DNA from: an uncultured archaeon
Lineage (GTDB): Archaea > Thermoplasmatota > Penumbrarchaeia > JASLWR01
Direction of reading: 5' to 3'
DNA length: 64,000 nt
Assembly: GCA_964342815.1 (NCBI GenBank)
Contig: CAYFHS010000002.1
Location: 32,001-96,000 of the forward strand
Shown here: piece after piece, positions 1 through 64,000 of the stretch
How positions within the stretch are numbered: the stretch's first letter is position 1
Layout of the letters: each line of letters opens with the position of its first letter
The notes under the pieces: model-generated
What the model saw: the letters and a program-made list of their open reading frames with translations, nothing else
Told to the model about the DNA's origin: nothing
The model's database searches: none
Position numbers and translations under genes: made by a program

Positions 1-60
1 TACAATGCTCTAGCGAATTACACTGAAAATAAGATGAAAATCCCTCAGGAAACTGGGTGA
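1..60 (+). CDS. 3' end of an upstream gene (partial, window edge)
   Basis: Open frame YNALANYTENKMKIPQETG* ends in TGA at 58-60, 6 nt before the next ATG. Confidence 0.35.
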   Translation, partial: YNALANYTENKMKIPQETG

Positions 61-66
61 AAAGAA

Positions 67-456
67 ATGTTCTGGGCCAAATTACCCGGCCACGTTAAGG
101 CATCCGTCTTTCTTATCCTCACGTTCCTCCTGGGTCTGTTCGTGATTTCATTCAACTGGTTCTTCCATTCTTTTGCCGTCGATGTATTGCCCGGCATATT
201 GATCGTATTTCTTTTCCTTTTTTTATTTGTTGGAATCATATCCTCACTTATAGCTCTGGTAGGCATATTCATCAGATTAAAATTCAGATGGATATTACTT
301 TTCACAGTTCTCTCTTTTCTTGGAAGCGGCGTATGTTTCTTGAGGGTCAGCATAATGTCTCTCTTTTCACTCATCGCTTTATTCATCGTTCTCATCAACT
401 ATAATGATTTTATAGTCAGGAACCAGCAATATAAAAAAATGACTAACTGGGATTGA
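67..456 (+). CDS. small integral membrane protein (3-4 TM)
   Basis: 129-aa ORF made almost entirely of hydrophobic segments separated by short basic loops. Confidence 0.6.
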   Translation: MFWAKLPGHVKASVFLILTFLLGLFVISFNWFFHSFAVDVLPGILIVFLFLFLFVGIISSLIALVGIFIRLKFRWILLFTVLSFLGSGVCFLRVSIMSLFSLIALFIVLINYNDFIVRNQQYKKMTNWD

Positions 457-558
457 ATTTGATTTTTACTGCCTGCGGCCTATAAAAAATATATTTTTAT
501 GTGTACCTCTAAGTCTTTTCATGTAAAGACGGGAACAAAGTGACTGTCTTCTTGGTAA

Positions 559-770
559 AGGTGTCCCGTACCGGGCCCTATTACTTGTTCAGCCAAGCCC
601 ATAGGTCTTGGCTTCTCAAGTAAGATGTGCCAGAATGGGTCGGCTTTACACGTAAAGACACACCTGTTGGCATGTCAAACTTTCAAGCCGGGCCAGTAGG
701 CGACATAGAAACGAATGTTTCTATTAGCCCTAATAGAATCTTGATTCTATGTCGGGACCCGGCTTTTCAA
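559..770. other. densely structured intergenic element Z (putative ncRNA or mobile remnant)
   Basis: Stems: ttacttg 581-587/617-623; agccaag 591-597/607-613; ctttac 644-649/652-657; aagccggg 685-692/758-765; cgacatagaa 701-710/745-754; ttctatta 719-726/731-738. Confidence 0.45.
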
Positions 771-877
771 GAGAAGGATATGATGCACAAAAAGTTATAA
801 TGAACCTTGCAAATACATTTGAAAATTAAAGGTAAATCATATCCACATACCGAAAGTAATATTCGGGGGATGATAAT

Positions 878-3800
878 ATGATAAATGGAAAACGAATGGC
901 AATGATTATGATTCTACTATTCATTTTGAGCAATCTACTGGCAATAATTGATATTCCATTACTCGAACCGTGTGGTTCAGGTGCTAAGGTCGAAGCAGCC
1001 AATATCATCGTAGACGAAGGTGGCGGTCAAGATCACCAAAGCATACAGGATGCCATAGACGCTGCAAATCCGGGAGATACCATACTGGTTTATAACGGCT
1101 CGTACAACGAGACTATACTAGTCAATAAAACCGTCACTCTAATAGGCAATGGAACAGAAAATACGATAATTGACGGCGAAGGAAAAGGCTCAACGGTAAT
1201 GAACATTACCGCAAATGGAGTGAACGTATCCGGTTTTAATGTTCGTCATACCGGCCTGGGAGGTGATATGGCCGGAATTTTGATATACGGAGCAAAAAAT
1301 TGCAAGATCGAGAACAATAACTGTTCATACAATGTGTTGGGAATTGGTCTAATAAATGCAAGTAATAATACCTTGGCCAATAACACTTTGATATTCAACT
1401 TCTGGGGTGTTTACCTCCACTCATCAGCAAATAACACCATCGAGAATAATTCGTTTTCCTCCAACTTCTTTGGATTATCTGTAAACTTATCCTATAATAA
1501 CCTTATAATCAATAACACGCTCGATTCAGATCATTACATGGGCGCCCCCTTAAACCCTCCCGACCATGACGGAAACGGGATTGATGACGATAAGGAGGGA
1601 CAGAACATGATGGCGGACTCGGATAACGATGGTTTAATTAATATCGATGAAGGCGGGGAGCCTATCGGGGGTCCAGGAGGAAAAGATGGAGGTCCCGGAG
1701 GAAAGGACGGAGGTCCGCCAGGTACCGACCCTTTTGAGCCCGATTCCGACTGGGACGGATTGGCCGATGGCCTGGAGATAATACTGGGTTTTAATCCGGA
1801 TGACTGGGATAGTGATAATAACGGAATTTGGGACAGGGCCGAGATCGATAATTATGGCATCGGAGGCGTGATGAGCAGCAGGAACACCATCAGGAATAAT
1901 ACCTGTACGAACTACGATAACGGTATTTATTTGGTTTCGTCCGATAACAACACTATAGATGGATGCAATCCATCTCATAACAGTTATGGAATACGCATTA
2001 TTTTGGGGAATTACAATATAATTACCAATGGAACTTCATCACACAATAATAAAGGTATTTACATTCAATTGGCAAATCAAAATTTAATATCGAACGGAAC
2101 GGTATCGACCAACAATTATGGTATTTACATCGAATCGGGGAGAAACAATACCTGTATGAATGAAAACATATCTCACAACGCCCTGGGCATCAAACTCCTC
2201 ACATCGTTTAACAACAACATTCATAATAATACATTGATGGATAATAATTTTCGGTCAGCTCATCCGGCACACTGGGACACGGATGGGAACGGGATACCTG
2301 ACAACCAGGAAGATCCATACAGCAATGCGAGCGCCGATTCCGATGGGGACGGTCTCACCAACGGCGAGGAGATGGAACTTGGAGAGTGGGACCCGCAAAA
2401 TCCCGATATGGATGATGATGGTTTGACAGACGGCCTTGAGGCGGCATTCGATCTAAACCCTTATGACAGCGACAGTGACGGGGACGGCATCGACGATTAT
2501 ATAGAACACAACAACCGCCATATTTCCTTGGAATTGTCCGACAATAACAACATCACAGACAACCTTTGTGTGAATACATCTGAGGGAATTTTTCTTATCA
2601 ATTCGAGCCTGAATTCCTTGATAAACAATATTCTGGACTACAGTGTATCATATGGAGTGTACATTTATTCCGGTACAAACAATTCGGCATATGACAATCA
2701 ATTTGTCAATAACAATAACGGCAGCGTGCAGGCAAAGGATAACGGTACCGGGAATTTCTGGAATAAAACGGCCGGAAGAGCTGCGGGAAAGGGCAATTTC
2801 TGGTCGGATTACCTCGAGAGGTACCCTTCGGCATCCAGCGATGGGAATACATGGAACAATCCTTACGTCATAAACGGTTCTGCGGGAACTCAGGACAACT
2901 CTCCCCTTTATCTTCCCTTCGGGGTGACTGACAACAGTCCCGGGAATGGAACAACCGGGGATGGATTCCATTTTGAGATCGATTTTCCCGATTCCATCGA
3001 CGTGAGCTCATTCAAGGCAAACTACAGCCACGGGGGACAGAAAGGAAATCTTTCGCTGGCCAAAACCGGAGGCAGCTGGACGGGAAACATAGTGCTCGAT
3101 CATGATCTTGCCAATCTCACCTATACACTGTATATCAATTCCAACAACAGTTACAATTTCACCATTTCCGAAAAACAAATTGCCATTGTCGATAACGACC
3201 ATCCGGTCCTTTCGGATGATACCAGCAGGGATAATTCCACCACCGGAGACGAATTTATTTTCAACATAAGCGCTTCCGACAATATCGAAGTGGATGCCGT
3301 ATTTGCTGACTGGACCCACGGCGGGCTGGGGGATAACGAATCCCTAACCCTGACCAATGGATACTGGATCGGGAACGCAACTATCGATGATAATCTGGGC
3401 AACCTCGCCTATACAATATACATCAACGACACGTCGAATAACTACCACACTGCCGCCCAGCAGGTAATTCCGGTGGCCGATAACGATCGGCCCATCATCG
3501 TGGACAACAGCCCAATCGCCGGTACCACCGGAGACCTCTTTGAGTTCAACGTCAGTGTGTCGGATAACATTGAGATCGATACTGTTTTCGTCCAGTGGGC
3601 ACACGGCAATTTCAGCGGAAACGAGTCTATGAACATATCCAATGGTTTCTGGATGGCAACAATACGGCTGGATAATAATAATGAAAATCTTTCATATACA
3701 GTCCACGCAAACGATACTTCCAACAACTACAATACCCGTTCTCCGCAATTGGCAGTCATCTCCGACAATGACGTGCCGGACCTCATAAACGACAGCAGTT

Positions 3801-6800
3801 CCGATAATGGGACAACAGGCGACCTGTTTCTTTTCAACGTCACCGCATCGGATAACATAAATGTCAGCTCCATCCATATCAGCTGGAGCCATGGTGGAAA
3901 GAATGGAAATGAATCGCTGGACCGAACGGGTGGATACTGGCTTGGAAACATCTCTCTCGACCATAGTCTCGGAAATCTTACCTATATAATTTATGTCATG
4001 GATTCTTCGGGTAACTATAATATTTCCTCCAATCGAACGGTAGAGGTTTCCGACAACGACAAACCGTCGTTCACCGACAACACCGGATCGAAGGGTACGA
4101 CGGGGGATTTTCTTTACTTCAACGTCAGCGCGGCTGACAATATAGGCGTTTTTTCTGTCAACATCATCTGGAATCACGGGCTTTCAGGATCTAATCTATC
4201 CCTGGTCAAAACAGACGGCTTCTGGACGGGAAATATCATCGTGGATCACAATACTGCCGGGCTGACCTACAGGGTAATGGTGAAAGATAGCTCGGGAAAT
4301 ATTATTATCGGCCAGTTGCGAACTGTCACGGTAACTGACAATGACATTCCAATCGTCCATGCGGGTAAGGACGTCGTCGTAGAGGAGAATGGAACTGTTA
4401 CCTTCGACGCTAACGCTTCAGATAACAGTGGAATCGACAATTATACCTGGTCTTTTATTTACAATAATAGCAAAGTTGTTCTTTACGGTCCGAATCCCCA
4501 GTTCAAATTCGATGAACCGGGAAATTACACCGTGGATCTCAATGTTACGGATGCCTCCGGAAATGTCAATTCAACGCAAATCACCGTCACAGTGCTTCCC
4601 AAAGACGTTCCGGTTGAGATAGACCGGGTGCCGCCGGTGATAAATCACAATCCAAAAACGAAGGTGGAGATAAACAAGAATATCACCATCACAGCCGTGA
4701 TCACCGATAATGTTGAGGTAATGTCGGTAAAATTGTTTTACAAAAACGTGGGTGATGCAAACTATTCAAGTTTAATAATGGAGCCCACCGGGTCCATTGA
4801 CAGTTACTATGCCGTCATACCCTCTCAAAGCCAGTTAGGGAACGTCAGTTATTATATATATGCCACAGACGGGCTCAACGAGATCACGCTGCCCGGAAAC
4901 ATCAGCAGATCCTTCAGCATCACTGTCTCCGAGGAAGAAGAGCCCAAAGAAGGGCCCAAAATAAAAATAAATACACCAAAGAAAGGAGACACGATAAAAG
5001 GAAAAATCACCATAAACGTGTCCACCGTAAACGGGTACATCGGTGATGAATACGTTAATATCGTAAAGGTAGAGATCAAAATCATGGATACATCATCATA
5101 CAATCAGATCGCTGAATTTTCGAAGACAATTTCAGATAATTCATCGAATAAATGGTTCACATTCACCTGGAATACCAGCGAGCACGACGATGGGAAATAT
5201 GAAATAAACGCTATAGGATATTCCGCTGAAGATGGAAATGTTACAAATTTGACAAAGCAGATATCCACCGAAGTAGGAGTTACTGTGGAAAATGATGATA
5301 CGCCTTCAATAGCCGGGGCAGTTGCCGGAACGGTGGTTGGGGTAGCGGCGGCGGTCGGTGCCGCCACCATTGCAAGCGGAGCTGCCACAGGAGTCATCAG
5401 TGCGGGAGGAGGTGTCGCATCCACCAGCGGCTCAATATTCGGCAAATTGCTGGGATACCTGGACAAGCTTCTTGATCCCTTGCAGAAAAAGGCCGAAAGG
5501 GCGCTGGAAGAACGGACCGGGAAGGATGCTACCGAATTCTCAATTGCTTCTCCCATAATTACAAAAGGACAGATCAAATCACTCGTTATCGCCATATTTG
5601 CACTTATGATCCCACTCACTTATGTTCAGGTCAATGGGGGATTCTTTTTCACTTGGGGCGGTGACAAGGCCTTTTCCTGGACCGAATATTACCAGGCGCT
5701 TCCTTCCGTATTCCTGACGGCTGCGATCTTCCTCATCGCACTTGGCCTTGCCGAGGTTTATGCGGTCAGATTGCGAAAACAATGGACCGAGTTCAAGGTT
5801 TGGGGCGTGGGCATGTTCTCGCTTTTCATTTCCTCGTTCTTCTTCATACTACCCTTCGGTATGACTGCTCGACTGGATCAGGGATACTGGGAGAGGATCG
5901 ACAAGAAGGGTTTTGGCTACGTGGGCCTGGCCAGGTATTTTGTGACTTTGACGCTAATCCTTCCGTTCTTCCTGATGTTACTGGCCGGTCTCAAAACTGC
6001 AGGTGAATCGGGAATGTTGATCTGCCTGATGACGTTCCTCTACAGCATGATGCCCTTCGGGGAATCGCCTGGAAGATACATATTCAAATGGAAAAAATCG
6101 GTCTGGATCATAGGTGGAATCTTCTCAGCTATTGTCTTTTACGGGTGGTGGTTTCAATTCATCCCTCGAATGTTCTATTTCATATTCGGTATAATCGGAC
6201 TGGCGGGTGCAGGCTACGTCTATATTCACCTTATGAGGGATAGCAGTAACCTCAAAAAGGAACGAGAGAGGACCCTGAGAAAGACAGCCACGAAAAGATT
6301 GCATGGTGATGACGAGGATGAAGAGGACGAGGAGGATGAAGAGAAGGAAGAGGAAGAGCCCGTTATAAAAGAGGAGACCATTGAAGGCGATGATGAGGAC
6401 ACCGGGGATGATGACGAGAAAAAAGAGGAAACCGATGTATGGGATTCTGAGGAACTACCGGTACCGGTGGATGAGGGGGGAGAGGTCGAGCCGGGTGAGC
6501 CGCCTGCGCCGCCTGAAGATGTGGATGCCGAGGACCAATCAGGGATAGAAGAGGAACCGGAGCTGCAGGAACCTCCGGAGGATGAGAGGGAATTGGAAGA
6601 GCCTGCGGAGTCGGATGATTTCCCTTCTCTCGATGACGATCCCGAACCGGACGAAGCTCCCAAACCGTCAGAAGACATGGATTCTGATGAATTCTCCCCG
6701 CTGGATGACGAAGTCGAATCAGAAGAAGCGGCAGCGTCAGAGGAGATTGCGGACAGTGATGAATTTCTAGCACCGGTTGAAGAATTTGAAGAACCGCCTG

Positions 6801-6865
6801 AACCGGTTGGGAACGACGACCCGGACGAGATGGAACTGGATCTGCCACCAGTCCCACCGGACTAA
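878..6865 (+). CDS. giant surface protein: NosD/CASH beta-helix with DxDxDG inserts, tandem Ig-like repeats, PKD-like domain, multi-TM M50-like region, acidic tail
   Basis: Signal peptide; IQDAIDAANPGDTILVYNGSYNE head; NN-rich rungs; GNFWSDY motif; repeated DN..GTTGDxFxFNVxASDN units; about 8 hydrophobic helices; D/E/P-rich C-terminus. Confidence 0.85.
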   Translation: MINGKRMAMIMILLFILSNLLAIIDIPLLEPCGSGAKVEAANIIVDEGGGQDHQSIQDAIDAANPGDTILVYNGSYNETILVNKTVTLIGNGTENTIIDGEGKGSTVMNITANGVNVSGFNVRHTGLGGDMAGILIYGAKNCKIENNNCSYNVLGIGLINASNNTLANNTLIFNFWGVYLHSSANNTIENNSFSSNFFGLSVNLSYNNLIINNTLDSDHYMGAPLNPPDHDGNGIDDDKEGQNMMADSDNDGLINIDEGGEPIGGPGGKDGGPGGKDGGPPGTDPFEPDSDWDGLADGLEIILGFNPDDWDSDNNGIWDRAEIDNYGIGGVMSSRNTIRNNTCTNYDNGIYLVSSDNNTIDGCNPSHNSYGIRIILGNYNIITNGTSSHNNKGIYIQLANQNLISNGTVSTNNYGIYIESGRNNTCMNENISHNALGIKLLTSFNNNIHNNTLMDNNFRSAHPAHWDTDGNGIPDNQEDPYSNASADSDGDGLTNGEEMELGEWDPQNPDMDDDGLTDGLEAAFDLNPYDSDSDGDGIDDYIEHNNRHISLELSDNNNITDNLCVNTSEGIFLINSSLNSLINNILDYSVSYGVYIYSGTNNSAYDNQFVNNNNGSVQAKDNGTGNFWNKTAGRAAGKGNFWSDYLERYPSASSDGNTWNNPYVINGSAGTQDNSPLYLPFGVTDNSPGNGTTGDGFHFEIDFPDSIDVSSFKANYSHGGQKGNLSLAKTGGSWTGNIVLDHDLANLTYTLYINSNNSYNFTISEKQIAIVDNDHPVLSDDTSRDNSTTGDEFIFNISASDNIEVDAVFADWTHGGLGDNESLTLTNGYWIGNATIDDNLGNLAYTIYINDTSNNYHTAAQQVIPVADNDRPIIVDNSPIAGTTGDLFEFNVSVSDNIEIDTVFVQWAHGNFSGNESMNISNGFWMATIRLDNNNENLSYTVHANDTSNNYNTRSPQLAVISDNDVPDLINDSSSDNGTTGDLFLFNVTASDNINVSSIHISWSHGGKNGNESLDRTGGYWLGNISLDHSLGNLTYIIYVMDSSGNYNISSNRTVEVSDNDKPSFTDNTGSKGTTGDFLYFNVSAADNIGVFSVNIIWNHGLSGSNLSLVKTDGFWTGNIIVDHNTAGLTYRVMVKDSSGNIIIGQLRTVTVTDNDIPIVHAGKDVVVEENGTVTFDANASDNSGIDNYTWSFIYNNSKVVLYGPNPQFKFDEPGNYTVDLNVTDASGNVNSTQITVTVLPKDVPVEIDRVPPVINHNPKTKVEINKNITITAVITDNVEVMSVKLFYKNVGDANYSSLIMEPTGSIDSYYAVIPSQSQLGNVSYYIYATDGLNEITLPGNISRSFSITVSEEEEPKEGPKIKINTPKKGDTIKGKITINVSTVNGYIGDEYVNIVKVEIKIMDTSSYNQIAEFSKTISDNSSNKWFTFTWNTSEHDDGKYEINAIGYSAEDGNVTNLTKQISTEVGVTVENDDTPSIAGAVAGTVVGVAAAVGAATIASGAATGVISAGGGVASTSGSIFGKLLGYLDKLLDPLQKKAERALEERTGKDATEFSIASPIITKGQIKSLVIAIFALMIPLTYVQVNGGFFFTWGGDKAFSWTEYYQALPSVFLTAAIFLIALGLAEVYAVRLRKQWTEFKVWGVGMFSLFISSFFFILPFGMTARLDQGYWERIDKKGFGYVGLARYFVTLTLILPFFLMLLAGLKTAGESGMLICLMTFLYSMMPFGESPGRYIFKWKKSVWIIGGIFSAIVFYGWWFQFIPRMFYFIFGIIGLAGAGYVYIHLMRDSSNLKKERERTLRKTATKRLHGDDEDEEDEEDEEKEEEEPVIKEETIEGDDEDTGDDDEKKEETDVWDSEELPVPVDEGGEVEPGEPPAPPEDVDAEDQSGIEEEPELQEPPEDERELEEPAESDDFPSLDDDPEPDEAPKPSEDMDSDEFSPLDDEVESEEAAASEEIADSDEFLAPVEEFEEPPEPVGNDDPDEMELDLPPVPPD

Positions 6866-7029
6866 GGTGCTACGAATGGACATATCCGGATACGTTCGAA
6901 ACCTCTGTTTATAGAGGATGGGTGTGGCCAATTTTTCTTCACTAAAAGTTTATATAATGTTTATACAATAGATAACATTCAACAATCTTGCGAAGAGATT
7001 GATGAGTAATCAATTTCAAAGGTGGGTTC

Positions 7030-9117
7030 ATGAAAAGGACTGCAACGATAATAATGGTTACACTTGCATTGCTAAGTATGTCGATGATTTCGAATAACAT
7101 TTTCGGAGTTACTCCGGGTGATATCGAAGATCCGGTGGCCAATGCCGGAGAAGATAAATGGGTTGAGCAGGGTGGCATCGTAACTTTCAACGCCAGCAGC
7201 AGCACGGATAATGTGGGCATCATATACTACACGTGGACGTTCACTGACGTAGATGAAAAGATACTTTACGGCCAGGAGGTGAATTATACCTTCAACAATG
7301 CCGGGGACTTCCTTGTAACCCTGAACGTCAGCGACGCGGCGGAGAATTGGAACATTGACACTATTACGGTGACAGTGATGGATAATACCTCGCCAACTGC
7401 GATTGCAGGAGAAGATCTGGTGGCAGACCTGAATGCGGAAATCACCTTCGACGGAACTAATTCCACCGATAACGTGGGCATCATAAATTACACTTGGATT
7501 TTCAACTACAATGGTAGTGAAATAAATCTGTATGAAGAGATTGCAACCTTCGTTTTTGAGAAATCCGGAAACTACTTGATCACCCTCGAAGTGCGGGACC
7601 ATCACGGGAACATGGGTATGGACGAGTTCTGGGTTAACGTAACCGGTGAGGCAGACGCGGAAAACCCTGTGTGTGACGCAGGTGCGGACAAAACCGTTAT
7701 CGTAGGTTCACAAGTCACGCTGGACGGCGGCGCATCGACGGATAATATCGGGATAAATGAATGGACATGGACATTCATCTACAACGGAAGCGAACGGGTG
7801 TTATACGGAAAAACGGCATATTTCATCTTCGAAATTACTGGTAACTATTCCATCACCCTTGCTGTGGCAGATGCTTTTGGCAACTCCGATAACGACACGA
7901 TATGGGTCAATGTGACCGAGACAATAGCAGTTGATACAGTAGCACCGGTGGCAAAAGCAGGTGTAGGCCGAACAGTCGATAACGGAACAATGGTCCAATT
8001 CGATGCCGGTGCGTCCACGGATAATATTGGGGTCGTCAACTGGACATGGACGTTCACCTACAATGGTTCGGGGTACGAGCTGTACGGTAAAACGATATCA
8101 TTTCGTTTCGATTTTGCCGGGAATTACACCATAACTCTTGCAGTGGCCGATGCTGCAGGAAATCTTGATACCGATACAACTTGGATCAATGTTACCAAGC
8201 CTGCAACTTCGGATACCGTGGCACCGGTGGCGATTGCGGGGGTGGACCGGACTGTGGAGCTAGGAACGCTGGTCCAGTTTGACGGTAGCGCTTCTACAGA
8301 TAATATAGGGGTGATAAACTACACTTGGACGTTTACTTATGATGGTGTAGTGCAGAAATTATACGGTGAAAAACCGAGTTTCAGATTCGATACTTCAGAT
8401 AACTATTCGTTAACTTTAAGTGTATTGGACAAAGCTGGCAACCAAGGTGAGAGCAATTTTTTTGTTCAAGTAAAGGAGGGGGCCCCTCAACCTTTCACTC
8501 TTGGTCCCTTTATGGATAAGGATGGAAATCCCGTCGAGGGTCTGGATGTGACCATAACTATTGTCGGCACAGAATATACTGAAAAAACCAATGAGAACGG
8601 CAAATCAACCTTCCATAACACGCCTTCGCCTCAAAATGATGATCCTGTGGTTGTTAAACAGGATGGTTTGGTCGTCTTTGAAGGTAAATTTAGCGAGTCA
8701 ATGAAAAGCAGCCTGCTTTCCAAATCAAAAGAACCCGAAGATTTTTTATCAAAAGTACCGTGGCTGTGGGTTGGTGTAGCTGGAGGCGCTCTGCTGCTGA
8801 TAATCATCATAATCATAGTGATCAAAAAAAGAAGGAATTATGATGACGACGACGATGACGATGATTACGAGTACGGCGAGTTCATCGAGACGAAAGCCTG
8901 CCACAAGTGCGGCGAGCTGTTACCGACCTTTGACACCAAGTTCTGTCAGGAATGCGGCGAGGATCAGGACCCATTTAGCGGCCCCACAATCACCAAAGAG
9001 GAAAAACTGTGTGTAAAATGCTACGTTCCGGTATTACCTCCCGACTCACCGTTCTGCCAGAACTGCGGAGCAAACCAGCAGTCCATTGCGGGAAGCGAAC
9101 AGGGAAGGGGCTTTTAA
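7030..9117 (+). CDS. PKD-repeat surface protein with TM anchor and double zinc ribbon
   Basis: Signal peptide; repeated PVAxAGxD...FDxxxSTDNVGIxxYTWTF units; TM; CHKC..CQEC and CVKC..CQNC. Confidence 0.85.
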   Translation: MKRTATIIMVTLALLSMSMISNNIFGVTPGDIEDPVANAGEDKWVEQGGIVTFNASSSTDNVGIIYYTWTFTDVDEKILYGQEVNYTFNNAGDFLVTLNVSDAAENWNIDTITVTVMDNTSPTAIAGEDLVADLNAEITFDGTNSTDNVGIINYTWIFNYNGSEINLYEEIATFVFEKSGNYLITLEVRDHHGNMGMDEFWVNVTGEADAENPVCDAGADKTVIVGSQVTLDGGASTDNIGINEWTWTFIYNGSERVLYGKTAYFIFEITGNYSITLAVADAFGNSDNDTIWVNVTETIAVDTVAPVAKAGVGRTVDNGTMVQFDAGASTDNIGVVNWTWTFTYNGSGYELYGKTISFRFDFAGNYTITLAVADAAGNLDTDTTWINVTKPATSDTVAPVAIAGVDRTVELGTLVQFDGSASTDNIGVINYTWTFTYDGVVQKLYGEKPSFRFDTSDNYSLTLSVLDKAGNQGESNFFVQVKEGAPQPFTLGPFMDKDGNPVEGLDVTITIVGTEYTEKTNENGKSTFHNTPSPQNDDPVVVKQDGLVVFEGKFSESMKSSLLSKSKEPEDFLSKVPWLWVGVAGGALLLIIIIIIVIKKRRNYDDDDDDDDYEYGEFIETKACHKCGELLPTFDTKFCQECGEDQDPFSGPTITKEEKLCVKCYVPVLPPDSPFCQNCGANQQSIAGSEQGRGF

Positions 9118-9131
9118 AATTTTCAAAAACC

Positions 9132-12100
9132 TCAGCCATCATATTTGATCTCGCTAAGCGCCTCAACCTCTACAGGCTTCATACTTCTTCCCATCCGGTC
9201 CACTTCATCGAGTATGGCTTCGTCCCTGCTTCTTTTTCTGGATTGCATAATGGCGATCAATATAAGAACGATGCCAAGTACCGCGCAGATCAGCAATGTC
9301 ACACCCCAGTAGCTGGAGAGCACCCCTATGTCCTCCGGCCCCTTCTCGGGAAACTCTGGGTCTTTGTCTTTACCAGGATCATACTTATACTTGTACTCGT
9401 CGTCCGGGACCAGCTCGATCTCCATCTCGTTCACCGTCACCATAAGCCAGTCCGTATCCTGGTTGCCGTGCTCGTCAGTAACGAGCAGCGTTACGAAGTA
9501 TCTGCCCGATTTCTCGAAATGGAAGAACGGTTTCACTCCGGAAAGATGGATGGTCATACCGTCGTATTCGAACTTCCAGTTATAGCTCACAATGCCTGTG
9601 TTGTCAATGCTTTCACCACCGTCGAATATCACTGTGTTGTCCGGGTCGATGATCACGTCCTTACCGGCGTCCGCCCGGGGCGGTATTCCATCCACTACCG
9701 TTATCGTCACATTATCCGTGTCCGCATTGCCCATGGCATCCGAGACGGTCAGGTTAATTTCATAGCGTCCGGGATGGTGAAAGGTCAGGTCGATACTCTG
9801 GTTGTAGAGAATAACGTTCGTTCCATTGTATAGTAATCTCCACGTATAGTTCGTTATTCCGACGTCATCCGTGCTTCGGTCGCCGAATAAACTTATGGAA
9901 TCGTGCAGGTGGATCCTCCGGTCGTTACCGGCAAACGCCACGGGCGGGGTAATATCCAGAACGGTAATCAGAACGTCGTCGAGGTCCAGGTTCCCTTCAG
10001 CATCGGCAACTCTCAATATTGCACGATATTCTCCGGCAATACCAAAGACGAAATCCAGCGAACTGCCGTATAGGAGAAAGAAGATATCATTATAGATAAA
10101 GCTCCAGGAAATATTAACAATAGCAACATTGTCGCTAGAACCTTTTGCATCCAAAAGGACCTTCTCGTGCTGGTTAACGGTAATATCGTCTCCGGCGTCG
10201 GCAACCGGTGGTGTGACGTCTCTTACGGTGACGTTAAGATCGTCGGACGATCCTTCGCCCAATATATTTTCCACGGTCAGGTTGATCCCATAGACCCCTG
10301 GAATATGGAAAGTGAATTTCGGCGCGGGACCGGAAAGACTGTATCCTTCGCCGTCATAGGTGAAGTTCCACGTATATTCAACAATGTGGGGCCCGTTCAG
10401 GCAGGCGGAGCTGTTGAAAGTGACTTCCTCGTGCTGGTCCACATATATGTCGGGCCCCGCTTCAGCGATAGGAAAAAGTACACCGAAGGGATTCACCAGC
10501 GGAAAATGATCCATATGTTTGACGCTCCCGTAAATGGCATAGCCGATATCAACTATCCCGTCATAATTCTCATCCGGCCCCATCCAGTCGGACCAGTAGT
10601 TTCCCGAACCATTAAGGTCCCATTGGGTTCCCCAGCAGTAGTCGGATGCCTGGATACTGCCGTTGTTGTTTTCGATAAATGTGTTACCGACAATAACATT
10701 ATCCCGCGAGTTATCGGTTATCTTGACCCCGTATTCTTCATTCCGGACAAACGAATTGTTAAGTAGACGGTTCTCATCGCTGCTTTGATAGATGGCGATA
10801 CCGTATTGATTCTCAATGAAGGTGTTATTCATCAGCAAGTTGCCATCGGAATTCCCTTTGATTTCAAGGCCGGATTCGGTGTTCAAACTGCACTTGTTAT
10901 TCGAAAGATTATTATCAGTGGAAAATCCATAAATTTGAATACCGTTCTGGTTTTCCATGCATCGGTTATTGGTAATATTATTTTTATTGTCAGTGATGTA
11001 GATTCCCACTCTATTGCCAATACAAATGTTATTATCCAGACTGCAGTACTGTGAGTCAACGGATATGCCGTAATTAAAATTCGACCCGCACCGATTATTC
11101 CGAATCACCGTCCCATCGGCCCAGTAGATCTTAATGCCTTGACCATTATCATTGGCAATGTTTCCAGATATTATAGTCCCGAAACTGTAGTAGACATATA
11201 TTCCGTAATCGTTAGATGAGCTGCACGTATTATTGATTATTTTGTTATCATATGAATTATAAATGTATATCCCGTACCGGTAATTTCCTATACACGAATT
11301 ATCGATCACTTCATTATCGAATGAATAACGATACATCCTGATACCGGACTCTCCGTTGGAATCACATCGATTATGCCGAATTTCAACGTCCATCGAATTG
11401 TACAGATCGATTCCATCCTTCCCATTGTTGGAAAAATTGTTATCTTCGATTATGATACTATGTGAAAAAACAACCTGGAGCCCGACGTAGACTCCCGAGA
11501 TGTTCTGATCCTTAACGGTTATATTCCTGCAACCGGCGAGTATTATCTGTCCAGCATTCGGTGGAATTTCCATATCTATGCTGTCCTTTACAAAGACAAT
11601 CACCCTGCCGTCTACGAGATTCGAAGAATCTATATCATTTGTGGTCCAATGTTCCTGTAGATCACCATAGAAATAGATACCTCCACCCACCATCAGGTTC
11701 CCGGATAACATGCTGTCAACAGAGTAGGCAAGGTTGATACCGCACCTGCCATTTCGTGCAATATTATTGAATCGAAAAGAGTTATTGTCCGAGTTGTATA
11801 TTTCGATCCCGTAAAACCGGTTGTCAGAACAGCTATTATTTGTGATTACATTATTGTGAGAAAGGGAAAGCTCTATTCCAGCAGATTGATTTGAAAAGCA
11901 CTTGTTCATATTTACTATGTTGTTTGACGAAGATGAAAGGAGGATGCCTTCGTAGTTTTCCGTACAGGTATTATTTTGAAGGGAATTGTAAAACGATTGG
12001 AAGAGTATTATCCCACGCATATCGTTATCTTGACAAACATTATTGATTATTTCGTTCCAATCGGAATTATCCAAATATAATCCATTTCGATTATCCTCCA

Positions 12101-12539
12101 TCCAGTTGTTTTCTACGCGGCACGAATTAACGCTCTTCAGGTGAATACCATCACCTATGAATGACGAATTTCTTATCTTGAAACCGCTTATGTTCGTCCC
12201 ATTAGCTGTAACAAAGACCACATTCTCATTCCCCTGTCCAACAATTGTGGTATTCTCCCATCCAGCTCCCACGAGGCTGAGGGTCTTATTGATGATCACG
12301 TTCTCTCGATACATCCCGGCCTCGACGAATATGGTATCCCCTGCGCTTGAGTTATCCACGGCCCACTGGATATGCGTGTAATCCCCACTTCCTGATGCAT
12401 TTACAATGATAGTACCGAGGACTCTTATACTGAGGTCCCCTGCTTGTGAGGAATTAGAAGATATTACAGACGGAACTAACGGGATTAGAATTAGCAGAAG
12501 AATAATGAAAGATTTTGCTTTTTGAGTTCGCCCTGACAT
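9132..12539 (-). CDS. NosD/CASH beta-helix plus PKD-repeat surface protein, TM anchored
   Basis: IIVNASGSGDYTHIQWAVDN head; NNxC rungs; GNYWSDW; four PxAxAGxD PKD units; C-terminal TM followed by basic residues. Confidence 0.85.
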   Translation of the reverse strand: MSGRTQKAKSFIILLLILIPLVPSVISSNSSQAGDLSIRVLGTIIVNASGSGDYTHIQWAVDNSSAGDTIFVEAGMYRENVIINKTLSLVGAGWENTTIVGQGNENVVFVTANGTNISGFKIRNSSFIGDGIHLKSVNSCRVENNWMEDNRNGLYLDNSDWNEIINNVCQDNDMRGIILFQSFYNSLQNNTCTENYEGILLSSSSNNIVNMNKCFSNQSAGIELSLSHNNVITNNSCSDNRFYGIEIYNSDNNSFRFNNIARNGRCGINLAYSVDSMLSGNLMVGGGIYFYGDLQEHWTTNDIDSSNLVDGRVIVFVKDSIDMEIPPNAGQIILAGCRNITVKDQNISGVYVGLQVVFSHSIIIEDNNFSNNGKDGIDLYNSMDVEIRHNRCDSNGESGIRMYRYSFDNEVIDNSCIGNYRYGIYIYNSYDNKIINNTCSSSNDYGIYVYYSFGTIISGNIANDNGQGIKIYWADGTVIRNNRCGSNFNYGISVDSQYCSLDNNICIGNRVGIYITDNKNNITNNRCMENQNGIQIYGFSTDNNLSNNKCSLNTESGLEIKGNSDGNLLMNNTFIENQYGIAIYQSSDENRLLNNSFVRNEEYGVKITDNSRDNVIVGNTFIENNNGSIQASDYCWGTQWDLNGSGNYWSDWMGPDENYDGIVDIGYAIYGSVKHMDHFPLVNPFGVLFPIAEAGPDIYVDQHEEVTFNSSACLNGPHIVEYTWNFTYDGEGYSLSGPAPKFTFHIPGVYGINLTVENILGEGSSDDLNVTVRDVTPPVADAGDDITVNQHEKVLLDAKGSSDNVAIVNISWSFIYNDIFFLLYGSSLDFVFGIAGEYRAILRVADAEGNLDLDDVLITVLDITPPVAFAGNDRRIHLHDSISLFGDRSTDDVGITNYTWRLLYNGTNVILYNQSIDLTFHHPGRYEINLTVSDAMGNADTDNVTITVVDGIPPRADAGKDVIIDPDNTVIFDGGESIDNTGIVSYNWKFEYDGMTIHLSGVKPFFHFEKSGRYFVTLLVTDEHGNQDTDWLMVTVNEMEIELVPDDEYKYKYDPGKDKDPEFPEKGPEDIGVLSSYWGVTLLICAVLGIVLILIAIMQSRKRSRDEAILDEVDRMGRSMKPVEVEALSEIKYDG

Positions 12540-12642
12540 GTAATAACACTGTCCGTAGAAACCTTTTATGATAATGCAAGTATAAATAAATATCCAGCAA
12601 TATGAATAAATGTATAATCCCGAATTACTTTGACCCTAAAAA

Positions 12643-13419
12643 TCATTCACCCATCAATACCTCCACGGCCACCTCGAAGAGCGTCTCCAGACTCTTTTTT
12701 GTTGTTTCTCTGTGGAATTCAGGTCTCCATTCCAGCTCCGCCAGTGAATCGCTGACAGTAAAAATAGAAGCAAGATGGACGTTTCGATATTCAGCCACGG
12801 CGAACAGCGCCGACGCCTCCATTTCAACGGTTGCCACTCCCTCGGCCTGATACTGCCGTATCTCCGCAAGCGTTTCGCGGTACGGGGCGTCCGTGGTCCA
12901 GCTGGTTCCAATGTGATATTTCACTTTGCGCCGATCCAGTGATTCCATGATCTTTTTTGTGATCTTGTTTGATGCCTGGGCATATTTTGTTTCATCGAAA
13001 TAATGGTAAGAAGTACCTTCGTCGCGAATGGCTTTTTCGCAAACGACAATATCGCCAATCTCTATTTCTTTCTGAAGCGTCCCGGCACTCCCCACCGATA
13101 TGAACTTTGTGACACCAAAGGCTATCAACTCCTCCAGCAACGCTACCGCCACCGGCGCGCCGATCCCGAATTTCCCCATCACCACTACCTTCCCGCCGGT
13201 ATCATCCAGCAAACGCATATCTCCGAAAAAACCTCTGATCCGGGTAGTTCTCTGCCCATTGACAATGTAATTCCATAAGCTGTTCTGGTAGCAGAAAATA
13301 ACGCCTTGCGGGACATCCAATTCCAGATATTTTCCTCTCGTCCTCTGGTACTTTATGTAATCCCTGGGACCGTAGAGCGCGGTTTCATCATTTTTACGGT
13401 TAAAGTTCGGAAAGGCCAT
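12643..13419 (-). CDS. nucleoside phosphorylase (PNP_UDP_1, uridine phosphorylase-like)
   Basis: GIGAP, FISVGSAG, AIRDEGTSYHY, WTTDAPYRET and VEMEASA motifs. Confidence 0.9.
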   Translation of the reverse strand: MAFPNFNRKNDETALYGPRDYIKYQRTRGKYLELDVPQGVIFCYQNSLWNYIVNGQRTTRIRGFFGDMRLLDDTGGKVVVMGKFGIGAPVAVALLEELIAFGVTKFISVGSAGTLQKEIEIGDIVVCEKAIRDEGTSYHYFDETKYAQASNKITKKIMESLDRRKVKYHIGTSWTTDAPYRETLAEIRQYQAEGVATVEMEASALFAVAEYRNVHLASIFTVSDSLAELEWRPEFHRETTKKSLETLFEVAVEVLMGE

Positions 13420-13471
13420 GTCGGGGGATGAGGTGAACAGGTTAATAAATTTTTTTTAGACTACACTAAAA

Positions 13472-13495
13472 CTTGCGTATGACGTTTTCGCAACG
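13472..13495 (-). repeat. attC-like family 3' half-site F
   Basis: Minus strand ttgcgaaaacgtcatacgcaag resembles the copy B end gcaagtcgtcatacgaag; about 50 bp upstream of the nucleoside phosphorylase start. Confidence 0.3.
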
Positions 13496-13888
13496 CAGAA
13501 ACCGTCTTCGATTATATACACGGAGCATCGTTAGATTATCCGATTGCGGCGGAGAGCATATCAAGAAGTTCGAGGCAGACCAGTATCCTTCTACTAATCA
13601 CGACGACTGGGCCATTGCGAAGATATACTTTTCCATAGCAAAGAAGTTGGGAAGAAAATTGAGATATTCGTTGGATATTTCAATAATTCCAGCGTTCCTA
13701 ATGTCAAGAAATGAGATGATTCCTTGAACCTGTTATCGGGATTCAACTTCCAGAAGACGGATGAGTCGAAAGACCTCGCTAGGGCAATATAGGGATAAAA
13801 GAATATGAAGGGGAATGTTAAAAGGATCGAAGTTTTTGTGCTAATAATTATATATAATCCAAAACTAATGTAGACATAATCGTAGGAG

Positions 13889-16849
13889 ATGATCTCAATG
13901 CAGTCTCTAAAAAAAACCCGGATATTATCTACACTATTTCTTGGAATGCTGATTATTGCTGCATTTGTAAACATATTGCCCGGAGTTGTTTTTGAACTCA
14001 ATGGTAAGGAAATATACAGTCAACCGGAATTATTGGAATCCGCTGATGAGGGAAAAAACAGACATTATAATTCCTTATCTGCTTTCACGGGAGGCATTGA
14101 GAGTAAAACCTTTACTTTCATGGGAGAGGGGAGCGATTCTTCTTTGGCCCTGGAGCTGCCGGAAAATTCATTGATAGAGTCAGCCACTGTTGACATCGAA
14201 GGAAGACACGTAGGAGGTGTGGGGGGAGAGGTCATTAGAGATTACTCGGACACTGTTAAAAACAAGGCATGGGATTTCTCGAACAATCAACAAAGACCGC
14301 CAAATATGGCCCAACCTGCGAACCTGAAATCCAATCAATACAATGCGAACGACTACAATGCCGTACGCAATATCGATGGAAGCAGCAAGATGACACAAGG
14401 GTGGAGGAATTGCTTTCCATTACAGCTATACGAGTTCAACCTTTCCTCTTATTACGTGCTCAACTTCGGCGTGTTCTGGACGGGATATTACTGGGTCTGG
14501 GATTTCGATAACAGCGAAGGATTGAACGTAACAATCTGGAACAGGTCGAGCAGTAATTGGGAAATCGTGGGAACGCATTATGCACGATTTGCCAACGATC
14601 ACGTCAATATCGAAAGATCCTATAATGGCCCGCCTTTTCATTATATAAACCCCGCAACAGATATTCTATATATGGCAGTGGTTGGCCCTGCATCATACAA
14701 TCAGAGCAATATGACCACGAGGCTTTATACCAATTATATTTCCGTCAACATCACTCTCGATCCCACACCCTTATTCCCGGTGGATCCGTTCCTGGATGTT
14801 GGAGCGGATGGGGATGAGGATTGGAAATACTTAGGAGAACTTTCCGGTGAGGAAACATTCTCGGGTAACGATTTTACAAACGAGCTCCAGGAACACGTGG
14901 ATTCCGGTGGAGCGGGTGGAACTATCAACATAGTATTCAAGTTCGGGGTGGCGGATAGGGGAAAGCTATATATTTCAAACCTGACTATCATTTACATTAC
15001 CAACCAGGGACCCACCAGCTCGTCGAATATTATCTCTGTATATTTTTACGAGGATTCGGGGTGGTACGAGTCAACCAGGAATGTAACCGATTATTTCCAG
15101 GACATCGATGATCCCATTTCGAACCTGACCTACGAGCTCCACGGCAATACGTCGGATGTATGGGGGGTTATAACACAGGATTATACGCTGAATTTTTCAT
15201 CTGGAGAAAATTATTTCGGTCAGTCTGAATTCAGCATTTCTTGCAGGGATAGGGGTATCGACGGTATAAGCAGTGCGGATGACTCTTTCGTGTATTCTAG
15301 TAATTTCAATGTCAATGTCCTTCCATCAGATGATCCCCCCGAGATAACATATGTGAACACTCAACGGGTGGTGGATAATTCTATTTCAACCATTGCCTAC
15401 GAGGATGCGTACCTAAATCTCACACTCGAACACGAGGATATCGACGGTGATGATATCGCATACTCGCTGAATATCACGGACGGAGCATTTGCAGTGAACG
15501 GAAAAAATATATCGTTTCTGGCCGGACAGGAGCATGTTGGGTTCTTTAATTTCACAATAATCGGAACCGAGATGAACACATCGGACCTAAGCGATTACGT
15601 TGATGTAGAAGTTAGGGTCTATAACACCAATGACGCACCAGTAATGGAGTCTGCAGACGATATTATCGTCGATGAGGACATGTGGGTGAACTTCTCCGTT
15701 CTGGCAGATGATATCGATCTTTTATATGACGAAGATGAAAAACTCACATTCTACTCGAATTTCAGTAAATCCGGCGTTCCCTCTGCGAACTGGGACTTCG
15801 ACAAGAACACGGGGGATTTTTCTTTTCTGCCAGACAATTCTCAGGTGGGGGAATATCTTGTGAACTTCTCAGTAGAGGACCGAAATAGAAAAAAGGACTG
15901 GACAGAGGTAACAATAGAAGTGAACAACATCAATGATCCGCCGTTTGCCAAGCCTATCGAGTTTATCGTTGATGACGCGGATGAACAAACACCCGAAATA
16001 GAGAACTTGAGTGTGACGTTTCAGACAAATACCGGAATAGACCCGGATCTCATCCACGGCGACGAGTTGGAATATTCATGGGATTTCGACGATTCCAACG
16101 GGATTGGTGTCAATGCCATGGGCCAGACCGTTCTTAATACCTACACGGCAAGTGGAAACTATACTATCACGTTGACGGTGAGCGACAAGATGGGATTGAA
16201 GAGCTCGACAAATATAACCATTGAAGTGCTGGCTCCCACAGAGAAAAAACCGGATGGCGATGACGACGATGATGATGACGATGATGTGGACGACGATGAT
16301 ACCGGGGGAACAGGTGGAGGAAGGAACGAAGTATCCGCCAGCGGCGGCGTTGACGTTTGGGTATTGATCGTGGTTGCTGTAATTGCGATCATAACGGCTG
16401 GTGCTGTGGGTTTTATAATCGGATTTAATATGATGAAGAAGAAGCGGAAGGACGAAGAAGAGCGAATTTATACGCCTCCACCGGTGGGAATTCCTCCCAA
16501 AGACACTACCGGAGCAGAGGCTCCAGTTCCTACAATAAGCACCAGTGCTCTGTCTCCCGCTCCCACCGAAGGCGGAACACCGGGAGAACACAAATTAGAT
16601 ACGGTCGAGGACTCCATCGCTGCTGCTCCATTAGCTCCAGTGGTGACTTCGCCTGAAGAAAAAAAACCGATAGCTCGCGTAGTTGGCCGCCCACTTCCTC
16701 AGGCAACTGAAACCGACACTGTCGATTCCGAACCGCAAACAGCCGGCCAGCAAGCACCTATCTGTCCAAAATGCAGTAAAAGTGCCCAGTATTACCCTGA
16801 ATATAAATGTCACTGGTGTATTGGATGTCAGGATTACGTGCTTGACTAA
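13889..16849 (+). CDS. surface protein with cadherin-like/PKD repeats, TM, Pro-rich tail and C-terminal Zn ribbon
   Basis: Signal peptide; NDxP cadherin-like linkers; PKD-like YSWDFDD; TM; CPKC...HWCIGC at the C-terminus. Confidence 0.85.
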   Translation: MISMQSLKKTRILSTLFLGMLIIAAFVNILPGVVFELNGKEIYSQPELLESADEGKNRHYNSLSAFTGGIESKTFTFMGEGSDSSLALELPENSLIESATVDIEGRHVGGVGGEVIRDYSDTVKNKAWDFSNNQQRPPNMAQPANLKSNQYNANDYNAVRNIDGSSKMTQGWRNCFPLQLYEFNLSSYYVLNFGVFWTGYYWVWDFDNSEGLNVTIWNRSSSNWEIVGTHYARFANDHVNIERSYNGPPFHYINPATDILYMAVVGPASYNQSNMTTRLYTNYISVNITLDPTPLFPVDPFLDVGADGDEDWKYLGELSGEETFSGNDFTNELQEHVDSGGAGGTINIVFKFGVADRGKLYISNLTIIYITNQGPTSSSNIISVYFYEDSGWYESTRNVTDYFQDIDDPISNLTYELHGNTSDVWGVITQDYTLNFSSGENYFGQSEFSISCRDRGIDGISSADDSFVYSSNFNVNVLPSDDPPEITYVNTQRVVDNSISTIAYEDAYLNLTLEHEDIDGDDIAYSLNITDGAFAVNGKNISFLAGQEHVGFFNFTIIGTEMNTSDLSDYVDVEVRVYNTNDAPVMESADDIIVDEDMWVNFSVLADDIDLLYDEDEKLTFYSNFSKSGVPSANWDFDKNTGDFSFLPDNSQVGEYLVNFSVEDRNRKKDWTEVTIEVNNINDPPFAKPIEFIVDDADEQTPEIENLSVTFQTNTGIDPDLIHGDELEYSWDFDDSNGIGVNAMGQTVLNTYTASGNYTITLTVSDKMGLKSSTNITIEVLAPTEKKPDGDDDDDDDDDVDDDDTGGTGGGRNEVSASGGVDVWVLIVVAVIAIITAGAVGFIIGFNMMKKKRKDEEERIYTPPPVGIPPKDTTGAEAPVPTISTSALSPAPTEGGTPGEHKLDTVEDSIAAAPLAPVVTSPEEKKPIARVVGRPLPQATETDTVDSEPQTAGQQAPICPKCSKSAQYYPEYKCHWCIGCQDYVLD

Positions 16850-17092
16850 TGGTTACTGAAGTTTTGTGTTTCTAAGAAAATAAATCCTCATGACGAGTTC
16901 ATGGGAGTGCTGGATGTGGTAGGCTATTAAGTATCTTCTGATTTCCGGTTTTTAACTAGGACCGAACCGAGAACGGATATCCTACTATTTGGGGGTGAGA
17001 AGGAAGTCGATAATATAAAATTGACATAGTTAGATTTTCAGGCCAAAATCCCACCAAAATTATTTATCTTCCGAAACCCCTTTTACAGATGC

Positions 17093-18109
17093 ATGAGAAA
17101 GTTAACCGTATCCTTAATAGTATTTCTGATGGTATCAATTGCCTTAACTGAAGCAAACCGGGTTAACGCTCATGCGAATCCTGCTGATAAAAACGAGCCA
17201 TACGTCGTTAAAAACCGATTACTGCTGGAATCAGCCAAGATAGCCGATAAAGGCATGGAAGCCGCGAAAAACATGTTGATCAGAGCGTTTTCGGAGAACA
17301 TCACCGAGGCCGACGTCGTCCGTGCCATAAACGATGCCATGACGGATGAAGGCTCGAGCGAATATGTGGAAGCCTTTGGCGTTATCGTGGCGTCGGGGGA
17401 GCAGTCGGCCATGCCGCACGGTGACACAAGCGACGATGGTACCAACTTAATTCTTCCGGGCGAGGTTGTAGTGGTGGATCTGGGTGCGAGATATAGGGGA
17501 TATTGCTCGGACCTGACGAGAACCTTCTTCATGGGAAATGCAACCCAGGAAATGATGGATATCTACAATATAACGTTGGAGGCACAGGTTGCCGGCATCG
17601 AGGCCGTGAGAGCCGGGGTTTGGGCAAGGGATGTGGATAAGGTGGCCAGAGATATTATATCCGGTTACGGTTACGGCGATAATTTTACCCACGGTCTCGG
17701 GCATGGAATAGGTCTATACATACACATGCCGCCCATCCTCAGCCCTAATAGCGACGGGATATTGTTTAAAAGCGGCGATATGACCATCACCATCGAGCCG
17801 GGGATCTACCTGGATGGAAGATTCGGGATCAGGATAGAGGACGATGTCTTCGTTCTGAGAACCGGATATGAGTTGTTGACCTTCTATCCAAAAGGTATCG
17901 AGAACGCTATTCTGTACCCTGATACCATATCGAACGATTCCCAAAGTACGGGTGAAGAGAATGAGGAGGCAGTGGGGGAAAATGGTCTATTGGGGGTATT
18001 GGGTGAGATATTTTCGAACGGTGTTGTGATAATTATTTGTTCGGTAGCAGTCGTTATGATAGTTGGGTTGGTGGTCAGGAAAAGGAAAAATAGGGAGAAG
18101 GAGGGGTAG
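17093..18109 (+). CDS. M24B (Xaa-Pro peptidase-like) metallopeptidase with signal peptide and C-terminal TM
   Basis: VVDLG, SDLTRT, HGLGHGIG, TIEPGIY and GIRIEDD metal-ligand motifs; hydrophobic N- and C-terminal segments. Confidence 0.85.
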   Translation: MRKLTVSLIVFLMVSIALTEANRVNAHANPADKNEPYVVKNRLLLESAKIADKGMEAAKNMLIRAFSENITEADVVRAINDAMTDEGSSEYVEAFGVIVASGEQSAMPHGDTSDDGTNLILPGEVVVVDLGARYRGYCSDLTRTFFMGNATQEMMDIYNITLEAQVAGIEAVRAGVWARDVDKVARDIISGYGYGDNFTHGLGHGIGLYIHMPPILSPNSDGILFKSGDMTITIEPGIYLDGRFGIRIEDDVFVLRTGYELLTFYPKGIENAILYPDTISNDSQSTGEENEEAVGENGLLGVLGEIFSNGVVIIICSVAVVMIVGLVVRKRKNREKEG

Positions 18110-18391
18110 GAGAGAGGGCTCACCTTTAAGCCAGTCAATAGAGCTGTGAGATAGGTATAGGGGATATTGAAGGTGCAGACTCACTCCTTTGGTGTTTTTT
18201 TTAGTTCATCTTTACCCTGAGGAAAGATACTACTACGTAGTAATGTAGTGCCCTAAAGAAAGAGAAAAAAATTGGGTAAAAAATATGCTGTGGAATATAA
18301 TGAAAAATAACCATTTTGAGGATATTTTCCGGAAAATAATCACTTAACATTTGGAATATATAGGGAATTGTTGCACCTAGTAGTAATAGAT

Positions 18392-19042
18392 CTAAGACGG
18401 GTGGAAACGATTTCCATCAATTATTTTGCCTATCTCTTCCATCTGTTTACCAACATATTTACCCCTATCGGTCAAGTAGAAATGATCTACACGGTAGCCC
18501 CTTTGCCTGCCTTTGGGAAATTCTAATTTTCCTTCGACCATTCCCCACCTGTCTAAGAAAGAAATACAAATATTTGATGCATTTACTTTTCCTTTCTCTT
18601 TCAATTCTGAAGAGTATGCTTTATCATTTTTATAGATGTAATTTAGAGTTTTTATTAGGCCGGTCTGACTGTCCATATTGAGAAGAATCTGTCTCGTTTT
18701 GTCAAGCTCATCGATATTAAGAAATAATCCCGCCACAGCCACACCTTTTTCTGTTAAGGAAAAGACCCGTTGTCTGCGTTTGCTTTTTTCTCCGTTCTCA
18801 TCTTTCTCAATAATCAAAGCGAAGGTTTTCAAAATATTGATACATTTATAGGCTGTGCCATAGCTCATACCGGTTCGTTTATTTATTTTATTTATGTGAG
18901 TGATCCCTTCCTTACGCAAGTGAACCAATAATCTGATCAATCCGGTTTGTTTATCGAATTTCAAAATATTATTCATCGCTGGGATTAGATTTAATTGCAT
19001 ATAAATAGTTTGTTGTGCAGTTTTTAAATTATAATGCAACAA
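18392..19042 (-). CDS. tandem winged-helix DNA-binding protein (likely start ATG 19000 or 18976)
   Basis: Two related units (DKQTGLIRLL..FSLTEKG and DSQTGLIKTL..FYLTDRG); the xLTxKG wing motif is typical of MarR/PadR-like wHTH. Confidence 0.7.
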   Translation of the reverse strand: MLHYNLKTAQQTIYMQLNLIPAMNNILKFDKQTGLIRLLVHLRKEGITHINKINKRTGMSYGTAYKCINILKTFALIIEKDENGEKSKRRQRVFSLTEKGVAVAGLFLNIDELDKTRQILLNMDSQTGLIKTLNYIYKNDKAYSSELKEKGKVNASNICISFLDRWGMVEGKLEFPKGRQRGYRVDHFYLTDRGKYVGKQMEEIGKIIDGNRFHPS

Positions 19043-19139
19043 ATACTTCAGTATATCAACTAATGAGGATAGTTTCGTTCAGTTATTGAATTATTTTGGA
19101 ATAATAAGTTTTATAAACTTATATTTCCATCGAGGTTTT

Positions 19140-19337
19140 ATGGGTCAGGCCGAAGTGACAGAATTCCTAGAATATAGGTTGGGTAGATGGTTTACCTCAA
19201 AAGAGATCAGTTTGAATGTTAATACATCAACAGTATCCGTAGCGCATTCTCTTCGGAAGTTAATCGAACAGGGTGAAGTTCAACGACGAAGAGATGTGAA
19301 AAATAAATATGGATATCAATACAAGTTCAACAAATGA
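19140..19337 (+). CDS. small winged-helix protein
   Basis: MGQAEVTEFL..WFTSKEIS..SVAHSLRKLIEQGEV helix-turn-helix pattern; ATG 19140 is preceded by gaggt. Confidence 0.7.
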   Translation: MGQAEVTEFLEYRLGRWFTSKEISLNVNTSTVSVAHSLRKLIEQGEVQRRRDVKNKYGYQYKFNK

Positions 19338-19362
19338 TATTGGCTTGGTAAAGGCGATACTG

Positions 19363-19431
19363 TTGGGTCAAGCTGAAGTTTACTAGTTCCTTAAAGAAAA
19401 TTCAGGGAAATGGTATTCTTCCGGAATATGA
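19363..19431 (+). pseudogene. decayed tandem copy of the small wHTH gene
   Basis: Translates LGQAEVY*FLKENSGKWYSSGI*, versus MGQAEVTEFLEYRLGRWFTSKEI in the intact gene. Confidence 0.6.
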
Positions 19432-19699
19432 ACAACAACTATATCCGCCGCCTTCGGAGGTAACGATGGCGGTTTTTGTTCCTCCACTGGTCTCACCTTC
19501 AACGCATATTTCAGTGTGACCGTCTTCTAGATCGGTTTTACCTTTACAGGCTGTGCATATTCCTTGAACCCCGTTATAACCGTTTCGATCTCGGCCATGG
19601 GTATATCAGCAGCCCCCTCAGTTGCAAGCATCCCGGCTGTGAAAATGCCTGCGGCTCGCACAGGCAATGCCCGCTCCTTCTTCATTGAATCCAAGATTC

Positions 19700-19787
19700 A
19701 ATTACACCTTTGGGGGGTAATTCTTGAAGCTGCACGGGGCGAGCTTTAATGGGAGTGTCGCCAGAGCCTGAAATATTCGTTTATAGA
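19700..19787 (-). repeat. attC-like family copy D (5' part, degenerate)
   Basis: Minus strand atttcaggctct is identical to B 51668-51679; ggcgacactccc and attaccccccaaagg resemble A and B; begins just after the stop of 19796..20005. Confidence 0.45.
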
Positions 19788-19795
19788 TACAATTA

Positions 19796-20005
19796 TTACG
19801 TAAAGAAATCGAGGATATTCTCAGCGGTTTTTCCCTTTTTAGCAAGATACATATCGGTATATCCGCATTTTTCACAAGAAATGGTAATAAATTTCTTGTC
19901 TTGGATATCAAAAATCTTCTGCCAAAAACCACCAGCCGCTCGTATTTCACCAGATTTATATGATTTATTTCCGCACTTTGCACACTTGTATTTTTCTTTT
20001 GACAT
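19796..20005 (-). CDS. small zinc-ribbon protein (DUF2082-like)
   Basis: CAKC and CEKCGYT motifs with a KIFDIQDKKF core; 69 aa. Confidence 0.85.
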   Translation of the reverse strand: MSKEKYKCAKCGNKSYKSGEIRAAGGFWQKIFDIQDKKFITISCEKCGYTDMYLAKKGKTAENILDFFT

Positions 20006-20058
20006 GTTATTCGGTATGGCATAATATCGTTATAATAATTTCTCATGGAGCTACGTAT

Positions 20059-20190
20059 ATTACGCATAACACCCGATACATTTCTAAACTTTGCTAGGGG
20101 CCCGGATCAGCGATGATGCGTCCCCGGTTAAGATCTTGGTGAACATTGAGCCAGCGATGAGAAAGGCAGAGGGAAACTTGGCAGTGTGAA
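20059..20190 (-). repeat. attC-like family copy E (~130 bp)
   Basis: Minus strand starts actgccaagtttcc (A: actagccagtttcc) and ends aaagtttagaaatgtatcgggtgttatgcgtaat (C: ttcggaaatctgcaggtcgttatgcgtaat). Confidence 0.55.
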
Positions 20191-20319
20191 GGAAAGACTT
20201 CCGCGGATTGTTTTGTTTTTTGTTTGTCTTGTCCGGTATACTGAAATAAGATTTTAAATAAAAGTAATATTATTTTCATACTTATTTATAAATAATATAG
20301 GGCGATTTTATCTGCAAAT

Positions 20320-21237
20320 ATGGTTCCGGAAAAAATGACTGGCATTACTTATTGGGTAAAGGAAATATTCGGGGGACGCCGATTCTACAAATTGGGGTTT
20401 ATTTTTCTTGTTGCAGTTACCGTCGCTATGATGTGTTCTATATTTGTTACAAGTGATATGGAAAAAAATAGTGATAAATTTGAGATTATCAAATCAATCC
20501 AGCCTACGGACGAGCCTGTGATAATAGATACCCGCGCCGATGAGGGCTGCCCGGCCGGCGGTGCCGTGAATGGTAACCAGGAATACTCATGCGGGAGTGC
20601 TTGCCATAATGTGCAGAGCGTTTCGAATGTGGTTTTAAGTTCATCCTACCAGACCCTTTCACCCGGGGACACCATTACTGTTTCAGTAAGAGTTACCGGT
20701 GCAGAGACCGATAGTACCCCTTTAGGCGTGTTCCTGGTAACAAGCCTGTCATCCGAGATGAGCCAGCCCAGGGATGAAGGATGGGAAATATTATCGGACC
20801 CCGGCGGTTCGACGAGTTATAATTATTATCTGAAAGATGCCGTTTATGGCGGTGGGGCATGGACGTGGACCCTCAAGGCCCCTGAGAATCCGGGGACGTA
20901 TTATCTCTATGCAAGGGAACACCATGGAAACGGGCAGAAATACTGGCAGGAAAACACGAATGGGCTGAAATTCGATGTTATCGAAAGGGAAAGTTCCGGA
21001 TCAGGTTTATTGATTCTGTTATATGTGTTCATGGGTCTCATCATGAGTGTCTTCGCTATTTTGATCGTTTATGCAATCCGGAAACACGACTCATCAAAAA
21101 AGGCCGGGCAAAGGGATTCCCAGGATCTTTACGAAGACGGCGAAACGATGATCGAATGCCCCAAATGCGGCTGTTCGCTAAAGGCAAAGAATCGTAATCG
21201 ACATGAGAGAAGATGCACAATTCGCAGACGGTACTGA
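20320..21237 (+). CDS. membrane-anchored protein with CxxxCH motif, Reeler/Ig-like domain, TM and C-terminal CCHC finger
   Basis: N-terminal TM; CGSACH; beta-rich domain with WTWTLKAPxxPG; second TM; CPKC..HERRC. Confidence 0.75.
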   Translation: MVPEKMTGITYWVKEIFGGRRFYKLGFIFLVAVTVAMMCSIFVTSDMEKNSDKFEIIKSIQPTDEPVIIDTRADEGCPAGGAVNGNQEYSCGSACHNVQSVSNVVLSSSYQTLSPGDTITVSVRVTGAETDSTPLGVFLVTSLSSEMSQPRDEGWEILSDPGGSTSYNYYLKDAVYGGGAWTWTLKAPENPGTYYLYAREHHGNGQKYWQENTNGLKFDVIERESSGSGLLILLYVFMGLIMSVFAILIVYAIRKHDSSKKAGQRDSQDLYEDGETMIECPKCGCSLKAKNRNRHERRCTIRRRY

Positions 21238-21373
21238 TAATAAAAAAGTCAATATACAATTACTAATCAACATAATGGATATAAAAAAGGTGGGAGTCGG
21301 GCTCTATGCAAAATGGATTCTTCACAATTTATATTCCGCAAAATATTTAAAAGAATAAATACTGCGAGTAATT

Positions 21374-22351
21374 ATGAAAGCAATCGTATGCTCGAAATAC
21401 GGGCCTCCGGATGTTCTTCAACTGAAAGAGGTAGAAAAACCCTTTCCAAAGGATAACGAAGTGCTGATAAAGATATATGCCACAACAGTAAATCGAACAG
21501 ACTGCGCAACACTTAGAGCAAAACCGTTCTTCGCAAGATTTTTCACTGGATTGTTCAAACCAAAGAATTCTATTCTCGGAACCGAATTTGCAGGTAAGAT
21601 AGAAGCAATTGGAAAGAATGTATCATCTTTTAAGCCCGGCGATAAGGTTTTCGGGTTTAGTGAGAACGGATATGGGTGTCATGCCCAGTATATGAGAATA
21701 TCGGAAGATAAAGCGCTGGCAAAAATTCCAAAGGATTTAACATATAAGCAGGCGGCTGCCAGTTCAGAGGGGGCGTGGTATGCGTATAATTTCATCAATA
21801 AAGTTAAGATTAAGCCCGGGCAAAAGGTTCTGGTCAATGGCGCAACGGGAGGAATAGGCTCAGCTGCAGTCCAGTTGTCAAAATATTTCGGAGCCGAGAT
21901 CACCGGAGTATGCCAGGGGAAGGATTTTGAATTGGTCAAATCTCTGGGAACGAAGTATTTAATTGATTATTTAAAAGAGGATTTTACAAAGTCTGATAAA
22001 AAATACAATTACATTTTTGACACTGTGGGTAAGAGTTCATTTGGCAAATGCAAATTATTATTGGAACCCGATGGCGTATATATTTCATCGGAACTGGGCT
22101 CCGGGAGTCAAAATATTTTCCTGGCGCTTTTAACTCCAATATTAAGAGGTAAAAAAGTTAAATTTCCGCTTCCCAAGGATTGTAAAGGGACTATACTTCT
22201 TATCAAAAAGCTAATTGAGAAGGGAAAATTCAAAGCAGTGATCGATAGAGAATATCCTTTTGAGCAGATAGTAAAGGCGTTCAAGTATGTAGAAAGCGGA
22301 CAGAAAGTAGGAAATGTCGTAATAACCGTGGAACATAATGACAAAACCTGA
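21374..22351 (+). CDS. zinc-independent MDR NAD(P)-dependent oxidoreductase (quinone reductase-like), copy 1
   Basis: YGPPDVL, GTEFAG (no GHE zinc motif), NGATGGIG, VIDREYP, GNVVI. Confidence 0.9.
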   Translation: MKAIVCSKYGPPDVLQLKEVEKPFPKDNEVLIKIYATTVNRTDCATLRAKPFFARFFTGLFKPKNSILGTEFAGKIEAIGKNVSSFKPGDKVFGFSENGYGCHAQYMRISEDKALAKIPKDLTYKQAAASSEGAWYAYNFINKVKIKPGQKVLVNGATGGIGSAAVQLSKYFGAEITGVCQGKDFELVKSLGTKYLIDYLKEDFTKSDKKYNYIFDTVGKSSFGKCKLLLEPDGVYISSELGSGSQNIFLALLTPILRGKKVKFPLPKDCKGTILLIKKLIEKGKFKAVIDREYPFEQIVKAFKYVESGQKVGNVVITVEHNDKT

Positions 22352-22365
22352 AAGGACGCAGTACA

Positions 22366-23319
22366 ATGAAAGCAATGGTATTCAAAAAATACGGATCGCC
22401 CGATGTCCTCAGTATCGAAAAGGTGGCCAAACCAAAACCCAAGGACGATGAAGTGCTGATAAAGATACATGCAGCGGCAATAAACGATTGGGACTGGCAT
22501 ATCTTTAGAGGAAGCATGTTCGTTAACCGTATGATGTTCGGTCTTATAAAGCCCAGAAAACAAACAATAATCGGATGCGACATATCAGGTGTTGTCGAAG
22601 ACGTTGGGAAGAATATTAAAAACTTTAAGAAGGACGACGAGGTGTTCGGGGATCTATCTGACAGTGGTTTTGGCGGTTTTGCAGAATATGTTTCCGCTCC
22701 AGAGAATGCCCTGGCAATGAAATCGCGGGAGATGAGCTTCGAGGAAGCGGCGGCCACGCCCCAGGCCGGTCTTCTCGCCCTCCAGGGATTTCAAAAAGGA
22801 CAAATAGAGAAAGGGCAGAAGGTGTTGATAAACGGGGCGGGAGGGGGCGTGGGCACCTTCTTCGTGCAGATCGCCAGGGATTCCGGAGCGGAGCTGACGG
22901 GAGTGGACAAAAAGAACAAATTGAAGATGATTAAGTCCATGGGATACCACCAAGTCATCGACTACCGGAAGACGGATTTCACAAGGACCGGAGAGCGGTA
23001 TGACCTCATCATCGACAATATGTCCACCCGTTCGTTCCTCGCCTACAAGCGAGCGCTTCGACCCGGTGGAAGATGTTTACTGGTCGGTGGAAACCTGGCT
23101 TTGATCCTATCTTCTTCAGTACTTGGAAGGTTTGGAAACAGGAAGGTCGGCCTTCTGATGTATCGAACGAACGAAGGGCTGGATGAGATGACAAAACTAT
23201 TCGAGGCCGGCAGATTGAAGCCCGTTATCGACAGCACCTACCCGCTGAGTGAGGCCCCTGAAGCTTTTAGGCATTATGGAAAAGGGGAATTCAAGGGTAA
23301 AGTCGTGATAACAGTGTAA
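22366..23319 (+). CDS. zinc-independent MDR oxidoreductase, copy 2
   Basis: YGSPDVL, GCDISG, NGAGGGVG, PVIDSTYP, GKVVI. Confidence 0.9.
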   Translation: MKAMVFKKYGSPDVLSIEKVAKPKPKDDEVLIKIHAAAINDWDWHIFRGSMFVNRMMFGLIKPRKQTIIGCDISGVVEDVGKNIKNFKKDDEVFGDLSDSGFGGFAEYVSAPENALAMKSREMSFEEAAATPQAGLLALQGFQKGQIEKGQKVLINGAGGGVGTFFVQIARDSGAELTGVDKKNKLKMIKSMGYHQVIDYRKTDFTRTGERYDLIIDNMSTRSFLAYKRALRPGGRCLLVGGNLALILSSSVLGRFGNRKVGLLMYRTNEGLDEMTKLFEAGRLKPVIDSTYPLSEAPEAFRHYGKGEFKGKVVITV

Positions 23320-23346
23320 CATAATAACGAAATATATGGGATACTT

Positions 23347-24273
23347 ATGAAAGCAATTGTATATCAAAAATATGGTCCCCCCGATGTTCTTCAGCTCAAA
23401 GAGGTAGAAAAACCTATTCCCAAGGACAATGAAATGCTTATTAAAGTATATGCGACAACGGTAACATCCGGTACTCTGTGGGCTCGAAAGGGCAGCCACC
23501 CGGATTCCAAATTATTCACTATCGCGGCGCGATTATATTTTGGTCTCAGAAAACCAAGAAAAACGATACTTGGCTATGAGCTATCCGGAGTAGTTGAAGC
23601 TGTGGGTAAAGATGTAAAACTGTTTAATAAGGGAGATCAGGTCTTTGGAACTGCAACCGGGTTGTGGGCTGGTGCTTATGCAGAGTACGTATGTCTGCCT
23701 GAAGAATGGAAGCAGGGTGTGGTAGCCAAGAAACCTGCGAATGTGAGTTTTGAGGAAGCCGCCGCCGTTCCTATCGGGGGTATGACTGCGCTGCATATTC
23801 TTAAAAAAGCAAATATCCAAAGCGGACAAAAAATCCTCATCTACGGGGCTTCGGGAAGCGTGGGCACTTATGCGGTACAGATTGCCAAGTATTTTGGGGC
23901 GGAAGTGACCGGGGTATGCAGTACTTCGAATTTAGAATTAGTTAAATCCATAGGGGCCGATAAAGTAATTGATTACACCCGGGAGGATTTCACCCAGGGT
24001 CATGAGGTCTATGACGTTGTTTTTGATGCGGTTGGTAAAATCTCCCGCGCGCATGTTAAAAGCTGCCTGAAGAAAAGGGGGACGTATCTGTCTGTTAAAT
24101 CACCAACAAGTGAAACGACTGAAAATCTGGCGTACCTCGGAGAGCTTATTGAAGCGGGAAAGATTAAACCAATCATAGACAGAAGCTATCCGCTGGAAAA
24201 GACTGTCGAGGCTCACGCCTATGTTGAAAAGGGGCACAAAAAGGGGAATGTCGTAATAAATGTGGTAGTATGA
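23347..24273 (+). CDS. zinc-independent MDR oxidoreductase, copy 3
   Basis: [34 protein letters not shown]. Confidence 0.9.
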
Positions 24274-24301
24274 TTAAAAATGTAAATGCGAGCAGGAGGG
24301 A

Positions 24302-24784
24302 GTGCTGGCAATGAAATCATTATTGGTCTTGTTTTCATATCACCACAAAAATACAGAGAAGATCGCCAAGGTCTTCGCAAAAGTTTTGGATGCAAAAATA
24401 AAAACCCCACACCAAATAAAACCTCAAGAGTTAACAAAATATGATCTAATAGGTTTTGGCTCGGGGATATATGGGGCAAAACACCATAAATCATTACTTG
24501 AGCTTGCGGATAAACTACCGCAGGTTACAAACAATATGGCATTCATATTCTCGACCAGTGCCATAATGGGAAAATCCAAGGTCGCCGAAGATCACTGGCC
24601 GCTGCGGGAAAAACTGGAATCTCGTGGTTACACGATCGCCGGTGAATTTAGCTGCAAGGGTTTCAACACAAATAGTTTTCTGAAATTTTTTGGGGGAATG
24701 AACAGGGGCAGACCCAATACTGAAGACCTTAATAATGCTAAAGAGTTTGCTCAGAACATGAAGCAGGACGCGTGCGGCTCATAG
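24302..24784 (+). CDS. flavodoxin family protein
   Basis: SYHHKNTEKIA FMN-loop, YDLIGFGSGIY, AFIFSTS, GEFSCKG, GRPNTEDL. Confidence 0.85.
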   Translation: MLAMKSLLVLFSYHHKNTEKIAKVFAKVLDAKIKTPHQIKPQELTKYDLIGFGSGIYGAKHHKSLLELADKLPQVTNNMAFIFSTSAIMGKSKVAEDHWPLREKLESRGYTIAGEFSCKGFNTNSFLKFFGGMNRGRPNTEDLNNAKEFAQNMKQDACGS

Positions 24785-24798
24785 CTATGTAAAAAATA

Positions 24799-24909
24799 GC
24801 ACAATGGGAATGTAGTGATAAATGTTAGCTATAATAATAATAAGACCGGATCGGATAGTTCAAGATAAGAGCACTAGTTCTTAAAGAATATGGGTTCCTT
24901 GATAATTGA
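24799..24909 (+). pseudogene. remnant junction of two further MDR genes (C-terminus, then N-terminus)
   Basis: HNGNVVINVSYNNNKT at 24800-24847, followed by IRALVLKEYGFLDN* at 24865-24909. Confidence 0.6.
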
Positions 24910-25150
24910 TGTCATGACACGTCACTCTTCTTTAGAATATAGACTGTCAATATCTCTGCTAGTAACCGCCCCTCTGCTCATCTTACTCTATAGCTCACAG
25001 GCCTTTCGGATATCGAAGAGGTATTATTGTAAAAAAAAAAGGTGAAAATTACTCAGTAAACCACACACTTCGTTGGATTGTCAAAACTAACTATAATTAA
25101 ATCGACAATCTATTTATATCTAGGATTAATAATATTATCTTGGTGTAGAC

Positions 25151-28021
25151 TTGGATACGGGAAGGATTAGATTTCGGTGTATAATCGTTATAATTATAGT
25201 TCTCTTCCAATTTTTACCAATGAATATTATTATTCTTGAATACGAATCATCAGTTCATTCATTAAATGAATCATACATTAACGACATTTCTACGCGGGAT
25301 TCGGGAATTACCTACAATGAATGGGGTATGTGGCGGGGGGATTCGAACCATACGGGGAATGCAAGCTGTACGGGACCAAGTTCATGGAACCAACTTTGGA
25401 GGGGGGGCAAAAAATCGAACATGTACAGTTCCCCTGCCGTTAAGTATGGAAAGGTCTACATTGGAAGGGGCGCCTGGGTCTACTGTTATGAAATAGCCAC
25501 CGGATCAATTGTCTGGTCAATTAATCTGAGTTATAATATTGATTCCTCACCCCTGCTTTTTGAGGGAAGGGTTTATATCGGCGGCGGCAGTGAACTATTC
25601 TGCCTGGATGCCAATGGAACGGGAGGGAGCACGACAATATACTGGACCGCCAAAATTGGCGGTATTGTCCGCAGCTCGCCAACTACGGATGGAGACGATG
25701 ATATCTTTATTGCGTCCGGTAATGGTCTTCTCTGGGCGATATACACAAATGGTACTGAACATTGGAATTCCTCCATTTACGGGGGGGCTGACTGTTCACC
25801 TGCATATTGGAACGGCAGGGTATATTGTGGCTCCGGTGGATATCTGGGAGGAGGTGAATACGTTTACTGCTTCAATGCGGATACAGGAGCCCGAATTTGG
25901 TCTTATAAACTTGCTTCGGCCCCCTGCAGTTCTCCCGCTTTGGCCTACGGCAATGTCTATATTGCAGGCATAGGTGAAAACGGTCATATCTATTGCCTGG
26001 ATGCAATGGGTTCCGGGGGAACCACCACCCTGTTATGGAAACACGATATCGGTGGATCATATGGTTCACCCGCAGTGGGCTACGAAAGAGTCTATATCGG
26101 CAGCGAGAACGGAGGGAACTTTTACTGCTTTGACGCGTTTGGGAACGGTTCCGGTGAGGGAAAACTGCATTGGACCAAGGATCTCGATGATTGGATCCAC
26201 AGCTCACCCATAATCACTCCAAAATATATTTACGTCGGTGCCGCCGATGGGCGGTTCTACTGCTTGAACAGGACCGATTCCTCTACGGTATGGTCAAAGA
26301 AACTGAGTACAAACAATGGTTATTGGGGTATAAGTTCTTCTCCGGCCCTTGCAGGGAACCTGATCTTTATGACCACTGATGGTGATGGGCTTTATTGCAT
26401 CGGCGACAAGAAAGACATTGAACCACCTTCGGTTCTCAGCACCTTTCCCGTTTCAAACGCCATGGAAGTGAGTACGGATATTGAGATCGAGATAGTTTTT
26501 GATAAACCGGTTGATCCTTCCACAATTACAGAAACCTCGATAATTTTAAAAGATTCAGAGGCCCAGACCGTTTTATGCTCTGTTCGGTCGAACATAGCAG
26601 GGGACACCACCTACCTCAAACCGATCAATCCGTTAAACAAGGATGAGTTATACACCGTAACTGTCACTACCGATATCGTTGATCTCGTTGGATTTCATCT
26701 GGATGGGGACGGAGATGGAAATGATGAAGGGGCCGGTATTGATGAATACACATTCTCGTTTACCACCGTTCCCCTATATCCGCCGCATATTGATCCGATC
26801 CCCACACAGCGACCCCCTGAGGATATTCTTTTTGTGGTAAACCTCTCCTCATACATCTCAGACAAGGACACAGCCAATGAAAAGCTGATCCTTGAGGTGA
26901 ATTCTTCTTACATTACCGTGGATGGTCTGGACCTTCAAATGTTGTATCCTACGGGAATCTCTGCCGAGGTGGTCAATCTATCAGTAAGCGATGGCGAATT
27001 CCCAAAACCAACCTACAGGGATTTTCTGGTAGAGGTCATCAGCGACAACTATCCACCATTACTATCTTCCGTTCCTCAACAAAACCTGACTGAAGATATT
27101 CACTTCGAACTTGATATGACCCCATATATTAAGGACCTGGATACTCCTTTTTCCAATATCACACTGAGGGATAACTCATCATATTCGGAAATTGATGGGC
27201 TTGTTATCAATTTCATGTATCCAAACGGGGTGAGCTTCGATATGGTAAACGTGTCGGTATACGATGGAAAGAGCACGGATTATTTGACCATCAATGTGAG
27301 CATTGCTCCTGTCAATGATGCCCCGATCATCACGGAAATACCAACCCAGGAAGTGGTCAAGGATGTGCCGACCAACTTATCGCTTGAAGACCATATCTCC
27401 GACATCGACAATCATCTCCTTGATCTGGTCATAACCGTTGATTCACCATATATTGAAGTTCAGGGACACATCCTCAAAATGACATATCCTGATGGTGTCG
27501 CCGAGGACGTGGTGAATGTCACGGTATCGGATGGGCAGCTCTCCGATAACACCACTCTGTTCGTACAGGTATATCTGGCAAATGCCCCTCCCTCGCTCTC
27601 CAAACCTCAGGTAAATCCTGAAGAGGGTGATACCGGTACTGATTTCGTGTTCAGTGTGGTTTTCACGGATGCGGATATGGGTGAAAGGGCTCCAGAGGTC
27701 CAACTTGTCATTGGTGAGGAAAAATTCTCATGTGTCAAGGTTTCGGGGGATTACCGTACGGGTGCAACATTCAAGTTCAACTTAACACTCCCCAAAGGCG
27801 AGCATACGTTCCATTTCACAGCGGATGATCATCGCGGCGGCAGGGCTTACACGGATGATCTGAACATCACCGTGTCCTCTGAGAAAGGTGCTAATGACAA
27901 AGTAGGATCGAGTAAGGGATTCATTGTAGGTACATTATTGGTGGCTGCCTTTCTCCTTCTTATAATCACAGCTGTTTTAATATTAATGCTGTTTAAGGGA
28001 AAGAAGAAAGAGCCGCAGTGA
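25151..28021 (+). CDS. PQQ/BamB-like beta-propeller with Ig-like (SbsA/Big_5) and cadherin-like repeats, TM anchored
   Basis: WGMWRGDSNHTG start; repeated SSPxxxxGxVYIG..YCxDAxxG..xW; PPSVLSTFP..FDKPVD Ig unit; C-terminal TM plus KKK. Confidence 0.9.
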   Translation: MDTGRIRFRCIIVIIIVLFQFLPMNIIILEYESSVHSLNESYINDISTRDSGITYNEWGMWRGDSNHTGNASCTGPSSWNQLWRGGKKSNMYSSPAVKYGKVYIGRGAWVYCYEIATGSIVWSINLSYNIDSSPLLFEGRVYIGGGSELFCLDANGTGGSTTIYWTAKIGGIVRSSPTTDGDDDIFIASGNGLLWAIYTNGTEHWNSSIYGGADCSPAYWNGRVYCGSGGYLGGGEYVYCFNADTGARIWSYKLASAPCSSPALAYGNVYIAGIGENGHIYCLDAMGSGGTTTLLWKHDIGGSYGSPAVGYERVYIGSENGGNFYCFDAFGNGSGEGKLHWTKDLDDWIHSSPIITPKYIYVGAADGRFYCLNRTDSSTVWSKKLSTNNGYWGISSSPALAGNLIFMTTDGDGLYCIGDKKDIEPPSVLSTFPVSNAMEVSTDIEIEIVFDKPVDPSTITETSIILKDSEAQTVLCSVRSNIAGDTTYLKPINPLNKDELYTVTVTTDIVDLVGFHLDGDGDGNDEGAGIDEYTFSFTTVPLYPPHIDPIPTQRPPEDILFVVNLSSYISDKDTANEKLILEVNSSYITVDGLDLQMLYPTGISAEVVNLSVSDGEFPKPTYRDFLVEVISDNYPPLLSSVPQQNLTEDIHFELDMTPYIKDLDTPFSNITLRDNSSYSEIDGLVINFMYPNGVSFDMVNVSVYDGKSTDYLTINVSIAPVNDAPIITEIPTQEVVKDVPTNLSLEDHISDIDNHLLDLVITVDSPYIEVQGHILKMTYPDGVAEDVVNVTVSDGQLSDNTTLFVQVYLANAPPSLSKPQVNPEEGDTGTDFVFSVVFTDADMGERAPEVQLVIGEEKFSCVKVSGDYRTGATFKFNLTLPKGEHTFHFTADDHRGGRAYTDDLNITVSSEKGANDKVGSSKGFIVGTLLVAAFLLLIITAVLILMLFKGKKKEPQ

Positions 28022-28077
28022 TATAATACATGGTCCCGAAGGTTGATATTACAGAACCGAAGCTCGTTTAGCCAATC

Positions 28078-28103
28078 TTCGAAAATCTGCTTCTATGCGT
28101 AAT
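28078..28103 (+). repeat. attC-like family 3' half-site H
   Basis: ttcgaaaatctgcttctatgcgtaat versus C ttcggaaatctgcaggtcgttatgcgtaat; upstream of 28189. Confidence 0.4.
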
Positions 28104-28188
28104 CGCTGTATCACAAAACAAGGTGACTTCTCGAAAATAATAAATAAGTTATGAGAAGTATTCTTGCCGCTAATACAGGAGTGATAAA

Positions 28189-28437
28189 ATGGCTAGCGAA
28201 AAAATAATAAAACAATTGAAAACAGGCGCCGTACTGATAATACTCATCGGAGGTCTGCTGGCTTTGGCAGGAGGGCTCATGGTGGGTTTCGGCGGTGAGA
28301 GTGAGAGTATGTCGGGATTGATCGGAGGTATCGCCATTGCTGCTGCCGGTGGATTGACCAGCGGTACTGGAGGCATAATTCTGTCTATTTCCATAGATAT
28401 GAAAAAAGAAATGGAAAATAAAAATTCCGAAAAATAA
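28189..28437 (+). CDS. small Gly-rich membrane protein (2 TM)
   Basis: RBS ggagtga; two Gly/Ala-rich hydrophobic helices. Confidence 0.6.
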   Translation: MASEKIIKQLKTGAVLIILIGGLLALAGGLMVGFGGESESMSGLIGGIAIAAAGGLTSGTGGIILSISIDMKKEMENKNSEK

Positions 28438-28525
28438 CAAAACTGGCACCTATATTATCCAGTATATACGCCATGAGATAGAATATGCTCCCAACGAAAT
28501 TAGAGCATCAGGATGGGAAAGGACA

Positions 28526-28936
28526 ATGAATAAAGACTCCTTCATCATAACACAGCTCATCCTAACCTTATCAGGTATCCTGGCCACGCTCTGGCTGGTT
28601 GGAAATGATATGGTCCAGGGTGATTACTGCCCAAAACTTTTCGGCATTCCCGCCTGCTATCTCGTTCTCGCCGCTTTTTTGCTGGTCCTTCTTTCTCTGT
28701 TCATCAGACATAGATTGATTAATCGGATTGTTTACGGTCTTGGCGCGGGATCAGGGTTGGTTATCGCGATTTGGTTCTCGGGAAATCAGATTTTGGGTCT
28801 CGACGAATGTCCCAAATGGTTCGGCCTACCACTCTGTTACCTGTCACTCCTGACCTTTGCAGCTCTAATATGGTTGAAGTTGCACATTTCCGTAAAGAAG
28901 AGGGACGGCTCTATTTTAGGTAGTTTCGCTGAATAA
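28526..28936 (+). CDS. 4-TM membrane protein with duplicated CPxxFGxPxCY motif
   Basis: CPKLFGIPACY and CPKWFGLPLCY each sit between two TM helices. Confidence 0.75.
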   Translation: MNKDSFIITQLILTLSGILATLWLVGNDMVQGDYCPKLFGIPACYLVLAAFLLVLLSLFIRHRLINRIVYGLGAGSGLVIAIWFSGNQILGLDECPKWFGLPLCYLSLLTFAALIWLKLHISVKKRDGSILGSFAE

Positions 28937-29127
28937 TATGCGTCATGGATTTCCCAGTTGCATCTTCCCGAATGATAACGTAATAACTCCTTTCGGGCCC
29001 ACATCCGCACAGCTGCCGCTCACCACTCCTTCGGACGCACCCATGATTATGGGATATGTCGACAGGAAAAAGTAATAAGACCAAAAAATGGAAAATCCTT
29101 TAATATCTACAAGGGGTTGTTAGCTCG

Positions 29128-30486
29128 ATGCCGCCCCCGAAAAAATATCGTCGATCCCTTGTATTTTCTGTTATTGGGGCCTGTGTGATAGTTATTATAA
29201 TATTGATAATGAGCCAGGTATTCACTCCTACCGGCTATGATCCTAACACGTGGTCAGACGAGGAACTCGGACCCCCTCCCTTGAACGTAACGTGGGGTAA
29301 CGTCGTTCCCCTGAACATAGAAGGTTACGAACCCAGCATCTCTTCGGACTCCCAGGGCGCAATGTACATCACAGGCCATAAAAACCTTGAGGAGAGGGAT
29401 ACCTGGGACTACCTTGCTTCATGGTTCGTCATGAGCAAGGATGAAGGCAAAACATGGTATCCGCCCACAGAGCCATTTCCCAGGGGTGCCATCTGGCAGA
29501 CCTATCTGGGCGATGAGGGGGATATCGCCGTGGACGCAAACGATAACGTCTATTATGTTGATACCTATCTTCTCGACAATCATATTCACGTTTGGGCGGA
29601 TCAGGGACAGTACCAGTATTCCGTAAGGATCCAGAAGACCACGGGACTGGACGATCGGCCGTGGATAACCGCACAGGGGAACAATATCGTTCATTATCTG
29701 GGAAACAACGGTGTAGAAGTAAACGGTGGGAGATACTGGTATTACCGCTCCACAAACGGTGCCCGCACCTTTACGGCGGGGGAATCCGTTCCCGGAAACG
29801 GATGGGGCCATATAGACGCGGAAAGGGACGGAGACCATGTTTACATTATCTCGGAGAGCAACGTCGGAGGAGAGGCCGACATTCGTGTTTACGTAAGCGA
29901 CGAACAGGGCGCCAGCTGGGATTTTTCCAATCCGGTGGTTGTGGGACACCGGGACGGTCCGGGGCGTCAGTACCCAATCATTACAGTGGGAGCCAATGGC
30001 GACGTTTGGTGCCTTTGGAACGACGCTTCCAACGGGGTGGAGAATGGCACCCGCGTCTTCGTGGGAAGGAGTACCGACTTCGGCCGCAGCTGGGACACAT
30101 GGGACATAACACCTTTCAAGGGTTTTCTGGACTATCCCACCATCAACGCCGGGCCGGATGGCTCCGTGGCGGTATCATTCTACGCCACAAAAGACCTGCC
30201 GGTATCCGAAAACAGCGAATGGTACATATACGGGGCCCTGGCACTTAACGCCGGCAGCGGCAATCTATCGTTGAACTTTTCCATAGCTGACCCGACCCCT
30301 GTTTATGTGGGCTCCAATCTTCATGCCCTTCACGATTTTTACGAGATCGTCATCACACCGGATATGGCATTGAACCTTGCCTATCAGTATTATGTAGGAC
30401 CTGGAAACGGGGACAGCATGCTCTATTTCGTCAGAGGTATCGTTGAGAACCCCAACCAAGGAGCGGAAGTGATTGACAGCGGATAA
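29128..30486 (+). CDS. BNR/Asp-box beta-propeller (sialidase-like fold), N-terminal membrane anchor
   Basis: Asp-boxes SKDEGKTW, STNGARTF, SDEQGASW and STDFGRSW. Confidence 0.85.
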   Translation: MPPPKKYRRSLVFSVIGACVIVIIILIMSQVFTPTGYDPNTWSDEELGPPPLNVTWGNVVPLNIEGYEPSISSDSQGAMYITGHKNLEERDTWDYLASWFVMSKDEGKTWYPPTEPFPRGAIWQTYLGDEGDIAVDANDNVYYVDTYLLDNHIHVWADQGQYQYSVRIQKTTGLDDRPWITAQGNNIVHYLGNNGVEVNGGRYWYYRSTNGARTFTAGESVPGNGWGHIDAERDGDHVYIISESNVGGEADIRVYVSDEQGASWDFSNPVVVGHRDGPGRQYPIITVGANGDVWCLWNDASNGVENGTRVFVGRSTDFGRSWDTWDITPFKGFLDYPTINAGPDGSVAVSFYATKDLPVSENSEWYIYGALALNAGSGNLSLNFSIADPTPVYVGSNLHALHDFYEIVITPDMALNLAYQYYVGPGNGDSMLYFVRGIVENPNQGAEVIDSG

Positions 30487-31741
30487 CGGGCTGATGAGAA
30501 AAGGATCAAGGAGGGTTTGGCGGACATGGAAATGGGGTTTCTTGATTGCGTTTGTGGTAATGATTGCGGTCTTCATATTTGGTTTGAACGTGGAGGTCCA
30601 GCATAAAAGGTCCGGAATAAAAGGAGAAGAACCAATAAAATTCTTCGAAACGGACGTGTCTCCGTCAATCGCAGTCGGTATGAACAGTTATACGGTAAGC
30701 ATATCCAATGATCGGAAATATACTATTACGTGGGTGAAAATGGAGTTCCGCGGGCCCAACATGCAGGCTCCGAGCCATGAGCCCGAGACCCATTCCGATT
30801 CCATAGGAGCCGGTGGGGAGACGAGTTATTCTTTCGATATCCCGAAGGGTGCCGAATCCGCTGAGTTCGAACTGACCGGAGATTCTCTGCCTGGATTTGC
30901 CGACATCAATCTTTACGTTAGAGGCTCAAATACAAGTGCTGAATGGTCATCGGAAAGCTCATCGAACGACGAGAACATTAGACTGTCAAGCTCGGATATA
31001 GAATCAGGTGGATACGGCGCATACACCATTAGCGTCAGGCATGAAGGCGGCGTCCGGTCAGTCTCATACACGCTGAGCATATCACTGAGCTACGCCGATC
31101 TCGTCCTTTCCCATACACATTCCAACGCTATCCCGCCCGAAGATACATTAAATCTGGACTATATTATAAATCTGGACGCGGCGCAGGTGGATGAATTGGG
31201 GTTTTATATCTCGGCCCGGATCAGACTCCCTGACGGAATGACCATGGAGATACGGAGGGTCTACAGCTCCAGTTGGTCGGTGCTTGAGGAAGTTACCCCG
31301 ACACCGGATGAACTTAAGGACTCGGAACCCTGGGGACCTGTGGATACCACCGGTACGGTATCGGGAGTGGCATATGCCATTGCAGTTTTAAGCGGGATAG
31401 TGCTTTGGGCCCGGCTGCGGTTCACCGAAATGGTCAAACCGCGGTTTATAGGTCCGGTACACTGCTTCATATCACTGATCTCCCTTATCCTTGCTGTTGA
31501 TCACACGGCAATAGCGCTGCAAAAATCCTGGCCTTGGGGGTCTCCCGGAATGTTATTCTCGTACCTTTCCATAGTGACGATGTTGGGATTCACCGTTTTT
31601 TCATTCTACGACGTTGAAGGAAAGGAATGGCTGGGCAAAAGAAAATGGCGAAAGGTCCACCTGATCCTTACAATACTGCTTTTCCTGGTCGTGGTTCTCC
31701 ATATCGGGTTGATGGGCGATCACCTGGGTTTTCTGAAGTGA
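30473..31741 (+). CDS. membrane protein with extracellular PPC-like domain and 4 C-terminal TM helices carrying His residues (cytochrome b-like); likely start 30494
   Basis: N-terminal TM; ADINLYV..SSSNDENI..YTISVR PPC-like pattern; HCFIS, DHTA, WRKVH and VLHI histidines in the TM region. Confidence 0.7.
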   Translation: MTADNGLMRKGSRRVWRTWKWGFLIAFVVMIAVFIFGLNVEVQHKRSGIKGEEPIKFFETDVSPSIAVGMNSYTVSISNDRKYTITWVKMEFRGPNMQAPSHEPETHSDSIGAGGETSYSFDIPKGAESAEFELTGDSLPGFADINLYVRGSNTSAEWSSESSSNDENIRLSSSDIESGGYGAYTISVRHEGGVRSVSYTLSISLSYADLVLSHTHSNAIPPEDTLNLDYIINLDAAQVDELGFYISARIRLPDGMTMEIRRVYSSSWSVLEEVTPTPDELKDSEPWGPVDTTGTVSGVAYAIAVLSGIVLWARLRFTEMVKPRFIGPVHCFISLISLILAVDHTAIALQKSWPWGSPGMLFSYLSIVTMLGFTVFSFYDVEGKEWLGKRKWRKVHLILTILLFLVVVLHIGLMGDHLGFLK

Positions 31742-31861
31742 TGTGAATAATTTCATATTAAAATTATTAGATGTTACACAGTATACTTTTTTCTATGACA
31801 GATTATCATTGGGTCATCCCAAATTCCACGCCCTTCCTCCATATCTTTTCTCTTCTAAAGA

Positions 31862-32100
31862 GGACCTGCTCCCGTTTCACTCCGGTGTCCACTTCGTTCC
31901 GCAACACCCAGCAGGTGTTGCTACACCCTCGGTAGATGTACCTACAGGTGTAACTGCGTCACACCTGAGCCCTCGCCTTTTAAGCCTACGGGCGACGTAA
32001 GAAACGCAGGTCCGACACAAAAATAACAGAAATTAAGGGTGGGGGCACTACCCCCATGAACGGCATCTACGCCGTTCCAGTGCATTTCACAAACCTGCAC
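31862..32100 (-). ncRNA. structured element X (unidentified family, homologous to Y)
   Basis: Outer stem ggacctgc 31862-69/32006-13; hairpins at 31901-21, 31931-42, 31945-67, 31973-95, 32040-56, 32058-77 and 32080-100; conserved core shared with 54762-54834. Confidence 0.55.
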
Positions 32101-32220
32101 CCGGGCCCCAATTAGAAAGCTAAGAGATATCAAACTAACAGCCTATCTGTGCAGATGGTAATTTCGATTACCCGATTAAAATAATTAAAATCGTTTTACG
32201 AAAGAATTATTTAACAGTAA

Positions 32221-34023
32221 TTGAATAATATATCTATGTATACGAAATCACGTGATCTTAAGGTTCTCATCTACAGTGTAGCCATTTTTACCATATTTGC
32301 CGTGTTAATATCCGCTCCCGTGCTTGGTTCGGTTCCCCCCCAAAAAATAAATTACCCGGATGAACCAAACAGAGCTATCGCACCCATCGAGCTGGTATCA
32401 CCCAAAGAAGCCAGGGTCGTAAGTGGTATAGGAATTGAATTAAGCTGGAACGTTGCCGGCGAATATTCCGGATCATACTCTTTTGATGTATATGTATCCG
32501 AAGATGGAGAAAAAGTCACGGCATCAAACAAGGGTACTCGACTGGGCAGCGGTCTGACCGAAACATCCCTGAAGGCCATGATCCTCCTCGATAAAACGAC
32601 GTATTACTGGAAGGTAGTCGGGAAAGATATTGGGGACAACGAGCAGATCTCGTCACTTGTTGGACAATTTTCCATCGACAGATCGATACCGGACCCGGAT
32701 AACTATCTCGGCATATCGGTATCGAATCCGAATCCGAGATACGGGGAAGAGGTATATTTCGCTGCCATGGTCCCCAACACATTCGGCGATTTCATTAGCT
32801 ATTCGTGGGATTTTGAAGACACAAACGAGAATATCGAGGGAAGCGACAAAGCAAAGGTCACGCATAGTTTTCAGCGACATGGAAAAAAACTCGTTCAGCT
32901 GACGGTATCAGATGAGCTTGGTAACGAACAGAGTACATCGGTTCTGGTAGAAGTGGAGGGAGGTGAACCTGCTGCGTCTATGTCGGGGGGGAGTATGAAA
33001 GATAGTTCGTACTCGTCTATTATCGTTGTCTGTATGGTAGTGTTTTTCATAGTTATTATCATAGTGGTAGTCGCCATTTCGGCGGCAGCAAAGGAAAAGG
33101 AACGTCAGAAAAATCAGTTTGCGGTACCTTCCGAGATATACGAGACAGAGGACAAGGGAGATCACCCGGACGAGAACCCCGAATTCATCTACAACATGGA
33201 ATGGTACATGGAGAAGGGATTTCGAAAGGTGACCGATGAAATGAAGAATATGACAAAGGCCACCAAGGACCTTGTCAAGGGCGAACGATTCGGAAAATAC
33301 CTATCAATCTTCATCGTGGCCTTTGCCATTTCCACCATGGTCTCGGCATACCTGCAGTCCAATTCCAACCAGGAAAGTACCGAAAAATACAGCCTTGCAA
33401 AAACCCACCTCGAAGATTCCAACACCCTTCTTCTTCAGGCGGAGAGCATTATCGACAACGACGTCAATCTGCTGGAACAGGCAAGGCGGTATTACGTGGA
33501 AGGGGAGAACCTCCTGTGGAAGTATATCCAGAAAACGCTGAACGGAACACCCGAAAGTTATTACAACGAAATAGGGGACTCGCTCATTGCTTTCAACAAC
33601 GCCTACGGACTGATCGTTCAGAGCAATTTGTATAGATCAAAGCATGTCACACGCAGCTACGCCGTCAACCTTGTGGATTTCGATGATTTCGTACCCTGGG
33701 ACTACAGTAACGAGCAGATAAAACTTATCTCCATAGACATATTGGGAGTTCTGGAAAAATACAGATCCGATTTCGACAGCTACGAGGAAGATCTGAAAGA
33801 AGAATCAATCTCTCTCCGGGGATATGCAGATTCGCAGTTCGACGGGGCCAATGAACTGGGTGACGAAGGCCTCTCATTTACCAGAGCGACGACATTCTTC
33901 TCCATCGCCACGTCGGTGATAGGGATTTCCATCGTACCTAAGAACAAGTATACAAGGAGAATTCTCATATTCGTCGGTTTGGCAGTATTTGCTTCCGGTT
34001 TCTTTTTCATACAGATATATTAG
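32221..34023 (+). CDS. secreted FN3-like/PKD protein with TM, fused to a DUF4337-like TM-helical-TM-TM domain
   Basis: Signal peptide; LLDKTTYYWKV FN3-like; YSWDFED..VTHSF PKD; TM; second TM, long helical loop and two terminal TMs. Confidence 0.75.
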   Translation: MNNISMYTKSRDLKVLIYSVAIFTIFAVLISAPVLGSVPPQKINYPDEPNRAIAPIELVSPKEARVVSGIGIELSWNVAGEYSGSYSFDVYVSEDGEKVTASNKGTRLGSGLTETSLKAMILLDKTTYYWKVVGKDIGDNEQISSLVGQFSIDRSIPDPDNYLGISVSNPNPRYGEEVYFAAMVPNTFGDFISYSWDFEDTNENIEGSDKAKVTHSFQRHGKKLVQLTVSDELGNEQSTSVLVEVEGGEPAASMSGGSMKDSSYSSIIVVCMVVFFIVIIIVVVAISAAAKEKERQKNQFAVPSEIYETEDKGDHPDENPEFIYNMEWYMEKGFRKVTDEMKNMTKATKDLVKGERFGKYLSIFIVAFAISTMVSAYLQSNSNQESTEKYSLAKTHLEDSNTLLLQAESIIDNDVNLLEQARRYYVEGENLLWKYIQKTLNGTPESYYNEIGDSLIAFNNAYGLIVQSNLYRSKHVTRSYAVNLVDFDDFVPWDYSNEQIKLISIDILGVLEKYRSDFDSYEEDLKEESISLRGYADSQFDGANELGDEGLSFTRATTFFSIATSVIGISIVPKNKYTRRILIFVGLAVFASGFFFIQIY

Positions 34024-34049
34024 TCCGTACGAGTGGCTCGGAGAAAAGA

Positions 34050-34342
34050 TCAAAATACCGGGAATAGGATCAAGCCAAGCAGTAATCCGAAATACACAAC
34101 AAAACAAGCGGCCCGGACGACAATATTTTTCGTACGATTGTAAATAAATACCAATCCAGGAATGCCGACAGCCACCATGAAAGCTCCGAATAGTATCATT
34201 ATCAGAAGCCCGGTCCGGCTCAATGTGGTCTCAAACCCCACAAAGATGAATATGAGGCTGAAAATGGCCGTGCCTATGAAGAAGCATATGGCCTCGAGAC
34301 ACCCCGACTTTTCCTTTTTTTGATTTTTCTTTTCTTTTTCAT
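34050..34342 (-). CDS. small 3-TM membrane protein; 5' end appears frameshifted in an A7 run (in-frame GTG start at 34241)
   Basis: Hydrophobic frame KEKSGCLEAICFFIGTAIFSLIFIFVGFE continues upstream of 34241; gaggtg RBS and ATG at 34342 are one base out of frame. Confidence 0.5.
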
Positions 34343-34431
34343 TGATGATGATAGCACCTCGAAATCACCCCCAATGGGTGATTTTTTCTGTTTCCGCGCT
34401 AATTAATTTTTCTTTGATCTGGAGACCCAGC

Positions 34432-37400
34432 TTATACCCAGCCATCCCACTCCTCACAATCATCCATTTTATTACCAAATTCTTCCCCCTCATCACCCAC
34501 TTCCACATCGTCCTCATCTCCGACCTCGATCCCCATATGTTCATTTTCGCCCTTCCCGCGCCGATGAACAAAGAAAAATAATACCGCTGCCACACCCACA
34601 ACTACAATCACCACCAATATCCAAAGCATCAAGGGTCCAAGAAAGCCTTTCTCATCTTTTCCGGCATCATCCCCCCCGTTATCCACGGTTGGTGTTATCA
34701 CGTTTATCGTCCAACTGTAATTATGAGAATTTCCGGCCGGATCGAGAATAATCACCCGCAATTCATGCGTTTCCGGTCCTTCTCCAGCCACAAATGAAAA
34801 TGAATTTTTTCCGTTATAAATTATTTCCTGACCCAGATACCAGCGGAATTCCAGGTCGTCCGGCTCGCCCGGGGAAACCGTCACGGCAAATTCAATAATT
34901 TCACCTCCCTTCACGGTTATCTCATCCATCTCCGGCGTCCTGCCCTCAATCATTGGAGGCAGATCATCCCTCGGAACCACCGGACCCACCCACTGCGGCC
35001 CTTTATTGGAATTGTTGGCAAGATCAAAGGCCATGACGGTAACATAATAACTGAAACCATCTTCAAGAGAACTGCCGTTGCACGTGGTGAGCGATAGCTC
35101 TTTAACACTTATATCTTGTATTGCAGCCTCCGGCTCCAGCTGAAGCGGATCAACGGAATCATTCTTTGTTATGTAAACAGAATAATGGCCGAAATCGCCA
35201 GCCGTATCATCAACAGGCGTCCAGCTTACCGTAACGGAATTCCCGTTATCGGCAGGGGTGTCCATGGCCATAATATTCAAAACCGCTCCCGGCGGCGTCA
35301 GGTCCGGGGGCTCGAGGAGAACTATCGCAAGATCGGAGCCCAAAAGGCCGTCGCCGTCACTGTTGTTGTATCTGTCCGATAACGTTGTCTCCACGAGATA
35401 TTCGCCGGCAGCGAATCCCTTAGTATTCCAAATAAAATAATAACTTCCTTCAAACCCTTCCATCAGCGTTTCATTTACAATAATATCTCCAGCGGCAGAC
35501 GATATGGCGATAGTCCCCGCTAAACCGGTTTCGCCGTACATTTCAATGACCCTTATAACCACTTCCGAGCCGGGAGGATAGGTCCCGCTTGTGTCAAGCC
35601 CTACGGAAGAACTTACCGCCAAGATAACGGGTGCCGTTTCGTCCACCAGGGCCATGATCAGATCCGGGCTGCCGGGCAGACCGTCCCGATCCGTATTCGA
35701 GGAAATGTCAGCGAGAGTGGTCTCGACCTCGTAATCGGCTGAAGGGACCGATCCGTTGGTGTTCCATATATAGTAGTATATCCCGGACCCGGCATTCTTC
35801 AATTCCCCATTTGCTACCCTTCCGCCGATGATATCGGAGTTTATAGTAACGGTGCCGGTCAAACCTTCCTCGCCAATTGCCTCCGTCACCGTAATATTTA
35901 CCAGAGAACCGATCTCGTACATACCGTCGGTATCGTTACCTACCGAAGAAGCTACTCTCGATATCTCAGGCGCCACGTTATCGATCAATCTTATCTCGAG
36001 GTCTGGCGAATGCGGTAAACCGTCATGGTCGCCGTTGCCAAGTTCATCAATAAGAGTGGTCTCCACATGATAGACGCCCCCCGGACACCCGGCAGTATCC
36101 CAAATAAAACGATAAACGCCCCACCCGTCATCCACAAGCTCAAATTCTTCGCTAGACCCAACTGAACCATTGCCATCCGGTTCGGCCAATCTAATGGCGA
36201 TATTTCCTTGGAGCCCGGCCGTTCCATGTCCCTCGACGACAGTAAATTCCACCGTGTGACCCCGCACATATTCTCCAGTCTCATTGCCCTTAGTCGCCCA
36301 TACATGGGTGATCTCCGGCGGCGTATCATCCAAGATTTTTTTTACGGTAACGTTTGCGCGCGACATCTCCCGTATATCAATCCTCACTCGGCAGATGCAC
36401 TGCTCTCCGGGCGTGTTGATAAGCTGTTCCACTTCCAGGTGTCGGTCAAGCAGAAGGTTTCCGGCAAGGTCGCGCCATTCTCCCACTGCTCCGTAGCTCT
36501 CTCCCGGTTCAAGCGGAGGCATGATGAACTCCAGAAAACCGTGATCGAATTCTTCCAGTAATTCATTCACCACTCTTCCGGTAACCTCGGCAGCGGTACC
36601 GTTATTGGACGGGGTGAAACTAATGTTGATCTTACCTGCGGGAATAGCCGACAGGTCATCACGGACACCGTTGCCGTCACCGTCATAAGTGTATGAATCT
36701 ATCCGCGAGCCGTTAACCCTTACCAACCTGAAACCCTCTTCGCCCCCCCATCCTTCCTTGGTTCCGGATTCTGTGAGAACGAAAAGCGGAAACTCCCTCT
36801 CGTCCACGCTGCCGTCCTCGATCACGTCAACAAAATCCTTATCGTGCACCCGGTTCTCGTGCTCGTGCCCGTGAAAACTGAAGGTAACGTTATATGCACG
36901 CATAAGCTCACGGTATTCCTCGGCGTTCTGTTCCAGATACGTGTCGTTTCCGAAAGGGGTAAGATACGTGGTATTGATAGGTTTATGGTGCATGAAAGTA
37001 AATTGATTTTTACTATCCATGTTCGCCGCAAGTTCAGTCTCTATCCATGCCAGCTGTTCATCCGTTATGCCGTTCCCCCCTGACGATCCGTTGTCGTTCA
37101 TGGGCCAGGTCACCTGTGAATCTATTCCAATAAAATGAGCCTGTTCACCGTAATCAAAGGCAAAGTTCAGCTCCGGACTGATAAATTCCTCATAATCGCC
37201 GATATAGGTGGTGGGCCAATAACTGTAATCGTGGTTACCCGGTACCGTGTAGATCGGAAATCCCAGGCCCGGATCGCTGGCAACCCTGTAACGGTACATC
37301 TCGTCCTGGTGCTCCGGCGGAATATCCTCCATATCATACAGGTCCGGCAGTTTGTCGCAAACATCCCCGGTGTTTATCACAAAAGCGGGTCTGATGAAAT

Positions 37401-37971
37401 TCAGTTCGCGGATAATATTGCCGAAATCCTCGTAGGTATCCATGGATTTGTTTCCTATGTGTATGTCCGTTACATGAACAAAATCGAATTTTTCACTGAA
37501 TTCGCTTATAACCGATACCGAGTGGGGTTGCGTGTAAGCAGTTCCATTTGCTGTTATGGTCAGATCATATATATCGAGTAACACGTAGGGAGGGATCTCG
37601 AGGTCAACCAGCCAGAAGGAGGGCTCAAATACAGCCGAAGAAACGTTCAACCTGAAATTCGAATACCATGTGGATAATTCGGCGCCCCATGATATTCCCG
37701 CGTACTCTTCCGGAACCTCGATCCTCGCCGTGAAACTTTCACCGCGCAGCTTCATCTCGGGACAGCCCAGACTTGGATGGATTATCTTTATGGAATTTGG
37801 GCCCCGAAAACCTCCTGCAGGTGATCCATGCGCAGCATTCATTTCCGGATCAAAGGGTTGTACCCCTTCTCTCTCGTGCGAAAATGTCCAAGCGAAAAAA
37901 AAAGTAAGCACGCATAGTAATAACACAAAGTAAACGGAAGCTGCTTTTCGAATGATCATTCTCGTCATCAT
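34432..37971 (-). CDS. secreted calcineurin-like metallophosphoesterase with Ig-like/FN3 repeats and TM anchor
   Basis: VTDIHIG, NTGDVCD, VPGNHD, FMHH and FHGHEH motifs; three repeated YxxxWxTxG..YxVETTLxD..N.D.DGL units. Confidence 0.9.
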   Translation of the reverse strand: MMTRMIIRKAASVYFVLLLCVLTFFFAWTFSHEREGVQPFDPEMNAAHGSPAGGFRGPNSIKIIHPSLGCPEMKLRGESFTARIEVPEEYAGISWGAELSTWYSNFRLNVSSAVFEPSFWLVDLEIPPYVLLDIYDLTITANGTAYTQPHSVSVISEFSEKFDFVHVTDIHIGNKSMDTYEDFGNIIRELNFIRPAFVINTGDVCDKLPDLYDMEDIPPEHQDEMYRYRVASDPGLGFPIYTVPGNHDYSYWPTTYIGDYEEFISPELNFAFDYGEQAHFIGIDSQVTWPMNDNGSSGGNGITDEQLAWIETELAANMDSKNQFTFMHHKPINTTYLTPFGNDTYLEQNAEEYRELMRAYNVTFSFHGHEHENRVHDKDFVDVIEDGSVDEREFPLFVLTESGTKEGWGGEEGFRLVRVNGSRIDSYTYDGDGNGVRDDLSAIPAGKINISFTPSNNGTAAEVTGRVVNELLEEFDHGFLEFIMPPLEPGESYGAVGEWRDLAGNLLLDRHLEVEQLINTPGEQCICRVRIDIREMSRANVTVKKILDDTPPEITHVWATKGNETGEYVRGHTVEFTVVEGHGTAGLQGNIAIRLAEPDGNGSVGSSEEFELVDDGWGVYRFIWDTAGCPGGVYHVETTLIDELGNGDHDGLPHSPDLEIRLIDNVAPEISRVASSVGNDTDGMYEIGSLVNITVTEAIGEEGLTGTVTINSDIIGGRVANGELKNAGSGIYYYIWNTNGSVPSADYEVETTLADISSNTDRDGLPGSPDLIMALVDETAPVILAVSSSVGLDTSGTYPPGSEVVIRVIEMYGETGLAGTIAISSAAGDIIVNETLMEGFEGSYYFIWNTKGFAAGEYLVETTLSDRYNNSDGDGLLGSDLAIVLLEPPDLTPPGAVLNIMAMDTPADNGNSVTVSWTPVDDTAGDFGHYSVYITKNDSVDPLQLEPEAAIQDISVKELSLTTCNGSSLEDGFSYYVTVMAFDLANNSNKGPQWVGPVVPRDDLPPMIEGRTPEMDEITVKGGEIIEFAVTVSPGEPDDLEFRWYLGQEIIYNGKNSFSFVAGEGPETHELRVIILDPAGNSHNYSWTINVITPTVDNGGDDAGKDEKGFLGPLMLWILVVIVVVGVAAVLFFFVHRRGKGENEHMGIEVGDEDDVEVGDEGEEFGNKMDDCEEWDGWV

Positions 37972-38010
37972 AACGAAACCGCCGGGGCGTGTAAAATAAA
38001 AATTTTTTGT

Positions 38011-39834
38011 TCACTTCAACTTCATCTCGATGGTGCGGATGCTGTCTTTGTATTCCTTCCTCAATCCCGCGTAATCGGTCTTTGAAATGCTCTTGTTCTC
38101 GAATTCTTCACGCAGGAGGCGAAGGGCAGTTCTTTTCTCTTTCAGATCCCGCTTAAGTTTATTTTTATCCTCTCCATCATCCTTCTGCGGCCACCGGTCC
38201 CTCCGCTTCGATTTGCGGGTGGTGGTTTTTTTCTCCGTTTCCGGTTTTTTCTCCGTTTTTACCGTCTTGAGAGCCGGTTTTCTTGATGATAACATCCAGA
38301 CTCCCAGTATTATAACGACAACTATGATGATGATCACCAGATAAACGTTGGTATAATCCGAGCCGTCCTCTTGGGGGAAATCATCGGGATCAAGAGGATT
38401 TGTGCGTGCCCTATATTCTTTGATGTTCGAAAAACCGTCTTCGTCCTTGTCATAGGAGGAATCGTCGCCAAAAGGATCCAGTCCGTACTTGTATTCCCAT
38501 TTGTCCGGCATCCCGTCCTCGTCCCTGTCTGTTTCCTCACTCATCTCCTGTTCAACAATTTTTCGTATGTATATATCCCGTCTTCCGCCGATCTTCACCG
38601 TAGGTTCCTCACACACCACATAGCACCCGGGGTCATAGGCAATTATCCCTGAAGCTCCCGCATCCCGTTTGCCGTTGCTGATCGAAATCTCCTTCTCGAC
38701 CGGGAAACCTTCTTCTCCTCTTTGATTATGTCTCAGGTAAATGTCATATCCGTTTCTAAACACCAGATAACGATCACCGTCCGATGCGATGCCCAGGGAT
38801 GGAAGCATCTGCTCGTGCTGGGAGAGATTGTTCACCGGCGGGTACACTCCACTGGGAAAATAATCGCCGGAATCGCTCGATGTTACCCAAAAGATCCAAT
38901 GATCGTCCTTACCTTCCCGGTCATCATTCCACAGGACGTAGAGTATGCCGCTCCCCTCTCCGAATATCTGCGGTTTTCCTACCTGAAATGGACCCTCGTT
39001 CGGGTAGGTGAGCTTGTCCAGCTTGTCTATGGATCTGGGAGTATTAAATGTTCCCTCCGTGTGCAGCGCCCTGCTGAAATATATTCTACTGCCTGCTTCC
39101 CAGGTGCAGTATGCGTAGGTGTCGTCTGCGAAAATTGATGATGAGTTGCAGTTACCCTTATTGGGATTGGAAACTATCTTGGGCTCCGAAAAGGAATTGC
39201 CCCCATCATTGGATTTAGAGAAGTAGAGCTGGGTACCCTCTGTCTGATTGCCGGACGCGAGGAAGCTGCAGTATATCTTTCCGGTGGGGGCAACTCCAAT
39301 GGACGGGGCGCGAACGGACTCATATTCCCCAGTTATTTCACTTACATCCGCAAAAGTGCTTCCCCGGTCAACGGATTTTGCAAAAAAGACGGTCTCGTTG
39401 CCGTCATCACGGTCCTGTTCCCACGCAAGGTAATACCAGTTTGTCATGTCAGCAATGGCCAGGTCGGCATTTCCCATTCCTTTACCGGCAGGAAGATTGA
39501 TGGTGAAAGGTTCCTCGAAATCGTCCCCCCAGTACTGAGAGCGGCTTATCTTGAATACACTTTCAGATGCCCCCGGAGCGTAATGCTCCCAAATGGCGAC
39601 GGCGGCACCCACTGCATCTTTCCTCACTATCGGATTTCGATTCGCTCCTCCAATATTTTCGCTGATAACGGTGGTTTTCTCGATCACAAGTTCGAGGGGG
39701 ACCGATACAGGACCTTCCGGCATGAAATCCTCATCCTGCGACCTGCCGATACCCGATAGAAATGAGAATACCATTAACAGCAGTACTGAGACGACCAGTA
39801 TTGAAAGAATGTTGCTGAATTTTTGTTCTGCCAT
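38011..39834 (-). CDS. BNR/Asp-box propeller with DxDxDG (TSP3-like) motif, TM and cytoplasmic coiled coil
   Basis: SVDRGSTF, SNDGGNSF, SSDSGDYF; DRDEDGMPDKWE..DKDEDGFSNIKE; TM; helical C-terminus. Confidence 0.85.
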   Translation of the reverse strand: MAEQKFSNILSILVVSVLLLMVFSFLSGIGRSQDEDFMPEGPVSVPLELVIEKTTVISENIGGANRNPIVRKDAVGAAVAIWEHYAPGASESVFKISRSQYWGDDFEEPFTINLPAGKGMGNADLAIADMTNWYYLAWEQDRDDGNETVFFAKSVDRGSTFADVSEITGEYESVRAPSIGVAPTGKIYCSFLASGNQTEGTQLYFSKSNDGGNSFSEPKIVSNPNKGNCNSSSIFADDTYAYCTWEAGSRIYFSRALHTEGTFNTPRSIDKLDKLTYPNEGPFQVGKPQIFGEGSGILYVLWNDDREGKDDHWIFWVTSSDSGDYFPSGVYPPVNNLSQHEQMLPSLGIASDGDRYLVFRNGYDIYLRHNQRGEEGFPVEKEISISNGKRDAGASGIIAYDPGCYVVCEEPTVKIGGRRDIYIRKIVEQEMSEETDRDEDGMPDKWEYKYGLDPFGDDSSYDKDEDGFSNIKEYRARTNPLDPDDFPQEDGSDYTNVYLVIIIIVVVIILGVWMLSSRKPALKTVKTEKKPETEKKTTTRKSKRRDRWPQKDDGEDKNKLKRDLKEKRTALRLLREEFENKSISKTDYAGLRKEYKDSIRTIEMKLK

Positions 39835-39846
39835 GACACTGCCCCG

Positions 39847-40662
39847 CTAATCCAATAACTCAATGGAAGTTCGGTAGGTGGAATGAAGTTCGACGATATC
39901 CCGGTTCTGCCTAGCCGTTAGCTCGTGGAAAATAATTGATCGTCCTTGCGTTAGCCCGGAATGTTTTACGGCCAGTACGTCCCATAGGACAATCTTCATG
40001 GACGAGGTTGTATCCATGAGAATGACGTTCAGAACGTGGCCCGTGCTCCCGCTTCTCCGAGTGAAATCCCTAAGGTCAAATACTGTGGCGATCTCTCCCT
40101 TTACGCTGTACGTACCCCCTACCTGGATATCCTCTATAGGTGTTATATTCTTCTTTTTCTCCGGTGGAGCTTCAAATTCAGAGAAGTCTTCCGGGTCTAA
40201 AACTACGGCACCCCATTTGCCCGGTGATATCTGTCTCCCGTAGTTGTTCTCTTTCACCATTCCGTTGGCGATCTTTATTTTAGAACCTGTTTCAATTTTC
40301 TTTTCCAATAATGTATCAATGCACTTCTCGTCCCATATCACTACTTTTATCCGTCCCGTGGCATCCCCTATGGTGAAGCTAAGCATCTTCCCTTCCTTCC
40401 CGGTCTTTCTTCTATAGTTATTCACCTCAAGTTCGGAGATTACGAGACCGTAAATTGTGGCTGAGAGACCATCGGTGAGGTCTTTTATGGGAATGGATGA
40501 CGCAAGGTCGATGCCCAAATGACTGGCGGCAATATAGGAGGCAGCCAGCCTGTCGAAAAGGTCTCCGGAATCTGCCAATACAGATTCAGTCTTCTCAACG
40601 TAGCTTTCGAACAATCCCCCCTTTGCTGCGAGAGCGTCGATTTCCTCCTGTGTGAAGGGCAT
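39847..40662 (-). CDS. rpa: replication protein A / archaeal SSB (two OB folds)
   Basis: Two OB folds: G..L..FTIGDATGRIKVVIWD and GHVLNVILMDTTSSMKIVLWD. Confidence 0.8.
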   Translation of the reverse strand: MPFTQEEIDALAAKGGLFESYVEKTESVLADSGDLFDRLAASYIAASHLGIDLASSIPIKDLTDGLSATIYGLVISELEVNNYRRKTGKEGKMLSFTIGDATGRIKVVIWDEKCIDTLLEKKIETGSKIKIANGMVKENNYGRQISPGKWGAVVLDPEDFSEFEAPPEKKKNITPIEDIQVGGTYSVKGEIATVFDLRDFTRRSGSTGHVLNVILMDTTSSMKIVLWDVLAVKHSGLTQGRSIIFHELTARQNRDIVELHSTYRTSIELLD

Positions 40663-40780
40663 AATATACTAAACACAATCAATGTATTTGTAAATTACTG
40701 TAATGAATTGACGCCGCCTGCTTCGAGGAACGAGAGGGATATGGAAATATTTTTATCGGGTCGGGGTGATGGGGTAGCTG

Positions 40781-41167
40781 ATGACCGAAGGGTGTTTATT
40801 CTGTGATTTGGATAAAAATAATGATCGTGAGATACTATTTTCCTCCGAAAGGCTCGTGGCTGTATGGGATGCTTTTCCGGTAACTCCGGGACATATTCTT
40901 ATTATTAGCAAAAAACACAGAAACGATTTTTTCGAGTTGGAGGGAACGGAGTACCATGAACTGCAGGGTATGATACTGCGAGCCCGGGAATTTATCAAAA
41001 ACGAAGGAAAATCCCCTGACGGATACAACATAGGAATGAACTGCAATGAAGCTGCGGGTCAGACCATCATGCACTTTCACTGTCACGTGATTCCACGCTA
41101 CCGGGGCGATACAATGAAACCGAGAGGCGGCGTAAGACACTGTGTTGCCGGCAAGGGAATTTATTGA
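40781..41167 (+). CDS. HIT family nucleotide hydrolase
   Basis: CLFC, DAFPVTPGHILII, AAGQTIMHFHCHVIPR histidine triad. Confidence 0.92.
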   Translation: MTEGCLFCDLDKNNDREILFSSERLVAVWDAFPVTPGHILIISKKHRNDFFELEGTEYHELQGMILRAREFIKNEGKSPDGYNIGMNCNEAAGQTIMHFHCHVIPRYRGDTMKPRGGVRHCVAGKGIY

Positions 41168-41237
41168 TGAATTTTGATGAAGCATATTGGTTTATCAACA
41201 GAATTGTCGATTGCTGTTTCCTGCATCCTCGTGGGAC

Positions 41238-42062
41238 TTATGGAAGTAGCGGACACCTCTTTTCCGTTACCCTTATCCTTTCGAGAACTCCCCGGGATAT
41301 TGTCAATGGTGAAAAACTCGACAAAAAGTCGAGATTTGCAGCTTGACAATGTTCGCGGAATCGCGGTCCCGAAGGGCCGATTCCGCTGAATAGAACACAT
41401 TTATCCCTGTTCATTGACGCGCTTCCAAGCAGCCATTCGACTATTTCCCGGCAGTGAAGGGCTCCGAAGAACGCCACTGCGCTGTTGTCCCTTCTCATCA
41501 ACTCGAAGATCAAGTGTTCCAACATGACCATGCTTCTTCGGGTTATACTGCGCTTGTAAAATTTCTCCGCACCGACCTCATCTACGATCTCTATTATCCC
41601 TCTCCAGTAATTCTCCAAACTTTCTCTCATTCCACCAATAAGAAGAAACCTGGTGGAAAGTGATTCAAGATATAGGATATACATTTCCGAGGCGGCCTGA
41701 TCCCTCTCCTCTGGAGTCTCGACGTAGGCGATCTCTTTGCCGTTTTCCAATGAATAATTCTCTGCCCACCTTTCCGGTATGAATGTCTCTCCGAGGGAGG
41801 AGTAACCGGCCCTCTGAATCAGCGAAACTGCCTCGTCGACGAAAAGTTCCTCGATCTCGGCAGGGTACCCAAGCTCCTCGAGGATACCTTGAATAATTCC
41901 GACCTGATGACGGCTCAAGGCCTCCTTAACTTTCGGCAGTACATCACTGACACCTGCAACGAGAGGATGCTCGAACACGATAGTGTTTGCCCCGTGGATC
42001 AATGGTGCAAGAGTTGTCGAAATATCTTTGTCGAGAATATGATGAGTCCCAACAAGTACTAT
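41238..42062 (-). CDS. TraB/GumN(TIKI)-like protein; frame open to ATA 42062, first canonical start TTG 42002
   Basis: IVLVGTHH upstream of the called start, IVFEHP, and AVAFFGALH match the GTxH..E..GAxH pattern. Confidence 0.55.
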   Translation of the reverse strand: MVLVGTHHILDKDISTTLAPLIHGANTIVFEHPLVAGVSDVLPKVKEALSRHQVGIIQGILEELGYPAEIEELFVDEAVSLIQRAGYSSLGETFIPERWAENYSLENGKEIAYVETPEERDQAASEMYILYLESLSTRFLLIGGMRESLENYWRGIIEIVDEVGAEKFYKRSITRRSMVMLEHLIFELMRRDNSAVAFFGALHCREIVEWLLGSASMNRDKCVLFSGIGPSGPRFREHCQAANLDFLSSFSPLTISRGVLERIRVTEKRCPLLP

Positions 42063-42130
42063 TCAGTATAACACCTTGCTTTGTGTTGAGAAAAAAACTA
42101 TAAAAAGCTAAAGGGACCGTGAAATTTACC

Positions 42131-45100
42131 TTATAAATTCCATGATTCCAGCCCCTCTTGCGCTTGAGAGGTGTCATGTCGTTCTTCCGAATCATCTTCC
42201 TCTGCGTCCTCATCCCAATCGGTATCGGTAAACGCTTCGGGGCCGTACGAATGCATGGATTCATCCTCATCCTCGCCCTCATTCCCATCCATATCCTCGC
42301 CCTCATTCCCATCCATATCCTCGCCCTCATTCCCATCTATATCCTTATCCTCATTCCCATCTATATCCTTATCCTCATTCCCATCTATATCCTCACCCTC
42401 ATTCCCATCCATATCCTCACCCTCATTCCCTTCCATGTCCTTATTCTCATCCGCATCCTCAACCTCGCCCTCATTCCCTTCCATGCCCTTATTCCCATCC
42501 GCGTCCTCAACCTCGCTCTCATTTCCATCCATATCCTCCCCCTCATTCCCATCTATATCCTTATCCTCATTCCCATAATCATCCCCGTTTTGATCCCCGT
42601 CATAGTGGCCATAGTCTTCCGAAGCATACATCACTTTTCCCGAATCATCCGTCCGCATAGGAACCAGGTCGACAATATCGTGTTCGTCGTTTTTCGAGAA
42701 CCAATCTTCCTCCTCACTGTGCGACATTGTCGGGTATTCTTCAAAATCCGACTGATAGTTGTTATCTGCGAACGATTCGGAAAAATACTCTCCCTCGTCC
42801 TCATATTCGATGGAATCTTCTTCGCCGTATTTTTCGAATGATTCCCAGTCCTGGGAAGTATTCTCCGGCAAAAGATATTCCTCCTCGATCTCCCCATGAG
42901 AAATATATAAGGCGTCGCCTCGGCTCGTATCTTCAAACATTGGATAAGGCTCTCTCTCTAGATCGGAAACTGGAAATTCTGCATCCTTTCCCGGCCCCAT
43001 TATTCCGGAACGGCTACCGGAAGTTTTCCGTTTCCGAATCCCTCTTTCACCATATAGACGGATAGCCTCTTTCTCCATATTTTCAGCTTCTTCATCCGGC
43101 TCATTGAGAGATTCTTTTCTCTTTTTCCGCTTTGATGAATATATAACGAGCAATATTATCACCAGTACCAGGATGGAGACAATGATCAGAAAAATGTACT
43201 GGTATGCAGGACTCATTGGAAGGAACGACATCATTCCGGAACCGCCGTCATCCTCATTTTTATCCGTTATCGTGATCCTCCTCTGGTAAATGCTGCTTTC
43301 AAGCCCGGAGGCATCCCTCACCCTGAGACCGGCCGTAAAGGTTCCTTCTTTCGAATATGAATGAGTGACGTTCTCCATGGTCACCCAGTTGCTGAAGGTT
43401 CCGTCTCCGTAGATGTATTTGTACGTCCCCACTCCCATATTGTCCGATGATTCGGAAGCCGAGAAGGTCATCACCTCACCTTTTTCCACGTCATCCGTTA
43501 GGGGTTTGAAAAATGCACTGGGCGGCGTGGTGTCCAGTTTGAAGATAAAGGAGTTTGGGGTCTCGCGGTTTCCGGCCATATCAACGGAATAGTAATAAAA
43601 CACATGCTCTCCGTCCTCCAGCTCATCCCCCAATGTTCGCTGGAACTCCCTTACTTTCATATCATAATCAAAATAATAATACGTTTTGAAGACGTCTTTG
43701 GAAAAGGACTCCAGCTCAAGTGTTATATTGTTGTACCAGTCATTATCCCCGTCAGGGAACATGGGCTCCCTGGTGAATCTTGTGATGGGCGGATTGACAT
43801 CGATGATTATCTCAATATGTTGAGTTTCCTCCTTGTTGTTCGCGGTATCCACCGAGTAAAAGGAAAGATTGTGCGAGCCGATGGTGGGTATGATCTCATC
43901 CATGAGCGGATCGTAAACCAGCGGAAGTTGATCGTCCCAGTAAAAGTAGCTTACCGCTTCCGGATCATCGCTATAGAAATATATCTCCGGTATGCTGGTA
44001 TAGATTCCATTGGTCCCATCTGGTTCCTCGGGGAACAGGGTAATCGTGGTGATGGGAGATATCGTATCGGTCCTGATAACCACTTCCTTAAGGTACTCCT
44101 GATTTCCCGCTTCGTCAATTGAATAGAACGAGAGAACGTGCTCTCCTTCAGGCGATTCGAGATATCTGTTGTAGAGATTAAAGGTATCCCCGTCCCAGGA
44201 ATAAAGAGTTTCAACCAGCTCATCCGCGATAAGCTCTATACGTACCGTCTCGTTGTACCATTCGCTGCTATCAACTGGTGAATCATCGATTCTCATGTCT
44301 GCAACCGTTATGGGGGCCATGGTGTCGATTTTCAGAATCATTTCTTTCGGCTTTTCAATGTTCCCCGCCTCATCTTCGGACCAATAATAAAGAACATGCT
44401 CCCCTTCGAGGGTTCCGACATTCCCATCGTACAGCTTCTCATCACCGTCATCCCACTTGTAAAATATCTTTGCCTCGGGCTCGCCCGATAGCTCGATGTT
44501 GGGATGTGTGACGTACCAGCCGTTGAATAGAGGACCGTCGGGTTTCTCGGGGATCAGTAACATGACGGTTTCCGGGAGAAGAGTGTCAACCATGTAATTG
44601 TACGTTCGGGTCAACTCCCGGTTGGAGTATTCGTCAACCGAATAGAAGTTTAGATTATTGATGCCCTCGGGAACTTGAAATGCAGATGTATAGATATTTG
44701 TCTCATTTTCCTCATCATTCCAGTAATAGTAGGTTGTTGCTAAGGGCTCGGTGCTCAGGGAGATCTCAGGTTCGGTAACATAATAACCGTTCTTGCCATC
44801 CGGGACCACGGGATTTACCGATATGGTGGTCACCGGAGGAAGTGTATCCATGTGTATTATCCCGAAATCATAGTTGGCACCCTCATCAGCCGTTACAATC
44901 ATGATGACCGTGGAAAACGTCGAGCCGAAACCGGGAAGAGGGTGTTTGCCGTAATCCGAGGCGTCTAGATTCATATAGTCCACTTCCACGCTCGTAGAGC
45001 CCATCTTGACAACCCATACCGCAAAATCGTTACCTCCCCCTTTTCCCTTGAATTCCAGACCAAAACCTTCCTGGCCATTCCTGAACTTGTAGTAATCGGC

Positions 45101-46324
45101 ACCCCATCGATTCACGCTGGAGCTGTCCGATATGGGTATGGAACTGTACGTTTCTTCCAGGTCAACCTTTATGTTCAGATTGGAATAGCCGTATTTTCCT
45201 TCGTCAATGCTGGTATCGTCCAGATAATTCGCCACAAGCCAATTCAGATAAGCATCCAGGGCATTGTCGGAGTACCCCAGGGAGGAAAGCACGTTAGATA
45301 CGCCGTTGAAACCGTTTCCCGAATTGGATATCAACGCTTTGGTGAATGTATCCCCTCCGTACTGATCCGCAAGATAGGAAATCCATGCTGCAGTAGAACC
45401 GTAGTCATACGGGTAATTGTCGAAACGTGTGAGGTCGTTGTCGGGGTAAGCTTCGAAATAGCGGAGGTGGCTCCTGACGCCCCCTGCGTTCTGGCCGTAT
45501 GCCTTTATTATAGCCCAATCCGCGCAGCCTTCGTTTATCCACAGGTTCTCATTCGCATCCTTGCTGTGGTGAAGAAGATGTTGATACTCGTGGGCCAGTA
45601 TCTCAAAGCCCCAGCCGTTGATGTCCGCACTGTCCACATAGACCCTTTTGGGCCGCGATCCAGTGAAGAAACCCCCAACACCGCCGCCGCCGTCGGACTC
45701 CGGAGAGCCGCCGTCGCGATAATAGACATACACATCGATCTTGAATCCCACGGTACCGAATGCTTCCTCATTGCTGGGCCATATCTTGTTGTCGAATTCG
45801 TTCTTCAGGCTCTCGAAGCTGTTGGAACCTGTCTCTACATAGATATCGCAATAGGTCCCGGTATTGGTCTTGGTATATCCGTCCCATTTGCGGGTGCTTT
45901 CCTCGGGGATATCATCGGGCTCGATCTCCATGAGGTCGTCACGGGCCAGAAGTTCCAGGTATTTCATGTTGAAGAATGTACTGGCATCGAAGGCAATGGG
46001 GACGCCTTCGTCAGTATATTCCTGTGGGATTTCCTTCGACCACTCAACCATCTCATGGTACCATTCGTCGAAATACCCGTACGATAAGCGTGTAGCGATA
46101 TCGGTCTTCGAGGGAACTGGCAAAGCTGGCGCACTGGTTTCACCCGTCCTCACATCGGTCTGCCGGGAGAGATCGAAGGTTCCCGCGGCGGATACAATGA
46201 GTACGGCCACAAGGAAAAAACAGCTCAGAATGATACGGCGGCTCATACGGTTCCCTCTTAACTTAACCTCTAACAAAGACCGGTAACAATATACGAGTAT
46301 AAATATATAAGATTTATAGAGCAA
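42131..46324 (-). CDS. secreted HExxH metallopeptidase (M6/M30-like) with tandem beta-sandwich repeats, PKD, TM and acidic repeat tail; likely start 46246
   Basis: ILAHEYQHLLH..WINEGCAD; repeated PxT...G.NG.Y...P.I.L...YYxWD....Y......EG.H.L.FYSVD.AGN.E; TM; D/E-rich tail. Confidence 0.88.
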   Translation of the reverse strand: MLYKSYIFILVYCYRSLLEVKLRGNRMSRRIILSCFFLVAVLIVSAAGTFDLSRQTDVRTGETSAPALPVPSKTDIATRLSYGYFDEWYHEMVEWSKEIPQEYTDEGVPIAFDASTFFNMKYLELLARDDLMEIEPDDIPEESTRKWDGYTKTNTGTYCDIYVETGSNSFESLKNEFDNKIWPSNEEAFGTVGFKIDVYVYYRDGGSPESDGGGGVGGFFTGSRPKRVYVDSADINGWGFEILAHEYQHLLHHSKDANENLWINEGCADWAIIKAYGQNAGGVRSHLRYFEAYPDNDLTRFDNYPYDYGSTAAWISYLADQYGGDTFTKALISNSGNGFNGVSNVLSSLGYSDNALDAYLNWLVANYLDDTSIDEGKYGYSNLNIKVDLEETYSSIPISDSSSVNRWGADYYKFRNGQEGFGLEFKGKGGGNDFAVWVVKMGSTSVEVDYMNLDASDYGKHPLPGFGSTFSTVIMIVTADEGANYDFGIIHMDTLPPVTTISVNPVVPDGKNGYYVTEPEISLSTEPLATTYYYWNDEENETNIYTSAFQVPEGINNLNFYSVDEYSNRELTRTYNYMVDTLLPETVMLLIPEKPDGPLFNGWYVTHPNIELSGEPEAKIFYKWDDGDEKLYDGNVGTLEGEHVLYYWSEDEAGNIEKPKEMILKIDTMAPITVADMRIDDSPVDSSEWYNETVRIELIADELVETLYSWDGDTFNLYNRYLESPEGEHVLSFYSIDEAGNQEYLKEVVIRTDTISPITTITLFPEEPDGTNGIYTSIPEIYFYSDDPEAVSYFYWDDQLPLVYDPLMDEIIPTIGSHNLSFYSVDTANNKEETQHIEIIIDVNPPITRFTREPMFPDGDNDWYNNITLELESFSKDVFKTYYYFDYDMKVREFQRTLGDELEDGEHVFYYYSVDMAGNRETPNSFIFKLDTTPPSAFFKPLTDDVEKGEVMTFSASESSDNMGVGTYKYIYGDGTFSNWVTMENVTHSYSKEGTFTAGLRVRDASGLESSIYQRRITITDKNEDDGGSGMMSFLPMSPAYQYIFLIIVSILVLVIILLVIYSSKRKKRKESLNEPDEEAENMEKEAIRLYGERGIRKRKTSGSRSGIMGPGKDAEFPVSDLEREPYPMFEDTSRGDALYISHGEIEEEYLLPENTSQDWESFEKYGEEDSIEYEDEGEYFSESFADNNYQSDFEEYPTMSHSEEEDWFSKNDEHDIVDLVPMRTDDSGKVMYASEDYGHYDGDQNGDDYGNEDKDIDGNEGEDMDGNESEVEDADGNKGMEGNEGEVEDADENKDMEGNEGEDMDGNEGEDIDGNEDKDIDGNEDKDIDGNEGEDMDGNEGEDMDGNEGEDEDESMHSYGPEAFTDTDWDEDAEEDDSEERHDTSQAQEGLESWNL
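42271..42576 (-). repeat. 24-bp coding tandem repeat (D[IM]DGNE[GD][EK])
   Basis: Plus-strand unit cctcattcccatccatatcctcgc and variants repeated in tandem. Confidence 0.85.
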
Positions 46325-46481
46325 TGTTTCAAGTTATTCGAACATTACTACCCGTTTTCACCTCGTATACGATAGTCTTTGGAATTTGAACACAATCATA
46401 TAATGCCCTTTAATATTATAGTATTTTGTTTCGTGGTTATCAAATTTCATAAAAAACAACACGAGAAGTTACAAAACTTGA

Positions 46482-46661
46482 TTAAATACACCGTGCACGG
46501 TTGAGAAGTTCACAAAAGTCAATGGTATAGTTCAAGATATGAACAAACCTCTTTGCTACATCATCATTCAAGGCCCTCGACACTAAAACGGGAGGGACCC
46601 TCCAGTAGACTGAATGACTATAGTGCAAATTAACTTTCTTGAATCCCGCTTCCTCTAACTC
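46482..46661 (-). pseudogene. possible SAM-methyltransferase 3' remnant
   Basis: ELEEAGFKKVNLHYSHSVYW..; the LEEAGF motif is common near methyltransferase C-termini; no intact 5' part. Confidence 0.3.
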
Positions 46662-46704
46662 AGTTCATCTAGGATCAGTGCGGCAGAGAATTTTCGTGAA
46701 AACA

Positions 46705-46759
46705 TCGCATAACTCCCCTTTACCGAACTTATTGTTCGTGAATCGGGGAGTTATGGCGA
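46705..46759. repeat. short attC-like hairpin G (55 bp)
   Basis: cataactcccc 46708-18 and ggggagttatg 46745-55 form a perfect 11-bp stem; inner cgaac/gttcg; AAC...GTT outer boxes. Confidence 0.5.
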
Positions 46760-46857
46760 AATACCGTGTCCACCAAATTGTAATGAAATAAATATAGGCT
46801 GACGTAATTTTAAAGTAGTTGAAAAAGAATCTATAGATTACAAATAATGAATAAAAA

Positions 46858-49800
46858 GTGAAATTTATGAAACGATTGCGCGTACTTGTCATAGCCTTCA
46901 TACTTTTAATGCCACCGTCTTTTTCACATGTGATGGAAATTATTAATACAACTACCGTTCATAATTATTCTCCCGATGAGAAATCTTCCCAAAAAACTCG
47001 AAGCGGGCCGGATTATTTCGTTTTGGAAAAGACTCTCACTAATCATTCGAACCAAGTGAATTGTGTAGACTGGTCTTCTGATGGAAATAGATTGATTTCC
47101 GGCTCACAGGATGAATATCTAAAGATTTGGAATACCACAAACTGGAATTGCATGAAGACAATAGATGGACACTATTCGCCGGTTCTGTGTGCCGAATGGT
47201 CGCCAGATGTAAGTATGGTCGCGTCAGGATCAAAAGGAGATAACAATCGATTGGTTATTAGAAATACAATTCATTGGTCCTCGATCGAGACAATAACCGA
47301 TCATCCATCGGGTGTTTATGGTGCTAGTTGGCGCTCCGATGGTAGAAGATTAGCATCTTTAGGCATGGCAGGTTTAATAATCTGGGATACAAATAATTGG
47401 AATGACATGTACACGATTCAAGCAAGCGCTGGAATAACAAATAGCGTCAAATGGGCACCCAATGGGTCTCGTGTGGCCTTTTCCTGTGATGATGGAAAAA
47501 TTGTCATATCGGATGGTATTGGTTCTTTTTGGGATTGGGTCCTGATAGATTGGGGTGGAATTACAGGGATTGCCTGGTCACCAGATAGTAATTTGTTGGC
47601 ATCAGGCTCATTGGATTCAGTAATAAAAATATGGAATGCCAATAGCATGGAACGTTTAAAAAATATCAGCGGTCATTCTGACTACGTGTTTTGCGTGGAT
47701 TGGTCCCCCGATGGGAAGAACTTAGCATCCGGTTCAAAAGATTCTACAATTAAAATATGGGACACAACTACTTGGAATTGCATTCAAACTCTTACCGGGC
47801 ATTCGGATGATGTTTTATCTGTTTCGTGGTCACCGGATGGGACTCGATTGGCTTCTTCTTCTAAGGATAATACAATTAGAATCTGGGCCGGTGATTCTGA
47901 TCACGATGGAGTATATGAATACATTGATGCTTTTCCAAAAGATCCTGCCGCGTCTCAGGATTCCGATCGTGACGGTTATCCCGATGAATGGAATGTTGGT
48001 AAATCTGCTGACGATTCAACATCCGATCCCCGCTTAAGATTGGACGATTATCCATTTGATCCCGCAGCATCTCTTGATTCCGATGGCGACGGCATTCCCG
48101 ATGAATGGAACCAAGGAATGAGCCACGAAAATTCTACGACCGATCTTACTCGTTTGGATGATTTCCCCAATGATATTGCAGCTTCGCTTGACTCTGATCT
48201 TGACGGTTATCCTGATGAATGGAATGATGGGAAGAATCAACCGGACTCAACCACCGGATTGATTCTCGATGTCTTTCCCTTTGATCCAACCCAGTGGTCA
48301 GATACCGATGGTGACGGTTTTGGGGACAACATTTCTGGAAACAACTCAGACCAATTTGCAACCGATCCCGCAGCATCCCAAGATACCGATGGTGATGGAT
48401 ATCCGGATGGATGGAATGCCGGAAAAGACGCTCTCGATTCTACTACTGGTCTATATCTCGATGCCTATCCAACCGATCCCGCAGCATCCAGAGACAGCGA
48501 TAACGACAGTTTTCCAGATGAATGGAATATCGGAAAATCAATCTGGGATTCAATAACTGGAATCGAAAGACTAGACGCTTTTCCAACTGATCCTGCAGCT
48601 AGCCTCGATAGCGACGGCGATGGTTATCCGGATGGATGGAACGAGGGGAAAAATGGATTTGATTCGACAACCGGAATCCGTCTTGATGCCTTTCCCGATG
48701 ATTCAGCTGCCTCGGCAGATAGCGACGATGATAATTATCCGGATGAATGGAATAGGAACAAAAGTGCTGAAGATTCGACAAAAGGTCTCACGCTGGACGC
48801 TTATCCTGTAGATCCCTCGGCCAGCCTTGATAGCGATAATGATGGTTATCCCGACGAATGGAACGTTGGGAAATCCGTCGAGGATTCCACCTCTGATCCA
48901 CCTTTGAGGTTGGATAATTTCCCCAATGATCCTGCAGCCAGCCTCGATACGGACGGTGATGGGTATCCCGATGAATGGAATGTCGGAAGAAGTGAAAATG
49001 ATTCTATCTCGGACCCGCCCCTCCGGCTTGATGATTTCCCCACCGATCCTGCCGCCAACATTGATAGCGATGGGGATGGGTATCCGGATGAATGGAATAC
49101 TGGAAAAAAGGAGAAAGATTCAACATCCGATCCAGCGCTACGTCTGGACGCTTTTCCCGATGATCCTGCAGCCAGCTTCGATTTCGACGGTGACGGTCAT
49201 CCCGATAGATGGAATAATGGAACTGATAAAGATGATTCCACGACAGGGCTGGTCATAGATGAATTTCCCACGGAATCCAGCCAATGGAGCGATTCGGATG
49301 GAGACGGGTGGGGTGATAATTATGCGATTGAATCATGGGGAGTTGGAAGAAAAGTCGGCATCTATCTATCAGGAGCATACAAACCTGATGCCTATCCTAA
49401 TGATGCAACAAAATGGCTTTTTGAGATCGATAACGGCGGCTTGGATGACGATGATAATGATGATGATATTACAATGGATGACGACGAAATTCCAGAAGAG
49501 ACCGGACCGACTCCAGAATCCAATAATTCATGGATATGGATTCTCCTGATCGGATTATTAATTATATTTGTAATTATCATCAGTCTAATTATTATAGTAC
49601 GAAAGGGGAAAAAGACAAAAGAGATTGGTGGCTTAAAAGAAGTTGAAAATTCGTATCCTCCAATTACTCAGCCTTCGCAACAGATGGATTATTATCCACA
49701 ATATGAGCAAGCTCAACAAAACCAGCCATTACCAGCTGAAAATATGCAAACTGCCACATATCCCCCAATTTCCGAGTATATCCCACCGGACACCAATCCC

Positions 49801-49860
49801 TCGACCGAATCAAGAATTTTACCTCAAACCCAACTAAATGAACAAGTTTACAAGAGATAA
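46858..49860 (+). CDS. WD40 propeller with long TSP3-like Ca-binding repeat stalk, TM and Pro/Gln-rich tail
   Basis: Seven H..xVxxVxWSPDGxxLASGSxDxxIxIW units; DxFPxDPAASxDSDxDGYPDEWN repeats; TM. Confidence 0.92.
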   Translation: MKFMKRLRVLVIAFILLMPPSFSHVMEIINTTTVHNYSPDEKSSQKTRSGPDYFVLEKTLTNHSNQVNCVDWSSDGNRLISGSQDEYLKIWNTTNWNCMKTIDGHYSPVLCAEWSPDVSMVASGSKGDNNRLVIRNTIHWSSIETITDHPSGVYGASWRSDGRRLASLGMAGLIIWDTNNWNDMYTIQASAGITNSVKWAPNGSRVAFSCDDGKIVISDGIGSFWDWVLIDWGGITGIAWSPDSNLLASGSLDSVIKIWNANSMERLKNISGHSDYVFCVDWSPDGKNLASGSKDSTIKIWDTTTWNCIQTLTGHSDDVLSVSWSPDGTRLASSSKDNTIRIWAGDSDHDGVYEYIDAFPKDPAASQDSDRDGYPDEWNVGKSADDSTSDPRLRLDDYPFDPAASLDSDGDGIPDEWNQGMSHENSTTDLTRLDDFPNDIAASLDSDLDGYPDEWNDGKNQPDSTTGLILDVFPFDPTQWSDTDGDGFGDNISGNNSDQFATDPAASQDTDGDGYPDGWNAGKDALDSTTGLYLDAYPTDPAASRDSDNDSFPDEWNIGKSIWDSITGIERLDAFPTDPAASLDSDGDGYPDGWNEGKNGFDSTTGIRLDAFPDDSAASADSDDDNYPDEWNRNKSAEDSTKGLTLDAYPVDPSASLDSDNDGYPDEWNVGKSVEDSTSDPPLRLDNFPNDPAASLDTDGDGYPDEWNVGRSENDSISDPPLRLDDFPTDPAANIDSDGDGYPDEWNTGKKEKDSTSDPALRLDAFPDDPAASFDFDGDGHPDRWNNGTDKDDSTTGLVIDEFPTESSQWSDSDGDGWGDNYAIESWGVGRKVGIYLSGAYKPDAYPNDATKWLFEIDNGGLDDDDNDDDITMDDDEIPEETGPTPESNNSWIWILLIGLLIIFVIIISLIIIVRKGKKTKEIGGLKEVENSYPPITQPSQQMDYYPQYEQAQQNQPLPAENMQTATYPPISEYIPPDTNPSTESRILPQTQLNEQVYKR

Positions 49861-49980
49861 TAACTGATTTAGAAATAGATGAAGAATTTCGTCAGCCTTT
49901 TTTATATAATGTTAAAGATTAATTAATAATGGTGGTGGACACGGTAAACTACGGTACTTCGTACCTTGCTCCTAGCGGAG

Positions 49981-50108
49981 TCGCATAACTAGCCAGTTTC
50001 CAGTTCTCGGCTGACGCCTCCACCGCAACTTCCTACCCCGCCAATGGTGTTCTTGTTGGGTAGTTCCCCCCTACGGAAGTTCGGAAACTGGCAAGACGTT
50101 ATATCGAA
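49981..50108 (+). repeat. attC-like family copy A (~128 bp)
   Basis: cgcataac...gttatat; gccagtttcc 49992-50001/ggaaactggc 50083-92; aacttcc/ggaagtt; ctaccc/gggtag. Confidence 0.6.
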
Positions 50109-50145
50109 GTCCCCTGCTCTTTTCTCCTGGCCAACCGGGTAGGTT

Positions 50146-50273
50146 GGCACAACTTCGTGACATATGAGACATATTCACGATGAAATATCTGAGATATTTC
50201 TCCCAAATACAGTGCGAAAAGGCACTGCGTAGACTTTATGCGATTCGGAAATCTGCAGGTCGTTATGCGTAAT
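50146..50273 (+). repeat. attC-like family copy C (family 3' end, different hairpin-rich interior)
   Basis: ggcacaac...ttcggaaatctgcaggtcgttatgcgtaat; internal hairpins tcgtga/tcacga, gaaatatc/gatatttc, cagtgc/gcactg. Confidence 0.45.
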
Positions 50274-50315
50274 TGTCATATTCGGGCTAATCTTAGAAGA
50301 ATGCATCTTCTTTTT

Positions 50316-51467
50316 TTAAAATGAAACAAAATCAGTCAACCTCAATTGACCTGTTTTTTTAATTGGTGTAGCCACTCGCTTTAAATTTTCTTTCAGGATA
50401 TCTAATCGTTGTTTGATTATTAAGTTAGAAAATATATGAATCATTTCACCAAAATCTTCTTCATTACCTAGTTTTAGAGCATCAATATAGAGTTCTCGAT
50501 CTTTGCCTAAAAATAATAATTTTGGAAATTTCTCTCTTATTAACATATAATTAAATAATTCACGTCCAACTCGACCGTTACCATCGGTAAATGGGTGAAT
50601 CATTTCGAATTCGTAATGAAACATCACTGCTGCTTCAAAAGGGTGCTTCGCATTTTTTAAATCCAAATAATATTTTATTATGATGTTATTTAATTCTTCC
50701 TCAATAAATATGGAAGGACATAGGGGAACGCCACACCCTGCTATTCCGATATCATTAACTCTTCGAAAAGTGCCAGCGGATTCATAATCAATATTATTCA
50801 TTATTAAGGCATGAAGTGTTTTAATGAAATCAAGACTTACTTTCCCACGATACTGATTCCGATACCTCACTACCTTTTTAAAATTCTGAACTTCATTGAT
50901 TTCCCTTAAACTTTTTCCTTTTGGAGCAATATTATTAACTAATAGATCATGCGCCTGCTTTAGTGTTAATGTATTTCCCTCTAGAAAGGTTGTTCCCTGT
51001 ATGTAATGTATTTCAAAATCATGCTCATAGACTTTAATTTCATTTACTGTTAATAATTCGGTAACGGCTTTATATATATATCGAATCTCTTCAAGTTTCC
51101 TAACTTGTTCTTTAGAGAGATGGTCCGAATTAAAGAAAGAAATACTTATTTCAGCTCTCTTTGTTGCAGCTTTTATTTCCATTTCATATGCATATTTCTG
51201 TCGATAAACCTCTATCTCTTCTGCATTAGGAGGGAGTACGCCCAAATATTTCCGTGCCTTCCTTTTCTTCCCTCTTACAAATACATCTTTTACAAGGAAG
51301 TATTTTGGCTTACCTCTTTTGGGATAGGTTACCTCAACTCTATATGGTTTTTTCGACATGTTTACCATAGGGGAGACCATGTATTTCAAAGTTTCGAAGA
51401 AAACTCCGTCTCCTACATTTTTGGTAATGAAAACGCAGTTGAATAGAAATGAATTACTAATTTTCAT
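50316..51467 (-). CDS. fic: Fic family protein (true start probably near 51371-51359)
   Basis: Intact HPFTDGNGRVGR motif; TTFLEGN inhibitory motif N-terminal to it; visibly AT-rich. Confidence 0.92.
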   Translation of the reverse strand: MKISNSFLFNCVFITKNVGDGVFFETLKYMVSPMVNMSKKPYRVEVTYPKRGKPKYFLVKDVFVRGKKRKARKYLGVLPPNAEEIEVYRQKYAYEMEIKAATKRAEISISFFNSDHLSKEQVRKLEEIRYIYKAVTELLTVNEIKVYEHDFEIHYIQGTTFLEGNTLTLKQAHDLLVNNIAPKGKSLREINEVQNFKKVVRYRNQYRGKVSLDFIKTLHALIMNNIDYESAGTFRRVNDIGIAGCGVPLCPSIFIEEELNNIIIKYYLDLKNAKHPFEAAVMFHYEFEMIHPFTDGNGRVGRELFNYMLIREKFPKLLFLGKDRELYIDALKLGNEEDFGEMIHIFSNLIIKQRLDILKENLKRVATPIKKTGQLRLTDFVSF

Positions 51468-51653
51468 AAAGGGAGACCCTGTAAATAGAATCTAAGGAAT
51501 ATATGCCGTCACCGGTTAATAGAAGTTATATGATTTTACTGATAAAAATAAAAAAAAATGCGAAATATTTTACTATTTAGTTTGAAATAATAGACTAATA
51601 ACCCGAAGATGCCAACTCTTCCTCCCTACAGCTCATTACGACACTTACGTGCA

Positions 51654-51780
51654 CGTATTACTAGCCAATTTCAGGCTCTCGGCTGAAGCCTCCGCCACAA
51701 CATCCTACCCCACCAATATGGATCTCATGGGGATGGTTCCCCCCGTAGGAAGTTCGGAAATCCGCAAGTCGTCATACGAA
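51654..51780 (+). repeat. attC-like family copy B (degenerate outer boxes)
   Basis: Aligns end to end with A (ctagcca.tttc..g.tctcggctga.gcctcc...ggaagttcggaaa..gcaag.cgt.ata.cgaag); boxes read cgtattac and gtcatacg. Confidence 0.6.
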
Positions 51781-51969
51781 GTTCTCTGCATTATTGAATG
51801 AAAAAAATAACCATCCAATATTTTCAAACAATTGTAAAGAATAGATTATGATGGATGTTTCATTCTGGATCGAACGAGGCTACATGTAGTCTACATGTCG
51901 TACCGACGATTAAATAGCGTAAAATGTGTAATTGAATCGTACGCGTTTGCGTACAGGAGGACAAAAAAA

Positions 51970-52548
51970 ATGAGAAGAATGGAAAAGAACGACGAGGCCG
52001 TATCCCCCGTTATCGCCATCATCCTCATGGTGGCCATAACAGTTGTGCTGGCCGGTGTATTGTACATGTGGGTCATCTCTATGGTCGATCCGAATGAAAA
52101 ACCATCCATCATGATTTTTGAGGTCACCGATGGGGTGAACAAGGATTCGGAGCACGGATGCTTTTTCAAGATTCGCGCCGTGAGTGAGGTCGACATCGAT
52201 CCCACGAGATATTTCTTCACGGTGAGCGAGAGCGGACAATCGCCCAAATCCCTTGATTTCAGATTCCGAGACTACGAGGATCAGGGAGAGGATGAACTGA
52301 CACCCGTAGGTGGAGATAGAAACAAGACCTATCGATATGACGAAAAGAATTGGAAGATCGAGAACATGAACGTGGAGGGCCCCGGTCAAATGTGGAACGA
52401 CGGTGAGTATATCGCTTTCGACATGCCAATGGCCAGAAAGGGTGTGGAAATAGACAAGGGCAGCGAATACGAGGTCATGATAAAGAACCCAAACCATGAG
52501 ATTGTTTTCAGGGGTACCTTTGTATATCAGGAACAGCCGTCAAGCTAA
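51970..52548 (+). CDS. archaeal type IV pilin (DUF1628-type class III signal peptide)
   Basis: KNDEA|VSPVIAIILMVAITVVLAGVLY; ATG at 51970. Confidence 0.88.
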   Translation: MRRMEKNDEAVSPVIAIILMVAITVVLAGVLYMWVISMVDPNEKPSIMIFEVTDGVNKDSEHGCFFKIRAVSEVDIDPTRYFFTVSESGQSPKSLDFRFRDYEDQGEDELTPVGGDRNKTYRYDEKNWKIENMNVEGPGQMWNDGEYIAFDMPMARKGVEIDKGSEYEVMIKNPNHEIVFRGTFVYQEQPSS

Positions 52549-52811
52549 ATACACGCATCTCAAATAATTTCTCTTTTTTTTTATCAATGTCCACCATATG
52601 CTCAAAAAATAGTAATGCTAAGAATGATCTAAGTTCCATATTTATATAACAATTCGGTGTATGACCATACGGCCCAATAGATTTATAACAATTGAATTGC
52701 ATTCATAGGATTCAGCAGAATCGGTTCCTTTGGACCGCGATTCTACGAACGTTGTCAAACTGCAAAGCATTTTGTCGAACTTTGCACCATTGACAATATA
52801 CTGGTGGGGAA

Positions 52812-53225
52812 ATGGAAGATAAAAGGGCTAACACGGGTTTATTATGGTCAATACTGGTGCTTGCAATAGCGGATGTTGTCTTTATTATTTCCTTCAAGAT
52901 GGAGTTCGTCCCGGCTTTAACTGAAATGATGAGCGAGACAACGGCCGAGACCATAAGTGAATTGTTCCTGTTGTTCTTCCTCATCGTTCTAATATTGTAC
53001 GTCCCGGGCGGGAGAGTCAAACGCCGGGAGAAAATATCCACGGTGGTGGTCACCCCCATAGTTGAAGAGGAGGAGATTTTATTTTCACCCGCAGCCGAAG
53101 AAAACGGGGATATCGCGGAAGTCGAAGAATATCATACGGATCAGGAAGGGGAAAAAGAAGCAGACGCCGAAGCGGTAGTAGTATCAGTTGAGGAATATAA
53201 AAAAGAGAAAAAAGGATCAGAGTAA
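52812..53225 (+). CDS. 2-TM membrane protein with acidic cytoplasmic tail
   Basis: Two hydrophobic helices, then an E-rich tail. Confidence 0.65.
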   Translation: MEDKRANTGLLWSILVLAIADVVFIISFKMEFVPALTEMMSETTAETISELFLLFFLIVLILYVPGGRVKRREKISTVVVTPIVEEEEILFSPAAEENGDIAEVEEYHTDQEGEKEADAEAVVVSVEEYKKEKKGSE

Positions 53226-53264
53226 GAAAATTCATCTGGAAAATGCGTAATACGAGGCAGAGAT

Positions 53265-54683
53265 ATGACAAGAACGGAGATACTTGGCCGGGAAAGTTCC
53301 AGACTCAAAAAACTCGGTCACAGGGGATGTGCATATATTGGAAAGGTGGTCTCCTACCCGGCAGGGCGTTACGAGGAGGTGGGAGAGATGTTCATGGACA
53401 TAGTTTTTCCCCACTGCATCCTTGTTCTTGGAAAACGCGGTTCCGGGAAGTCCTACACTCTGGGTGTCATCGCCGAAGAGTTCGGATTTCTGCAGTCGCA
53501 GTACCGGGACCGTATCTCCGTCATCATGGTGGACACCATGAGCGTGTTCCATTCACTGAAAAAAGAGAACAACATAACCGAGGAAATCCGAAAATTACCT
53601 GCATTCGCCAATCTCCAAGCAAGGGGATTTCCCGAGTATTCCCGCATTTTCATGCCCAAATCCACCATAGAAAAGGTTCGGGGGATGGACCGCGAGATCG
53701 CATTCGACAGCATACTTCAGCTATCGATAAAAGACATAGAAATATTCGACTGGTTGAGTTTATTCGACCTCGCACCCACCGAACCTGCAGGAGTGCTTAT
53801 TGCCAGAGTGATTGATAAGCTCTGTTCCGAAAAAGATATATTCGGCTTCCGAGACATATACGAGGAGATCAAGATCCAGTTCGGCGACGAGTACCTGAAG
53901 GAGGGTATTATAAACCTTTTCAGGATGGTGGAGAACATAGGGATATTCGGCGAGGTAGGCACCCCCCTGGAGGATATTGTGAGAGGCGGCCAGCTCTCCA
54001 TACTGGACATGGGATACATCGGCCATGTAAGCGGGTTCGACATCAGGAATCTCGTAGTGGGCATCATCTCCCGAAAACTTCTTCTTGAACGTACTCTTCA
54101 CACAACCGTGGAAATGCAGGCGGAAGCGTCGCTTACCGGCAGAATCGGGAAAAATGTCATGAGAAAAACGCTTCCCATGGTCTACATGATGCTTGACGAG
54201 GCTCATCTATTCATTCCCCGGGATCGAAAAACGCTGTCCAGCACGCCGCTTATGGACTGGATCAACCTCGGCAGACATTCGGGACTTTCACTACTAATGG
54301 CCACACAGAGCCCTTCGTCCATCGATCCCCACGTGCTGGGCCAGAGCGATCTGGTGATCGCACACAACATCAGTTCGACTGACGACATCGAGGCATTGAA
54401 CAGAATACAGCAGACTTACATGAAGGGATCGAGGGACTTGAGGAGCCTGGTGTCATCCATGGATTACATGCCAGGCCTGGCGGTTATTTTCGATGACAAG
54501 ACCCGAAAGGTTGAAATGTGCAGGATAAGACCCCGCTGCTCGCTCCATCTGGGACTGGATGCCAGTGCGATACCATTATCCGAGAGAATGGGACTAAGAT
54601 CCACCCACGAGGTCGGGGTGAGTACCCGGAAAAAGAGACCGGCGTCGGAGATTATCAAAGACCTTCAGCGGATCTCAGAGTAA
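53265..54683 (+). CDS. HerA/FtsK-superfamily P-loop ATPase (DUF87-like)
   Basis: Walker A GKRGSGKS, Walker B MLDEAH, GRHSG arginine finger and ATQSP motif. Confidence 0.88.
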   Translation: MTRTEILGRESSRLKKLGHRGCAYIGKVVSYPAGRYEEVGEMFMDIVFPHCILVLGKRGSGKSYTLGVIAEEFGFLQSQYRDRISVIMVDTMSVFHSLKKENNITEEIRKLPAFANLQARGFPEYSRIFMPKSTIEKVRGMDREIAFDSILQLSIKDIEIFDWLSLFDLAPTEPAGVLIARVIDKLCSEKDIFGFRDIYEEIKIQFGDEYLKEGIINLFRMVENIGIFGEVGTPLEDIVRGGQLSILDMGYIGHVSGFDIRNLVVGIISRKLLLERTLHTTVEMQAEASLTGRIGKNVMRKTLPMVYMMLDEAHLFIPRDRKTLSSTPLMDWINLGRHSGLSLLMATQSPSSIDPHVLGQSDLVIAHNISSTDDIEALNRIQQTYMKGSRDLRSLVSSMDYMPGLAVIFDDKTRKVEMCRIRPRCSLHLGLDASAIPLSERMGLRSTHEVGVSTRKKRPASEIIKDLQRISE

Positions 54684-54732
54684 TCCTTCTTGTGCGTAAT
54701 TCGGAGACTCGCCTCTCTATTATTCTTTTTCC

Positions 54733-54839
54733 CGAGACCAGCGACCCCCAGGCGAACGTCCGTAGGAAGTCAGGTGCTGACTTTCCGAGGGCGCAGGCGC
54801 ATCTACTGATGCACCGGAACGTAGTGGGCGCTGGTCTCG
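54733..54839 (+). ncRNA. structured element Y (unidentified family, homologous to X)
   Basis: 11-bp outer stem cgagaccagcg/cgctggtctcg; hairpins at 54765-86 and 54796-815; conserved core shared with X. Confidence 0.55.
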
Positions 54840-54876
54840 TCTATGAACCGATAAGTAGAAGTTCAATATCACTAAA

Positions 54877-54932
54877 GGTCGGCTCACCGCCGACCCTGAG
54901 GGCAAGCCCTCTTTCTATTGATTTTTCTTTTT
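54877..54932 (+). terminator. GC hairpins followed by a T-rich tract (terminator-like)
   Basis: ggtcggc/gccgacc 54877-95; gagggc/gccctc 54898-911; then tttctattgatttttcttttt. Confidence 0.4.
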
Positions 54933-55126
54933 AGATCTAGTCGCCGTTTGCTGAAGCTCGGCGACCCTCTTAAGATAGAAGGAATCATAGGTTAAAAGAA
55001 GTGATAGTATCTTAGGATAACACAGTATGATCCTTCCAGATACCTGTTCCCTGCGGAAGAATCTACAAAAGTAATAAAAAGGTGATACGTCATAATTGTT
55101 TTAATCTGAAAGTCTAGGGTGGTAAG

Positions 55127-55771
55127 TTGGGAATCATAAAGACGGTATTCGAGGACAAGAAAAATATCACTATGCCGGTGGGATCCATCCTGATCTTCAT
55201 GTTCATGATCGTAATATTCTGGGAAATGAGCGGAGCGGAAACCCTCACGGAAGCCGACATTCAGAAAGAGATTGCAAAAAGAATTGCGAATAACAATATC
55301 GTTGATCTGTCTAAACTTGAAAAACTTCCGGGCGATTCCCAGACCGAGAATGGAAGAGCCGATGAGGGCATCGAAACAGAGTTGAAGGTATCCATAGAGC
55401 ATTCCAATGTATGCGAAATTGTCTTCGAACTCAGCTGGTCGGATGAGGCGGACGCGGACGCCAGGCACACAAACGAGCCGGATACATTTACCATTCGAGT
55501 GGAAAGCCCGGACGGCTCGTTTTCGAAGGAGGGGAAAGGAAAAAACGGGCAGGGAGGCCAGGGAAATATAGAAGTCTCAATAACACTTTTCGACGAAGCG
55601 AATCCTCCGAAATCGCTGCCGTTCCTGAACGGGACCGGGGATTGGAATATAATCATTTCGGTGGCAGCGGGGGACCAGGAGCCGTTGATCCCGAGCCTTT
55701 TCGGAATGCGGACTTTTGAAGATAGGGGTAACGATTTCACCCTTGCTATGTCCTACTCGTACACAGAGTAA
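55127..55771 (+). CDS. membrane-anchored protein with PPC-like beta domain
   Basis: N-terminal TM; FELSWSDE..EPDTFTIRVESPDG..G.WNIIISV. Confidence 0.7.
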   Translation: MGIIKTVFEDKKNITMPVGSILIFMFMIVIFWEMSGAETLTEADIQKEIAKRIANNNIVDLSKLEKLPGDSQTENGRADEGIETELKVSIEHSNVCEIVFELSWSDEADADARHTNEPDTFTIRVESPDGSFSKEGKGKNGQGGQGNIEVSITLFDEANPPKSLPFLNGTGDWNIIISVAAGDQEPLIPSLFGMRTFEDRGNDFTLAMSYSYTE

Positions 55772-55844
55772 GAGAGGGGATGGAAAAAGAGAGTTGGACG
55801 AAATGTTCACAGCAATTTTTCTTATTTCAAATACCAATTAGAAA

Positions 55845-56615
55845 TTAATATTGTTCCCTGATTACCCCGAAGTCATATGAAGTGGTATTGAGGCCGCTGT
55901 GAGCCTTCTTGCATTTACTGCAGTACCAGTTATCCTTTTTTTTCTTGTATTTTAACGGTTCGTTGCATCCGGGGCAATAATAAACTTTCTCAATATTTTT
56001 CAGCTTCCCGGTTTTGCCCGACGATATATCGTTCTTTTGATTCTTTGGACGTATGAAGAGTGCATAGATTATCAGACATACTATAATTATAGAGGCGGCA
56101 ATGATTATCCAGCCGAACCAGGGCATATTTTGTTCCGAATCATGCTCCCATGCATTTCCGTTTTCATTATTACCATCCTCGAAATACCAGACACTGTTGA
56201 CGTCATATGTTTCACATTTATCTCCATCGGTTTCTTCACCGTCAATAACGGTAATTTCTACAAGGATTCTATCTCCCTGATTTATCGAACCTCCAAGGGT
56301 TTTCCCGAATATCAGCGGTTCCGGGTTGGATTGCAGTATTATCTCGGAAAATTCAACTGTGCCGTAATCATGGTTTAACATTCTTACCACCAGATCATCG
56401 ATGGTTATCTTGTCAAGAGGAGCGAAGGATAAGAACGTGTCATTTTCACCGTCCCCATCCTCATCGGTATAAAGAGAAAGGAACTCGTCCCAACTCATAC
56501 TTTCCCCGGCGGGAACTGCAGCCGTATTTGAAGTGAACAAGAAAGATAATGGCGATAAAATGATTATGAGAATTGTAATGAATAGACTTATTTTAAAGGT
56601 TCTAACAAGAAACAT
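55845..56615 (-). CDS. secreted/TM protein with C-terminal Zn ribbon
   Basis: Signal peptide; acidic domain; TM; CPGC..WYCSKC. Confidence 0.75.
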   Translation of the reverse strand: MFLVRTFKISLFITILIIILSPLSFLFTSNTAAVPAGESMSWDEFLSLYTDEDGDGENDTFLSFAPLDKITIDDLVVRMLNHDYGTVEFSEIILQSNPEPLIFGKTLGGSINQGDRILVEITVIDGEETDGDKCETYDVNSVWYFEDGNNENGNAWEHDSEQNMPWFGWIIIAASIIIVCLIIYALFIRPKNQKNDISSGKTGKLKNIEKVYYCPGCNEPLKYKKKKDNWYCSKCKKAHSGLNTTSYDFGVIREQY

Positions 56616-56758
56616 AGCGTGATAAATTATCTGTTGTTATAAATAATTTGTTCAATTCGGTTTTTAATATCTACCGTTGGACCTCATTCTCTTTACTTTT
56701 TTCATGTAACTCGAATAGGAATGAGAATCTTATTTTCCATATTTCGGGGATCCGTCCT

Positions 56759-58036
56759 TCACTCGTTCATCTGAAGGATAAGAAGCTCTTTTATGCTTTT
56801 CTTTATCATCTCAAGGGCGTACTCGAAATCTCCGGAATCCATTGCATCGGATGCTTTCTTGAACATATTTCTCGCGGAAGTGACGTTGACGGTGCCTCCC
56901 TTGGCCTCGGAAAACCTTCTTTTGGCTACAGGCAGAAGTTTCGATATCTCGAGATAATATTTCTTCATATCCCGAACCATCTCATCCAGGTTAACGGCAA
57001 GGCCCGCCGCCTTTGAGACATTGCCGTTTGCAAGTTCCCTTCTAAGCTCCTCGTAAGCGTGGGAAAGCATCTCCATTTCAGGTTCCCATTCGAAAAGCTC
57101 TTTCACATTATGCTGGAGAGCGGGAAGGCGTTCTTCGAGCCGGATCTGATCTCTTAAAAGTGTGTCCAGCTCCTCGTGAAGAATACTGAGTGTCTTGTTG
57201 GATTTGTTGTATTTGCCATTCTTGTAATACTTTTCGGCTTTTAGGAGAATTTCGCCGATGGGCAGTGTATTAATACCTCTTTTTTCAGCCAGGTCGATCT
57301 TGTCCACCGATCTTGCCAGCTTGTCCGTTGCCTCGGTATAAACATCTTTCAGGCCGTCGAGCATTAGAGGAACCCTTTCGGCCAGACGCATGGCCTCCGC
57401 GACGTTGTACTCCTTCATCTTCACCCGCGCGTCCTTCAGGGCTTTTACCATGTGCTGGACGTAAACGCCCTCTTTTTTAAGTGATGCGATCTCCTTGATC
57501 AGGGGGTGAAGATAGTTTTTTAGAGCCTCCATGTCATCGTAATAGATCAGTTCGCGGCGGAGCTTGCTGGCCTTTTCGAAAAAACCCTTGGGATTCTTTT
57601 TTTCCGCCTCCTTGAGCATCTTTCTGTACTGCTCCTCCATGTGCTCCACGGTATCTTCCTTTCTCCTGAACTCTTCCATGAACAGTTTCATCTCAGCCAT
57701 GTGTTCTTCCACATCGTCCATGGCAGGATTCTTTGCCTTATCGCGAGCCATTCTGAGATAATACCTGTCGAGTATTTTTCTGACGGCAATGGACTTTTCC
57801 ATGGCGCTCTTGTATTTCCGGTCGATAAAAAGGTCTTCCATGGATGTAATTTGCTCGTCGAGGTCCGTCGGGAGATCGATCTCGTCGCGGATATCGTCCC
57901 TCATCATTGTGAGAGCCGCCATACTGCGCTCAAGCTTCCCCATCTCCGCATAGAAATCCTGGCCTATGTTCCTCGGCTCGGTCATCGTAGTTACATAATA
58001 AATTCGATGATAAAAATATTGTTGAGAAAAAAACAC
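56759..58036 (-). CDS. all-helical coiled-coil/repeat protein (likely start 57985)
   Basis: E/K/L/A-rich heptad-like helices; recurring A..ll..A...m..g.y..A units. Confidence 0.75.
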   Translation of the reverse strand: MFFSQQYFYHRIYYVTTMTEPRNIGQDFYAEMGKLERSMAALTMMRDDIRDEIDLPTDLDEQITSMEDLFIDRKYKSAMEKSIAVRKILDRYYLRMARDKAKNPAMDDVEEHMAEMKLFMEEFRRKEDTVEHMEEQYRKMLKEAEKKNPKGFFEKASKLRRELIYYDDMEALKNYLHPLIKEIASLKKEGVYVQHMVKALKDARVKMKEYNVAEAMRLAERVPLMLDGLKDVYTEATDKLARSVDKIDLAEKRGINTLPIGEILLKAEKYYKNGKYNKSNKTLSILHEELDTLLRDQIRLEERLPALQHNVKELFEWEPEMEMLSHAYEELRRELANGNVSKAAGLAVNLDEMVRDMKKYYLEISKLLPVAKRRFSEAKGGTVNVTSARNMFKKASDAMDSGDFEYALEMIKKSIKELLILQMNE

Positions 58037-58087
58037 TTTTTATAACCCAAAGAGGTTTTGGGGTGTCTCGAGAGATGTCCCGATGTG

Positions 58088-58134
58088 TCGAAGATTCGGA
58101 CAATATTTTTAAATGCATGTACTTCAATGTGTGA
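58088..58134 (+). promoter_or_regulatory. promoter block duplicated at 63365-63411
   Basis: 42/47 identity with 63365-63411; contains TATA-like tttttaaa and TCGAA-NN-TTCG(G/A). Confidence 0.6.
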
Positions 58135-58175
58135 TGTAGAAACAAACGCTAAAAGAAAAATCCGAAGGGTAGAGC

Positions 58176-61100
58176 ATGAATCACCATAGACTTAAAAGCG
58201 TGATGGCGGTAGTCCTGACATTCATCGTGGTACTTTCATACTTCCCATGTATGAGAAACTCTTCTTCAAACGGTGATATTGGGTCAAGTTCTAGAGGGAA
58301 CACAATTATTGTAAATGCTTCGGGGGGAGAAGATTATACTAAGATTCAATGGGCAATAAACAACGCCAGCGAAGGTGATACCGTCCTGGTGATGCCAGGA
58401 ACCTATCGTGAGAAGGTGGTGGTGAACAAGAGCATAAACCTGACTGGAGCCGGGAGCGAGAGCACGATCATCGATGCAGGGAAAAGCGGTACTCCATTAC
58501 ATATATATAGTGACTGGGCCAACGTCAGTGGTTTTACCGTCAGGAATTCGAGCAAGAATTCAGCGGGGATTTACATATCTGGAGAGCATAACCGGGTTGC
58601 AAATAACAATTGTAGTTTTAACAAATATGGAATCAGTGTCTATTATAACAACTCGATCATCAACAATACATGCATCGGTAACTCTATCGGTATTAACCTC
58701 TTTAGGACGAAAAATAACTATTTCTCTGGAAATATTATCGAACACAGCGACAGAGCCGGCATATACCTGGCGGAATCTCATTCCAACGTTTTTTCCGAGA
58801 ATATATGCAGATACAACAACAATTCCGGGATCAAGATAGATGGCTCCCATTTTAGCCGAAACAATACCTTTATCAGTAATACATGCAATTCGAACGGACT
58901 GAACGGTATCGATTTCTGGTACACAGTGAACGATACTCTGGAAAACAATACTTGCAGCAACAATGGTTATTCCGGCATCCTCCTTTCGGAAGTAAATAAT
59001 GCGATCCTGAAGAACAACACCGCCTCCGATAACAGATATGGTATCCGGATCGAGAATTATTCCACGAACAACGTCATTTCCGGGAATAAAATGCATGCGA
59101 ATGGAATTTCATTGCAGCCGATAACATCATTTCAAAACACTGTTGATGATTCGAATATCGTTAACGGTGGGAGGGTCTATTTCTGGAACGGCGTTAGGAA
59201 CCGGATCATTCCGGAAGGAGCCGGACAGGTTGTTCTGTACAATTGCTCGGATATTGTTATCGAGAATCAAAACCTCACGGATACCGATTCGGGGATCGAA
59301 CTCTGGTTCTCGGATAACTGTACCATAGAGAACAACACCTTCAACAACAATATCAAGCACGGCATACTATTGGAGGGGTCCGTTAACACTACTATAGAAA
59401 ATAATACCTGTAATAACAACAAAATGATGGGTGTGAAACTGCACGGTACTGAAAAGATTTTGATCAGAAACAATACTTTTGATTCAAATATCTATTACGG
59501 ACTAGATATATGCTGTAGCACGTTTAACTGGGTTTATCATAATAGTTTCATCGACAACAACGGGGGAGGCAAACAGGCGGAGGACAGCGGGGCGCTTACC
59601 ACATGGAATACATCGAGCGAAGGAAATTACTGGTCGGATTGGACCACACCTGACAACGATTCCGACGGGATAGTTGATGATCCGTATACTCTTGCAGGAC
59701 TAAAAAAATCTCAGGATCATTTTCCCCTTGCACGGCCTGTTTCAGATCATTTCAGAAATATCCAAGCTCCGAAACAACCCGAGAAGGATGCCGATGGCGA
59801 CGGCTACAACGACACGTATGAGAACGCATCCGGGAGCGATCCATACAATAAAGAATCCACTCCACTCGATTGGGACGGTGATGGAATACCAAACGAAGTT
59901 GACGTCAACCCTCATGTTTTCGACGGCACTGTCGTGGACTCGAATATCACTGAGAATACCAACTGGACAGTTGAAAAAAGTCCCTATATCATAAACCGTG
60001 AAATCATTATATTTAATGGTTCGACTCTCAACATTGGACGTGGTGTTACCGTCTATTTCAATGGTTCCGGGTCCTTTAGCACAGACGAATTCTCCGGAGG
60101 GGGGAGGATTCGAGCATTCGGGAGGAAGGATAACAAAATTAATTTTATATCCAAAGTTCCCCCGGATATGGGACACAGAGCATTCAATCTCTCCCTTCGA
60201 GACTTTATTCATTTTGAATATTGTTCATTTAAAAATATCGGGGAAATATACCTTGCCGGAACGGATAACTGTGAGTTTTATAAATGTATATTTCAAAATA
60301 GCCAAGGAATTGTCTTTAACGAGAGATTTGTCAGAACAACCGAAACAGCATCCGAGAACAATACGATCCGATATTGCTCTTTTTACAATATGCCAAACGC
60401 GATAAAAATATTATCCAATCTTAGATATTTAGATCCAAATAGATTCTATCAAAATAACTTTTACAACTCGTCCATATCCCTTGGATTTGATCCAATTGAT
60501 CAGATTTCCCCCCTGTCGTCAACATGGAACGAATCAGGGTATGGAAATTACTGGTGGGATTACAACGGAACCGACCTCGACGGTGACGGTGTTGGCGATA
60601 CGAATCTTCCATGGCATGGGGTGGACTGGTGTCCATTGATGAAACCCTACTCGGAAAATCCACCTGTCATTCATCCAAATAGCATTCCAATCGCCTTCGT
60701 AGAGGAACGTTATTCTACAAATTTTACTGCTACCGATGTGGATACGTTGACCCAAGAATTATACTGGACGATGATTACGAATGCTCCGTGGTTGAACTTT
60801 TCGGAGAATCAGGAATTATACGGCACCCCCACAAGCTCAGATGTCGGAACATATTGGATATATGTCGAAGTTTCCGATGGTCCCAACAGTGACTTTAAGA
60901 ACTTTACGTTAGATGTTCGTTCGTGGCCCTCTGAATCCAGAGTGATGATTGAGAGAACCGGGAAAGATTTTTCCAGTATACAGGATGCAATAGACAATGC
61001 TAGTAATGGAGATACTATAAGGGTTCATGGGGGAATATATTATGAACGTATAGTAATAAATAAATCAATATCTCTTATCGGAAAAGGCAGTGACGTAACT

Positions 61101-62615
61101 ATCATCGATGGAAAAGAGAAAGGTGACGTTGTAGAAGTCCGTGCAAATAACGTTTCTATAAGCGGATTTCATATAAGGAACGCAAGTAAAAGTTCTTTCC
61201 ATGGTGATGGAGATTATGCCATATATTATAATTCAGGAATAAAAATTTATAATGATAGTAGTAAAATAACATACTGTTCATTTAGTTCATCTGGATTATA
61301 TGGCGGCAGTATATTTATTTACAAATCTAATAGACATATGATTTACAATAATAATTTTCTTAATAAAATTCAAAAAACCAGGGACATCCTTATTATAAAA
61401 TCTGATAACATCCTCATTAGAGAAAATTTACTCCACAGTTTAGGGATTTGGGACTCGGATGCAAACGTTATCAGAAATAATTCATTTGGTTATTATAATA
61501 AAAATGTAGGCGATCCTGGAAATGGGACGACACTTTATAATTCTAATAGAAATATAATTGAATATAATACATTTAATTTATTGGAATCCGGCCTTAACAT
61601 TTCGAATTCCGAGAATACCACGATCCAATACAACAGATTCACAAACAATTCTCAAAGTGTTCGGCTTTCAGGGAAAAATAATCTCGTCTACAATAATATC
61701 TTCATGAACAACAGTAATGAAGAATACGAATCACAAGCCTTTGACTGGGAATCCGATAACAAATGGTATCTCGGTCAAACTGGTAATTACTGGTCGGATT
61801 GGACAGGCCCGGATGCGGACAACGACGGGATAGTAGACATTCCCTACAATATCTCGGGTCCTGCTGGTGCACAGGACTTGTATCCTCTCGTACACCCTCC
61901 GAACATCAGTTTCAATGAAGGTTCGCCTGACAACGATACGGAGAAGGATTCTGACGGGGACGGCTGGAACGACACATATGAGCTGCAATCAGGAAGCGAT
62001 CCCTACAATAAAAAATCCACTCCCTTGGACTGGGATGGTGACGGCCACCCCAATAACAAAGATGCCTATCCCCGTGATCCAAAACGGTGGAAAAAAGAAA
62101 GAACGGATATGTCCAACATACTTCTGTTCATCGGTATTGGTTTTATCATACTGCTGATCAGCATCATGTGTTACAGTCGAATAAAAAGGAAGAATGCGCT
62201 CAAGAACGACGCACGTAACCGTATCCACAGCTATATCCATAAGCACCCGGGCGAGCACCGCAGCGGTATCGGCAGGCAGCTTGGAATGAACGAAGGAACA
62301 TTGAAACACCATCTCCGGAAACTGGAGCAGACGGGAATGGTTCAGGTCAGGCGAGATGGGAAATACAAATATCTGTATCCCGCGGGATTTAACCATTCGA
62401 TATCTCTTACTCCGATCCAAAAGCAGATAATACAAATTCTAACAAAAAATAAAAACTCCACTACCCAGGTAATAGCCAAGCAACTCGATAAAGAAAGGCA
62501 GACCGTGGTATATCACATGAAGAATCTCGCAGACAAAGGTGTTCTCAGGTCTAAAAAGACAGATAAGAAGGTATACTGGTCCGTGGACGAAAACGTAGAA
62601 AATACCTTCAAATAG
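58176..62615 (+). CDS. NosD/CASH beta-helix surface protein with TM and cytoplasmic tandem winged-HTH
   Basis: Three beta-helix units each ending GNY(W)xD; DxDGDG motifs; TM; RNRIHSYIHKHPG..GTLKHHLRKLE and QKQIIQIL..QTVVYHMKNLADKGVL. Confidence 0.9.
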   Translation: MNHHRLKSVMAVVLTFIVVLSYFPCMRNSSSNGDIGSSSRGNTIIVNASGGEDYTKIQWAINNASEGDTVLVMPGTYREKVVVNKSINLTGAGSESTIIDAGKSGTPLHIYSDWANVSGFTVRNSSKNSAGIYISGEHNRVANNNCSFNKYGISVYYNNSIINNTCIGNSIGINLFRTKNNYFSGNIIEHSDRAGIYLAESHSNVFSENICRYNNNSGIKIDGSHFSRNNTFISNTCNSNGLNGIDFWYTVNDTLENNTCSNNGYSGILLSEVNNAILKNNTASDNRYGIRIENYSTNNVISGNKMHANGISLQPITSFQNTVDDSNIVNGGRVYFWNGVRNRIIPEGAGQVVLYNCSDIVIENQNLTDTDSGIELWFSDNCTIENNTFNNNIKHGILLEGSVNTTIENNTCNNNKMMGVKLHGTEKILIRNNTFDSNIYYGLDICCSTFNWVYHNSFIDNNGGGKQAEDSGALTTWNTSSEGNYWSDWTTPDNDSDGIVDDPYTLAGLKKSQDHFPLARPVSDHFRNIQAPKQPEKDADGDGYNDTYENASGSDPYNKESTPLDWDGDGIPNEVDVNPHVFDGTVVDSNITENTNWTVEKSPYIINREIIIFNGSTLNIGRGVTVYFNGSGSFSTDEFSGGGRIRAFGRKDNKINFISKVPPDMGHRAFNLSLRDFIHFEYCSFKNIGEIYLAGTDNCEFYKCIFQNSQGIVFNERFVRTTETASENNTIRYCSFYNMPNAIKILSNLRYLDPNRFYQNNFYNSSISLGFDPIDQISPLSSTWNESGYGNYWWDYNGTDLDGDGVGDTNLPWHGVDWCPLMKPYSENPPVIHPNSIPIAFVEERYSTNFTATDVDTLTQELYWTMITNAPWLNFSENQELYGTPTSSDVGTYWIYVEVSDGPNSDFKNFTLDVRSWPSESRVMIERTGKDFSSIQDAIDNASNGDTIRVHGGIYYERIVINKSISLIGKGSDVTIIDGKEKGDVVEVRANNVSISGFHIRNASKSSFHGDGDYAIYYNSGIKIYNDSSKITYCSFSSSGLYGGSIFIYKSNRHMIYNNNFLNKIQKTRDILIIKSDNILIRENLLHSLGIWDSDANVIRNNSFGYYNKNVGDPGNGTTLYNSNRNIIEYNTFNLLESGLNISNSENTTIQYNRFTNNSQSVRLSGKNNLVYNNIFMNNSNEEYESQAFDWESDNKWYLGQTGNYWSDWTGPDADNDGIVDIPYNISGPAGAQDLYPLVHPPNISFNEGSPDNDTEKDSDGDGWNDTYELQSGSDPYNKKSTPLDWDGDGHPNNKDAYPRDPKRWKKERTDMSNILLFIGIGFIILLISIMCYSRIKRKNALKNDARNRIHSYIHKHPGEHRSGIGRQLGMNEGTLKHHLRKLEQTGMVQVRRDGKYKYLYPAGFNHSISLTPIQKQIIQILTKNKNSTTQVIAKQLDKERQTVVYHMKNLADKGVLRSKKTDKKVYWSVDENVENTFK

Positions 62616-62656
62616 ATCGATATTGAAAAAAGCTAATAAAAAGCATGGAAGTATCT

Positions 62657-63058
62657 TCAATCTCCAATGAAAATAGTATCGTCCAATCCCCTGAAATGAG
62701 GATCGCCTGTTATAACCGGCGCGGAAACGGATTTGGCAGTTTCCAGAATTATTGCATCGGCCAGACCAATATTTTTTCTTTCCCCCCTCATGACTTTTCG
62801 GGTTTTCCCGGCCCTTTCCGCGATCTCCAGTGTGAGGCCACAAATGAAGCTCTTGCTAATGATGAAATGCAGGTCATCTTCCCAGAAATCCCAATTTTCC
62901 GCATGGTATTTGGCCGATAGTTCTGCTATTACTATCATGGGAGTCACACCCTTCTCATCCTCGACGTATTTGCGTACCGTTTCTCCCTTTCGGGAGCCTC
63001 GAAAGTACTCAATCCATGCGTAGGAATCGAATACACAATCATAGCTCATGGAATTCAC
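62657..63058 (-). CDS. vapC: PIN-domain toxin VapC
   Basis: VFDSYAWIEY, IVIAEL, GLADAIIL and ITGDPHF acidic PIN motifs. Confidence 0.9.
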   Translation of the reverse strand: MNSMSYDCVFDSYAWIEYFRGSRKGETVRKYVEDEKGVTPMIVIAELSAKYHAENWDFWEDDLHFIISKSFICGLTLEIAERAGKTRKVMRGERKNIGLADAIILETAKSVSAPVITGDPHFRGLDDTIFIGD

Positions 63059-63239
63059 CTTCGTCTTCGGGTGTGAATTCCGTCATTTGCGGATGGGCTC
63101 CAAATTTCGTTTTGGGGATTGTCCTTTTGAGATCGATGAGATTATTTATAACCTCGTCTAGTGAGCTGGCATTGTATTCGCCCTTGATCTCCTTTAGGAG
63201 CTGAAGCGTATTTTCTCTCACCTGAATTGTCGTTGGCAT
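63039..63239 (-). CDS. vapB: cognate antitoxin (VapB-like, RHH-type N-terminus)
   Basis: 66 aa; TTIQVRENTLQLLKEIK..SLDEVI; overlaps the vapC start by 20 nt. Confidence 0.8.
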   Translation of the reverse strand: MPTTIQVRENTLQLLKEIKGEYNASSLDEVINNLIDLKRTIPKTKFGAHPQMTEFTPEDEGEFHEL

Positions 63240-63248
63240 TCTACCACT

Positions 63249-63275
63249 TAACTATAGTTATAGCTATAGATATAG
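63249..63275. promoter_or_regulatory. putative vapBC operator: four tandem NTATAG hexamers and overlapping palindromes
   Basis: ctatag-ttatag-ctatag-atatag 63252-75; palindromes taactatagtta 63249-60 and tatagctata 63259-68. Confidence 0.55.
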
Positions 63276-63364
63276 ATAAATGTTTCTAAACTGCTGTTGG
63301 GGATAGGATACGTTACGAGGCCGAAGTAATACCTAAAAAAGATGAAAGCATTGTCGAAATAGTA

Positions 63365-63411
63365 TCGAACATTCGAACAATATTTTTAAATGTATGTACT
63401 TCACTGTATGA
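63365..63411 (+). promoter_or_regulatory. second copy of the duplicated promoter block
   Basis: tcgaacattcgaacaatatttttaaatgtatgtacttcactgtatga. Confidence 0.6.
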
Positions 63412-63445
63412 ATAACATCATAAGGAAATTTCGTAAGGGAAAAGC

Positions 63446-64000
63446 ATGAATAACCATATACTTAAAAGTGTTATGACAGTCGTCTTATCATTCCTTTTGA
63501 TACTATCATCCATGCCATTGATGTGTACATCTTCTTCAAACAATACTCTGAGAGTGATATCGAGAGGTAACACTATCATTGTAAATGCATCCGGTGGGGG
63601 AGATTACACACACATTCGATGGGCTATCAGTAATGCAAGCGAGGGGGATACAGTCTATGTAGAGGCCGGAACATATTACGAAAATATTTATATTGATAAG
63701 AGGATAAAACTTATCGGAGAGGGGGAGAATAAGACAATCCTCGAAGGAAATTGGATGAATGGTATTGTGATGATAATGGTAAACGACGTTCATATCTCAG
63801 GTTTTACAATAATCGAAACCAAAACAAATCCAGATTATTCAAGAGGAATTGGATTATGGGAGGCAAACGGATGCTGGATCGAAAATAATGTCTTTACTGT
63901 AAGTCAGTCGGGAATAGATCTTGACGAATCTAGTAACAATACAATTTTCAATAACATTTTTGTTAATAATAATAATCATGGAATTTCATCTAACGGCGCA
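63446..64000 (+). CDS. NosD/CASH beta-helix surface protein, paralog of 58176 (partial, window edge)
   Basis: ATG 63446, frame open to the end; MNNHILKSVM..SRGNTIIVNASGGGDYTHIRWAISNASEGDT. Confidence 0.85.
   Translation, partial: MNNHILKSVMTVVLSFLLILSSMPLMCTSSSNNTLRVISRGNTIIVNASGGGDYTHIRWAISNASEGDTVYVEAGTYYENIYIDKRIKLIGEGENKTILEGNWMNGIVMIMVNDVHISGFTIIETKTNPDYSRGIGLWEANGCWIENNVFTVSQSGIDLDESSNNTIFNNIFVNNNNHGISSNGA

What the first reader, a model, noticed from the sequence alone, without database searches (positions are those of the whole stretch)
31862..32013. Unidentified structured-RNA family: element X shares an invariant core and a covarying helix with element Y at 54.8 kb
Seen in sequence: X on the minus strand (31945->31882) reads GTAGG-tacatcta-CCGAGGGTGTAG-caacacctgctgggtgttg-CGGAACGAAGTGGACACCGG. 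Y on the plus strand (54762-54834) reads GTAGG-aagtcaggtgctgacttt-CCGAGGGCGCAG-gcgcatctactgatgcac-CGGAACGTAGTGGGCGCTGG. The lower-case spacers share no sequence, yet each folds as a hairpin. The junction strands are nearly invariant, and their differences mostly compensate: GGUGU pairs ACACC in X, and GGCGC pairs GCGCU in Y. Both cores sit inside an outer GACC/GGUC stem and both carry an upstream AGGCGA. Inference: conserved junction nucleotides, freely varying peripheral hairpins and covariation are the signature of a functional RNA fold (ligand-binding or catalytic), not a simple DNA repeat. The core partly recalls SAH (CCGAGGRGCGC...AACG..GCGCUC) and glycine (CCGAAGGCGCA..GAAAC) riboswitch elements but lacks their required segments, so it may be an undescribed class. 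X is antisense to both flanking genes, which argues against a purely 5'-UTR role.
Basis: partly seen in the sequence, partly recalled or inferred. Interest (0 to 1): 0.85.

Follow-up and report, generated by a model that had tools for sequence, protein, structure and literature searches.

The report
Mobile hairpin repeat, not a riboswitch
Elements X and Y are two of more than 100 copies per genome of a roughly 75-base, hairpin-rich repeat found in a few marine Thermoplasmatota archaea; it behaves like small mobile DNA carrying an internal "address" that matches its insertion site, not like a dedicated riboswitch or ribozyme gene.

Summary
X and Y share an invariant core, two freely varying hairpins and a covarying helix, and no Rfam family matches. 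They are not a two-member RNA family. The unit a5-GTAGG-hp1-CCGA-a'-AG-hp2-CGGAACGAAGTGG-a3 occurs at least 102 times in this genome and at least 112-114 times in two sister species. It occurs 0-2 times in 34 other genomes of the class. Copies lie on both strands, with no orientation bias towards neighbouring genes (14 same, 14 opposite), and break the assembly. Y is absent from the orthologous site in two sister species. X is a 63-nt unit nested inside another unit; two copies of that host unit elsewhere in the genome are empty at exactly that point. The central strand a' pairs with the left flank and with the unit's own 3' end, and in most nested insertions it matches the target. This resembles the guide/target logic of IS200/IS605 and REP elements, but no transposase could be tied to the units. 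The fold is strand-specific, so single-stranded DNA or RNA remains open. This scan already met the family on other DNA of this genome (e1-4878220, e1-5506410, e1-5506381 and others). Verdict: new variant of a known kind, moderately interesting.

The parts
31862..32013 (-). Element X as a whole: a composite of one unit nested inside another
   Evidence: The outer unit is closed by GGACCTGC (32013-32006) pairing with GCAGGTCC (31869-31862).
31948..32013 (-). 5' part of the outer (host) unit: closing strand, GTAGG (31989-31985), hp1, CGA, a' GGGCTC (31972-31967), AG, hp2 (31964-31948)
   Evidence: The same host unit, without the insert, stands at G000:C17 about 76900-77040 and G000:C3 about 105050-105190.
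31885..31947 (-).
   Evidence: One search gives filled versus empty paralogues. One search shows contigs of four runs joining 31883 to 31947, skipping 63 nt, with 5 letters (ACACC) that fit both sides.
31946..31951 (-). a5 of the inner unit (ACACCT): 4 nt from the host hairpin plus the first 2 nt of the insert; pairs with a'
31931..31945 (-). GTAGG tag (31945-31941) and hairpin hp1 (31942-31931) of the inner unit
   Evidence: G19 and A21 are invariant; the hp1 helix is 90% paired with changes on both sides at all 5 pairs.
31923..31928 (-). a' (GGGTGT), the central 'guide' strand, complementary to a5 and to a3
31902..31920 (-). Hairpin hp2 of the inner unit
   Evidence: 96% paired, 6 of 7 pairs with changes on both sides.
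31884..31901 (-). Tail CGGAACGAAGTGG containing the mini-hairpin AC-GAA-GT (31901-31889), then a3 ACACC (31888-31884)
   Evidence: mini-hairpin 98% paired; AU 18/GC 5 and CG 17/UA 4; a'/a3 helix.
31862..31884 (-). 3' part of the outer unit: tail CGGAGTGAAACGG, a3 GAGC, closing strand
54733..54839 (+). Element Y: one long-form unit closed by an 11-bp stem, CGAGACCAGCG (54733-54743) with CGCTGGTCTCG (54829-54839)
   Evidence: It has no counterpart at the orthologous site of G001 and G003.
54756..54794 (+). Y: a5 ACGTCC (54756-54761), GTAGG (54762-54766), hp1 (54765-54786), CCGA, a' GGGCGC (54789-54794)
54797..54832 (+). Y: hp2 (54797-54814), tail CGGAACGTAGTGG (54815-54827), a3 GCGCT (54828-54832)

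Best explanation
X and Y are copies of a lineage-specific, non-coding, non-autonomous mobile repeat of an uncultured marine Thermoplasmatota archaeon. The basic unit is about 75 nt: a5 (RCRYCC), GTAGG, hairpin 1, CCGA, a' (GGRYGC), AG, hairpin 2, then CGGAACGAAGTGG (itself a 2-bp GAA mini-hairpin), then a3 (RCRYC). Units insert next to or inside one another and build composites such as X. SHOWN: the high copy number, the restriction to one archaeal family, presence/absence at orthologous and paralogous sites, nesting, the strand-specific conserved fold, and the complementarity of a' to both the 5' flank and the 3' end. INFERRED: the unit moves as single-stranded DNA in the manner of IS200/IS605 elements and REPs. 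An enzyme supplied in trans would bind the hairpin(s). The strand a', two bases 5' of the foot of hairpin 2, would act as a guide. It would pair with the 4-6 nt target on the left and with the element's own last 4-5 nt, 13 nt 3' of hairpin 2, so fixing both cleavage sites and the insertion site. The enzyme is not identified. Any RNA-level effect of transcribed copies would be secondary.
For: Copy number and spread:
- nhmmer finds 85 units at E<1e-2 on 37 contigs and on both strands; 16 lie within 500 nt of contig ends.
- The covariance model finds at least 102 units in G000, at least 114 in G001 and at least 112 in G003 (each capped by the search). It finds 2, 2 and 1 in three other genomes and 0 in the remaining 31 genomes of the class.
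- 17 metagenome contigs carry the unit; most of those that match G000 outside the unit are 78-92% identical to it.

Gene context:
- 62 of 85 units lie outside crude ORFs that cover 89% of the genome.
- In tandem-gene contexts 14 units are co-oriented with the genes and 14 are opposite.

Mobility:
- Y is absent at the orthologous HerA-like intergenic site of G001 and G003. G001 has other units there instead.
- Five further G001-filled versus G000-empty sites were found.
- The X inner unit is a 63-nt insert relative to two paralogous host units (the joint appears).
- One unit in C6 is an insert relative to its paralogue in C3.
- Composites of 187-310 nt recur at 93-100% identity.

Fold:
- The three helices are 89.5% paired against 68.5% in shuffles (0/500) in G000.
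- They are 90% against 68% (0/500) on 44 distinct units, mostly from G001 and G003.
- The mini-hairpin is 98% paired.

Guide logic:
- a' pairs with a5 and with a3 better than any of 2000 partner permutations (per-pair counts).
- In nested insertions the last 4-5 nt of the target equal or resemble the last 4-5 nt of the insert and complement a'. Examples are ACAC with GGGTGT (X), GCAC with GGGTGC (L017), GCAT with GGATGC (C29), and the unique a' GGATAC sitting at the unique target GTATC (C45).
- This layout (guide 5' of the hairpin foot, target on the left flank, matching end on the right) is the one described for IS200/IS605 and REP in PMC6006769.

Strand specificity:
- The GTAGG strand folds better than its complement in 52 of 61 units (p=2e-9).
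- G-T pairs outnumber A-C mismatches 40:18 and 28:14.

Y1 (HUH) transposase genes exist in the repeat-rich sisters G001 and G003.
Against: - No transposase is tied to the units.
- PF01797 finds nothing in G000, which is 88.9% complete.
- The Y1 genes of G001 and G003 carry their own, different end hairpins. Neither covariance model finds a unit at their ends.
- Y1 homologues also occur in class members that have no units: G014, G010, G006 and G012.
- No gene is flanked by inverted units as in a REPtron; the only gene with units on both sides is pnp.
- Some nested events do not fit the guide rule on the left side (C25: target TCTC against end GAAC).
- The flanking 4-5 nt repeats could equally be ordinary target-site duplications.
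- A strand-specific fold with G-U/G-T pairs is also what a transcribed RNA element would show.
- Transcription could not be tested.
Confidence: 0.7

Rival explanations
1. A new class of cis- or trans-acting structured RNA (riboswitch or ribozyme). The conserved junction would bind a ligand or catalyse a reaction, and the copies would be independent RNA genes.
For: The junctions are invariant, the hairpins covary, and the fold is strand-specific. No Rfam family matches. RNA-fold z-scores are -3.8 and -4.9.
Against: There are at least 100 copies per genome with no gene-class association or orientation bias (14:14). Copies are nested inside each other, which would disrupt the host copy's fold. 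Sister species differ in presence at orthologous sites. a' pairs with two mutually exclusive partners, and one of them is partly flanking DNA.
Confidence: 0.05
2. The repeat is mobile DNA, but many copies have been co-opted as RNA elements when transcribed (3'-end stabilisers, terminators, processing sites or small RNAs), as proposed for bacterial REPs. Selection on RNA would then help to keep the fold. This can hold together with the best explanation.
For: G-T/G-U pairs outnumber A-C mismatches, and the sense strand is more stable in 52 of 61 units. Convergent intergenic regions are somewhat enriched, 14 of 50 against 17-18% background. REPs are reported to act as RNA elements (PMC3733652).
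Against: Half of the copies between co-directional genes face the wrong way. No expression data could be obtained. Strand asymmetry is equally expected for top-strand single-stranded DNA transposition.
Confidence: 0.2
3. An ordinary double-strand cut-and-paste MITE of a DDE-type insertion sequence. The closing stems would be terminal inverted repeats, and the 4-5 nt flanking repeats would be target-site duplications.
For: Y has an 11-bp terminal inverted repeat and the X host unit an 8-bp one. Inserts are flanked by 3-5 nt direct repeats.
Against: Basic units such as the X inner unit lack terminal inverted repeats. The flanking repeats are complementary to an internal strand and covary with it. 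In some events the left and right repeats differ while one still matches a'. The fold is strand-asymmetric. No multicopy transposase gene is assembled in G000.
Confidence: 0.1
4. A retro-element or ribozyme-driven element that spreads through an RNA intermediate, like a retrozyme or group II intron, with a' acting like an exon-binding site.
For: The internal strand complementary to the 5' flank recalls EBS/IBS or internal-guide pairing.
Against: No reverse transcriptase (PF00078) was found in G000 or G001, only in G003. No ribozyme or intron family in Rfam matches.
Confidence: 0.03

Closest known systems
GTAG-tagged REP / BIME / REPIN elements with RAYT (TnpA-REP) of bacteria
   Same: Both are short, extragenic and high-copy. 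Both carry a conserved GT[AG]G-type tag directly 5' of a hairpin whose stem varies by compensatory change, with G-T pairs. Both cluster in mosaic arrays in both orientations and differ between related species (PMC3733652).
   Different: The host is archaeal; GTAG REPs were reported only in Proteobacteria, Cyanobacteria, Chloroflexi and PVC, and RAYT classes were not seen in Archaea. The unit is about 75 nt with three hairpins and a 6-nt guide-like strand, not a single 20-40 nt palindrome. No RAYT gene, and no gene flanked by units, was found.
IS200/IS605 insertion sequences and their gene-less derivatives (PATEs)
   Same: The layout matches: guide strand just 5' of a hairpin foot, complementary target on the left flank, and a matching element end about 10-13 nt 3' of the hairpin. 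The structure is strand-specific. The elements are non-autonomous copies (PMC6006769).
   Different: One shared guide and hairpin would serve both ends. The guide is 5-6 nt, Watson-Crick, and diversified among copies. The ends of the Y1-bearing IS copies in the sister genomes are not detectably related to the unit. G000 has no detectable Y1 gene.
Modular bacterial repeats (BOX, ERIC, Correia, RUP)
   Same: They are mosaic, modular, strongly folding intergenic repeats with variable module composition.
   Different: There is no sequence relation. Those are bacterial and mostly linked to DDE-type insertion sequences, or unexplained. None is known (from memory, not tested here) to carry an internal strand matching its insertion site.
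SAH and glycine riboswitches
   Same: Short strings such as CCGAGG...GCGC and GGAAC occur in both.
   Different: cmscan finds neither family at gathering score nor at E<=10. Copy number, orientation and nesting are incompatible with a riboswitch.

Membership tests
GTAG REP / REPtron (RAYT-served) | GT[AG]G-type tetranucleotide directly 5' of a hairpin, not itself base-paired | tested here: met
   GTAGG, GCAGG or GTAAG precede hp1 in all 25 aligned units, and G19 and A21 are invariant. The last G(G) of the tag, however, closes hp1.
GTAG REP / REPtron (RAYT-served) | Single short (about 20-40 nt) imperfect palindrome as the unit | tested here: not met
   The unit is about 75 nt with hp1, hp2, a mini-hairpin and the three strands a5/a'/a3.
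GTAG REP / REPtron (RAYT-served) | High-copy, mainly extragenic, clustered in both orientations | tested here: met
   At least 102 copies; 62 of 85 outside crude ORFs; adjacent pairs occur in all four orientation combinations.
GTAG REP / REPtron (RAYT-served) | A RAYT (class 2 Y1 HUH) gene in the genome, typically flanked by the REPs | tested here: not met
   PF01797 is absent from G000. The Y1 genes of G001 and G003 look like class 1 (Y...Q motif) and are not flanked by units. The only unit-flanked gene is pnp. G000 is 88.9% complete, so absence is not proven.
IS200/IS605-derived non-autonomous element (PATE-like) | Guide 5' of the hairpin foot, complementary to the left-flank target and to the element's 3' end | tested here: met
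   The a'/a5 and a'/a3 helices covary. Most of 10 nested insertions fit, including a unique guide at a unique target. One clear exception is C25.
IS200/IS605-derived non-autonomous element (PATE-like) | Ends homologous to those of a full-length IS encoding TnpA in the same or a related genome | tested here: not met
   Models R1 and R2 give no significant match at the ends of the three full-length Y1 loci or of the two gene-less type-A derivatives in G000. There is only an eye-level resemblance, TGCAG-hairpin-CGAACGATGGG.
IS200/IS605-derived non-autonomous element (PATE-like) | Strand-specific single-stranded DNA intermediate; insertion without target duplication | not testable with these tools
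   Strand asymmetry of the fold is shown. Whether the 4-5 nt repeats are target plus element end, or a duplication, cannot be decided from sequence.
Riboswitch (SAH RF01057, glycine RF00504 or a new class) | Match to the family model; location in the 5' leader of a regulated gene, in sense orientation; few copies tied to a pathway | tested here: not met
   No Rfam match. X is antisense to both neighbours. Orientation is 14:14, there are at least 100 copies, and the neighbours are unrelated (DUF4405, PKD, HerA-like).
Known self-cleaving ribozymes (hammerhead, twister, pistol, hatchet, HDV-like and others in Rfam 15) | Match to the family covariance model | tested here: not met
   cmscan of the window at gathering score, and of both regions at E<=10, gave none. 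Catalysis itself is not testable here.

The most novel reading that the evidence does not exclude
The units are a previously undescribed kind of miniature, self-addressed mobile element in archaea. A diversifying 5-6 nt internal guide (a') would choose the insertion site by Watson-Crick pairing and define the element's own 3' end, so that single mutations retarget the element. It would be served by an enzyme that is not a recognisable RAYT, either a divergent HUH protein or something else. That would make it a naturally programmable single-stranded DNA insertion device of about 75 nt.
Probability: 0.3. Interest if true: 0.75.

Novelty: new variant of a known kind. Interest (0 to 1): 0.5.

Why it matters
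The work removes a false lead: this is not a new riboswitch or ribozyme class. Compensatory change plus invariant junctions cannot by itself separate an RNA gene from a structured mobile repeat. In its place is an apparently undescribed archaeal counterpart of bacterial REP and IS200-type hairpin elements. According to the papers read here, GTAG REPs and RAYTs have not been reported in Archaea. The unit carries an internal strand that tracks its insertion site. If the guide model holds, the family is a compact natural system for sequence-addressed single-stranded DNA insertion. It would also be a useful marker of recent genome dynamics in an uncultured marine lineage, and it accounts for many contig breaks in these assembled genomes.

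Tried and rejected
- Rfam at gathering score on the window, and at E<=10 on both regions, gave only chance miRNA/ctRNA-like hits.
- RNA evidence: no RNA holder was listed among public runs.
- Laying contigs of four DNA runs gave no piece spanning X. Contigs stop inside the repeat and depth piles up about tenfold. The 63-nt skipping joint may come from paralogues rather than alleles, so it says nothing about polymorphism at the X locus itself.
- Empty site for the whole X composite in the sister species: synteny breaks right after the DUF4405 gene in G001, so no comparison was possible.
- Transposase hunt: PF01797 and PF07282 are absent from G000. An IS110-type gene occurs only on one small G000 contig and not in G001 or G003. 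Reverse transcriptase occurs only in G003. No protein family of three or more copies at 80% identity or above is assembled in G000. A two-copy 131-135 aa ORF near one composite has no informative Pfam match.
- Y1 elements of G001 and G003: the full-unit and half-unit models found no unit at their ends, and a half-unit HMM does not hit the G000 gene-less type-A derivatives. Type-A homologues do not co-distribute with the units.
- REPtron-like search for genes flanked by units found only pnp.
- The 1-kb multicopy sequence beside the G001 type-A Y1 gene is a TFB paralogue, not an insertion sequence.
- Viral contigs: 0 matches.
- Precise borders of the G001-specific composites could not be set, because the intergenic DNA is too diverged.

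Full report
**1. The observation**

They align only over the core; the two spacers are unrelated but self-complementary. Both regions fold well below shuffled controls as RNA (z -3.8 and -4.9) and as DNA. Rfam 15 has no match in the window at gathering score. At E<=10, neither region gave anything beyond chance miRNA/ctRNA-like hits. So the SAH and glycine resemblance is not membership.

**2. It is a large repeat family**

A strict pattern taken from X and Y hits six places in the 4.35-Mb assembly, against none for the reversed control.

- An HMM of six cores finds 71 units at E<1e-3 and 85 at E<1e-2. They lie on 37 contigs and on both strands, and 16 are within 500 nt of a contig end.
- A covariance model (R1) finds at least 102 units in this genome, at least 114 in the same-genus genome G001 and at least 112 in the same-family genome G003.
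- R1 finds 2, 2 and 1 units in three other genomes and none in the other 31 genomes of the class.
- Of 17 metagenome contigs with the motif, most of those that match G000 outside the unit are 78-92% identical to it. Viral contigs gave none.

The relatives are labelled Thermoplasmatota archaeon or uncultured archaeon, and multiple TFB genes agree with an archaeon.

**3. Anatomy**

The unit is a5 (RCRYCC) - GTAGG - hp1 - CCGA - a' (GGRYGC) - AG - hp2 - CGGAACGAAGTGG - a3 (RCRYC).

- On 25 units from this genome, the helices a5/a', hp1 and hp2 are 89.5% paired against 68.5% in shuffles (0/500). Fifteen of 18 pairs show changes on both sides, and sliding the partners drops pairing to 35-44%.
It is 86% paired, and the pair at columns 53/93 is UA 14, CG 9.
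- The same central column therefore covaries with two partners. Own-partner pairing beats all 2000 permutations for both.
- The tail holds a 2-bp mini-hairpin with a GAA-type loop: AC-GAA-GT, GC-GAA-GC or AT-GAA-AT. It is 98% paired with compensatory change. From memory, not tested here, d(GCGAAGC) is a classic hyper-stable DNA mini-hairpin, which is a lead towards a DNA-level structure.
- Forty-four distinct units, mostly from G001 and G003, give the same picture (90% against 68%, 0/500). That alignment was fitted to the model.
- The fold is strand-specific. The GTAGG strand is more stable than its complement in 52 of 61 units (p=2e-9). G-T pairs outnumber A-C mismatches 40:18 and 28:14.

**4. 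Behaviour**

Gene context:
- Units avoid ORFs: 62 of 85 lie outside crude ORFs that cover 89% of the genome.
- Between co-directional genes, 14 units face the same way as the genes and 14 the opposite way.
- The neighbours of X and Y are unrelated (DUF4405, PKD, HerA-like).

Y locus:
- The orthologous intergenic region exists in G001 and G003, and Y has no counterpart in either.
- At the same point G001 has a 38-nt hairpin. Further on it has an X-like composite that this genome lacks.
- Five more sites are filled in G001 and empty here.

X locus:
- X is a composite. Its core is a 63-nt unit (31947->31885) sitting between hp2 and the CGGAG tail of an enclosing unit.
- The same enclosing unit stands intact at G000:C17 (about 76.9-77.0 kb) and G000:C3 (about 105.1 kb), with hp2 directly followed by the tail.
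- Contigs of four public DNA runs show the corresponding joint: it skips 63 nt, with 5 letters shared by both sides. These contigs may come from such paralogues.

Other evidence:
- Another unit in C6 is an insert relative to its paralogue in C3.
- Composites of 187-310 nt recur at 93-100% identity, and none carries a gene.

**5. The internal strand matches the site**

In the nested insertions read, the insert starts with C(C/T)G(T/C)A(G/A). It ends with 4-5 nt that repeat or resemble the last 4-5 nt of the target, and both are complementary to the 3' half of a'.

| Event | Target / end | a' |
|---|---|---|
| X | ACAC | GGGTGT |
| G001 copy (L017) | GCAC | GGGTGC |
| C29 | GCAT | GGATGC |
| C45 | GTATC (unique target) | GGATAC (unique guide) |

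Some events fit only on one side; in C25 the target is TCTC and the end is GAAC. So part of a5 is flanking DNA, and P1 (the a5/a' helix) forms across the junction.

This is the arrangement described for IS200/IS605 ends and for REPs: a guide just 5' of the hairpin foot pairs with the left-flank target and with the element's last bases (PMC6006769). Here one guide and one hairpin would serve both ends. A target-site duplication chosen by a' cannot be excluded.

**6. The missing enzyme**

- PF01797 (Y1 HUH transposase) and PF07282 are not found in this 88.9%-complete assembly.
- The repeat-rich sisters have Y1 genes. G001 has two full-length genes of different kinds (type A, 155 aa, at C65; type B, 163 aa, at C158), and G003 has one type B. 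The repeat-poor G002 has none.
- Type B is an ordinary IS200-like element with its own end hairpins.
- Type A has two gene-less derivatives in this genome, on C36 and C40. Their right end reads TGCAG-hairpin-CGAACGATGGG. That resembles the unit's TGCAG-hp2-CGGAACGAAGTGGG only by eye.
- Neither covariance model, nor a half-unit HMM, finds a unit at any Y1 end.
- Type-A homologues also occur in unit-free genomes.
- An IS110-type gene occurs only on one small contig here. Reverse transcriptase occurs only in G003.
- No multicopy protein gene is assembled.
- The only gene with units on both sides is pnp.

The single-stranded DNA mechanism is therefore inferred from anatomy alone.

**7. RNA or DNA**

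No RNA run holds the region, so transcription is untested. Several points argue against a dedicated ligand-binding or catalytic RNA gene: copy number, nesting that splits host units, random orientation, turnover between species, and a helix strand partly made of flanking DNA. They do not exclude that transcribed copies act as RNA elements, as proposed for REPs (PMC3733652).

**8. Comparison and novelty**

The closest known kinds are GTAG-tagged REP/BIME elements and IS200/IS605-derived gene-less elements.

- Membership in the REP/RAYT family fails on two defining features: a single short palindrome as the unit, and an associated RAYT gene.
- Membership in the IS200-derived class fails on homology of the ends to a TnpA-bearing IS.
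- The papers read report GTAG REPs only in bacterial phyla and only class 1.1 Y1 transposases in Archaea.
- A full-text search found no description of such repeats in Thermoplasmatota.

I file it as a new variant of a known kind. Earlier agents of this scan described the same family from other parts of this genome. I re-derived the copy number, the turnover between species and the site-matching strand independently. I add the X- and Y-specific dissection, the tail mini-hairpin, the strand-asymmetry statistics, and the negative tests on the Y1 link.

Noticed in passing
window 54870-54960 (+): Downstream of Y lie three further GC-rich hairpins: GGTCGGCTCACCGCCGACC, GAGGGCAAGCCCTC followed by a T-run, and GTCGCCG...CGGCGAC. 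The first two are conserved in G001 at the same site and look like terminators of the HerA-like gene rather than units.
   Followed up: partly
G000:C36 about 42980-43117 and G000:C40 about 4970-5104 (L086, L087): Two copies of a gene-less derivative, about 140 nt, of the type-A Y1 (IS200-like) element whose intact copy is at G001:C65:2901-3365. The left end and right end are joined without the transposase gene, a PATE-like relic.
   Followed up: partly
G001:C158:39089-39454 and G003:C1:9184-9555 (L081, L080): An orthologous solo-TnpA IS200-type element (163 aa, HAH and YIERQ motifs) with end hairpins CCAGTGCC-TTTA-GGCACTGG and CCAGCTCC-TTTA-GGGGCTGG occurs in both sister species. It is not found in this genome.
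   Followed up: partly
G000:C2:179745-179930, C2:227169-227354, C23:52570-52756, C5:94001-94187, and C3:137660-137990 with C6:45456-45844: Larger composites of 187-330 nt share the termini ATGAAAAACCACTTTT and GTCTGTATTTCCTAWATGATAAAAAAA around different inner units. This suggests a second, carrier-type non-coding element in which units ride.
   Followed up: partly
G000:C11:20126-22504 (L078:1127-3505): This is a bacterial-type polynucleotide phosphorylase gene (two RNase PH domains, KH and S1) in an archaeal genome, with repeat units on both sides. It is unusual for an archaeon.
   Followed up: no
G030:C624:21301-21392 (L051:1501-1592, minus strand): A single canonical unit sits in a genome of a different family (f7), with no other similarity to G000, and appears to lie inside a 271-aa ORF. 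It could be a horizontal arrival or an in-gene insertion.
   Followed up: partly
G000:C65:241-1173, C14:67428-68369, C2:3-418; G001:C65 (L079:2414-3346): There are several TFB (TFIIB-like) paralogues at 80-89% nucleotide identity. One lies beside the type-A Y1 gene in G001.
   Followed up: partly
G001:C65:19437-19475 (orthologous to window about 54733): Exactly where Y sits in this genome, G001 has a 38-nt hairpin that also begins CGAG and ends CTCG. It could be a half-unit, a footprint or a preferred palindromic target; this is unexplained.
   Followed up: no
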